Part shown: one piece after another, positions 1 to 64,000 of the stretch | Layout: each line of letters opens with the position of its first letter | How positions within the stretch are numbered: the stretch's first letter is position 1 | From: Bigelowiella natans CCMP2755 | Lineage: Eukaryota > Protista > Cercozoa | NCBI GenBank assembly: GCA_000320545.1 | Contig: ADNK01002208.1 | Coordinates: forward strand, 62,001 to 126,000 | Reading direction: 5' to 3' | Length of the DNA stretch: 64,000 nucleotides | Made by a program: the position numbers and the translations under genes | Notes under the pieces: generated by a model | What the model saw: only the letters and a program-made list of their open reading frames with translations | The model's database searches: none | Told to the model about the DNA's origin: nothing

Positions 1-372
1 GCACTTAATGATATGAATAAGTAGTAAGTAGCAGTACGTACGTAGTCTGGAGTAAACCAGCACAGCTATAAGTCAAAATTGCCAATCAGTGTTGTACAAT
101 GCTTACAGTTATGCGATAGCAATTGCGTCGGTTTACGTTTATTATTCTCACGCATTGGTTGTCGGCGCTAGTGGCTCACCAGCGTATGTTATCTGCGCGT
201 TTTAATCATGGACAACTACTAATCCTGTGTATGGCGCAAATATAGGGGTCATGTAGGCATGCAGTAGGCTTCATTGAAAGACGCCTACAATACGATACGT
301 GTTGATACCTAAATCATGCGGTGCACCCGATTGTAGAGTATTTACAAAGATCGAATGCCTAGTGTATAATAG

Positions 373-682
373 TTACTTGCTTGGTTTCTTCGAAGGCTTC
401 TCCGGGATCTCATAAGAAAGCTGATCTTTTTCAGGAATAACAGCTGCGTTCCATTTTCGCATCTCGTCATCGGTCATCACTAGTAGTATCAACGGAAAAA
501 TCATAATACGCATTTGGATTATTTCATTCGTACCATTAACTCGCCGCTTGTCGTACCAGTACATTGCACCAAACCCTCCTGTTGCTATTATCTAGAAGAT
601 TATGTAAAGAACTTGAATTGGCTACAATGACATCGAATAAAATGAGTACCCAGGGTAATACATTCCGCGTGAATCCTGACAT
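373..682 (-). CDS. Small (~65 aa) single-TM protein of unknown function, 3 exons
   Basis: Manual splicing over two GT-AG introns gives MSGFTRNVLPW|IIATGGFGAMYWYDKRRVN|VMTDDEMRKWNAAVIPEKDQLSYEIPEKPSKKPSK*, with one short hydrophobic segment. Confidence 0.65.
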
Positions 683-1190
683 TGTCAAACTGCCCGGGAC
701 GGCAGTGATGTCTAAATAAAGTCAAAATTCTCTAACCCTCACGTCTAGATAGACAGAGCCGCAGCAAAGAAGTAATAGGTGTAGGGGAAGAGCAATCACA
801 CTCTCTACGTTGCCCTACCCGTTGCTGTAAGGCCTAATATGGGAAAAAAAAATACGATATATTTAGTTACTTATGATTTATATGGGATACGTCTTGGTGG
901 AAAAATGTATCCCTAGTCTCTGATTGAATCAATGGCATATTTTAGAAGTTCTTCTGGTAAATTATGGACGCAGAAAAAACGGACAAATTTTGAAAAAATC
1001 GCAACTGCTACTCGAAGGGGGAAAGGCATACATACCAGCACACACGCACGCAGCTTAGACCGAAGGGAAACTTTCCATCCCATATACTGAGCCCCGAGCT
1101 CCAGCTCCAAGACCCGACAGATATACAAGAGATACACAAGGAGTGTGGAATTCCTAGTCACATCCGCCATTCTGGGAACGTCAAAACAAT

Positions 1191-1248
1191 ATGCCTTCGT
1201 ACAGTCTTATGAAGATTTTGCTCTTAGGGGACAGCGGTAAAATGAACA

Positions 1249-1287
<39 letters not shown>

Positions 1288-2276
1288 ATTATCCAAGAAG
1301 CGAGGTGGACGATTGCAATTGATTCCTTAAGATTTCCGTATCGTGTACCTTAAAATCCCGGACAAGTCATAACTTACTGATTCTTCCAAAACAAAGGTGT
1401 CGGGAAGACCTGTCTAGCCCTTAGATTTGTGGGCGAAGCATTCCAAAAAAGTTTCAAAGTAACAGTTGGGTAATTATTTCCTGGACATTATCTATCTCAA
1501 CCACGTTCTGCAGGATATCAACATTCCTTCCCTATTATCACATTTTACTTGGTAGGATCGACTTTAAGGTGAAGGAGTTTGTGGTTGATGGGAAATCTGT
1601 GAAGGTGCAAATATGGGACACTGCAGGACAGGAGAGGTTTCGGAGTGTTGCCACCAGTAAGTGACTACTGATGCAGTGATTGGAACAACCATATCAGTTC
1701 TAATTCATACCGGCCATTTAGATTACTATCGAAAAGCAGCTGGCGTGGTCCTGGTTTACGATGTGAATAATCTGGAATCTTTCGAAAGTATGCATCAAAC
1801 TCCTACTCATAATTCAACGCCATCCTCCTAAGCTGCTATTTGTACCTAATTATTTGCAGATCTAAAGACATGGATGCATCTACTCAAGGAGCACACTGAT
1901 GAAGGGATCACCAAAATTCTAGTCGGCAACAAGCTCGACGTATCAGACGGAAAGAACGGCAAGCGAGCGGTAGATATCGCTATTTTCCGAATCGGCAACC
2001 TGACTAAAATTTGCATCTCAGGTATCCACTGCAATGGGCGCGGCTTTCGCCAAAGAACACGGTGTGAAGTTCTTGGAAACAAGCGCGAAGACAGACAACA
2101 ACGTAGAAAAAGCCATGATCGATCTCATACGCGACATACAAGTATCTGGAATTCAAGTTAGAGAAGTAGATAGATCCGAATGTAGGATCCATGTTCTCGG
2201 TGAATCAGAAAATGAAGACGATCAAGATGAGGAACACTCCCACGTGAAGAAATATTCTTGTTGCAGTAGCTCCTAG
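1191..2276 (+). CDS. Rab-family small GTPase (Rab1/Rab8-like), ~6 exons
   Basis: Spliced exons give [13 protein letters not shown] (P-loop), [31 protein letters not shown] and a C-terminal CCSSS prenylation motif. Confidence 0.95.
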
Positions 2277-2980
2277 GTGATAAGCGTTTGATGATTCTGC
2301 ATGAAGATATTTAATAGCAGTCGTGTGAAATCAGGAAATGGAAGCATATAATATTGTTCAAATAATGCATTGTACCGATACTAGCTTAGTTTAGAAATCA
2401 AATGTGCTCTGATTGTGTCGGGAACAAAATAATTTCAATGACATCAATAACGTCCTCCTGGCTATTTCCCAATATTATTATGTGCCGTATGCGTGTATGA
2501 AAGCTTCATACTAAAACAAAACTGATTTCGAATTAGCTATAGCGCCATACCCGATTAATCCACTATGCTAGTATACTAGTCTGTAGTGTACGATCTACAC
2601 GATGCTGGTAACGGCGCTGCATGCGCATGCTAGCATGGTGTACAACGCTATGGCAGCCATTGAGACACGCCTGTGCTGGGCTACTGCACTTCTCTAGGCG
2701 GCATCGCTGCATGAACACATGTTGGCGCATCATGGACTAAATGAACTGGTGGTACGCTCTGCATGCCCAGTTAGCAGTGCTAGAGTGGCCTACTTATACA
2801 ACGCTTTAGTACATATGCTGACGGTCTATTCGCTACAATATCAACTCAATGTAGCTAAGATGACTACTTAATCATTTTTAAAGCTTAATTTGCACGTGAT
2901 CACGCCGTAGATATAGATGCTACATAGTCCCCCAAACGGCATGTACGAGCTAGGCCTACGTGTTCTATCGATGTAGGTGC

Positions 2981-3861
2981 TCATTTACTGTTTTCAGATT
3001 TCATCTTCCTCTTGAGTTCCTCCATCATCGAATCTATTTCCCTTTCCTTTTCTTCTGCAAGTGTTTCTGGATCAACGTATTTCACTTCCTCTGAAATCGA
3101 ATATATCGGATGTTTTTTATCACCTTCACTGCTATTCATAAATTTAGGTAGCTTTCTTAATATATTCCTCTAGAAGGCATGCATGCGTGAACTAAATGCT
3201 AGTTTGCTGAGTATTTAACACATCTCGATAACCTTTTGGATAATATTTCTTGAGAGTCTTCGGATCAACTTTAATGTTCCGTATTATCTCATTCGCAGAT
3301 TGCGAGTTTTTGTCGTCTCCAAGTCCCTCTTCGAGAAAATCAAGCAAATCCACGACAAATTCTTCTCCCAGTGCTCCTGAGAATTGCCACAAATATCACT
3401 TTGAAATAATAATGGGAATTATATGTAACTCAAACCTAGTTCCTGCCAGAGACTCTGTGTGGTCCGATTTTTCTAAATAAATAGCAACTGTTAAAGGAAA
3501 ACCTTTATCGTGATCGGTAATCCTTTGCTCCTCATTACCTTCATTTGATCCCGAGCAAGGTCGAGCATAAAGTCGTTCATACCATAATTGTCTTCCTGAT
3601 CAAAGTTACGTTTTGGGTTTTTGACTCCTGGTGTCACAGATTGAAACTTGGCTTTGCCCTGTTCGATGTACTCCGTCCTTTTTTGGGGATTCCTCAATGT
3701 TTCATAAGCAAATTTTATCCTTGATTGATATAATTACCATTTTTAACAATTATGACAAAGTTTTGCATTTAAAATCATTTTTGAAACCTGCTAAAATGCT
3801 CGTGTGCATCGGAAGCGTTGTTGACGTCTGATATGAAGTGACATCCAATAATTAATCTTCG

Positions 3862-3944
<83 letters not shown>

Positions 3945-4805
3945 TATGTGTATGTGTCTTTGTGTTTGTGTTCAAGATATAGCATTAAATCCATAGTGTA
4001 TGTGAACATGAAAATGAGACATATAATATGAATCTATTCCGCACAGCACACATGTCTTTTCAAGACGACGGACCTGGGTGATATTTCAGGGCCATTTTTC
4101 GAAAAGCTACTTTGAGTTCGTCTTCAGGAGTGTTGTGACCTTTGAAAGATGCGATTGAACCGACTTGTTAAATGATATGATTTTGTTATCAATTTCACAA
4201 TAACTACTCCTTCTCTATAATGTCTACTACTGCTACTGATACTTCTGCTTCTGCTACTTTCACTCATCCCACTACTACTCTGCTAATGTACTATTTTACT
4301 TCTACTTCTATTTTCACCTATCTCCAAGGTCTTGTAGAGATCTGCAAAGAAGAATCGAATCAACAAGAAGCTCTAGGAAAGAACGAGACTTACCCATTAG
4401 GATGTCATCCTCAATTCTCCGGGAGAAAGAAATCAACCTGGAATTTTGTCGAGGATTCCTGCTAAGAAAAAGAGAACGCACATTAAAAGACATTATCACA
4501 CATCTTTCACCAACGGTTGGGTTTCGATCTAACCTGAGCACTCGTTGAGACCTCGGGAACGAACTGAATTTAAGCCTTAGCAAGTGATTGACCCGCATTA
4601 TACGAGGTGGATTCGCAGAAGCAAAAACCATGGTGAGGATGAAAGGCACCAGAGTTCGTCGAGACATGGTCCTCTCGAGGACGTGCTTTCCCCTCCACGT
4701 GGAAGTTCCAGAGTTCCTCGTGTCGGATGAGGAGAGGAGGGTCGGAGGGATAGACGATTCTTCGATAAATGCAGGCCTTTTTGTCCCTGAGTCATTCGAA
4801 ATCAT
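2981..4805 (-). CDS. J-domain (DnaJ type C) protein, probably organelle-targeted, multi-exon
   Basis: Spliced J domain DLYKTLEIGHNTPEDELKVAFRKMALKYHPDVNNASDAHEHFSRIKFAYETLRNPQKRTEY, with HPD split by an intron. C-terminal exons LGEEFVVDLLDFLEE and EIDSMMEELKRKM. Start codon uncertain. Confidence 0.85.
3866..3940. repeat. Compound (CA)n(TA)n intronic microsatellite, representative of dozens of SSRs in the window
   Basis: Direct reading. Similar (AG)n, (CA)n, (TA)n, (CAT)n, (TAG)n, (GAA)n and (GAG)n tracts fill introns at 25-30 kb, 34-44 kb and 51-64 kb. Confidence 0.95.
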
Positions 4806-5030
4806 GCCATCTTAGATTAGAAGTCGCGATGGCAATTTCTAAGGTGATTCCCCTTTAAACGCAGCGTGGTATGAACGTGGGGATTTTATCCCTGTGCCGG
4901 TCCGTCGTAAATGGCATGTATTTAATATGGACGACATGTGATTCACGATGCCGTTGCAGTTTTGTTGCGGAGTCCTCGCACCTGGCGGCTCAAAGCAGAA
5001 CAGCCTCCTATTCCAAGTGTGGTACGAGCA
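4806..5030. promoter_or_regulatory. Putative compact bidirectional promoter (DnaJ / bL25)
   Basis: The divergent start codons are only ~225 bp apart. Inferred from geometry; no motif identified. Confidence 0.4.
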
Positions 5031-6228
5031 ATGGCGTCGGCTCTCCGCACTGCCATACGTGTGTGTGGTGGCGTCCGCCAAGTCACCATAGGCCAGAGGA
5101 GCCTTAGGTTTGATCTGACGAGAATTCGGGGATCTAGATTCTCGAAGCCAGCGAGCCTTTGGAAGTCCTTCTCCACTCAGACGAATCCATCTGAGGAGGC
5201 AAAAGATGATGAGAGGGAACCCTGGATGTTCATTGATGAGAGAATTAAGCCAAAATCGAGACCAGTTGGAGATCTTGTTCAGCAAGAGTGGCCCGCAGAG
5301 GAGGAAGCCGAAAGGGAATTCGTCGGTGAATTCATGAGGAGCAGCAAGGATTTCATCCAGGAGCAAGAGAAGCTTAAAGCTGTTAAGCCAGAATTTTACG
5401 CTAAGATCCGTCACGAGGAACAGATGAACAAGCATGAGAGCAAACGTTTGAGGGATGAAGGAAAGGTGAAGCATTTATTTTGCAAAGTCTCAACGATTTT
5501 AAGAGAGAGCTAATGAATTTAAAATAAAAACGTATTTTTTTAATTCACACTTGCGGCACTCTTATATGTTTTGGTGCGGTGAAGGGGGGATGGGGCTCGA
5601 TGGTTTTCTATTTCCAAATTTCCTTGTGGATTTTAACAATGTGGTTTTGTACCCTTAGCTGCCATGTCTCATCTACGGCCGGACCAAAAATCACCGATAT
5701 AAGCCTCTCCCTATAGCTCTTGAAGAGAGGCAAATTTTGAAACAAATGAAGCACCACGGACCCAGTTTCTTCGGTAAAATACCTATTCTCATGTTCAAAC
5801 CCATAATCCTATTACTGACTTAGATGTGTGCAGTCACAATATTTCGGATCAATATCGAAGGAAGGAAAGAAGGAATCTTAGTGAAGCCTCAGCAGATCCA
5901 GTACCACCCTGTTACACGAAAATTCGAATCATTGACCTTTGTGCGATGGTCTCCTGGAAAAAAAACTCGAGTTATTCTGCCAGTGCAAGTAATAGGTCAG
6001 AGGGATTGCATCGGAGTTAAAAATGGAGGGGCCATTATCCGTCCTGTAAAAGGAGTGAAATGTGTCTACGATGGCCCAGGCCCTTTACCGCGTGTCTTTA
6101 AATTAAACGTTCAGTCCTGGGGAGTCGGACACAAGTTCTACGTCAAGGACCTAGTGATGCCGGAACACACCAGGTTGAGACGGCCTGAAGTTGCTCATAC
6201 CCAGGTCCTGGTTTCCATCATAAAATAG
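5031..6228 (+). CDS. Ribosomal protein bL25 (CTC/TL5-type), likely mitochondrial
   Basis: SKRLRDEGK|LPCLIYG, VKPQQIQYHPVT and LPVQVIGQRDCIGVKNGG match the N- and C-domains of bL25/CTC. Arg/Ser-rich presequence MASALRTAIRVCGGVRQ. Confidence 0.88.
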
Positions 6229-6309
6229 CAGATGAGAAAAGAGTGCCATTCGTAAGCAGAAATGTTTTTTCCCTAGTACATTCATGCATGGCTCTATCAA
6301 AGCTATCAA

Positions 6310-6430
6310 TTAATTGAATCATACTATTCACACTATGACCACCGCGTATCATGATTGCTATATTGACTAGTTGAATCATACTATCTAGCTATGCACATGC
6401 ATGCACTATGCTAGTATGACCACCGCGTAT
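6310..6430. repeat. Local tandem duplication; the second copy carries three CTAG+4-bp-duplication insertions
   Basis: Copy A ttgaatcatactat..cactatgaccaccgcgtat versus copy B with ctagttga, ctagctat and ctagtatg inserted. Confidence 0.85.
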
Positions 6431-6789
6431 AAAATATTACTGTCATAATTTATTGGCCGCGAGTCGCGCGCGCAAATGTGCTACAATACAAGCGACACCA
6501 CTAGTCACTGCGCCCTGGCTAGAAGACTGTGTGCAATATTGCCATATATATCTCATATTGCATCATGTCTATCATCCGTACACCCATTTGTGGCGGCGAC
6601 GCAAGCACATTCTTAGCATGATCGACAAATCACAATTGTCGGTGTGTTATGGTGTTATGGTCACATAGCCACATCTAGGTATCTAGACGTTGCATTTCCA
6701 TCTTATGATGGACGCTAGTATTCGATCCGAAACAATTCCTAAAGCTACACAAGTTACGACGTGTACGTGTTACAGATATAAATTTCAAT

Positions 6790-9163
6790 CTAGCCAAATA
6801 AGTCATCATCGTCGTCGTCGTCACCAAACAATGACGACACAGTTGGAGCTGCCTTCTTAGTCGTAGTAGATGGTTTTTTGGCAAATAGGTCGTCTTCGTC
6901 ATCATCGCTGTCGCCGAAAAGACTAACTGAGGCAGCAGCAGCCGGTTTAGAAGATGACGATGCTGCTGATGGCGGCTTGTCATCTTTCTTCGTCGTCACC
7001 GATTTTGTACTATTTTTTTTGGAAAAGAGATCATCATCGTCGTCGTCGTCAACCATTTTCGCCGGTTTCTTCTCTACTTTTGACTTCGGCTTAGAAGAGA
7101 AGAGGTCGTCATCGTCGTCGTCGTCATCTCCGAATAAGGACACACTCTGTGTCTTCAATTCAGGACGTTGCTGCTGCTGCTGCTGCTCTTCTTGTTTGTT
7201 GTTGCTTGGAGTAGGAGCAGGGTCCTTTTTTTGCTCACGTGCTACCGTCTCTGCAATTATTATTCCAAACACAAACGATTTAAAAGCCTGTTGGGTGAAG
7301 AAAGTGGCTGCTTGACACAACCACGGCAGAAGTCGACAGCAATGCGCTCCTCTTTCATAAAATGATGATAATGATGATAAAATGATGATAATGATGATAC
7401 AGTTTCGAGCGATCTGTGCACATATCTTTATTGTCACATACCTGTAGCATCAACGTTTTGTTCGTTTTGCAATGGATCTGCAGCCACAGCGGAACTCTTT
7501 CCCTCCTCCTCCTCATCCTCCTCCTGCTCCCCCGAGGCTGCACTGTTGAAAGGATCTTCTCCAGCAAAGAGGTCATCTACAGGGGCCAACTTCTCTCGTG
7601 TGTTAGTCTTCAGAGCCTCCTCCGCGGCCTTCTTGGCTTTCTCCTCCTCCAGATTCTGCTGCTTCTGGGCTGTCGTAGTCGCAGGATCCCCGCTGCTTTC
7701 CGGTTTGAGCGAGATGACACCAGACTGGAAGCGCTTCTTTCTGGTCCGCCTTCTCCTGCCAGCAATTTTTGCTCGAGACATGTTTGCGTGCTCGATCACT
7801 TGCTCTGTTGGCTTCTTCTTCTCGTCGTCCTCCTCCTGCTGCTTCTCCCCTTGTGCTGGCTTCACGTCGCTGCTATTATTGCTTTCGCTCGAGGTACTAC
7901 GCCGTAGCCCAGGAGGCTTCCCTCCCATCATCGGATTAAAGTTTCCAAGCTTGCCTGCCAGAGCAGAGATCTGTGAAGATTTCTTCTTTCGCTTCCCTTT
8001 CATCTGCGGGGATTTCTTGCTGGTCGTAGTAACGGGCGAAGTAGTTGTTTCCTTTGCCGTGGGTTCTGTCTCTTTCTCCTTCTTCTTCTTGGCTTCTTCT
8101 TCTTCTTTATCCTTTTCCTTCTTCGCTTCATTCTCCTTCCTCTTCCTCTCTTCCTCCTTCTTCCTCTCTTCCTCCTTCTTCCTCTCTTCCTCCTTCTTCC
8201 TCTCTTCCTCCTCCTTCTGCTTTTGTGCTACCGCTGCTGCTGCCGCCGCCGCCGCGGCCGCCTCCTGTGCCTTCTTTGATTCCTCCTCCTTTTTCGCGGC
8301 GGCGGCGGCGGCGGCTGCTGCTGCTGCTGCTGCTGCTTTCTCCTGCTTAGCAGCATTTGCTGATGAGATGGCCGCTAAAGGATCTTCATCCCCAAATAAG
8401 TCGTCGTCATCGTCGTCATCATTCACTGGGCTTGATGTTGCTGGTACTCTCCCCGCTGGCTGCTGCCCTGCTGCTGCAGGTGCTACGCTTTTCGTCGTTG
8501 CCACCGATGCAGCCGCATTGTCTCCAAACAAGTCGTCATCGTCGTCGCCAAAAAGATCATCGTCGTCGTCGTCATGTGCTGTTGTAGCGGCCGGTTTTGG
8601 AGCAGACTTAGATGGCTGTGCTGTTGCCGTCTTTGGGGAGTCAGCCCCAAATAAGTCGTCGTCATCCTTGAAGAATACATGACAGGTTGTTCACATGCCA
8701 TCAGTACAGCATTATATCTTGCTCTTTCTTTTTTTTTTTTTTTAATCATTTTCATCATATCATCATCATGAACGTAATCTACCGATCTACCCACCAAGCC
8801 TTGGACAGCAACAAGTTTGAAGACATGGTCGTCGTTATCATCATCATCATCACCATCATCATCATCACATAACTTACATCGTCTCCGAAGAGATTCTCCT
8901 CGTCAACAACAGGCCGCGGTTCTGCGGTGGCGGGCTTTGCTTTCACTTCAGGCTTATCGTTATCCAAATACTGAGTAAAACCAGCTTTGCCAAACTTCTT
9001 GCTGATCCTTAGCTTCCCTGTTGGTTGACAAGAACGCATCAGCAACAAGTGATACGGTGATGATGATATTGCGGATAATGATGATGAAAATGGTAATGAC
9101 GATGATGATGGTAGGCAGTGAAGGGAAAAGGGAGCCGGGGAGGGAGAGGGAGAGGGAAGGGGG

Positions 9164-9204
<41 letters not shown>

Positions 9205-12200
9205 CCCATTCCTGGAAGCACTGCGGCATCTTTAGGCACAACAGGGTGTTCATCCTTCTTCGGACTGTTGCTTTCAAACAAATCGTCGTCTTCGTCGGCG
9301 TCAAATAGGCCTTGATTAGCTTTCTTCGGTGCTGTAGCAGCATTCTTTGCTTTCTTTTTCTTTTCAGCCGCTTCTGCTGCTATCCGTGCCTGCTTTTGGT
9401 TCTCGAGGCTTTGATGACAGAGCGAGGGAGATATGATAGAGCGATTGTAGAGGGGAGAAAGGGACATGATGTCAGTACTTTTGATTTGTCATTATGAAAC
9501 GCAATTTTAGAAGGTGGCAATATATACATGCATGGGTTCACTTAATTACGCTTTCATTTTCGCCTCCAACGAAGCTTCTTCCGCATTCAAAACGTCCGAA
9601 CGTCTCTGTGTAGTGCTGCTTGTCGCAGTAGCCGCCGCCTTTGCCTTTGAAGTGGACGACGCTCCAAAGAGATCGTCTTCATCGTCATCGTCGTCGCCAA
9701 ACAAGCTCTTGCTGGCTGCCGCTGCTTTTACTGCTAGATCGGTTTATTAAGAACAAAAAAGTGATGAGTGAAAAATAGCAAACAAGCGTAGTAATGAATG
9801 CGAGTTGTGTGTGTACGGTATGTGTTTACATAAGATATATATATATTCTTTGTATTTCTAATATTTACATGTATGGATATAATTTGCTCTTATGACTACA
9901 GTCAGTCTCTCCGGTCCTCCAATACCTTTGGTATTCGGTTGTTGTTTCTTCTTCCCCCCCCCTCCTCCGAAAAGATCATCGTCGTCGTCGTCATCGTCAT
10001 CGCCGAAAAGACTGCCGCCTCCTCCACCTCCGAGAAGGGGATCCTTTTTCGCAGAGCTAGTCTTCTCTGATGCCTTTTTGCCGCCACCAGCAGTAGCAGC
10101 CGTAGTTCCTCCTACTCCTCCTCTTCCTCCAGGCAACATCGCAGCTGGATTTATGGCGATCTTCTTCTGCAGGCTAGCAATCTTACCAGGCGCTGTTGCT
10201 GCTGACTTAGATTTTTTGACTTCGGTCTTCTTCTTAGTAGTAGTGCCGAAGAGGTCGTCGTCGTCGTCGTCGTCGTCGTCTCCAAACAAGCCACCGCCAC
10301 TAGCAATCGGTTTTGCCGCTGTCACCTTCGTTTTCGACTTGGATTTGGCAGCTGGGGACTTCGGCTTAGTTTTACTACTCGAAGCACCGAAAAGGTCATC
10401 GTCATCATCATCATCATCATCGCCGCCAAAGAGTGAGCTTGCAGGTTTGGCTGCTGCTGGTTTAGCTGCGGTTGTTGATGATGAAGACGGTTTTTTAGGT
10501 TTGGAGGATCCGAACAGATCATCATCATCGTCGTCATCATCGTCGCCAAACAGACCTGAAGAAGAAGCTGCAGCAGCAGGTTTTGGTGAAGGTTTGCTGC
10601 TGGCTGCAGGGGCGGGAGATCTCTTCGTTGCTTTAGCACCTAGTAAGTCGTCGTCGTCGTCGTCATCCCCAAATAGACCCCCCCCTCCACCAATACCGAC
10701 GCCAACTTTTCTTGGTGCTGCTGCTGGTTTCGGTTTCGCTGACTTCCTTCCACCCCCTCCAAACAAGTCGTCATCGTCGTCGTCATCATCATCTCCGAAG
10801 AGTGAATCACTACTTACAGGAGCTTTCTTCTTCTTCCCTGCTACTGCTGCTGCTTTTTTGGCTTGTTTTTTGGAAGAGGAGTTGCTTCCTCCGCCACCGA
10901 AGAGGTCATCATCGTCGTCATCGTCGTCATCACCGAAGAGAGCACTCTCATTAGCACTTGGCTTAGAAGGAGCAAACATGTCATTACTGCTTTTCTCCCC
11001 TCTTCCAGCTTTAGTCCTTTGTTTCGTCTCTTTCTTCTTCTCTTTCTTCGTGTTTGTGGAGGAAGAGGCCTTACTATCGTCAAACAAATCGTCGTCGCCT
11101 TCACCGGGTTCATCATCATCATCATCGTCGTCGTCGTCGCCACCAGCGCCAAATAGATTTTCGCTGTCTCCTCCGAACAGCATGCTTCCTTTCCGCCCTG
11201 GCTTCGCCTTACCAGACCCCCCTCCGCCGAAAAACCCTCCCCCCCCTCCTCCTCCAAATAGATCATCGTCGTCGTCGTCGCCTCCGAACATCATATCTTC
11301 GTCATCAGGCTGTGCAACAGGCAAAAATACGCTCAAGGGACTAATAGGTAAAACAGGTCCGAAAGAAACAATCATCCCCATCCACCGCTGCGAAACGCCG
11401 CTTCCTAGCTAGAATATAATATGATCGATGATGAAGCCTGTGCGAAAGGGCTCTTTGAGTGCGCTGATCACTCACAAAGCCCCTGTGTTGTCGTCGTCGT
11501 CAAAGCTATCTATATTTTATCATTGTTTTCTTATCTAAACATGACCAGTGTTCGATCATAACGCTTCCTGATTTTGGGTAAATGCTACAGATTAATACCT
11601 TCGTTGAGGAATGCTTTGCTTCCTGTGGCGAAGCTGTAGCATGCGAATTCTTCCTGCTGCTCCTCTTGCTCTTCTTTTTCTTCTTTTTACCTTTCGTCGC
11701 AATTGAGCCGGTTCGTGACCTACCTGCCGGCTGGGGAGGGCCTCCTCCTGTGAGAGCGGCAGCTAACTTTGATCGCAAGTCTGCCCCACCCATGGGTGGT
11801 GCTGCTGCGGCTGCCCGTGAACTTCTCCGAGATGTGCGACGGGAGGACTTGGCGGAAGGTTTCACAGATGCTGCTCCATCCCCGCCACCACTCTCTCCAA
11901 AAACGTCCTCATCGTCTTCGTCAAAATCGTCGTCGTCGTCGTCGTCTTGTGCACCCAATCCTGGAGGAAGGCTCCCTGGTGTGCCGGGGTGAATTGGAGG
12001 GCGCGGTGGCTTTGAAGCAGCACCAGATCCGCCCTCTCCAAACACATCGCTATCATCATCTTCGTCCTCGTCCTCGTCGCTGCTGTAGTCGCCGCCAGGA
12101 GGAGCTCCTCCTCCCCCCATACCAGGGGGTGGAAGTAGGCCGGACGGTGGAGCTGGTATACCTGGTCAGTTGAGACAAACACATTATGGGTGATGATGAC

Positions 12201-13190
12201 GATGATGATGATGTCGTATCATCTAAATGTCGCCTTACCAGCAGGTGGTGGAGGGATGCCACCCTGGGCAGCTGGTTCCCCCTCTTCGTCATCCTCATCT
12301 TCCTCACTGCTCGAGGAATCCTCATCGGAGTCATCCGAGCTATCACTTTCATCTGATTTTTCTCCTTCTTGCTCGTCGCCGTGCTTCAGCTTCTCTTCCT
12401 CTTCTGGGCTCTGCCCATACGGTGCTGGCAAGCCAACGAACTCACTATCGAGGAACGCCCGGGTGCCGATCACGAAGGGAAGTGGCTTTTTATTGTACAG
12501 GTCCCTAGGGGCTGTCGTCTTCCCCTCTGCTGTGGCTGGTGAATCTTCCTCTTCTGAAGCAGCAGGAGGCGTATACATACTCAGAGCTCCCATTCCCGAT
12601 GACAGGGCTTCTTTGAACCTCGTCACCATATCCTTTTCCTCACGCTTCGGGACACTAGCTCTCTTCGATTCGTCCTCCTCCTCATCGTCGTAGACTCTAT
12701 TCTCGATAAATTGTGACTGGCTTAGCATGAGGAACTGATTGAAAGTGTTTCGAAGTTTGAGATCAGCGGCCCCGGCCGAAAAAGTTAAGTCCTCCAGATC
12801 ATCATTTAGCGTCCGCGTTTTGGTCATCACACGTTGAGAAAATTCTCGTAGAGAATCCAGAAGCTGATATAAAATGATTGTTTTAGGCATAATTCCTTTG
12901 CAGAACCAACTCAATACTTTAAAATAGAATAGGGGAAGACTATGTACACTTGTATCATATATTCACGTCCTCACTCCATTAGATCATAACGTGCAACTTC
13001 TATTTGCACGTACGTAGATGTGTTAAGAAAGTATGAACACAGTTTTTTTTATCGTTTAATGGATCATCTCGCAACGTGCGTTTGCAATCTCCAGCGGAGC
13101 AACAAGTCTCACCGCGTTGTCATGGCTTAAGTTCCATTTTCGAACTTGGCCCCTCAGAGAATTGAGGTTGGCCCCGCCTTTCCCTTCCAT
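6790..13190 (-). CDS. WASHC2: WASH complex subunit FAM21/WASHC2 homologue, multi-exon
   Basis: Head domain WNLSHDNA|LLDSLREFS...LRNTFNQFLMLSQSQFIENRVYD. Dozens of LF-acidic (DDDDLF/LFGDDD) motifs, an IAINPAAMLPG motif and a capping-protein-interaction-like IEHANMSRAKIAGRRR. Confidence 0.92.
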
Positions 13191-13789
13191 GTTGGAGACC
13201 AAAAGTTTCCTTGCTCGTTTGCTTGCGCTGTGCTTCTAGTATCTGGCAGCCATTCAGAAAGTTCTTGTGATCAAGTGGATTTTATCAAAATTTCGCATAA
13301 ATCTGGAATTTTAGGTCCAATTTCCGTTGACTATGTCTTTCACACGATTCAGACATGATTTCAGAGTGCGACTTGGCTCAAGAAGCTTATTTTCGGTGTA
13401 CGAGCTTAAAGCTTAAAGGGAACAGTGGTGCGAATTGCGCCCTATTCTGTCATTGCGACTACTAATTTCTGTTGTCGTCATTTACGATACATTGGCTTGC
13501 TTCCACTTGGGAGAAGGGTGCCCCTTTCGGTTACGTCTACTGCTATTTATCGGCTGTCCGGTACCTACAATTCTCTTCCTTTCTGAAGTTGTGCTCCATC
13601 ATATACCCTTCATAGCCTTCATTTTTAGGTAGTGTCATTTTCTTGTGGGGAAAAACTTGATCAGATCTGCAAAGCTCTTTTCTTCAACTTTCGGAAAGCC
13701 GACGCGTAATTGCCCAGTGGCGATTTTTGATGAATCAGTCTCATATTCATGTAGATGAGTATAAAATTCGTTTTATCAGTTCGACGGCT

Positions 13790-13953
13790 ATGGGCGGCGC
13801 TTGCTGCAGCGCTGAGGCATCAATTCCCAAGTCTAAAAAAAAAAATGACGTAGAAAGTGTCCGCCTGACCAAGGGAAAAAAACGAAGAGGGGTGAAATAA
13901 TTAATATTTGCTATGACTTCCTTAAGATTCAGATGTACCACTGTATTTTTCTA

Positions 13954-14013
<60 letters not shown>

Positions 14014-15666
14014 TGTGTGTGTTTGTATGTGTGTTTTCTAAACTTTGTTTGTCCGCTTTTTAATGGAAATCTAACAAGGAGCTTTATGTGTTTAAACTTT
14101 ATCAATTCTCTCATCAGCCCTTGGTCTATGGTAAATTTGGCGTTAATGAGGCTAGTTGTGACGCGGAGACAGCGATGATTGCCCTGACTCGCCAATTTCG
14201 TCGCGAAAAGATGCTAGTGCAAAAGTGGAGGACCGCGTTAGGTAAAAATACCTAGGGCCTAGCACTATCTTTGATTTTCTCGAAATGAACACAATTACGA
14301 TACTTCAGGATTTGACATAAGGGGGATGATTCCTGGATGCGCAGGAGAAAACCCTTCACTTCCCCTTCAAGGTAATATTCCTAGATGTTAGACCACTCTC
14401 TTACTTAACTGAAGAGGACATTCAAATATTCACCCAGATCCTGGAGATGAAACTACGTCCGTAGATATTGGGCTGCGGAGAATCGATGTGAAAATAGAAG
14501 CAGATCGGGATAGAATGAGGGCAGAGGGTCAACATATTCGAACCATCGATAGCAAAACCTATGCTAAATCCTCAGATGTAACTGTCTCAGAAAAGTTATC
14601 TACTGGAAGAGTAGTTATTTTTCCACAAAAAAACTGTGGTACAAATTCCTGCTGCTGGAATGGCATATCTCTCTTAGGCAGAGACGACATCATTCGACTT
14701 GCTGCAGAAGGTATCCCCCATATGCTGAGACCAGAGATTTGGAGTGACGCTTTGCGTGTCCGGGAAGCACAGGTGAACGAACCATGGCTTTACAAGAAAA
14801 TAACACGTGATACGCTCTCACCTGAAAAAGAAGGCGGAGGAACAGGGCGCGGCATTCAGGGTGACGAGACCGTAGACACAAAGACCATTAAACAAATTTG
14901 GCTCGATGTTCCCAGAACATTCTCAGAACATCCTATACTGATTGGATCACAGGGACGCGCGGAGCAGTCTCGTTTGGAGTTATTTCGTTTAATGAAGAGC
15001 TTTGTGGAACTCCCAGAACAAAAAAGATTCGGCTACACACAGGGTATGAATTTTATCGCTGGCATCCTTTGGCTTCACATTGGGGAGGAAGGAGCGTTTT
15101 ACGGAATGAGGAGATTATTTGACAGCGGCTTGAGAGAACTATACAAGGAGGAATTTGTAGGTTTGAAAAAACTTCAAAACGAATTTATCGGGGAGTTCAA
15201 AGAGAGGATTCCAGGCTTATACACTCACTTAGAACTCATGCAAGTAGACACCGGAATGTACACAACGAGTTGGTTTTTGACTTGCTTTCTCTACAACTTA
15301 ACGCTGGATGTCGTAACCGTGGTGTGGGATGTGCTACTAGTTTCAAATCGAAGGTATTTCTGTAACTTTCTTCTTAGATTATGGTTATTGATACATGTCT
15401 GCTACAGGCCGGATAGATTCCTCCTAGCTTTTGCACTGGCTGTGTTGCGATTTTTGGAGGAACGACTATTGAAAATGAATTTTGAAGAAATTAATGAATC
15501 ATTGATTCGTATTCCTGTCACGATACGCAATATACCACAGCTCTGCCTGAATGCTATATCAAATCTTAAACAAATGGAATTGAAACGCAACATAGAATCA
15601 AGTAATTCTATGATTGAGAATTCGACTATCTTGCAACTGCCTCCCTATGGCAAAGACCTGATGTAA
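13790..15666 (+). CDS. TBC-domain Rab GTPase-activating protein
   Basis: GIPHMLRPEIW, IWLDVPRTF (IxxDxxR arginine finger), GYTQGMNF (YxQ glutamine finger), WFLTCF, VWD. Probable start MGGACCS at 13790 followed by short exons. Confidence 0.92.
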
Positions 15667-15922
15667 TCTAAATTGAAAGATACATAGCAGCATCAGTAGG
15701 AGTTAAAAGATTTGTAGATTCAATGAAAATGAATTATTTATGATAAACTTATTACACTCATTGATAATTGAAGCAGCATCTCGATGATGGCATTGTTGCG
15801 CTACAATTTTACGTATACCTGCCGACGCATTTACATGTTTACGCGTTAATGTAAGCATGTGCACACATGATATACAGATGCAGTTCGCATTGGCATGGCT
15901 TGCTAATTGTCATCCTCGTCTA

Positions 15923-15972
<50 letters not shown>

Positions 15973-16568
15973 GCAGCCGCACACAAGCTGTATACCGCAT
16001 AGCATCTGACATACACATGACCACTTGCACTTGCATTTGCGCACTTGTGGTATATACGCGATAATAAACTGATGATGTAGTTGCAACAACCGCTAGTCTC
16101 ATGTAATAATTTATTTCGATCATGTTGGTTCGTTGTAATTATATACTCATTCTCATGACACCATGCGTTCCATATTTAATCATGGCTGCATCTAGATCTA
16201 TGTGACTCTTTAACCAATTCAATAAAACTACCTATTGCCTTTTATAACTAGTCGAATGGGCCTATGATAAATAGTTCAAGAAATTATAGCGCGCCCATTC
16301 AAACTAGCAGCTCTATGACCTAGCCGGTGGTCACAATAAAGAAAACTATCTAGGTATGGGCCTTTTCCAGAGCCTAATAGCGGTGTTATCGAAGACTGTA
16401 CGTGGCCATCAAACACAACATGCTAGTTGTCACTACACTGCTACGTCGCTGCGAACAACGCATACATTGTTAAGATTATGTTTCCGTGAAGGACCATATG
16501 AATGTTCGAACCAAATCTGTACTCTTTCGACAAATTCTACATTTGTTTACATGATTTTGGCATAGTGA

Positions 16569-17798
16569 TCATGCAATCCGACTATGTTTCTGGGTAGTAG
16601 GAGGATTGAACGGTTTGATCGGAACCCTGTTCATGTGGATGACTATGTAAGTTCCGATGAAGATGATGTAATAGCCAATGTCATCCCCCAGCGCGTACTT
16701 TTCAATTTCATTTTGGTAAACCTCGCTAACTTTCATTCCTGATAACGATGCTGACACACCCCAGTAAAACACTAGCGTTGCCATAGCTCCTCCAATAATT
16801 GCCCACATCCAAATGACACGACGGAGATTGGCGACTATAGTTTGCTTGCTTCGAATATCCTTAATAAGCCTTGGAGACGATGAGGATTTGTTTATCTGCT
16901 TCAAGTCTACTGCATTCACGACGCCTTTACTGTCGTCTATAGACATGCCATTTGTTTTCCTCGAAGAAGCCAGAGTTTGCAATCTTGAGGCAATGTTGCT
17001 ACCAACGCCAGCAATATCGATGCGAGACATGCTCATGTCGATTGACTTACGAATCACCCTTTTCAGATGCACGTTGCTGCGAACGACGTAGTATGTCAAA
17101 GCAACAATGAACACTCCAGAGTTGAATAGTCTCAGTGCGTTCAATTTGTATCTATTGGTAGCAAGTGACGAGATCAATCCAATAGTATGAACGAATGTGA
17201 AGAGTGCAGAGATAATCTTGTAGTTTCGCCAGTAGTACGGTGGAAATTTACTTTTCAACTTTACAGTCTTGTAGCGTGCTTCATGAAATCGGTAGCTTGT
17301 AATCGACACCGCCCAAGCGAGAAAAATCTGTCCAACGTAAAGAAAAGTGCATCTAAGGGATTCCCATAGAGTTTCATCAGGAAAGCTAATATACATTATG
17401 GATGGAGAAGAGCACTTGATAAGACTGCCAACTGCTGTACACTGCTCCATGGCAATCTGACATAAAAGTTATCTTCATCGGTTAGAAATTACTATTTTGA
17501 TAATGAAAGATGGACTTTCGATTGAGCAAAGTGACAACGTTATAGGATTAATGCTTACACAAAAACAGGAGGAAATAGAAAGCCATGCTCGCCAATCCTG
17601 AAGTTTGGAACAATAAATCAACGCCATATGGTGGGAGATACTCGCAAAATATGTGCGTGGATCACCTACGTACTGTGCCGGTCTCTTTCCTTGCACCGCA
17701 CAGGGCGACAAAATCATCAGGATGCAGTAAACGCTCGAAGTGAACGTCAAAACCAACTTTATCGTATCCGACACAATCCAAGCAAGCAAATAACCCAT
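16569..17798 (-). CDS. Multi-pass (7TM/GPCR-like) membrane protein, unknown function
   Basis: A 293-aa ORF plus upstream exons give ~6-7 hydrophobic helices, with a long polar loop before the last two. 5' end uncertain. Confidence 0.6.
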
Positions 17799-18554
17799 GA
17801 TGTATTCGCTAGGGACAAATATATCGAATCGAGTTTAGTGCCTTTGATAGTCCATAAATGTATTTTCTGCCGGAAGAAACCTACCGTGTGACACAGTTAT
17901 TGGCAACATGCAGAAAATACTGATAAAAGTAATGATGCTCCCAGTCTCCTACACACTCCCTCTCTGCTTTTTCTCCAACTTTCTATTTTATTATGAATTC
18001 GTCGCGTACAGCTGGTTCAGCTCGCCTCCTCCCCAGCGGCGTTGTGGTGTCGGCTAAATGAACAAGCGGGGGGAAGTCGTAACGTTATTTTATCCCTGCG
18101 ACATCCTAAAACGTTTGTCGTATTTAAGGATTGCCAGCTCACTCATCTCTAATTCTACAGTTGGACAGTGGACACCTGATGCTGTTGTAACGCCCCACCA
18201 CAACACACTCAACAGTCTCCGTTCCACAATGACCACCACATATTGTTAGGAGTCTACCATCATTTTCTCATTACTCGTAGGTCCTATGCGAATGCGACTA
18301 GATCTAGATCAAATGTATCGAGGTAGAACTACAAAACAAAGGTGCTTGTCCTGTTGTCGCAGGCAGCAAACGTTCGAAAGAAAGTGGAGAACAGCAGAAA
18401 CCTGCAAGTCTTGCATGCTGACGTTCGGGAAGAGCTGTTCGGTTCCATAAAATCCGAATATTCTATTACGACATGACATAAGTACGAAATCCTACCTAAA
18501 ATGTCCTGGTTCCCTTTGCTATCTTGGAGTGCGAACCACACTTTTAGCTTCTCG

Positions 18555-20724
18555 ATGACCGAAATGTATGCCCCCCCTCCAATCCGCTTGTTTTTATTTT
18601 CCTAGTTTCCCGCGTTGTATCATCAGCCATCTTATTTGGATCATTAATGCAATGATTCTTTGGTAGTCCGGAGTGTTCTTGGGCAGCACCCTAGCAAAGC
18701 CGAATTTGGGTACTCGTAGATGAATATCAGTATAAGCGAACGAAGTACGGAATGGGAGGACGATGAAGGCCTTGCACGAATCGAAATCAATGGAATTGTC
18801 TGCAAGACCACGTCATCGACGATAGAGAAACTCTGCAGCCTAGTCAAAGAGATAACAAATGAGACGTGCATTCATCCAGAAGACTCCTCTTCGATTACGA
18901 AATTGAACAAAAGACATCTTCGAGATTCAAAGGTTGCGGAGATCGATACAATATGTAAAAAAATTGTCACACTTTTTGAAATTTAAACCTGACCTGATTG
19001 AATCAACGCTGATTCACTGGCAATTTTTTTGTTATTACAGGGAAACGACGTTATCCCACAGGGGGTTGCTAGTTTCCAAATTGAAAGCGCAAAAGCGGTT
19101 GCGAAACCGTCTCTGGGGCATGGCTGTGCTGAGTACATATGGCGATGGAGACAAAAGAAACCTGTACGTATGATCAATAATCAAGATCATGATAGTCAAG
19201 AGCATAATTTTGATGCCAACCGTATCAAGTGATGATTCCATGACATAGATACAACGTTGTGGGACACCATTATCATGAGCACTTACACGCACGTGGTTCT
19301 GAATTGGGTTTTGGTTTTAACAGGCTCCTCCGTTTCATACCAAGAAATACATGAGTTGGTCCGTGCTAGGAGCATTCATAGGAATCGCATTGCTCGGTCT
19401 ACTTAATACCTTCGCCACAGAGGACACCGATTTGCTTTTTATCAGCAGTTCCTTCGGTGCACAAGTAAGTACTCTTATTACGCCTACACTTTGTTGGGTA
19501 TTTTGTACTCCAAAAGATCCTGTACCGCGATTCATTCAATGCGTTATGTACCATGCGAATGTTAGAGTGACGTCTTCTGTTTTGTATATCGCTTCAGGCC
19601 GTGCTGCTATTCGCTGCGCCTCATTCCACTTTAGCTCAGGTTGTTGATAATCTTACGGAAGTATTCTTAGCTTGAGGTGTATTGTGCACCTTTGTGGGTG
19701 TGTGTGTGTGTATGAGCGCGCGCACCTCATCTGCTCTGTGGCATTTGTGTTTTTGCTCCATGATTAGTTTTTGACAACTTCCTCATTGATTGTATCGTCC
19801 ATTTTTTGTCTTCAATTTCGGGTTCCAGCCGTGGAACTCCATCGTTGGAAATGGTTTGTCCGCTTTTGTGGGCATCCTGGTGCATTGGATACTCGGCAAT
19901 ATAGGTCGTGGTTATCATTTCATAGAGCTAACTATGAAGAAAAGGCTATGTCATGTTGATGATGAAGAGAGTGAGAATGATGGTATTAGAGAACTGTCGG
20001 AACAGTGCGGAATATTTCGATTGTAGCAGCCTTTGCAACACCTCAAAGAGAATTTTTTTATAGTTGTTCGCACTTTGCTGGTCCTCCACATTCATCCTCC
20101 TCCTATTTTTTTACGATGCCATGGCGTTGATATTGGTATTATTAGCCCCCCGATGGCTGATGATGGCTTTAAGCGTCTCGTTATCGACTTTGGCAATGCA
20201 TGTGTCAAAATCTATGCATCCTCCAGGTAGTTTTCTCACACACACAATCAATTATTGCCATATCTGCCAAGGATATAACGTCTGCGTCGTAGAATTTTAA
20301 AGTTGAAATGATACTCATTGGTCTTTCTTAACATTCGTATCAGGAGGTGCAACTGCTCTGATTGCCAGCTACCAAAAGGGAAGGGTTAAGGAACTTGGCG
20401 TTCTCTTCATTTTGTTTCCGACTGTCTTTGGATCGATTCTTCATATTTTAGTGGCGATGATACTGAACAACTGTATTGAAGACAAGGTGGCGTGAAGTAT
20501 AGACGTTTTTATTTACGATTATTCATTTTCCGTTCTCCTTCACTCGAACCTCTACCTCAACCTCCCCCCCTCCCCCCCCCTCTCTCTCTGTCTGAATCTT
20601 GAATTTCCCACTATGTGTGTTGGGTAAATAGGAACGAAACTACCCCTTATTTTGGGAACCTTTCAAGTGTCTTGGATACCACGGCAACAACACCGATGAG
20701 GCTGTCCAAACCGAGAATAGCTAG
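18555..20724 (+). CDS. HPP-family integral membrane protein (putative nitrite/anion transporter)
   Basis: Spliced SWSVLGAFIGI...SSFGAQ|AVLLFAAPHSTLAQ|PWNSIVGNGLSAFVG...SMHPP|GGATALIA...LVAMILNN...RNYPLFW carries all the HPP hallmarks. Start approximate. Confidence 0.9.
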
Positions 20725-22484
20725 CGAACAGAATGTTTAACGAGCATGGTATAACTATTTTGGCGGAAGGGGTTGCCTTGACCGAAGCCATATAGTTACA
20801 GGTGGGATTATGCGAAGGATCTTTACCATTAAAGATTTATACTTTTAAAATATAGGCCATAGATGTTTACCAGTGTCCATGCACATCGCGCATGTCAGAT
20901 ATGCGTCCACGTGATTTTTGGTGACGTCGTTGCCATTGATTAGCATTCAGACCTGCAGAAATTATAGGTTGTGACGATGTACAATTGGCCTTCATTCTCA
21001 AAATTACTTAACAGATGGAGTAATGACACCATCATACGTGCATGCTGTATGGCGATGCCGATCGCAAGCATATGCATGGCGACAATGCATGGCGGTGCGT
21101 GTGACGTGCTTTGGATCAAAATTGTGTCGGGCTTCTTTGTCAAAAATTACATCAAGTAGATCTAGAGTTTTTCGATCCTCTCATACTCTAGCCATGGCCA
21201 CGGCGTCGTGTGTATACAGTGTGCGTTCACCTAAGCTGAGCATGGCATAGCGGCAGCGCGTGATCGATGCGAGTCTTCTGCGATTTAATCATTTGATTCG
21301 TCTCGATCATGGACACAACATCTAACAGAGACAAGCGTTGCACACACACACACACACACACACATGCACATGTGCACATGCTGTCCCACACAAACATTTA
21401 CAACACTTTGTTTGCACATGGCATGTACGTGCACACGTACATGTGCACATCATGGAGACACGTTCTGCACACGTGTGCATGTCACCCTGCACACAGAGAC
21501 ACGCACACACACATACATGCCTTTGCATATGCTAGTACGTCTCTCTGACATGCATGTCAAGAATCCTTGGGATGCCTGGTTCCATGTGCATCAAACGACG
21601 TGCCCCACCTTTTGTGCGTCGGCAACATTGTCGCCACGACATTGTGTCAGACTACGTGTAGCAGGGTGCAGTGTGCTAGTGTGCCAAATCTTGCTAGCTT
21701 GGCTTCACACCGCCCATGCACTGCTAGCGACTGCCGCATGTGTCGATTCCGGCCACGCTAGCACGGCTAGATCGACGGGCAAGATGACAACTAGTGGTGA
21801 CGCTGGTCCGGGAAGAGGTGCCAGTAGAGACTCCACGGACTCCAGACTCACATCACTGGTGCCGCCTACTGCCTGGTGCCCAGATTTCGTGAGACAACAA
21901 GCACATTGCACACCAGTGCAGGCTGTTCTTGCCGCTCATGCTTGGTGGATGCTCCACATGCATGGCAGACAGTGACATCATCATCATCGTGTGGCTCATT
22001 GCTGCGCAGTGGGGACGTTGCATTGGCGCTGGGGCCGCTCTGTGCCACGCGGATGCGCTCGATTGTGTGCGGCCTTTCACGGTGCTGCGGTCTAGCGGTC
22101 CCAGTGTCCGCACAATCGCATCGAGCGTTGGCCTTGGCCCTGTTCAAATTTGATCTTGCATCATGAGGCGCTGCACCGAACATCAAGAAGATCATGCAAC
22201 AGGCTTTGATTCCGTAGACTAGTAGAGTCGCTAATGTCCAATGTCAGCTCTAGTACATTGCGGTCCGTTGTACCGCCCCGCCCTGCTGACTTTTGCGGCA
22301 TGCACAGTATCACCAGCGTAGCACTAAGAAAGGGCAGAAACAACGTCACAAATTGTCCATAGAGTCCTCATGGTTTCTAATTTGAATCCAGAATTCCAGT
22401 CTCATTAGTATTGCAAAGCAACGACAATTGTAGTCTAGTAGTGCGTGATCAATAAATGGCTGCCGAATCTCAAACCCGCATAAA

Positions 22485-23547
22485 TCATTCCACCGAAGGC
22501 AAGCTTAGAGACATAAATATAGCTGTCTCAACGCCATCGTAGTAGTTCGGTCTTTGACCTACGTCTATGAATCCAAGATCTTTGTACAGCTGTCTCGCTG
22601 CTTCGTTAGACTCTCGAACCTGCACAGGGGGCGATAAAGTATCAAGATGTGACATTGTATTTCATTTTCTGGTGTATCACACAACAATATATGCTACCTC
22701 GAGAAGAATTTCTCGTGCCCCAAGTTGCTCTCCTTTCTTGCAAAGCTGCTCAAGGAGTTTGGTAGCGACGCCTTTTCTGATCGTTGTGGATGGTGGTGTC
22801 GTTAGGTAAAGTAAAATTTCAGTACTTGCAATGAACCTTCTATAACATGGAAGCACAAAAAGGTTTCCGATTTCCAACTGATCTACGATGTGCCACGCTA
22901 CCTGTTGAAGTAATAACATACGGCATATAGGAATCAATTAGGGAAAGACATATCATGTGGGCATTAATATTCGTTTTGGTATTGATATTATTCTAAGGAC
23001 TCACAATAATAGCCGCAAAGACTGTCGTCGCAGGATCATCAAGTTCCTCCGCAACTAGGATGTGGGTGTTTGGATCATTAACTTCTCGTTCCCAATTTTC
23101 ATTACTCCAGCCCGTGCCAAGGTTGCAACCCCGGAAGGCAACTTTAATCTCATCGAGATCTTGCAAGCTTGCTTCGCGTACTTGTAGACTGCAACACGTT
23201 CTCAATACCCGAAAGTTTTGTTCCCCAAGAAAGCTATTACTTCGATGCATATCCTGTTGTTTGGAGAGTACTCTAATATTTTTCCTTCCCCCCCTGAAGC
23301 TTGAAATAATTCAAGGGAATCTTAAAGTACGGTAGATATTCAAGAATTGTATTTCACAACCAACTTGTCAAATGAGGAAAGACTTTAAGGAAATCAATTG
23401 CAGATGAAACTAAATGGAAATCGACTTAAATTACCTCTTAGAAGTTCGGCTAAGAACGAAGCTTGGGCTCGAAGGAAATGATGACATTCCGATAAGGATG
23501 ATGGCCACAAGACCCACCACGATCTTTGTTATGGAGGCACCATCCAT
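22485..23547 (-). CDS. RimI-like GNAT N-acetyltransferase with bipartite targeting leader
   Basis: LEIGNLFVLPCYRR|KGVATKLL (acetyl-CoA motif A) and ILLE|VRESNEAARQLYKDLGFIDVGQRPNYY. Hydrophobic N-terminus MDGASITKIVVGLVAIILIG followed by an S/R-rich segment. Confidence 0.9.
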
Positions 23548-23720
23548 TGTTCGTCGAATAGGCACATTCACACATGTAAGTCGGTAAAAGTTGTGGAAGC
23601 AAACATGCTGGAATTATTCTACAATTCTCCTCCTCCTCCGCCTCCTCTCATTCTCAGCCGTCGGCGTCGGCGTCGTCGTCGGTTGTTGTTATTGTTGCCA
23701 TCAAACCGAGCACACGGCAG

Positions 23721-24338
23721 AAATATCATCGATAGTTTTGAGACCGAACTCAAAATTTGCGAATACGTCCACGATGCCTTCAGTCCGATCTCAAACACGG
23801 TGGTGGGCGATCCTTTCGGCTTCACATGGATCAACCACGTCAAAGAGATCAAGGATGAGAATGTGTTCTTCACATGTGCGGAAGTGAGCCTGTCTCTGTC
23901 AACATCAACATGCCGGGTTGGAGAAAATGGTGATCGCAGCACTTGGGCTTCCCTCTCTTCATGAGCTGCGGTTGGCTGACATTGTGACAACAGCTAGACA
24001 GAGACGATCCATCAAAAGAGTGTGAACATTGCACAGCGCACGTGTTGAGGCTGAAGTGGTTTGCTAGGGAGTTCATTGAGAAAGATGCACTGCACAGCAT
24101 GGATCGTGTGCGGAAGTTGCATCTCTGGGAAAAGCGTGAGTCGCCATGTCCACACGTGAAGCGAGAAGGCACTTGCAGACTCCATGGAAACAAAGGACAA
24201 GGAGTGGTGGAACACACACTTTGGGCTTTGCGAAGTTCAAAGGGCATTCAAATGCCTTTTCAGTGCAAGTTCAGAGACCCAGTGGTTCCACACAACACTC
24301 TGTTTCCAGAGACAGTTGCTCCGCCAGTGCTGTGCTAG
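23721..24338 (+). pseudogene. 5'-truncated two-exon gene fragment, TpA-hypermutated
   Basis: Exons 23721-23883 and 23994-24338 join in frame across a GT-AG intron. There is no room for a 5' end before the RimI start. Exon 2 has 0 Tyr, 8 His and 6 Cys in 114 aa. Confidence 0.7.
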
Positions 24339-25327
24339 GGCGGCTTCAGGAGAGTGCAGAGACGCGTTTGTTTCTTTGAATGCATGAGTGCAACAAAGAA
24401 TTGGCAATTGTTCTCCCTGAAAGTGTGTTTGTCACACATGAATCCTTTGGTGAAAACCTGCAAGGGGGATGGAAGCGCATGATTGGACACAATCATGGAC
24501 ACGTGATGCCACACGTGTGCTGCACATGTGTGATGTCACTTTGATGTTGCTTTGTCGATCCATCATCACATTGCTAATTGAAAGGCGAAAATTGCTGGAA
24601 GCAAAGAGCTGGTGCTCTCAAGATCTTCAAAAATCATGAACTAGGAACGGTTTGGAATTCAAGGTCCCTCGGTTTCGGCCCATTTTCGCAAAGTTTCCAT
24701 GCGCATGCTGAGCTGAGCTAGCACGTGTGACTGTCGTGCCTGTCTAGCTGTGCCACGAGTAATCATGCAATCAATGATCACAGTGACATTGATGGACACA
24801 ACTCTAGAACTAGACAATGATGACACACCACACACGCATGGTGACGGTCTAGCGGTGGGCCCTCAAAAGAAGCACAGGAGCAGTCAAAATGCATGTATGT
24901 GAACGGGGTGAGTCAGAGTTGTTCACCCATCGCTCTCACACGAGCTAGTGAGCACCACTTGCCTCCACGAGTGACTCATGCCATGGTCCGTCTTTGCAGC
25001 ACATTGTGCATCATCGTAGGCAGGGCGTGCTAGCGTAGCAACTTGCAGACTTGCGTGCACGTTCCCATATACCCAAATACTCGCTCTGCTGACTTCCGGT
25101 ACATTAACAGGCTCAGCGTGACATGTACTGAAATGAACAAGCATGACGGGGCTATCACTTTTTTGTGCGTGCAGCGTAGTAGCTGCGGGATTGCACTTGC
25201 GGGATCGAGAGTCTATACACTTTGTTTTAATTCTGCATCGAAATGTATCGTTCAACGCAGCGGATCTGGCATATTCGAAGCAGGAATCTAGGATAATCAT
25301 AGAGTGTGATATCGGGGTGCCTTGCAG

Positions 25328-26028
25328 CTATCTGTTAAGGGATGATTGAAGTCCTGGGAACGATTTGGACTCCGAATTGACCCTTGGCACGAAGCCATCA
25401 TATTCACCACCACCACCACCACCGCCTATCATATCCTTCCGTGTTCCACCACCATCATCGGCTGCACGACTGGTTGTCAACTGGAATCTGATCTCACGAA
25501 CACGTGGGTTGGATGAGTGAATGTGTTTCAACATCTTGTCTTGCGCTTTTTGGATCTCAGCGAAGCGTGCCTGCGGTGAAGAAACAATCAACGCAGTCTC
25601 ATGTCTACAGTTTGAACACAATCTATTTCGAATCCGTGATTGATACGGCCAAAGAAAAAATTTGGCTAATTAATGTGGAGACTTCAAAATTGGTGGACGA
25701 CGTGTTTTCCCATCACTCAATTGTGACGAAGTGAGCAGAAATGCCGCAACAAATGAATACAACAAAGCTTACCCCAGCAGGAACATCCATGTCTACATCA
25801 AGCATTAAATGCGGACCTGAGAATGATGACGATGATGATAACAAGGGTGAATATTAACATATTAACCGCCTTGGTGATAAAGATGAGTGCAAGGAGGTCA
25901 TCTCCTCCTCAACCTTATTCTCCTACTAGGACATGTGTAATAGTGGTAGGTTAATACCCATCTTTCTCGCTCTAACAGAGACAACTTTCAGTCGGTTGGA
26001 GTTCCACTCTCGTATGTCGATGTATCCG

Positions 26029-26064
<36 letters not shown>

Positions 26065-27519
26065 TATATGTATCATCAGCTTCAGACGGATAATCATCAT
26101 TCCTCTCGCTCATGAACGCCTTATTTCGAAGGCGACTACTACTACAGAAGTCAATTAACACAATGGAACAACATCAACACATATTCTTTCTTGGACTTTA
26201 TCCGTTTCAGGGCAATAAGGAACAATCGATCGATCGCTGAAAGGAAATCATTCGTGCTTGCATGGGGTCTATTATTCTTCCCATTGTTCATCACCACAAA
26301 TCATTACGATTGATCATATTAGAGATCCCTCTATTGGCACAACCTCTCCTACTATTACTACTACTACTAGTAATAATAATAATAATACTAATAATGAACC
26401 CCATCGGTGTCATAGGAAGAGAATCCATCTTCTGAGCCATATTTCTCTATCCACTCCGATCGAGATATCTAGTAATGTGTCGCACGCGGTGATATGATTG
26501 TAAGATGTTGATGTTGTTGTTGTTGAAGATGATGATTGTATTTGTGACGCATAAAGAATGATCATAACTCTGAAATGCATGTCCACCATATACACACTAT
26601 ACATTGAGGAAAAGGAGCGGGATTTCTCCTCCTCCTCCTCCTCCTCCTCCTCCTCCTACTACTACTACTACTACTACTACTACCAATACTATTAGTCGTT
26701 GTGAATTAAGTAGTTGTCGTCAATCATACCCTTCCATTGCTGTCTGCATCTAAGGATTCAAATCCACGATCACTAGCTTCCTGCACAAGAGCCTCGAGTC
26801 TTTCGAGCGTCTCAGCTGGAACGCTCATATCCTGTGTCGTCGTCGTCGACGTCATCAGCAAGAACACAACAACATCGTCTTGAATATCCTACTACTCATC
26901 TTTCATCATCGTCATCGTTGCACTATTGTTTGTAGAAGCACCACCATACATCTAGAGCTCCTCGTTAATATCATGCGGGTTGTAGTTCGCTATTACTTGG
27001 TTTCGCAAAAAAGACTGACCACCAGTAGAGCGACAGCACCACCACCACCACCACCACCACCACTACTACTACTATCACCACCACTACTTCTGCTACCATA
27101 AGTTCTTTGACCGACTTCCAGGCTATTTGCACCCCTGTGACAACAAAAAGGATGAGACTCAAAGCGAGCTGAACCTGCTGCTTCTCCCTAATACCAATTA
27201 AATAGGTGTATAGCTGGTGCATGCTCTACCAAAAGGAGCAGAAGACATACTATTATTATATTCGTTGATGTTGTGGCTCTCTATCTAATCACTATCATCA
27301 CCTACCTATTGAAAGGACAAGGGCAGCAACCAAAGAACCGGCAAGGGGATCAGCCCAGCGGACGCCTTCGCACGAATTGTGTAGAAGTAGAGGGAAGAAC
27401 AGAAAGGAGGAGAAGGAGGAGGAGGAGGAGGAGGAGGAGGAGGAGGAGGGGGAGGGGGAGGAGGAGGAGAAAAGAGAAATAGAACAAGGTGATATTACGA
27501 ATGAATGCTGGCCGTACAA

Positions 27520-27556
<37 letters not shown>

Positions 27557-28904
27557 CAACGCAGAAATGCAAAGATACTTAACTCCGCATCTCACTACTT
27601 CTGGCTCAAATAATCCTCCTCCTCCTCCTCCTCCTCCTCCTCCTCTTCTTCATCATCATCATCCCTAAACCTACTTACTCTGACCCATGATAGTGCCAAT
27701 TATTCCAATCAGAGCTGTTGCTGACGACATCGCATCGGATCGATGGTGCCTAAATAGACACAACATGTATCATCGTAAAGAGGAGGAGGAGGAGGAGAAG
27801 GAGGAGATATGCCGACCTCGTTTGATTTCATCGCGGTTTCTAAATCATCATCATGATCATCATCATCATCATCATCGTTGGCAGTCACCATGCAGTAGTT
27901 TCCAGCATATCAGATCCCTGTCGTCTGTGGTAGATAGATACAGCGACAACACCGCCCATAATCAGAGTATTAAACTGCTTGACTTTACAGCAGCAGAACA
28001 CGTGTAGTTCATTGAAATAGCAGCAGCAGCCATGGTGCTACTTCTTCTTGCGCATGCTGCTGTTTCTTTTATCATCATCTCTTCACTATCATCATCATCG
28101 TCGTCATCATCGTTATCATTCGCTGCTGCTGCTAGAAATCAGAACCACCACCACTACCTTCCCTCCCTCAGAGTAAGCTGATACAGAACTTCTTTTATTA
28201 AAACAGCAGTTGCTGCGGTGGCGCCGGCTGGATGGTTAAAGTACCGATTTATAAGTCAACCAGAAGATGTTTACATGATGATGGGAGGCAGCTTTCGAAA
28301 GAGAGGAGGACGTATAAGTACTGTCGCACATCGGTTTTTCGCTCTCCATCGAGTTGTGTAGTAAGAGTCGTAGGTGTTCCTAGTGCGTTCAGGGCTGGAA
28401 TCCTCCCTCCCCCCCCCCCTCCTATTTGTTTTCCAACTTTTCATCCCTCTCATTCCGACAAACGACCTGCGACAAGCAAAGGTGCTGAAACAGGATCTAA
28501 CGTGCCAGGAGACGTTATTATGGCGACCGATTGGTGGATCAGCTGTATAGAGATTGATTTAGTGATTAAATGATGATGCTGACGATAACGACGATGATGA
28601 CATCAATAATGGCAAAGGAGACGATAAAGCTGTCACAGAAGTGACGGTGATTCAGTTATCAAGGGTTTTATTTATTTCTGTCTCTCTTCTTTCTGTTTGT
28701 CTTTAGGTAGTAGGTACCTCAACTCCTGCTGCAACCATGAGGAGAGCAACGAATAGAGATCCCACGGTCTCGAATTTGCCAAACCCATAAGGAAACACTT
28801 CGTTGCTGGCAAAACAAAAGCAAGATTAGCAGGAGATGCTGATGAAGTGCAGGGGGGCATGGAGGAGTCATCACAGCATTGCTATTCACTTCTCATACAC
28901 ACAC

Positions 28905-28942
<38 letters not shown>

Positions 28943-29356
28943 CCTTGGTCGCCTAGCAAGCTGAACACATATCAGGGTAACAAAGTGACCAACGATGTCT
29001 GCAAGGCTGTGAAATTTTGGGAGAGGGTAGAGGATAATAGATAGAATTTGTTAATATCTTCATTTCAGTGTTATAATCGCGCGTGATGCCATCAGCACAG
29101 GATTGATGGTTCCGGACACCACCACCCCCACCAGTACAAGATCCCAATTTCTACGTAGTATGCCGTTGTTGTTACCTGTGTAAGGCGTCTGCTAAGAGAG
29201 CAGGCGAACGTGCAACTGTGCCTACCCCGGCCTGAAAATTACAATAATGAGAATGGAGGTAATATCGTTCAACGTTTTCAACGCAGCAGCAGCAGCAGCA
29301 GGAGCATCATCATCATCGTCATCATCTCCCAGGAAGCAGCACCACTAACCCCTATT

Positions 29357-29388
<32 letters not shown>

Positions 29389-29444
29389 TATCATTGTATA
29401 GCATTTTTTTTTTAAATAAAGTTATCGTCCATATGCTGCTATCA

Positions 29445-29495
<51 letters not shown>

Positions 29496-30407
29496 TTACA
29501 CATTGGGAAATGAACTTATATCATTCTCGCTGGTTGGTGATCGATCCATCATCATCAGAGATCAAAAGGACGTAGGATATGTGACAACTACTAAGAGATA
29601 ATTACTCCAAGGACCTTAACTGCCGTGAGCAAAATGTCGCCATAGATCCCCAGCCAAACAACCCTGTTTTTTCATAAAGAAATTGCATTATGTTGGTAGG
29701 CACGATCATCATTGGCTATGCTTACGAAGTGATTGTTCTTATGTTGCGTAGGTGGTGGCGACGGTCACTACCTCCTAGCGCTCTTTACTTTCGCAGCATC
29801 CGACTCCGTGCTCGACCCCATCAATTCTGCCACATACGACGACGACGACGACGACGAATTGTATTTATCGACACACGCAAATTCGTCATTATGATTTCCT
29901 CCGAAAAAATACTCAACGTCATGACCAAATTACTTCTTCTTCTTCTTCTTCTTCCGCAGCATGCATACATGCCCAACAACAAAGACGGTATTTATCCGTA
30001 GCCATTGCATCGCGCTTAGGTACATTACCATGATCGTGGTCGTCGTGATCATCACCATCGTGAATTATAAGGTCCTTGAAAAATCCCCTTATCCTTGCGA
30101 TAGCTCCATTATTTTCCCTTCCAGCATCAGGGGTGGCAGGGTTTAATGTTGTTGCTGTTGAGCTCGTGACTAGTTTGGAGTTAGAACTTCGTCGGTAGAA
30201 GCCTGGCGTCATTGCGTACTGTCCACCGGCAGTTGTAATACCGCTATCATGTATGACTACTCTTTGTTGAAAGCTTTGGGGCGGTTTGGGATAAGTATAG
30301 ACAAAGCGATGTCGTAGTTTGGAAGAAGCCATGAAGGGCCTCGGTGTAGCTGCTGATGCTGTGACTGCTCTTGTGGCGGATGCACAGGAGCAAAGGAGGC
30401 CCATCAT
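25328..30407 (-). CDS. Cation diffusion facilitator (MMT1/MTP6/FieF-like) metal transporter, many small exons
   Basis: Exons encode ALLADALH, LADIVGHFVTL, FPYGFGKFETVGSL, IKEVLY, HHRSDAMSS, WADPLAG and RARKMG, i.e. the CDF TM2/TM5 metal sites. Presequence-like N-terminus. Confidence 0.88.
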
Positions 30408-30995
30408 GGAAACGATCTAAATCATTTCCATAAGTAACCAATAAGAAGGAGAATGGAACCGTGATATGTCATAACAATGAGGAGATGATAAAGGAGGAAA
30501 AAGTACTGGTACCATGTAACGGCAACTGATCATCCCGGCCAAGTTCTTCTGATACGTGTCAGAGCTTCCGCCGTGCTTCCCGACACCAAGAAACTTCTTC
30601 TTCACTCTTTTGTTAGCACCTTGTTTCTAGCTTTCACAGCGTGTCTTGGGCAATTGCCAATCGTCCCGATGGGTCGACGAAGCGAATGGAGGATGCCCGT
30701 TCAGTTTTAAGACACATATGGCCATATTTCCCTCAGTAAATATCCTCAGAATCGATAAATATACCAGGTTCGTAAAGTACGACTACATTACTGAACACGA
30801 TTCTGCAGCAACTGCACTTTCCTCTCTTTCCCTTCTGCTGACCAGATACCGCCCCGAGACTCTCCAGCGAAGAACCTGACCGGGGAGGTCCGTGAGTATC
30901 GCACGGAAAACCGGGATTAATCTGGAAAAAGCCGGTTAATTTTTTTAAGCAAGAGAACTGGAAAAAGGGATACGAAACACAATCCACCCATTCTC

Positions 30996-31974
30996 ATGTC
31001 CACACAGATAACCACCTCCCCTCGTGCCATGGCATGCACGCTTCTTCTCATCGTAGCTGGCCTGTGGCAATTCGGATGCTTTTCCTCAGCTTCATCTCTA
31101 GGCCATGCTGCTGCTGTCAGATCGACCGGTAAGCCAGCAGGCATGATGCTCCGTAGGAACGGGTGTAACTCTTTGAGGAAATACGCAACCACTTCTTCTC
31201 TTCAACGTCACACCCGTAGCCAAGCCCTTGATGCAGCCGCCGGTGGAGCTGAGATGGATGGACAGGATGCTGAGATGCCTCCTGGTTTCTGGGAATACGC
31301 CCTCCGCGATGAGGACCTCACACGTGGAGGTCGTAGAATAGTGCAGGTGGCAACACCCTTCTCTCCACAAGGAGGCAAAAAGATTATCGTCGCACGCGTC
31401 GGAAAAGAAGCAGGTGTCTACGCTTTCGAGTACATGTGCCCGCACCTTGGTGTCAGCCTTGCAGACGGAAAGTTCGGAGTAACGAGTGATGGTCTCACGA
31501 TTGAGTGCTCACAGCACAAGAGCGTCTTCAACATCGAGTAAGTAACACAGTCTGCTTGCCATTTTACAGCATCAAAAATTTTCTTCTCGTATGTACTTTC
31601 TTATCAAAACGTGGCTAATTGCTGAGGAGTAAACGATCCCTGTTATGTGGTGTGTTCGTGAGAATATATCTCCCATGATTATTTGCACTTGTCTTTGTCA
31701 TGCTCACTTTCTCTGTTGGCTACAACATACAACATCCATAATAAGTATGTGTTAACATTAAACGTGTGGATTTTACAGGAATGGTGGTTGCGTCGACTGG
31801 CTGCCAGGAGGAGGATGGAACACCCTCCAAAGAATTGTTACTCCAGCATGTAATCTTCTTACCTACCCTACTCTCGTACGGGATGGAAACATCTTCGTCG
31901 ATATGTCTAAGGCTAAAGTGCGAGGAAACTTCGAAGAATGGGTGGAAGATAGGCCAAAGATGAAGAAAAATTAA
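30996..31974 (+). CDS. Rieske [2Fe-2S] ferredoxin-like protein, probably plastid-targeted, 2 exons
   Basis: CPHLG...ECSQHKSVFNIE|NGGCVDWLP with intact CxH and CxxH ligands. Signal peptide + transit-like leader. Confidence 0.9.
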
Positions 31975-32708
31975 AAAAAGATACTTAGATTCACCAAGTA
32001 AACCGTCTAGACCATATCAAAATTTTCACTGATAAACACGAAATGATGAACTTCTCGAGCGGCCTTTCTACGATTACGGATGTGTTGGTCAGCACGCTCA
32101 TTGCTGCACAAATTATATTTGTAGTGGTAGCGAACATTGCTCCGCTAATTACTTGTACAAATTCTAATCACGCAACAAATGTCAAGTCAAAATTCTCGGT
32201 GTGATACGTCATGCACGACGTGCACTTTAAAGCACTCGATCATTTATTTAGGCACATTAAGTCCATATACATGCAAATAGAAACATGCACGCACATCTAT
32301 AGATATGGACAGCATATGTACATCATATACACGGCTGAATTTAGCCATCTAGGCATGCAAATTCGTACGACTGGATTTTCCCCCATCATGTTGGCCACAT
32401 TCTAGACATTGCTTGATTGCAATGTCTAGATGTGATGCGACGTGCATTTTTCGCAATTGCTGGCACATCTAGACATGGCAATGCTCAGAATGACTGCGTG
32501 CGCATGCACGACGTGGCGGTACGGTTGTTTGCCTCTAGCTCTCTAGCTCTAGCAGTGCTAGCTGGCATGTGCTCAAACATCACATTACATGCATGGCTAG
32601 TTGTCAACGTGTCTCAGATTTCTTGACGATCACATTTTTCGGTAAAATGACCTTTGAATTTCCGCTGTAGTAAATTTCATTTTGACAAAAAATGTTGTGG
32701 TTTTCATA

Positions 32709-34975
32709 ATGCGACAAGGTGAAAAGCTTGTCGCAGTCTACAATCGTTGCCGACCAGGTGGTAGTCGTTCCGAGAGCACACATGCGACGACGTAACAGAG
32801 CACCATCCCCCCCCTTCCTTTCTTGCTCGCTCAGTCTTCCACGCTCAAAATGACAGCTGTCCGGCGACGCAAGGTGTTGTTATAACACTGATGCAAAAGT
32901 ATTTCGATGACGAAGTGGTTGTCGTCAACAGTGGTTCGCTCCGAGGGCACCAGAGAATGACAATGGCGAGCCCAATGACGATCAGGATGATGATGATGGC
33001 AACAAGCAGAAGAAAACGCATAGATCACAGTTGAATAATTCACCCAATACAACAAACAAAACAAAAATGTACAAACAGACGAAGAGTCAAAAAGCCATAC
33101 TTGTCTTTCTTAGTAGATCCTTTTCCTCCTTTTCTCGTCATGTCAGGCGATTGTGGAGAATGGTCTTGCTCGCCACGTTCTGTGGGGTAATAATATGTGC
33201 AAGTGCCGATTGAGTCGGGAGGAGTGATTGAAAGAAATATTATTGACTAACTACCGCATTGGGAATCGTAGATGATCCCAGGAGTGTTCGCATTGAATGC
33301 CTACCTGGTACTTATTATTATGGGATAGTAATCAGGACCTCCACATATAACTATCTTAGTTGTTCTGAACTGCTTCCTCTCGATCTTATCACTATCAGGA
33401 GTTTGGAGTGCACGCTCTCATTCCTGTCCGCTTCCAATACCTTGGACATTCGGCCGCCCACTGGCAAGCTGAGATCCTGCCAATGAGAACAATCCTCATG
33501 ATCGGGGGTCCTCATCGAGGAGGTGGGTAGGTAGGAGTGGTGGAAGAAGCACTTGTTTTGGATGATACACCCATGTATATGTAGACTAGATGAATGCAGT
33601 TGTTCTATTGGTGACGGAGATAGTAGCCGCTTGGACGGTTTTCGAGAGAGGAGAGAAGTATGGTTCTATGATGTAACACTGATGATGCCTGATATGCACA
33701 TCGAGAAAGGTAAGAAGCGAAGGGAGCTCTAGACCGCAAATGAAATCTACTCACATTGCCTTGATGGCAGCAGACCCTGTCGCCGTAACTGGATGTTGCT
33801 TTGTTTGTTTTGGATATTCGTGTGACATTCCCCGTCATTGCTTGCAACCCAGGAACTACCATCTTATGGAAGTGCATTCGAGAGCATCCTGACATATCGA
33901 ATTTCGGCGACACAACAGACACCGCTGCTCGTAATCCATTAATTTTTACGATATATGCTGTTAATGCAAAAGCAAGAGAATAAAATCTTCTTCCTCTGGC
34001 CACTCATATACCATCCAAATAATAGCTCTATCAGAGGGGATCTTCATGCAGGAAGTATATCCGCACTTTGGCCTGGGGTAAGTGTAACTCCACCGACGAT
34101 TTATGTAAAGAGGAGGAGGAAGGGGCGATAATCTTTCTCTCACGGCAGAGCGTGAGGTATTCCTTTTACGTTCACCATCAGCAAAGAGCCCATAGGAGGA
34201 CACAATAACAGGCATCCTTGGAAAAGGTGACGACGATATAGTAACGAATACTTTGCTTGCTACGAGAAGCAAAAGAAAAAGAGAAGGAGACATGGGATTC
34301 CAAAAACCCCGCGGAAAGGAAAAACTGAATCTTGTTACTTTATTTTCGTCTATCCTCTTCCTTGACCTGTCTTTCTTCCTCTCTCGTCTAGCTTCCATGG
34401 GGGACTAGGACAGTATGCACTTCAACAAGAAGCTAAGGTTGTTGCTGCCAAAGCTCACAAATATACGTGCCGCCTCTGATGAGAGAATAAACTTGTCTCT
34501 GAGATAGAAACCTGCAACTTCTGCGCCCCCCTCCCCTATCCCCCCCCCTTTTCATAGATTCATCTTACCGAGAAAAGTGAGCTAATAACTGAGGAAAACC
34601 AGGCGAAACTATTGAATAGATTTGGGTGCGTTGAGAAAGTGGCTTTCTAACAGTTACAACTGTCGTCTTTCGGGCCGTTTTGACGATGTTTTCCATTCAT
34701 ATTGCTCCTCCACTTTAGGTACTTCTGGAACATGTCTAAGCCAGTCCTCCTGGAGAAGGTGCTCTCCTATCTCCCTCCCCTCTCTATTTGCCTTCGTGTT
34801 ACTTCGATGGTCGAAGGAGACTGAAAGGGAAGAACTAGATTTAGCCCTTTGCACCGAGTGTTTCTGGTGATTTGAACTCACGTGTCCGTCCTTCCCCCCC
34901 CCCCCCCCCCATCCCATCAGAGTCCTCCAAATGCCGTCATCAGCCGTTTTCTCCAAGCTTTGATCAATCTCAATG

Positions 34976-35014
<39 letters not shown>

Positions 35015-35290
35015 ACAACCATCATCAATCGATTATAATATCAGCCTACTGTAATACTACCAAAACAGCTATCTAACGAGTCGCCATTAGGATTGATTTT
35101 ATGAATAATTGAACCCATGATGTAATATAATAAAAGCTCTGCTTTTCCCTGCAAAAACTACTATCTACCAAGGTCCAATCACACGAATCTCAAGTGAATA
35201 GCAACGATGTTGCTCGTTTCTTGTTCATTACGCGTCACCCTCTTGCAAATGCTCTCGCTCATCGGGTAGTGGTAGTGGTAGTAGTAGTAT

Positions 35291-35322
<32 letters not shown>

Positions 35323-35450
35323 TAGGATTAGTAGTAGGAATAAGCACGGCTAGTAGAGTTACGAGCAAGGAGTAAATAAATGAAAGAGCTTTTGATATAA
35401 AATCAATTTTTTTATAAACTCACCTTCGCTCTTACCGAGAAAGAGAGAAT

Positions 35451-35492
<42 letters not shown>

Positions 35493-35793
35493 GAAGAAAG
35501 GAGGGCGATGCAGCCCTCTACTTATTCTGATTGATGGTTGCTTGCAGGACATGTGAGTCGAATCAGACTATTAGCATCATCATCGCTGTTGTTGTCTTCT
35601 CCCCCCCCACCCCCCCACCCCCCTCTTGTTTCTCCTAATTATGGATGTCATTATTTAAATACAGGCGTGGCCCTTCTGTAGGCGAATGCCTCTGATTCGT
35701 ATAGTAGAGAACTGGGTGATGCATGCATGATCTAATCCACAAACATCCGCATACATTCACACCGACAGGCAGAGAGGATTAGGAAGAGAGAGA

Positions 35794-35825
<32 letters not shown>

Positions 35826-36288
35826 AATGAATACTACACTAATTTTGTATTTCACTTCAAATGACGTATAGACATTAATAGTATCATTGGCTACAAATGC
35901 TGTTGTAGTCGTCAGATGGTAGACCGTCATTCTCGCCATCATCTTCTCGGGTCTTGTTTTTGGGAGGATCATGATGTAGTAGTGCCTATGTATTTGAGAT
36001 ATGTATATAATATCAGGTGAGAGTAAATGAGTATATGCTTCAAGATATGGATCATCTCCAACATGTCAAATGTGCGGTTACGAGGATACAGAGAAGAAGA
36101 AGAAGAAGAAGAAGAAGAAGAAGGAAATGATGATACTATGAAAATCCATACCAAACCACACACATACGACGTTAGAGAGAGAATGTGCTCTGCACGTCTT
36201 GCTACGTATCTCTCCTTTGAGTAACGTAAACACATGCTGCTCATACATTGCTCGACGTAATCATGCTTACATTATCGGGTGATTGGGG

Positions 36289-36325
<37 letters not shown>

Positions 36326-36518
36326 TATATTCTCAGTATTGAAAATGGAGGAGTTTCAAACAGATCCTGACCGTTATCTAAGAGGTAGTAGAAGCAAGTT
36401 GCTCCGTGTGGGCAGTGCGGACATTTCCAAAGAACATAATATGACGAAGATGCGACAACTTGGATACATTACTACTACACATACTCTTATAATAAGATCT
36501 TCTGGCTGTAAATATGTA

Positions 36519-36556
<38 letters not shown>

Positions 36557-36745
36557 CAGTGTTATCAGCTGCCTATACGATTAGTTTGCTGCTATGTGTT
36601 TCTTACAATATATCGTACTCAAGATGTATTTGAGTGGATCGGTTTGGACCCAGACAAAGCAGCAAACCGCACGACTCTTGTGCACCAAAACACCAATCAA
36701 AAATACAAGTACGATGACCTGTAAGAGCAAGATCAGCAAGTCAAA

Positions 36746-36777
<32 letters not shown>

Positions 36778-37113
36778 AGAAGAAAATGTTCCCATCTTCA
36801 GTAGTAGTAGGAGGAGGAGTTGTAGTGATAGTAGTATTAGTAGCATGAGTTAACGAATTAGAAGGGTGGGTAGCAATCCAGCATATTTGAGGATTTTTAT
36901 GATGAAAAAACGGACAAAGCTAATTCAGTCCTTTTCTCTTCCTCCTAACATGCACCATACCAGAAAGAGGTATTGCAAGTGGCTTGAAGACCATCGCGAC
37001 GAACATGCCCAGCTGGAAACGATGTTCGGAGATCGAGTGATGTTTGCCCGAAATAGTATAGCAGTTACGATTGCCATGAATATACGTACTCGTTTGCATG
37101 TGGGCAAAAAATA
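32709..37113 (+). CDS. PAPS-dependent sulfotransferase (Sulfotransfer_3-like), many small exons
   Basis: Spliced ILMIGGPHRG|GTTILWKCIREHPDISNFG (5'-PSB loop), SEGIFMQEVYP, VLLEK|SPPNAVISRFLQAL, RFLFITRHPLANA (3'-PB) and LKMEEFQTDP. Both ends approximate. Confidence 0.85.
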
Positions 37114-37324
37114 GAATGGTTGTTGTCTTGCTCTTACGGCACTGATTGACGATATTTAAATACCACGGCTTCGGTTAAGTCTCTACAGCGGGAAGCTTGC
37201 AGGGGGCATGCATGATACAGGGGGGGGGACCTTGATTGATTTTAACCCAGTCTCCCTGCTATACAGATAAGAAGAATAGGCTACGAAATCCAAGAGGTGA
37301 TAGGTTGCTGTGTGCTCTAGTCAG

Positions 37325-37368
<44 letters not shown>

Positions 37369-37683
37369 ACATAGCACGAATTGCTAAGGTGCCGTTCCAA
37401 TTTCCTCGACAAATACAACGATTTTGGTTGTGTGTGTGTTATGCTATGCCTTGATGCTTTATGTAAGTGGTCGCAATGTGCTTCGAATCGTCATCCTTCT
37501 GAGGAATAAAAGAGCAGATCGACGTGCCAGGGAAGGAACAGCTCAGTTGATGAAACAATGGCGTGCAGATGTGCAGCAGGAAATATATACTCTATCTGTT
37601 TCGGTCACCACGGCACATACAATCGTGATAAACTACGCACACCATCATTACACAGTAGTCGACAAATCTAGAAAGTCGTAGGA

Positions 37684-37810
37684 CTCGGTTGCACGTACTC
37701 TTTACAATGACAAACGATCGTAACCTAGGACTCGCTAGCTCGGTTGCACGTGCTCTGTGCAATGATAAACGATCGTGAGGCATCAACATCGCGGACATCA
37801 ACATCGCGGA
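37684..37810. repeat. 40-bp diverged tandem duplication plus a 15-bp perfect direct repeat
   Basis: 37684-37723 versus 37739-37778 (5 mismatches); catcaacatcgcgga x2 at 37781-37810. Confidence 0.9.
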
Positions 37811-38211
37811 CGGAAGCACATCTAGATGGCCGCCTAGACTCGTTGCATTGTTCCATCATTGCATGCCACATTGTGAACAAGCGTGAAGCGCAATGGCTTG
37901 CATGACAGCACGGCAGATCGAATTGGCGCTCAATGTGCGCGTAAATGAGGCTACACTCTGTCTCGATCGCTCAGATCCATAGTAGGCATCTAATTCGTCG
38001 GTTGCATACGACGCACGTTGTGTCACAGGCTAGCAGGAGCAGCTACTTTGCATCTGATGAAGGCCCAGTAGCGCAATGAGCGCATGATGGCATGCATGTG
38101 CGACTAGAAATGGCAGCACATGTGAACGTTCATGTCCAGGTTTTGCACGTGTGTGTGTACAAAAGAGACGGGATCCGACATGCTGAGAGTCTCAAATGTC
38201 CCACACCATCA

Positions 38212-38266
<55 letters not shown>

Positions 38267-38271
38267 CTCTC

Positions 38272-38834
38272 TCACATAAACGATTCTATTGCCCGAACAA
38301 GTGCCTTCACTTGGCCAAGGGTGATGCCAATACCTACCATCATGGACGAAAGAGTATCAGATTGGGTGTTCGATACTGCGAAGAAAACGATGGGTGACTA
38401 CTTCTCATCTCCTCTGGGGAAAGCGATAAGAGTGACTCTCCATCAATGTCCTCTTCGACCAGCTTTGCGATCTGCATGATGCGTTCCCACATAAGCAAAG
38501 AGAGACAAACGCATCACGTGCAGTGTGCTCCCTACCGTTTTTTCCTTAATCCCAAAATCCTTACCGCTCTTTTCGAGCCATGATTTCACCTGTGCACCAT
38601 CATTGCTATTTAACCCAGCTCTATACTTTCATTATACGGCTATTCACGTCGTCGTCGTCGTCTCCACAACAAATAGTAGACCAACGATATCTAAGTGAGG
38701 TTTGGTTGCTGCCTGATCTTCCTTCCAATCAGCTACATCTCCACGGTAGATGGCTCCTACAACCATGACCACGAATCAGTAACACACCATGTAGTCCTTA
38801 TAATCGTCCACAGCATCTAAATTCAACCTTGCTA

Positions 38835-38865
<31 letters not shown>

Positions 38866-40134
38866 CTTAGAAGTTCTTCCACCATCATGCCATTACCCAC
38901 CGTCTCCACCGCCGTATCATCAATATGCTGTCTTTCTCTATAATAACTGCGCTTCGGACAGCAAGTTACTACTACCTTGCTCGTCGTCTTTGCCTTGATC
39001 AGGATTATCATCGTCGAAAAGAGAATCAAACCCATCGACGACGACACTTGCACCAGCAGCAGCACCCCAACTAAATAATATGTCGTTCTTCAGTAACAAT
39101 TCTACTCTTTTAAACGCAACTTGATTCCTTCCCCTCCATCCTTCCCCCCCACCCCCCTCCGTTTTCTTCGTTTGTTGGGAAATTGTAAGAATAGGCCAGG
39201 CAACCTCACCCTTTCTTCTTCGTCGGCACCGTTGCCGTCGGGGTGACGGATGGACTCGTCGCTTTTTGTACGACAGGTATCGTAGCGGTAAGATCCGGAT
39301 TATCACGAGGCAAAGCCTGTTCTCGACCCATTATTCTCTGGGGCGGCGATGTTTCCTTCCTCGCCTTATCCAAGATTATCGTGCTCTCTTTCTGATCTGG
39401 ATTGCTGCTTTTTTTCAGGTCGCTTTGAGCAGGTGGCAAAGGGCGAGGAGTGCCGACGTCCTCCTGCTTCTTTGCTGCAAGAATAGGTTTCCCCTCCTTT
39501 TGTCCCGGAGTTGCTCGTATTCCTCCCCCCTTTTTCCCAGAGGAGGGTTTACCTTTTTCAAAAAAGAGGGGGGGGGATGAGAAGTGTTTGCCTGGGTTGT
39601 TTATTGTTGCTGTTGTGTATTATCTCTAAAGCAGTCTCCTATTTGGAACCTAATCAAATCTATAATTTCACCATTTCAAATGTCCTTTTTTTTGCCTTAA
39701 TTGGCAAGATAGCAGGAGAACGAAAAAAGTATAGCGTTATACATCAAAGAGTCGATACTACTACTACTACTACTAGTAGTAGTAGTAAAGGTTGTAGTAG
39801 TACCTGCTTTTGGAATATCCCTCCCAACATGCAGTACGGAGAATTGATGAACAGATTCATCGGCATGATTACGACCTGCCAAACACCATCAGCAGCATTA
39901 GCAAGGGGAAGAGCTCACTTATGCTGTTGCTTGGAAGAAAGAAAAAGAGGAAAAGGATGCGTCGTCGTTGTCATCATGATGATCATCATCATCATCATCA
40001 TTATCGTCATCACTGAAGATACGAAATTGTGTAGTGAATTGCCTCCTATGATGCACAGGTCGTTGGTTTCGTCATCGAAGATCTCCACAGTGTGCGACCC
40101 GGTAGGGGGACTGATTGATCACAAGCAAACATTA

Positions 40135-40171
<37 letters not shown>

Positions 40172-41132
40172 ATGGCCCTCTTAAAAATACAACCGCTACT
40201 ACACGCGTGCGTTTTTATTGTGATTAGTATTTTCTTCTTCTTCTTTTTGTTGTTGTTGTTGATATTCCATAATTGACAAATAGAAACACGTTACACAAAC
40301 ATCGGGTAGAGGAGACCTAGATACGTTCACTAATCTACACTTCTATGATTCCCTAAAAATGAATAAAACAACAACAACTACTACTACTACTACTACTACG
40401 GCACTGCCACCTGTATGCGCGGGTGATGGGCGGTGTTCTCCACTCAAGCGTCTCTATATTCAGAATCTGCACGTCGTTGAGGAAGGAGGAGTCGATGACA
40501 TTCAAGTTTGGGTTGCTGGTTGTGAATCTGACGATGACGATGGGGTGGTAGGGGGCAGCAATATGGATATCGTTAACATCCCAACCAACGACAATATTAG
40601 CCAGAAACAGCAGGTCATAGCAGTTGGAATGTGACTGAGAGTTGTTTTGATGATCGATCATGATGTATCTCCCAATGAAGTAGAAGAAGAAAAAGAAGAA
40701 GAAGAAGAAGAAAAAGAGGAAGAAAGGGCTTTTACCCGCCAACAACTATCATCTCATCACCCAGTAGTATAGCGCCATGATCGCATCTGGCAAAAAAAAC
40801 CAGCACCAAAGGATAACGACATAACATTCGTTTAACTCGCATCTAATTATAATATGCATACAGCAACAACAACAACTACTACTACTATTACTACTACAAC
40901 TACTGCGACCTTGGTGTTTTCCACGATGGTGAAGGAATTCCTTCAAAGCTACGCAACTTCTTCTTTGTTTCAGGGCCGCTCACCTACGAGTGAATTAAGT
41001 GAATGAGAGAATGATGAAGAAGAAGAAGAAGAAGAAGGCAAGGGGTTAATACATATAACATTAGTGTCTTGGTGTGTATGTGTAGTGGTGAAATCATGTT
41101 TTAGTAGAAGACTGTAGACTACTAGTCCGCAC

Positions 41133-41168
<36 letters not shown>

Positions 41169-41815
41169 CCTCAGGAACATCCCACGCCATTCGATCGGTG
41201 TCGAAGATTAGAAGATGATTCGAGCACTTCTGATAATTCTTACCCCTCTACTTGCAAGGTTCTCCTGTAATATTAGACACAATGTATATCGATGCACAAC
41301 ATATATTTTGACAACCGACCTCCCCTCCCCCCCCCCCCCTCTCCCCTTTAACAATAAAACTTGCTAAAAATAGAAACTGAACGTTGTTCGCGTAGCTTGG
41401 CCTACCTGTGTAATCATCCCGCCAAACACAAAGATCTCCCTCCCCACTCCAACAGCTGAATGGCCAATCTAACCAACAAACAACAACACCATGAAAACCG
41501 TCCATTCACCAACCCCATATGCACAAATATAACAAATAAATGTATCAATGCTACATACTGTACTGATACATGTGCACACAGGAGCTGTACCGTCGCATGA
41601 GGGACTCTGGCCTTCCAGAAGATTTTCTGATGAGTTACGTGCGAACACAGGGAGTCATGAGGACGATACGGCTGGCTGGGTTATGTATATAGCAGCATGC
41701 TGCATCATCATCTCGAGTTGTGATGAGATGACGATGCCCATACCAATGACTTGAATATCAGTGGATCATCTAGGAGTAATCGATGATTGGGTACGTAGTA
41801 TGGATGTTACATATA

Positions 41816-41850
<35 letters not shown>

Positions 41851-42538
41851 AAAATACTTGTGAGCAGGTATAAGCACTGCTGTTACTGCTTTTACTGCTG
41901 CTGCTACAACTGCTAATGTTATTACTTTGTTGATATCCGGTTGCTCCCATGACCAAGTACGAGTGTCAAGCACAAACACAGTGCCCGAGACGATACAATA
42001 AATCTACGATTGTAGAGGGAGGAGGAGGAGGAGGAGGAGGAGGAGGAGGAGAGTGAAAAAGGTCGCCGTTTATATGAAAAAGCCACAATTCATGTGCCTA
42101 GTGAACATTAAAGTATTATCAGCCTTTTTTTCCCTCCTTCTTCTTTCTCTTCTCGTCTCTTTCTCTGCTTGTTACATACCTTCTTCCCTATGAGAGTAGC
42201 AGAATGGCTGGCAAGATTCACGCCTAAAAACCCAACATATAGTCGATGGTATAAATGATGATGAGGAAAATTGTGATAAACAACACGAATCTTATGAGAA
42301 CAAAACATCTCCTGCAATTATAGTTATTTATGTTCAGCATCAATCATCGTAGTCGTTACGATCATCACACATAAAAGACCTTTGGAAACAACGCACTTCC
42401 ACGCGCCCGTCGCCATATCTACAGGAGAAGGACAAAGACAAACAATGATGGATTTCTGCGGTACCAGAGGGAACGATCACGGTTGAGCTGACCAGCATTA
42501 TTGACATTGTTTATTGTTATCATTATTATTAAAATTAC

Positions 42539-42572
<34 letters not shown>

Positions 42573-44455
42573 CAGAACATGCACACATCCATGCTGCAGC
42601 ATTCCATCTCTCCCTCCAATAATGACCATCTTTGAACTGCGGTAGGAAGCATCATGTATCACCCAAGGTAGAAGCAATTTGTACGAGACTTCAGATAGCG
42701 CGACAATAATAGGGGAGGGTGGAGGGCTGTTATAGTAGTGTAGCAGTAGTAGTAGTAGTAGTAGTATTAGTGATAGAACCCAATAGCTGTTGCGGTGTGA
42801 GAATGGCTTGGAGGTGGGATCTAAGTTGTGATTAATGGGCAAGTAACTAACTAAGTAAGTACTACATGACAATTGAAGAAGAAGAAAGAGAAGAAGATGA
42901 TGATGGCGAAGATGACGACAACATGCAACAGATCAGCGACCGATGGCTGCTAGTAGTAGTTTAAAGCAGATTTCTTCGTTCGTCAACAGAACAAATCTGT
43001 GACGCATGTTTAAACTTACCTTCCCCTCACATTTGACTTGTGCCCACTTCTTCCCGCCCTGATTAGGTAAACAACAACGACGACGAGCATTAGACACGCA
43101 ATGTTACAAGTCTTTGGCCGAGGAGAGAATAAATCATACCTCATCGTATATATAGAGGTCATTCGTGCTTTTCAACAAGTGGCTCTCCTGATCCAGGCGC
43201 TCTCTAAGGGAAAGACAACGTGGGGAGTGTATGTTTCTGGGCATGGCTGGCAAGAGAAACTACTGTTTCAACTATCTACACACTCTCCACTTCTAAGAAG
43301 GTTGGCTCCTCCAGGGAATGGGGAAACACTCTCCAAACTAATACTTCTCTCTCTAAATCACTCCCACCCTCCAAACATAAGCAAATGGCCGCCGACACGG
43401 CAAACCGTGTGTCCAGATACGGTCGTCATTTCCTCCGACTCCGTCACCTATTGAGGCAATAATTCTGTTGACCGGCTTTCTTACGATGATGTAGTGGCGG
43501 TAGGGTTGAGACAGGGGAGACAGGAGCGGAATGTTATACTGGACGAACCAATGCTTTGGTGATGTTAGGAGTTTTCCAGTGAGTCTTTGTGTCAGCGGGC
43601 ATCCTTGGCGCACAAGCTAGTAGTGTTACAACAACTGAGTCATCAACAACGGAGACTGGCAACTCGCATTGAAAGTTGGAGAGCCGTGGGTATGCGTGCT
43701 AACTCTGCCTGCATAGAGGATTACCTTTCTTGAACTTTCCATTGTCGAAGGTCTGCAGTTGCAGTTTTCCAGTCGAGAAAACAGCCATGTGCCTCCCATG
43801 CCTTTTGAATTCCTGGATGATGTTATAATGTGTTGATGTGCAATTATTCACATTTTTTGGCTCTTTATACAAAAACAAGCTTTTTGACCTCGTTCCATTC
43901 CCCGAAGATTTCGTCCCCGCTTGGGGTTGTAAAAATTCCAGCTCCAACGTTCTTTCCATTGAGAAAGTAGCCTGTCATAGTGAACCTGCCGTGAACAGCA
44001 CACGATGCAAGTTTCAGCGAGGATAAAAAGACATGATCAATCCAGGATATCAGGAGTTATCATCTACACCCGTCTTTATTCCTCATTCTTCCGAATCCAT
44101 GAGGATACTTGCTGTTCTCCGATCCACACACCTGACCTAATGATGATGATGATAATAATAATTAACATTTAATGATGATAACGTTGATGATCAATGTGCT
44201 ACATGTCAGATAGCACTTTCGACATACTGCAACGACTTTCACAATAAAAGCTTACCAGAGTAAATGGAGTCATCCTTCAGCACTAGCTTACTTTCGACGA
44301 CCTGAGGGACGAAAGTAATGAATTATTCAAATCTCAAATTTTAACGACCGTTAGTTGTGCTCTTGCAAAACAAAGAATTTTTGCTCCACAAAAGCAAACG
44401 CTTCGTAGCTTAAGTAGATGAGTACTAATTCTGCTAGCATTCGCGACATCGCCAT
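38272..44455 (-). CDS. MORN-repeat + Kelch-repeat + C-terminal SAM domain protein
   Basis: N-terminal MORN-like IYSGQV..PHGFGRM, TGYFLNGKNVGAG and GEWNEEFKRHG. Kelch blades SGHTVCRVGGHLLMFGG, MVIIGG, SHSATLIGKK, FVLDTRTWSW and LNDVQILNIETLEW. SAM-like KLVEEDIDGESLLSLSPEEMRSIGITLGQVKALVRAIE*. Confidence 0.8.
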
Positions 44456-44947
44456 TTCTACGACTGCATTGGTTTCGCGTACGCCGTGTTACCGCGTTGC
44501 GCCCCATCTCTCTCCTTCTTGTTCCTGTTATCAGCCGTCTGTTGTTAGTTGTTGTGCTTGATCATCCGATAAATTAATGATCGCGAGCAGCGAATATATC
44601 ATATTCTAGGATATTCTTTACATGCGACCTAACCATTCGCCGAATTAAGAAGAGGAAATCGGGCGCTGTGCAGTTATTTCTTAATCCAGAGCGAGCCGAT
44701 ATCCGTCCTTTAGCGAAAATGAAGCGATTTTAATCGGCGTCTGTCAGATGATTTTGATGATTGGAAAAGACAGTAAGTTTCCAAATTTAGGTTGTCGCAT
44801 ATTGAAAATTGATCGAATTCATTGAGTTTTTTTTCCTATTATATCTCTCAATAACACCTCTTCGTAACCATCTCCATTAGCCTGTTTGAGTATCATCGAT
44901 TTGCTACTGGGGTACAGCAACCCTTCGTTGAGTGAATTTGTCACACG

Positions 44948-45725
44948 ATGCCGCGGATACTTAAAACAACGACTTGGGGTAGCCAGGCCCGACTTCCCGA
45001 GTTGGAGAGACCACGCTCACCAGGACCAGTTTATGTTCCCAACCTCAAATTCGTTCGGAGGAATTCTCTAATCCCAGAATTCAAGAGAACAAAAAGATTC
45101 GAGGCAACAAAGACAAACTCTGGTCTTATAACACGATTTACTCATAGATTTATTCCTGAGTATTTAAGTATATAATTTCTAATTTGAATATGTGTCTCAT
45201 TCGTTATTCATCGACAAATCTGGACATGTTCATTTCACACAATTAGGTAGGAAACTTCCGGCTGAGTATTTCTATCCTGGAGGCAGACGGCTAGCCCCAA
45301 TAAACAAAAAACGTATGAAACAACAAATGACTCGAAGATTGCCGGATTTTAGAACTGATGGAAAACTAGATATTCGAACTAACGTGGCATACAAGCCTGA
45401 GAGCGAAGATTTCGTATGGCAATGGAATGAAACAGGGAGATCTGACTGGTGCAATTCATCCTCTAGCAATTGTATGAGTAAATATAAGGTTTACTTAAAA
45501 CCAAGTAAAAGGGAGCGTGGAACGAATGATCTGGCCCCTTACAATCCTTCCCATTCTTTGACGAAAAAATCCCCCACTCAAGGCGGCAAATTTTCTCGAA
45601 GCCCACGGTGGGATGACCGTGCTGAGAGAAGAATGAAGCTTGCCAGAAGGTTAGCGAAGGCATTGAAAATTGATGAAGAAGACATGCAGAGACATAATTT
45701 AAGCCTTAGCCTGAGTTCAATATAA
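44948..45725 (+). CDS. Basic PG-rich protein (SHIPPO/ODF3-like motif), possibly axonemal
   Basis: Two ORFs joined by an intron, containing SPGPVYVPN, FKRTKRF, APYNPSH and GGKFSRSPRW motifs. The family call is tentative. Confidence 0.5.
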
Positions 45726-46279
45726 TTTTTTTGACGTGTAATCATTCTACCCCGTGTCGATGTGTCGATCTTAATGCAATGCATACGAGGCAATCGTATC
45801 GATGTCACATTCATTCATTCAAATAAGAGTTCCTGGTCTGAAGCCTAGTGACATTGACATAATGATCATACTCTACTACGATATACGTACGTGTTCGCGC
45901 TATTATATGCTACATAGGCAGTCACTACTGTAGTACTAGGCACAAGCAACGCGCTGACTTCCGCCAGCGCAACTATATAATGTCAAAATGTATATTATAA
46001 CGTACATGCATTCAAATGCTCATAGCTAGACGTGTCAGCAACTAGCCGCAACAACCAGGATAGACTTAGTAGGTACATGCATGAACATCAAGCGTGCACG
46101 TACAATTTAGCGGCGCGCACAGATGTGCAGAGCGAATATCATTGCATCCATCACGACACAAGCTACAGACATGCAAGCAATAAGATAAATCACCTCAGCA
46201 GCATTCGCAGAGGTATAATATTTTGACTAACCATCCCAACGCAACTCTTTTAAGTCCAGTAATAATCATCAGGCCAAAT

Positions 46280-47173
46280 TCACAAAGTAGCAACATGCTT
46301 CTTACAGTACTCCTGCAATTCTGGGACAATTCTAGCAGAGGTGGCATACCCTCCCCACGTGACGACAGCGAACATATTTTTCTTTGCTTTCTCGTTCTGA
46401 AACTGAGTAAAGGTACAAGTGAGAATATGAACATATTAATGTAATGTTGAGATCATAGAAGAACCTTATGTACACATATTCCCTGGCAATTTCCTGGCTT
46501 TCCCTTCCGACCATACACGAGATTTTCGTAACATCTAGGTAAGGCATAGGTAAGTTGATGATATTAAAGCTTTCAATATCTTCATAATGCCGAATTTAGT
46601 CGGGAAATGAATAAAAGGTGAACCTGTGGACGTCATAGTGCTCTTTATCTAACGTCAGCCCCTTCCCTACAGTTTTGTCTCGATCATCAAATGCACCCAA
46701 AAACTCCCTAAATTGTATTGCACAACAGTTTATCTTATCAATGGTGCTAAAAAAATTAAATATGGTCGTAAATGTTCCATTTGGGTGTCTTTATTCAAAT
46801 AGAGTGCGAGTAGTGAATACTTTAACTCCGCCACATCAATTTCTTCCGAAGAATGAATCACAGCGCCCTTATCATCGAAGATCGCCAGTTTCGTCCAATC
46901 TTTATAAGCTTCGGCAGCCTAAGAAGTTCACTCTCTCAATTTCACAGCAAATTCTTGAATCTTTCTACATAATTTAAATTTGAAACCAAATATGCGCACT
47001 TGTACGGCGTGTTTTTTCAACATGTTTGATGTACATTATCGTCAAATAAGACCAACCGTTCCCCACGAAATACGTTTTTGAATAGAAAGGTCAAGAATAT
47101 TTGATGCCAATTCCTCCCATTCTTCACTAACGGAAAGGATTGGGACCTTCTTCAACTCCTCCTTGCCTTCCAT
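46280..47173 (-). CDS. Profilin-like fold protein, multi-exon
   Basis: Spliced SWGT|AAEAYKDWTKLAIFDDKG...EFLGAFDDRD..GKGLTLDKEHYDVHR..LVYGRKG..CQGI...FAVVTW..ATSARIVPELQEYCKKH follows the profilin pattern. Not captured by the ORF track. Confidence 0.7.
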
Positions 47174-47829
47174 AGCTCCGTTCTCCTAGTTTTGGAAGTC
47201 TATTCAGTATATTCTTCCATAGTGCAAGTGTATCTTAAAAATATTACAACGGAGAATCTCATATACGACAACGTATTTATAGGTATCTTTACTAATTGAA
47301 CACCTTGTTTTTAATGAATATCGAGAGGTTGAAAATATTATAGTTGTAGGAAAACCCAAAATGTTTCCATTTAGTTAACGCTACGACACATTTTATCCTT
47401 GTCGTAGCAAATAATAAAATTATATTTTAAATAATTTTTTTGAGCTCTTGTATATACCATGAAATTTCCCAATTTTATAGCCTTCTGGCATTGTATCCGT
47501 GTTCTTCCATTTTTTAACTTTTCGGTCAATGATCTGTTCGTTAACGACAATGAAATTTTCATCAAAAAGTAAATAAATGTAGGGTATTAACGAATCCCAA
47601 TCGGTACTAAAAGACCGGTCGTTAAGATTTACTTGGCCACACACACAGACACGTGGAACTGACCGACGGGTTCTCAATTTGGAAGTTGGCGCGCATCAAA
47701 GAGTTTCACAGTTGTATTTTAATTGCGTCAAGGTGTTTTTGATGTCGCAGGAATTAAATCACAATTGATTTAAGTATCCTACTCCCTGTAATCCGCTGAA
47801 GAGCAACGGAGGGCCCCCACCCCTACATC

Positions 47830-49766
47830 ATGAAACTCTTTCTTCTACTCGTTTCGGTGGCCCTATGTGAAGGTAACGAGGGGTTTAGGGTTGGATTTTT
47901 AGTATTAAGGATTAGAATTAGGGGATAGAGCAAAGAGTTGAAGATGATAATTCATTTGGCAAGACTCTAAATTGCATGCATTTGACTAAATATAGCTCGT
48001 ACTCTACGGGGAGAGTTCTCTTCAACAAGATCGGCTGTCCGTCGAAATCCTGGTCTATGGACACGTGTGTTTGGAGGACATCAGCGGTATCTCCGGAGTG
48101 GGCAGCAAAAGGTCAATATACAAAATAGCTCGGCCAACCGTCAAATGACACTGTTGCTATGGTAAAACAGAAACAAAAGGAACGAATTCGTACGAAACGT
48201 CGGCTTCCTTTCTCCTTCGCAGGTGCCGATGATATGTTTTCACGACATGTGCCATTCTAATTTGGTTATTATCTTAATTATTAGACGTTTCAGCAGCGCG
48301 TGACATGACCACTGAGCCAACAGATAGCCTACCCCCACCCCTGAAATCATCTGATCCGATGAAAGTCGGCCTTTTCGTGGAACCCTCGCCATTCACCCAT
48401 GTCTGCGGCTACTCAAATCGATTCAAGGAGATGCTCAAGTACCTCGATAAGGCAGGAGACGATGTGTCAGTCCTGACGACCGATCGTGCTCGCAACCCTC
48501 CCCGCAAGTTCATGCAGTACCCAATAACAACCACCTCTGGCTTCGTATTTCCGATGTACCAGGATATCACCCTGTCCCTTGACTTTTGGCAGCGGAAGGG
48601 TTGGTCGCTTCTTGAACGATTTCGCCCTGACGTTCTCCACGCGACCGCCCCAGGGTTCATGTGCCTCACATCGATCGCGTATGCAAGGGCATTCCGTATC
48701 CCCCTCGTAATGTCCTACCACACGCACCTTCCTATCTACGCGCGTGACTACTTAGGCTTCATACCTGGCATCGTAGAGGCGGCATGGGCCGTAATGAATC
48801 TTGTGCTGAATCAAGCGGACTTGACGTTAGTTACCAGCCCCCAGATCAAAAAGGAGCTCGAAGACCACGGCGTCAGGCGTGTAGATGTGTGGCGCAAAGG
48901 CGTCGACATCGATATATTTAACCCCAAATTTCGCAACGCTGAAATGCGCAGTCGGCTAACGAATGGAAACCCTGAAGACCCGCTCATGGTGTATGTAGGC
49001 CGTCTCGGAGCTGAGAAGAAGCTCAAAGCTCTCAGGGTAATTATTAGCGAGTAAGCAATGTGACAGATACCCACGAATGCATAAAATCAAAAGGTTGATC
49101 GATCATGTATTCTGTTACATTCGCTTGTACGTGCTTAAGAAATCATGGCACTGTTCGCTCTTTTCAAATTCTCTTTTCACAACACTTCTTCCTCTCTTTC
49201 TCTCTTCCTCCCTTCTTCTTGTTCCTGCTGTTCAACTTATTCATCTCCTTACTGCGCTCACTCATCAGGATGTGCTCGATCGTATTCCTAACCTTCGACT
49301 CGCTATCGTCGGGAAAGGCCCTCAAGAGGAAGAGTTGAAAGACTACTTCAAAGGCACGAATACAGTGTTCACGGGACTGCTTCAGGGTGAGCCCCTCAGC
49401 CAGGCCTTCGCCTCTGCAGATGTCTTTGGCATGCCTAGCGACAGCGAGACTTTGGGATTTGTGGTTCTCGAATCGATGGCGAGCGGCGTCCCTGTCGTAG
49501 GTGCCAAGGCGGGTGGAATTCCTAACTTAATAAATGAAGGCGAAAACGGTTATCTGATCCCGGTCAGGGAGGGAAATGTTGACATAAATACGTTCACGGA
49601 GAGGGTGAAATCCCTCCTCGACGACGCAGAGTTGCGGAAGAGGACGAGTCTCAATGCGCGGTCCTGGGCTGAGAAATGGGGCTGGGAGGCTGCTACGAGC
49701 CAGCTCAGGAACGTCCAGTACAAAAGGGCGATCAAAAATTTTGAGAAGAAGTTCTGGGGTGTTTGA
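47830..49766 (+). CDS. SQD2: Sulfoquinovosyldiacylglycerol synthase (GT4), plastid-targeted
   Basis: VGLFVEPSPFTHVCGYSNRF, SYHTHLP, VDVWRKGVD, YVGRLGAEK, PSDSETLGFVVLESMASGVPVV and WEAATSQLRNVQY. Signal peptide MKLFLLLVSVALCE plus a transit-like exon. Confidence 0.95.
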
Positions 49767-50509
49767 GTAAGGAACTCGACGATGGCAAATGCAAACCCCT
49801 TAACGACAGATTGCAAGATGTGAAAGCATCATCCCTAGCGGCTGGTTGATTTTCTTCCGACGATGGTTATGGCATTCTTGAAACCCGCCATCAAGCTGGC
49901 GCAACACTACCCCATCATTATTGATCAAACTAAAAGAAATTAAATCAAATGAATCAGACAGATCTTTTAATTAACTGGATAATGCATGTATAATTGTTTT
50001 ATTATATATCTATTCCGTGTATATTATGAATCTTCTTGGAGTCGAAGCAGCATCAACGGAAGCTGCGACGACTCAACACAGAGAAAACAGAACATGGTTG
50101 CTTGAATATAATTCACAGCTACCCGCCTATCTTCGCATGTTATTATAATTGTGTCACTACTAACAATGCGAAATTGGAAAAGTGTTGTGGGATGTTCCTG
50201 TGAAAACAAACACAGTATTCTTTTGTGTAGCACCTAGCTATGCCGCACATCGATACATACTAGCTAGCTAGCGAAGTACACTGTGGTATACTGCATGTAA
50301 GCATAACGGGGGGGCGTTTCTGCTATCTAGCTATGTTCGGATGCGATGCAAAGATATGCGGCTAGCAATTTATGTGTTAGTAGAGCTCACATGAAGAGGC
50401 GACAGTACAGTCTCTTCCCGCATGCTACTATATATGCAAAGGACACAATCTTAATTTCATGACATGGCGTACAAGCTGCATACATCATTGCATCATCAAA
50501 CACTTATAA

Positions 50510-50675
50510 TATGTATATATGAGACGGATGTAATGAAGAATTAAATTTTTTCAATGGTCATCCTGATGTAGCTGTGCAATGCAGCGGCATGTATATATGA
50601 GACGGATGTTATGCGTTTTGATTAAATCTTACCAATGCTAGAATGGTCATCCACTAGTATCCTGATGTAGCTGTT
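50510..50675. repeat. ~70-bp diverged tandem duplication; the second copy carries two palindromic insertions
   Basis: atgtatatatgagacggatg...caatggtcatcctgatgtagctgt is repeated, and copy B has ctagaatg and actagtatcc inserted. Confidence 0.85.
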
Positions 50676-51351
50676 TAGCCTGTACGTGCGAAGCTGCGGC
50701 TACATGTACATGTACATATAGAGAGAGATAACAAGTGATACATTGGACATGTGTCTGCTGTGCATAGAGATCGAGCGACGTGCTAGTGTAAGCTAGATAG
50801 AGAAAGCTGAATAAGATAAGCGTACATGGCACGTTTTACGACGTGCCATGAAACAACTGAGTCCTGTCTATAGTTCTTTGTCTAGATATATTCACATTGA
50901 TATGTGCGATGCGATGGTCTGCTAGTTGCCAGTGGCACGTCTCAAAGTAAGTACGTGCGTATGCGAGCTAACGTACGAATCTATGCACACCGAATTAGCG
51001 AAGGCCGCATGATCAATGATGAAGGTACGTGTGCAGTGAAGCCACTGCTACTGCATCGGCTATGGAAGTGTACGTCGGGCAATTCATCGCCGTCATTATT
51101 GCATCGCATGATGCTCTCCGCTTTGCTATATCACCTCTTCAACGCTAGCACAAATTACTTTCCCCCTGCTCTCCACTAGCTCCTCTATCGCACATCGCAT
51201 TTACAACGAACAATGACACACGAAACCTTCACTTAAAAGCGCGAGCATTGCAATTTACTATGTGGAAGTTATACTCAAGTGCATCGATTATTAGATCATG
51301 CGTGACTTGTTGTGACGATGCTATCATCCTCAATCGCCAACAGGCACTTGA

Positions 51352-51570
51352 CTACGTGAGATGGGGTGAAAAATTGCCCACCCAAGTTGCTTGCACCTAC
51401 ATAGATTTACACGTCAGCACCAGTGTGATAAGACACAGAATAACGTGACGGCGGAACAACAAACCTTACGCTCGCCGATTCTTACTCCGCTTGTGAGAAT
51501 CCTGTTGGTGGTGTAGGGTTGTGTTACTTGGAGGCGGTTGCAAATCAAATAAGAGAGAAGGGGAGGGAGG

Positions 51571-51621
<51 letters not shown>

Positions 51622-51706
51622 CACTATTGAATGGATATTGCCAATGTTTACCTGTACGCAGCTGATGCGTTCTCATGGGTGTCAAAAACAATACCCGCGT
51701 ACCTAC

Positions 51707-51741
<35 letters not shown>

Positions 51742-52559
51742 AAAGATCGGAAAACCAACCACACGGAGCATCATCATCATATATAACATAACAAACGGAC
51801 GTAGATGGTCAGATTATTCCAACTGCTTGTAGCGCATGATGCACAGAGGACAAGTCATTAGGTTTTTAGATGATGATCACGGCGGGGCGAGCAACGACGA
51901 AAACAAGATGTGTTTCATTCATGTTGGCAGCGATGGTGTGTGATGGAGCACTGCACAAGTCACCCCCTCCCCTTGCCACCCCCTTTTTAATTACATACCC
52001 TTGCCCCTCAGGAACAGTCGCATCCATGAGGAATGAGTCTTCAAGTGAATAATCATGAGAGGAGGAGGAGATGCTTGCGAACACCTAAACAACAAAATAA
52101 CACAAACAACCAATAGCACACCAAAGTAAACATGATGATGACTTTCACCCACCCCCTTCTTCATCCCCCTTCCCTATTCCTTCTTATGGTGAATGATACT
52201 CAAGCTGCCTTCTTCAATGTTGGCAGCTGTGTTAGTATAAGATGCCTGTTCTTTCTAGTTTCACGGTTCATTGAGGGATGATGATGACGAAGTATTCGAC
52301 TATTACTGCTAGTGCTACTGTTTTGTGTTGTTGCTGGTGCTACTCTTCTTCTTCTTCTCCTTCTTCTTCTTCTCCTTCTTCTTCTTCTTCTTCTTCTTAC
52401 CCTTTGGAGCTTCTCCTTGGTCTCTTCGAGAGATACGTCAAACGGAATGTTTCCAACATACAACCCTGAGTGACGACGACGGCGACAACAACGAAGAAAA
52501 ACACACTGTATGGCCACGAAATCTAGCATTCCACCCCTTTATCCTCAGATAGAGTGAAG

Positions 52560-52629
<70 letters not shown>

Positions 52630-53161
52630 AACACTGTGTGTAACTTCCGCATGAAACTTTCTTTGTTCTTGTTATTTGTTCTCGGTGCTGCCTTCTGTAG
52701 GTATTGCCTGTTATCTTTTCTGCCTGGATGAGCTGTGCCATGCATGCAATATGCTCAGGACTCCCTTTGAAGACACCTGGTAGTGATTCTCTGGAAGGAT
52801 CGACCTTATACAAGGCACAGAAAGAAGAACATATCATTATTGCCACTCGTCAAACATCACAACTGAGATTCATATTCTTCGTCATCATCATCATCGTCAT
52901 CATCATCGTGATACCTTCTTAAAGACGACGTGTGTGGGGTGCAGGAAGACGCCAAGCATACCGACGTCTGGAGACAACGCCTACAGCGAATGATGCAGAA
53001 GGAAGAGGAGTCGAGGAGGGTGGCAATAGTGGTGGGAGGCAGTCAAAATAGTGCTCTTTCTCGTAGGCATGCATATAATCATCGTCCGTTACAACCTGCC
53101 GAGCTCCTTCTTCGTCATCGAAGTACACCCATCCATACACCTTTGTAATAAGTATATATGA

Positions 53162-53202
<41 letters not shown>

Positions 53203-53255
53203 ATATCAAAAGACCCTACAACGGAGGAGCGCAGTTATATTCGTAATCGCTATGG

Positions 53256-53287
<32 letters not shown>

Positions 53288-53348
53288 TACCGAAGTTTCA
53301 TCATGTTCTATTTCAACAAAGGCAGACTGATACGTGCCACGCAGATCG

Positions 53349-53384
<36 letters not shown>

Positions 53385-53818
53385 CTCCGAGTTGATTCTC
53401 ATCCGTGCTTTGATAGTCTCTTTTCCCTCTACTAAATTTTGGTACCTGTTTTTTTAATCATACCCCCCCACCCCACACACACACACACACAAACACACGC
53501 ACACGCATACGCATAAGTATCCATTCACTCTTCTCCGTCACATCCCAACTTCTCCTTTGTTTCTCTCTCCCCCCTCCCCCCTCCTCCTCCTCCTCATAAT
53601 CATCATCATAATCATCATTATCATGATGGTGGTCGTCGCCATCCTCTTCCTACACTACACGCTGATGACTGCCACAACAACTTTAACAACAACAACTACT
53701 ACTACTACTACTACTACTACTTTTCCAGAGCCATAAATGGGACAACATCTGCAAGATGCTCTCGCATTAACTCGACACCTTTATAGAGAGATAAATCATC
53801 ATTATCATCATCGTCATT

Positions 53819-53851
<33 letters not shown>

Positions 53852-54133
53852 GATGTGAGCATGGGCCTCTCTCTCTCTACCAACCACCTGATAGACGTCC
53901 TACATGCCTTAGGCCATGCGCAATGTCAAGCGGTGTCAAGTTAGGATCTATGTTTCCTACAACAGTAGCAGTAGTAGTAGTAGTAGTTGTTGTTGTTGTT
54001 GTAGTATTAGTAATGGTTGTTGTTATTGTTGTTGTACTTTTTCTTTTTGTCACTCAGAGATTTACACTATCTATCTGCTTCCTCTTCTCGATACAAGCGC
54101 TCTTACGTCAAATATTCTCCCCCTCCCCCTTTC

Positions 54134-54178
<45 letters not shown>

Positions 54179-54516
54179 CTGATTGGATGTTAAGATAAAG
54201 GTGGGAAAACAAAGAAATAACAAATCATTACTTATGAGAAATTTCCTTTCAACCGGAACGTTCTCGCGGTAATGCATGGCAGAAGGGGACTGTTTAGTGA
54301 TGAAGGGGGAGGGAAGAAGAGAAGGTGAGAGAAAGACGAAAGAAATAACACAGTACGTACACGTATGCGTGGCAAAACAGGAAATACATCGAGAATTTTA
54401 ACCCCCCCTCCATCACCATCATACGCAAGGGTGCAAGGGTAGTCTCGAATGCAACGTGTAACCATCATATACATATCATCGTCTGTGAATATTTGCTATT
54501 GGTGAGACTTACTACA

Positions 54517-54552
<36 letters not shown>

Positions 54553-55777
54553 TTATCATAATCTTTATTACCATGGGATCGAGGGTTATATGCAGGTTCG
54601 CGGCTATCCTGAGCATATCAGACTTAGAGTCGGCGAGCGAAGATTGGAACAGGGAAGGAGCGAGGACTGCTGCTCCTTCATCATCTCCGGCGCTACTGAT
54701 AGCCGCCTTAGGTTTGAAGGCAGCCGCATATCTGCCCAGAAACAAGTCACGGTGAGTGCCGATTATATCCAGAGGCGAGATGGCTGGGTAGAAGCAGCGC
54801 AGCAGCTCTCCCATATCAGAAACGTCGAATTCCTGATATTTAGTGCACACAGTGTGTGGGTGGGTAGGCGAACGGGGAGGAAGAATGAGAAGTATTATGA
54901 TTAGGATTGATGATGATGATTGATGATGATGATAATGCTGTTCTGCGATCGTCGTTGAGTGTCGTCGTCGGTAGTTAGGCGAGGTCACCAATGGTTTTCC
55001 AATCTTTCGTCGCATGTTGCCCCCCCCCTCTTGCTTCTTCCACAAGAACGAATTAGCGATTCCCCTCTCAAAGCCTTCTGCTCCTAGAATGCCGGAGTGA
55101 TATCGCTCCAAGAGCATGGACACCTACAGCAGCAGCAAGTAGTAGCGGCAATACATTAACCTTATCGTCATCGTTATCACCGCACTTCTATGCTCAGTTT
55201 CAGATAGAGGTAGGAGGAGGAAGTGGTGAGGGAGTAGTGAGAGGGTGACGTTGTCATTCAATGTTAATTGTAGCACAACAACAGGCCGCACTACTCAGTC
55301 ACTTCGGTATATGAGCCACCTGGGAGAGTATCTTCGCAGGGGCGACAGCGACAAGGCTACTTGTGAATCGAGTGCATTCAGCAGTTGGCCGAGCATACCA
55401 GGCCTATCAAGGGAGAGGGGATGAGTCGACAAGAACGTCAGCAGCAGTAGCAACAACAACAACGATAAGAAAATTGGAGATAACGATATATGTCGGTCGG
55501 TCGTGTCTTTACCGATGATGCAAGCCCGCTGTGACGATGGTGTATGGAGCGAAATCGATGCTATTTGTTTTATGCATATTGTTACCTGGAGGATGAGTGC
55601 TGGATCTAAATGGTCGAAGTTCTGTGATACGATCGACTCTAGGAATGGCAGCTTGTTCTTGCAGTAGAACAGCAGGGATTCTCTGAGTGTAGTTGAATAA
55701 GAGGACAAGGCGACGAAGAACCACTGAAGAAATGATGACGGACGTGATCATACACATACACACACACACACACACAC

Positions 55778-55830
<53 letters not shown>

Positions 55831-55996
55831 ACTTTCCTCCTCCTCCTCCTCCTCCTCCTCCACTTCCTGCTGCTAGTAGCACCTTCCTGGGTCTGAAGTA
55901 GAGAGTGCAGTGCCCCATCGTGCCTTCTCCATATCGCCTCTCTTCTTCCGATAATATGTGTCAAAGTACCTCGCTTTTCTGCAGTGAGCAGTAAAA

Positions 55997-56031
<35 letters not shown>

Positions 56032-57173
56032 GTGATCATTAATTGCGTTGTGTGGATGGAGAGAGCAGACCACACAACAATACCGTTCTAACAACAAGAT
56101 CATCGATGCGCTGAATGGATTTCTACAACAACAACACCAAACCCTCCCCCCCCCCCCCCCCGGCGACGTCATCATCCACCATGTTTCGAGTATTGTCTTC
56201 TTTTTAGTTCGGGAGGGAGGGGGATAGTACAGAAACATGTCCTCTGTTGCCTCGCCTTTATCGTACTTCTCGAGGATTGATATTTTCTTATACTTATCAT
56301 CTACAAACAGAAGAAGAAGAAGAAGAAGAAGAAGAAGAAGAAGAGGCATGCAGGGTAAACAAATCATCGATCATCATCATATTCATTCATAACTAATCAT
56401 TGGAAGGGCGCGCGGCACTTGCAAACTCATATCAAAATGCACACCAAACACTCAGTACACACCGCCATCGATACGATAAGAGGATGTTAAGATAATATTC
56501 AAGCGCAAAGTTGTTCAAGGTTCTTCTTCTTCTCTCCAAAACGACGTCGTGGTCGTCATCACCATTGTCATTCTCTATTGCAAGTGCTGTGAAGGTGTTG
56601 TTTGATGGATGTTGCTTGTTGTTTTAAGTTACTACAGGATTTGTGGCCTTTGAGTTTTAGTCCCACTAACTTCGCATTTATAGTCTTAACAGACATATCT
56701 TGATATCTCTGCTGCCTCTGATTCTGAGAGGGGGGGGAGGAGAGAGGAGGAGGAGGAGGAGGAGGAGGAGGAGGAGGAGGACGAGGAGGAGCGTGATAGC
56801 GGCTGTGGTTAAGCGATGATTAGAAAAGGGAAAAGGTGAAGAGGATGATACAGATGATGATGGTGATGACGATGATAGTGATGATATTGGAAATACTTCG
56901 TTTGTCTATTTGTTCTAGTAGACCAATGTGAGAGGCATGCAGCACATTGCGACCTTTTTGACGTCCTTCAGTATTGAGATAAAGGCGTTTATCACGTAGC
57001 CATCTAACTCCTTGTCATGTTGATGCAATCGATCTATAATGTCCCGAGCAAGCTGTATTGCTATTCTTGTGTCCTCTCTATGATTGTCAGTAGCAAGAAG
57101 GTAATCGTACCATTCAGATACTGGAAGATACTGCCAGTAAAGATCGAAGAAGGTCAAGTCCCTTTTTGAGACC

Positions 57174-57207
<34 letters not shown>

Positions 57208-59123
57208 GGTTGTGGTGTTGCTGTTAATGTTGGTCGGTATGATAATGTAGCAATGGCAGGTTAACGAGTGTAGTGTGCAGTCGCTCGAAAGAAAGACGAG
57301 AAATTGTGCGGTCGTGTTGTTGTTATGGTTGAGATCATACAAACGACCGATATATCGTCAAGGCTGATGAGGTACTGCAGAAACTTCTCCTTGTTCTCAC
57401 GAAGAAGTTGCAGGAAAACATTGTACCTGAGGAGGGAGGGGTGACAACGACACACGATGGCAAGTGAGTGATAGCGAAATAACCGCGGCAAAGTACGAAA
57501 TTTAGGATGTATTTACTATGATATCAGTAGAGGAGATGATGATGATGATGATGGTGTTTGATCATCATAAACAGCGAGTTGGTGTTACTACTTGCGGCCC
57601 TTCGTTTGCCTTTTGTAACGTGCAGAACGGCCACGAATTCTAGCCTGAAACAGGATGATGATGATGATGATGACGATGGTCACGATGGCGCGTAAGAGGA
57701 ATATTCTGTTTAATACGGCAACTGTACCGGTGAAGTGACCACAAATATAATCGCAATGAACAGACATTGTGCTCTTTTGTGAATCTAATAGCGCTTTCAT
57801 CATCATCACCATCGTCGTCGTCGCCATGATAAAAAGCACACACACCGCATTTTGGTCATAACCTACCCGAGTCTCCTCAACAGCAAGTCTAAGGAATATC
57901 CACATTCTCTCCGTGAGCTTGAGTTTTTTGCTAAAATCCTGCAAATACATTACTTCCTCTTCCTCTCCTTCTTCTTCTCCTTGTCCTGTGCATTCTTGCT
58001 TCTCCTCATCATTCTTCTCTTCCCCACTTTTAACTGATTGGTTGTTTTTGCCCATGGTGGCTGCTGCCTTATCATTGTTGCCATCATTCAGTGCGCCATC
58101 ATCGATGTCTTCAACACTCACCATGTTTTGCTGTTGTTGTTGTTCTTCTTCTTCTTTTAAGACGTTCGTCATCATCTTCTTCATCTTCCGCTGTCTCTTC
58201 TTCTCTCGATGCTCCCGAGAGATCTCCGACCCCAGAATATTATCTAAGGTCCATAGCTGCTTCACGGCCTTCGGAAGGCTTTGATATCGCCTTATCACGC
58301 TCTCGCTCATCCCCGCTAAAAAAAGGAGCCCCTCCACGGTTTTTGGTATGTGCATGGAAAAGAGATCTAAATCTGTGAACAATTCTTCCTCTTCCTTCTT
58401 CATTTGATACAGAGCAGCGGCAATATTAATGCTAGTAGTCGTCGTAGTAGCAGTCGCAAGTGCGCTGCTGGGCGATGGAGGCATATCAGCTCCCTCTTCA
58501 TCACCGCTCTTTATATATTCCTCACCTTCTTCTCCCCCTCTCAAGGAGGACGAAAGCACCTCTTCTTCTTCTTCTTCCTTGAGGTTGTTTGATGGGGGGA
58601 AACCAAAGCGGATGAGGGATGTCATTCGTTGGACAATGACTAAGTGTTCGGTCCGAGAGATTGACAGTGGTGACGGATTGTTAAATCGTAGATCCTTCTC
58701 CTTGCCCGCTCCTTCGAGAAATTCAGGCACGACTGGATGACCGCTCCCCCCTTTACTTTCCTTCTTTATTTTTCCTTTTTTTTCCTTCGCTGTACTCTTG
58801 GGGCGTGTGGTGGCATCTTCCGAGCGTGCGAGAATTCTCTTTATCCTTGTATCACGTCGCACCTTCAACTTTTGAAATCTTTTTCTACTTATCCTCGTAG
58901 TAGTCTGCTTACTGTCGATGTGATATCCTGATGCTGCTTCCTCCGCTGGATCACCATTGCCGGTGAACAACCCTAAAATATGCGCGGCAAGTTCCTTAGC
59001 ATTCTCCTGATTGGAGGTTACTTCCGATTTACTATCAATGACGGATGGCTCTCCTTCTTCCTCAGAATTTAAAACCTTGAACGTTCCGGAGGATGAGGAA
59101 GCAGTAGAGGGCGGGGCAGGCCC

Positions 59124-59160
<37 letters not shown>

Positions 59161-59255
59161 AGGCGTCGACTGTTATTGGTTACGGACGTGCTCCGCCAAC
59201 GCTTCTTTCCCAAACGACGGACCGCCGCGGCAGCCCAAAGGTACTGCCTCAGCAT
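51352..59255 (-). CDS. Large organelle-targeted protein with two C-terminal RRMs (could be two genes)
   Basis: Presequence MLRQYLWAAAAVRR. RRM1: GNIDPNLTPLDI...VYGWVYFDDEEGA. RRM2: LYVGNIPFDVS...QG|YAGIVFDTHENA..GVRIGERK|VQATW. Continuity through the middle exons was not fully verified. Confidence 0.6.
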
Positions 59256-60095
59256 TTTCTTATGTTATCGAATAAGTTTACTTCTGAGTTTGTGCCGTGA
59301 GATGACGAGCAGCTCCTATCCTGGGTTTTAGTGTGTGTTCCTGATGATGATGATGATGATGATAGCACGATGTAGTTGTTCCTTTCGAATATGATGTCCA
59401 AAGGTTTGCTTGGGCAGCTGTTTCAGGCAAGGCAATCTGGGCGGTTCTCACGTTGTAATATTTACGGCGCCGCAGCGTTCGGACACATGCGTCCACAGTT
59501 CGCCGTTCTCTGTCGTCTGGCACGCAGAGGAGCTGCGCCATTGGTGTGCGAATTTGAGGGCACGGAATGGAGGCGATTTCCATGGTGAGACTTGGGGCAA
59601 ATTACGATATCGCTGAAAAATCAATGCCCTTTTGCAAGTAGTACCCGCAGTTGAGCTTTATCCGGCGGAAAACATCGGGCCATTGACCGAGAGAAGAGAG
59701 CAGCCCACAACGCCCTTCATCGCCCACCGCCGCTACGAGGAAACAATCTTACCGAAGGGAAAACGGAGGAAGAAGAATTTGCAGAACGACAACAACAGCA
59801 CAACAACAGTGAATGTACGTGGAATGCATGGCGTTTTTTGTTTTTACGACATTACATTTATTTTTCTTTAGTGGTGGAACGCATTGCGTTTGAAGGGAAA
59901 AGTTAACGCTCAGCGTTATCGTACTGGGCAGCAGCAGCTGGGAGCATTCATTCGTCCATTTCGTGAGGATCCATCCATTCTGGTATAAATGCACAGACAT
60001 GGGCCGGGGGGGGAGGCGAGGGGGAGTTTGCAGAGGACTGAAACCCAAATATTTAGGCTTGAAATACAAATTTGTTGCTCACACACTCGCAGAGG

Positions 60096-60855
60096 ATGGC
60101 GGCGCTCGTATCCTTGCTGAGAGGGGTCGCTCTGTGCTGCCTTGTTTACATGGCTCCAGGGACATCCATTCACGTCGACGAGAATGGTTATACAGATTCC
60201 CTCTTTGAACGAATCCAAATATGCGATTGGACAAATGGAAACTTTGAACGAAGAAGTCCCCCCACCTGCTATTCATTCTCGAAACTACTACCACTACTAC
60301 TACAACTACTATTACTACAGAGAACGGAACGGCGGTTGTCCAGCTTCCTTCTGGGGATGGAGCCGTACGTGGGTTCATTGAAAACGGTTGTTTCTCTATA
60401 GAAATCAGATATGTTCCAACAAAGATACATGTCCTGTCGCAACAGCAGCATGCATTTATCTTCTTTCCTTTCACCTTCTTCATCTCCAATCTGCTGCAGG
60501 ATACGCCAAATTTAGAGGAGTTCCGTACGCCGCGCCACCACTCGGGAAATTACGCTGGAAGCCGCCACAACCGGTTGTGGATGGCGGGGAGGGGGGGGGG
60601 GGGGCGATAGAAGAATGACCGAATATTCTCATCAATATTCAAGCAAGAGGTGGACGTTTGACATTTTGTACTATGTGGTCATGTCGCTCATAGGTTTCGT
60701 CATGGAAACCGGAGATTCTAAATGCTACAACGTTCCAACCGAATTGCCTTCAGACGTATCCCCCCGCCTGGTCTAACAAGCAACAAACAACAACAACAAC
60801 AACAACAATGATAATAATGATAAAAATATCCGTTTTTGACAATTTTCCCCTTCCG

Positions 60856-60892
<37 letters not shown>

Positions 60893-61456
60893 GTGTGTGT
60901 GTGTGTGTGTGGATTTGTGCGTGTGTGCTACTTGGGAGCAAAATGGCGATGATAATAGTGATTACGATGATGGTGAAAAATAGGTACTCGATAGAAGATG
61001 TGCGGAGCTCCAGTGAAGACTGCCTCTACCTCGACGTATATACTCCTCGTGATTTTGCCCACGCCGTTGGTCGAAAGAAGGGGGAAAAACTCAGGCCAGT
61101 TCTGCTATGGATCCATGGCGGCGATTACCAGTAAGTGCTGTTTCACACATCGTCCTGAATATCTACTATTGCCGTATTTCTATTATAATATTCTTTTTTT
61201 TAATGTAAGGTATGGCGGGAGCAACGATAGAGAGAACGCAAATCCTCCTCCAAGATCATACACAGGCGATGCGGTTGGTCTTAGAAAATGAGGGGGGGGG
61301 GGGGGGGGGAGGAGGAGGAGGGAGGTTAATACAGCGCCAGGAAAGGGACAAAAGAAACCACGAATTAACAGATACATCAACTGATGATACCGTGCAGATA
61401 TCACTGTCTGCTACTATACAATCAAAATCTAATATTGTCATGAGTGAGATGTGACC

Positions 61457-61508
<52 letters not shown>

Positions 61509-61949
61509 CTTTTGCGTCCACTGTGAAGGTATACGTGACAGTGAATTACCGCCTGGGAGTGTTCGGCTTCTTGGGAGCTGAGCAGCTACGTGGTCGTTCC
61601 CCTGACAATTCTACGGGTAACTACGGCACACAGGTCAGCCATGCCGATCATTGCTCTGTTTTCACGGCAGCTAGGAGAGGAGGGGTAAGGAGGAGCCATG
61701 GGAGAGAACTATTGCAGTGTATAATACACCATGGACTACTCGGATGATCATGTGATGATGATGATGATGATGTCAGGATCAGCGTGCTGCGATTCAATGG
61801 ACTCGTGATAACATTGAGGCCTTTGGGGGGTCAGCTATGCCTTTCTCCTCTCTTCTTCTTCTTCTTCTTCTTCTTCTTCTTCTTCTTCTTCTTCTTCTTC
61901 TTGTGTCCTTGCTTCATTCGATAATGGCTGCTGAAGATGAAAATATTAC

Positions 61950-61991
<42 letters not shown>

Positions 61992-62164
61992 ATCACATAT
62001 GCGCTTCTTCGTCTTTTGTTGTTCTCAGAGATCCAAATAGGATAACAATATATGGTGAGAGCGCTGGAGCTGGATCTGTGACGGTAGTAGTCCGCTTTCT
62101 GCAATCATCTATGTGTCACGATGCTATTATGATGATGAAGATGATGACAAATTTGTGTGTGCAT

Positions 62165-62201
<37 letters not shown>

Positions 62202-62855
62202 GTTTAATAGTTTCATCTCGTGGCTATGAAGAGCTTTCCATACTACCAAAGAGCAATCACAGAGAGCGGGGTGATAACCACTATCATCATCATCATCATC
62301 ATCATCATCGTTGTCTTGAGTCCCCCCCCCCCCCCCCCCGCCCTTACCTTTATCTTACGTAGGGTTTCTCTCAATGGGTGGCAAAGCCGATGAAGCATGC
62401 CCAGGACAACTACGAGCATGCTATGAAACTCCTCGGTAGTACTTATCATGATGATGACGATAACAGCTCGTTGAGTACCCAATGGTGTTTTGTGGCCAAA
62501 CCAACAGTATTAGTTGTGTTAAATGGTCGAAGCAGTTTTGTTGGAGAGAAGTAGTTTTTCCTTGTATGATCTAATTCGATCAATTTACCCTTGCTTCTTC
62601 TCGCCAAGATTATTAAATATCGGTTCTGCTGCCGTCCTACCATTACCTTCATCTTCTTCTTCATCATCTTCTTCTTATTCTTTATCATCATCATCTTCTT
62701 CATCTTCATCATCTCCATAATCATCATCGCTGCTGGCATGACACTAAATGCACTGTTCGCGTGTGCATACTTCTCAGGCCTAAAGCCTGATGACGTCGAT
62801 AAACTCGAAAGTAGTGTAGTGCGACTTGAAATCAATGCACATTCACATGAATATA

Positions 62856-62898
<43 letters not shown>

Positions 62899-63149
62899 AT
62901 TTATGTGTGTGCTTGAGTGTGTTTAATACCTATTTTTGACGGCGTTGCAACACGTCTATATTTTCTCAGCAAATGAATCTTTGATCGTTACTTATCGACC
63001 GACACTTCATCGTCATTATTACCTCAGGTCTCTCTTCTGAAAAGATCATCATCAACACGCAAGACTATGAGGGATATCCATGGCCGGTTAGTCGTCTTTT
63101 GACATAAAAATGCACCTACTCACTTACGAATTTGCAGCTGTAGCGACAG

Positions 63150-63198
<49 letters not shown>

Positions 63199-63606
63199 AA
63201 GTAACTGTCTCTCTGACTTGGTTAAAAAGGACACAATGGTGCAATGCCAGTGGGCCCCTGTTATCGATGGTGTTGAGCTCCTTTACCACCCAGGCAACAA
63301 CAACAACAACAACACATTCATCAAGAAAGAAGCTGCTACAAACCCGAAGCATGCCAATTCTTTATAAACTGTCATCATCATCAGCAGTTTGCAGTAGCAG
63401 CACTACACATACTAACCCACCTTCTCCAACCCCCATCCCTTTGTTACATCATGTTTTTCACAGCTTATTCGCTGCAGAAAGGGCTCATTCCGATGGAGAA
63501 AGACGTCATTTTTGGCTCGAATAGAGACGAGGTACACATGCATTGTCTTAGATTCCCATGCATGTAACCATGATGATGGGTTAGTAAAAATCAACCATAA
63601 GATATA

Positions 63607-63641
<35 letters not shown>

Positions 63642-64000
63642 TCATATATTCAGTACTTCTCTGCCACCTTCTCATTTTCTATACTTTGACTCCCCCACCG
63701 CAGCGTGCTAGCTTCCTCTGATTGTAGCACTGGAAAATCGTGATGTTATCATTTGATGACGACAAGATGGTGATGATGATGTGTTCTGTTTCTGACTGAT
63801 GATGTAATAATAAGGGCACGTTGTTCGTGAGCAACAACTCGTACACACATAAACAAGGCTACTACAGCAATGCTGATCTGCCCAGGTAGTAGAAATAATA
63901 GCAGCAGCACCAGCAGTAGCAGCAGCATATAGGCACAACATTGCTAAATATCCACAGATTGTGCATAATACGTGCGTATTCTTTCTTTTCAGAGCATTGT
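60096..64000 (+). CDS. Type-B carboxylesterase/lipase, secreted, runs off the window end
   Basis: [74 protein letters not shown] (catalytic Ser) and WAPVIDG. Confidence 0.95.

Follow-up and report, generated by a model that had tools for sequence, protein, structure and literature searches.

The genome of Bigelowiella natans carries about 30,000 scars of a single stereotyped kind, in each of which the four bases CTAG have been inserted together with a second copy of the four bases beside them (N4-CTAG-N4). We came upon these scars in a small tandem duplicate behind a gene for a bL25-type ribosomal protein, where the three CTAG blocks of one copy are three independent instances of this genome-wide mutation, and we propose that the scars are probably excision footprints of a cut-and-paste (DDE-type) transposon with a 4-bp stagger and ends reading CTAG. 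The analysis used three samples: the window (the whole 64-kb stretch of DNA analysed here), 192 kb of the contig and the whole 91.4-Mb assembly. Coordinates of the main features are given in Table 1.

Table 1. Positions of features in the 64-kb window.
Feature	Position	Strand	Remarks
bL25-type ribosomal protein gene, last coding stretch	5824..6228	+	ORF; stop TAG 6226-6228
Tail-to-tail spacer between bL25 gene (+) and acidic-repeat gene (-)	6229..6789		TpA observed/expected 1.10, normal
Copy A of tandem duplicate	6302..6349	+	Three sites, all empty; from alignment
12-bp perfect palindrome TCAATTAATTGA	6306..6317		Copy A only, through its 6-bp surplus over B
Copy B of tandem duplicate	6357..6430	+	Three scars; from alignment
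Scar 1, TTGA-CTAG-TTGA	6363..6374		In copy B
Scar 2, CTAT-CTAG-CTAT	6381..6392		In copy B
8-bp surplus ATGCATGC	6397..6404		In copy B; not of N4-core-N4 type
Scar 3, TATG-CTAG-TATG	6407..6418		In copy B; equals G000:C1529:68407-68418
3' end of gene rich in D-rich LF(G) repeats	6790..7437	-	Stop codon 6790-6792
Second empty/filled pair	37681..37751		Empty 37681-37696; filled CTCG-CTAG-CTCG, 37728-37751
Two adjacent LINE 3' tails	50514..50680	-	Tail 1 50514-50588; tail 2 50596-50680
AATG-CTAG-AATG scar	50634-50645		In LINE tail 2
10-bp variant ATCC-ACTAGT-ATCC	50649-50662		In LINE tail 2

The duplicate lies between two genes that face each other tail to tail. The bL25 ORF matches the Pfam family Ribosomal_TL5_C at 31.5 bits (cut-off 27) and L25p in part, while an exact-protein look-up returned no record, a homologue search of the ORF no match and a scan of the locus against metagenomes no match. 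From the opposite side the minus strand of 6790-11400 carries one or more long genes built of repeats in which a D-rich run is followed by LFG; these resemble the LFa motifs of FAM21/WASH-complex proteins, and the part tested gave no Pfam match. A TTC/CTC-rich repeat that takes in 8147-8204 also lies within this gene. At the duplicate itself we found no Rfam family and no notable fold. The 31-mers sampled from 5600-7000 were all present in 14 DNA runs from 11 studies, which, being possible sources of the same DNA, measure reproducibility and not strain diversity.

The two copies of the duplicate differ by the scars and in a few other ways. Apart from the latter, copy B aligns as copy A plus three 8-bp blocks, each made up of CTAG and a duplicated 4 bp; the alignment supplies exact coordinates for what the first-pass annotation had read from the letters, namely three CTAG blocks in copy B and none in copy A. 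Copy A lies 74-121 nt beyond the bL25 stop and the copy B scars 135-190 nt beyond it. The further differences are one T/G substitution and a surplus in each copy, of 8 bp in B and of 6 bp in A. That of B (ATGCATGC) may be a doubling of ATGC or the result of slippage, and the palindrome that the surplus of A creates (TCAATTAATTGA) looks like a small snap-back duplication. As this surplus is private to A, copy A does not preserve the unaltered empty state. The annotation had also singled out the string GCAC-ATGCAT-GCAC in copy B (6393-6406) as a second palindromic linker; the string is real, but six-base palindromic cores between 4-bp repeats are no more common than chance (25 versus 23 expected), so that neither ATGCAT nor ACTAGT forms a class. 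Likewise, CATG-ACTAGT-CATG occurs once genome-wide (control 3), and the 10-bp variant in LINE tail 2 at 50649-50662 is therefore a rarity.

Comparison of related copies tells which state came first. Three empty/filled pairs within the window show that the scar arose by insertion, of CTAG together with a second copy of 4 bp, as had been claimed from the duplicate alone. The bL25 locus is thus one more scar island, and its A/B pair shows the insertion directly. In a second example, a pair further along the contig has one empty and one filled site (Table 1). In a third example, two LINE 3' tails lie next to each other, and the second carries a perfect scar as well as the 10-bp variant. The genome contains at least 1,390 candidate copies of this LINE's 75-nt tail; the top 40 of those scored show 80-100% identity, and the insert is missing from their alignments. 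Two other, independent LINE tails carry, at a site common to the two, CAAT-CTAG-CAAT in one and CAAT-CAG-CAAT in the other, and the consensus lacks the CAAT-CTAG-CAAT scar. Taking the family consensus as an outgroup makes the scars of tail 2 derived, and this outgroup-type comparison favours insertion over precise loss. Nor can the filled state have been the ancestral one in all three pairs by chance, since every case requires a 1/256 match. We conclude that the scarred state derives from an ancestral empty one.

The LINE family itself is young and very abundant, encodes an endonuclease and a reverse transcriptase, and has many tails that are 97-100% identical. Its copies are 5'-truncated to every length, and the tails are often adjacent within scar islands; further members lie near 19751, 42785 and 144845 of G000:C1529. 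A full 5-kb copy with intact ORFs of 483 and 1,158 aa is present on the metagenome contig L026 (190-5160). The flank of this environmental copy contains three perfect scars in 190 bp and has no match in the present genome; wild relatives therefore carry scars too.

Scars are far more frequent than chance allows, in agreement with the earlier claim that the motif is no accident. A 4-bp direct repeat flanks 24 of the 177 CTAGs of the window (0.7 expected) and 68 of the 518 in the 192 kb of contig (2 expected). The repeat is specifically four bases long: across the same 192 kb we count 68 versus 2 expected for four bases, 8 versus 8 for three and 5 versus 0.5 for five, the last a small excess. 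Among cores of 1-8 bases between 4-bp repeats, CTAG alone is conspicuous. Across the assembly, CATG-CTAG-CATG occurs at 3,828 loci versus 7 for the reversed control, and TATG-CTAG-TATG at 299 (control 6), scar 3 of copy B among them. Scaling the 192 kb to the genome gives ~32,000 perfect scars, which we report as about 30,000. The use of CATG in 8 of the 68 scars predicts ~3,800 CATG-CTAG-CATG loci, close to the 3,828 counted.

These counts make it virtually inconceivable that the scars arose by chance, microsatellite slippage or misassembly. Slippage could at most account for the growth of the (CTAG)3 cases described below, and against an origin of this sort stand the excess itself (68 versus 2; 3,828 versus 7), the diversity of the duplicated 4-mers, the reproduction of the locus in the 14 runs and the presence of scars in the environmental contig.

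The core of the scar is highly uniform. Of 10,653 CATG-N4-CATG sites in the genome, 36% have the core CTAG and 46% a core of the form CYRG, which takes in CTAG and its TpA-mutated derivatives, and there is no second dominant core. There is a minor core of three bases, C(A/T)G, seen in 478 CATG-CWG-CATG sites versus 38 in the control. Aged copies can also be recognized: duplications with one mismatch around CTAG number 43 versus 23 in a shifted control, and CCAG and CTGG cores 23 versus ~4 expected.

Choice of target follows a simple rule that reads the same on both strands. The first duplicated base of the 68 scars is C in 37, A in 20, T in 11 and G in none; the last is G in 35, T in 23, A in 9 and C in 1, the complement of which (C35, A23, T9, G1) is the mirror image of the first. 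Other CTAGs have C before them in 17% of cases and G after them in 17%, and the rule is therefore not an artefact of context. Genome-wide counts by duplicated 4-mer are 3,828 loci for CATG, 1,117 for AATG, 299 for TATG, 102 for GATG, 134 for TGCA and 2, the chance level, for GATC. Per available site and relative to CATG, use is 1/7 for AATG, 1/18 for TATG, 1/105 for GATG and at most 1/1270 for GATC. The first base is hence preferred in the order C > A > T >> G (1 : 1/7 : 1/18 : 1/105), which can be written as the rule H-N-N-D, and all three targets in copy B (TTGA, CTAT, TATG) fit it. The preferences are roughly multiplicative, with roughly independent half-sites, and look like the signature of a two-fold symmetric dimer whose cuts fall 5' of C on both strands, four bases apart. 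CTAG can in turn become a target, with N4-(CTAG)3-N4 as the product, and removing scars in silico exposes three nested ones.

The symmetry of this rule bears on an origin in retrotransposition, in which a very truncated, 4-base cDNA reading CTAG would be patched by reverse transcriptase into the staggered nicks of a retroelement endonuclease. The islands do house a highly active LINE family along with the scars, and its truncation to all lengths would suit such a patch. Against this, the target preference is mirror-symmetric on both strands whereas target-primed reverse transcription is asymmetric, the LINE 3' end reads ...CTCATATA and not CTAG, and endonuclease-type LINEs make duplications of variable length; we find the idea scarcely credible. 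Three further mechanisms were considered and rejected: cuts by endonuclease V or an AP-endonuclease at deaminated TpA would have the wrong stagger polarity, telomerase-type addition from the nucleomorph TCTAGGG repeat does not fit with G following CTAG in 0 of 68 scars, and with hairpin P-nucleotides the core would change with the target.

Scars are strongly clustered, concentrating in small non-coding islands that lie behind genes or in silent DNA. The 68 scars in 192 kb form ~20 clusters, with 29 of 67 gaps at most 100 bp long versus 2.3 expected under a Poisson model. Wherever a crude coding-potential track gives a call, the genes point towards the scar clusters. For the seven gene ends whose stop codon is credible, the distance from stop to nearest scar is 135-548 nt. 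That copy A lies closer to its stop (74-121 nt) is at most an indirect hint that it may belong to the bL25 3' UTR. The first-pass annotation had read the contrast between copies A and B as local clustering or as purifying selection on the copy nearer the gene. Clustering holds genome-wide, but it does not follow from the pair alone: three of three scars in B gives a two-sided p = 0.25 on the assumption of equal targets in both copies, which is a sign neither of selection nor of extra clustering.

The scars have decayed with time. A mutator that changes TpA to TpG/CpA has been published for Bigelowiella natans (bioRxiv 10.64898/2026.01.13.699255), and its TpA signature is visible in the sequence analysed here. 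Genome-wide, 1,022 of 4,850 CATG scars (~21%) have an altered core TA, and this loss matches the published mutator. The scars are also spread in age. Two stretches of the window are poor in TpA, 21541-22200 (observed/expected 0.36), in which 7 of 11 leftover TA lie inside CTAG, and 23766-24759 (observed/expected 0.11), in which 6 of 7 do; with 13 of the 18 leftover TA of both islands inside CTAG, many scars are therefore later than the TpA erasure. The 3.7-kb TpA-poor island at 21300-25000 is single-copy and has no Pfam domain. From the mismatch ratio we infer a mean scar age of ~4% divergence, which by way of the published mutation rate corresponds to new scars at roughly 3 x 10^-4 per genome and generation. 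The published mutation-accumulation lines span ~3,100 generations, as computed from their published rates, and none of their 21 de novo indels contains CTAG (bioRxiv 10.64898/2026.01.13.699255), where by our rate estimate ~1 event was expected. This count neither shows nor excludes current activity.

The same decay speaks to programmed DNA removal, in which germline-like or life-stage elements would be cut precisely from the sequenced vegetative cells and leave CTAG behind. Such removal would suit ~30,000 scars with no resident element found, and a uniform junction centred on TA. On the other hand, the scars age as neutral DNA ordinarily does, by decay and mutation, and differ among young paralogous copies, as one-off events do, and to our knowledge nuclear dimorphism is not known in chlorarachniophytes. 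We consider programmed removal very improbable.

Based on these data, we favour the transposon reading, in which the scars record the arrival and subsequent departure of a cut-and-paste element. We infer the element, its CTAG ends, its enzyme and its excision chemistry as follows. A two-fold symmetric enzyme would join the element at a 4-bp staggered cut, made 5' of C (or of A or T, almost never of G) on each strand and with CATG as the best target, and gap repair would give the 4-bp duplication. At excision, element ends reading CTAG would be cut so that both flanks retain CTAG, either as four self-complementary overhanging bases or as 2+2 bases, and the flanks would then anneal and be ligated into an identical scar each time. 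In one variant, the non-transferred strands would be cut four bases inside the element, leaving self-complementary overhangs that could be ligated without loss; under this scheme, loss-free ligation would account for the uniform scar. Uniformity this high is unusual for end-joining repair and counts against the transposon reading.

Several known systems resemble the scars in part. Tc1/mariner elements, among them Tc1 and Minos, leave excision footprints, and the canonical footprint of Sleeping Beauty is TA-C(A/T)G-TA. These footprints share with the scars two target duplications around a few constant bases from the element ends and a palindromic form owing to inverted-repeat ends, and the minor C(A/T)G core described above resembles that of Sleeping Beauty. 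They differ in that the duplication here is a 4-bp H-N-N-D sequence and not TA, the core comprises four self-complementary, almost invariant bases, ~30,000 scars lie in islands behind genes, and the element is a candidate only. The excision that we propose would amount to the Tc1/mariner scheme with a longer stagger. PiggyBac elements have a 4-bp duplication and staggered 4-base chemistry, but their target is TTAA and their excision scarless, whereas here the targets are H-N-N-D and the scar stays. Topoisomerase II-linked duplications of 2-4 bp arise from a filled-in 4-base 5' stagger and are enriched between converging genes; their signature has no inserted core, whereas here CTAG always stands between the copies. 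In ciliates, IES excision by domesticated piggyBac transposases gives precise uniform junctions from 4-base TA-centred overhangs, with the elements absent from the sequenced nucleus, and leaves TA. By contrast, the scars here behave as old neutral mutations, and we know of no germline/soma split in this alga.

Two further groups share bases with the scars. Harbinger-type excision is usually seamless. The PHIS superfamily (PIF/Harbinger, NuwaI with CWG, NuwaII with C|TNA|G) and bacterial IS5 use palindromic C...G targets, and PHIS groups duplicate 0-3 bp, possibly 5, a length of 4 not being described (PMC4482050). The outer C and G of palindromic targets, and the presence in this genome of the DDE_Tnp_4 domain, liken PHIS elements to the scars; the 4-bp duplication sets the scars apart, and the copies sampled here are dead. 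As for Helitrons, their 3' ends reportedly carry a constant CTAG (PMC10095026), which likens them to the scars in having this tetranucleotide at an element boundary, but they insert between A and T with no target duplication, whereas here a varied 4-bp sequence is duplicated.

The search for the element covered ~0.25% of the genome, a sample that rules out only families of more than ~1,000 copies. Within the 192 kb of contig there was no element that combined CT..AG ends with inverted repeats and an exact 4-bp duplication. A wider search for CTAG...CTAG pairs, for any inverted-repeat element with a 4-bp duplication and for short remnants returned none in the 192 kb and part of ~38 kb of further loci, and there was no element among 100 listed genome sites at which CATG-CTAG is followed by a base other than C. 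This failure weighs little, as a few active copies would suffice. The candidates that did come up were rejected: an intron-like stretch within Harbinger paralogues is not an element, a 231-bp stretch at 24718-24948 is single-copy, and other inverted-repeat or CTAG-ended matches are due to chance. A recurrent CTAG-CATTGAGG belongs to a 179-bp tandem repeat, one recurrent sequence after CATG-CTAG is internal to the LINE, and another has two copies only. Tandem units of ~179 bp, 79-87% alike and each with an AATG-CTAG-CATT palindrome, occupy G000:C1529:162506-164045 (L011, L012), beyond the window.

Among transposase domains, that of piggyBac (PF13843, DDE_Tnp_1_7) has no match in this genome, but none in the control genomes either. 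The DDE_Tnp_4 domain of the PHIS superfamily has at least 15 matches in the genome and is not tied to the scars. All ten sampled Harbinger-type copies (L015-L024, on contigs C777, C1193, C2929, C1777, C1458, C891, C2101 and C2246) are TpA-erased relics, nine of them with a TpA observed/expected of 0.01-0.24 across the locus; judged by eye, L024 has a transposase stretch that looks TpA-depleted between TA-rich flanks. One of these copies retains a 527-aa stop-free frame despite having no TA at all.

That no element was found is one of the points in favour of a nuclease writing CTAG directly, without a long mobile element. A two-fold symmetric enzyme of host or viral origin, such as a restriction-like enzyme specific for CTAG/CNNG or a transposase that has been domesticated, would cut silent DNA and the DNA behind genes with a 4-base stagger, the ends would be filled in and CTAG would be added in a fixed manner. 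The favoured targets (CATG, CTAG and generally C..G) do look like the inserted CTAG, the core is extremely uniform, and the scars keep closely to the DNA behind genes and to TpA-erased islands. Against these points, the element search had little power, fill-in of a 4-base stagger alone gives N4N4 with no core, and no chemistry known to us would place a constant tetranucleotide at a break that has been filled in. We regard direct writing as unlikely. A host-run origin, whether by programmed removal of elements or through a domesticated symmetric nuclease that tags silent foreign DNA and the sequence just beyond gene ends, we consider improbable.

Our literature search found no paper describing the CTAG scars. 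Excision footprints are of a known kind; it is the combination of an H-N-N-D 4-bp target, an invariant CTAG core, ~30,000 copies and confinement to islands that is without description in the literature searched. New here are the quantified target rule, the genome-wide counts, the polarity test on LINE tails, the use of the TpA mutator as a clock and the statistics of the A/B pair. With about one fifth of them lacking the core TA, the scars provide a neutral clock for the published mutator. An element with a 4-bp stagger at CNNG, CTAG ends and reliable re-excision is likewise without description in the papers that could be searched. If no such element exists, the process itself would be new, and if a host-run system were true, it would be a new kind of eukaryotic genome-editing activity. 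If the scars are excision footprints, their uniformity constrains the chemistry of excision, and Bigelowiella would provide a natural record of cut-and-paste transposition larger and cleaner than any other known to us, with ~30,000 dated events, a sharp target rule and a preference for DNA just past gene ends.
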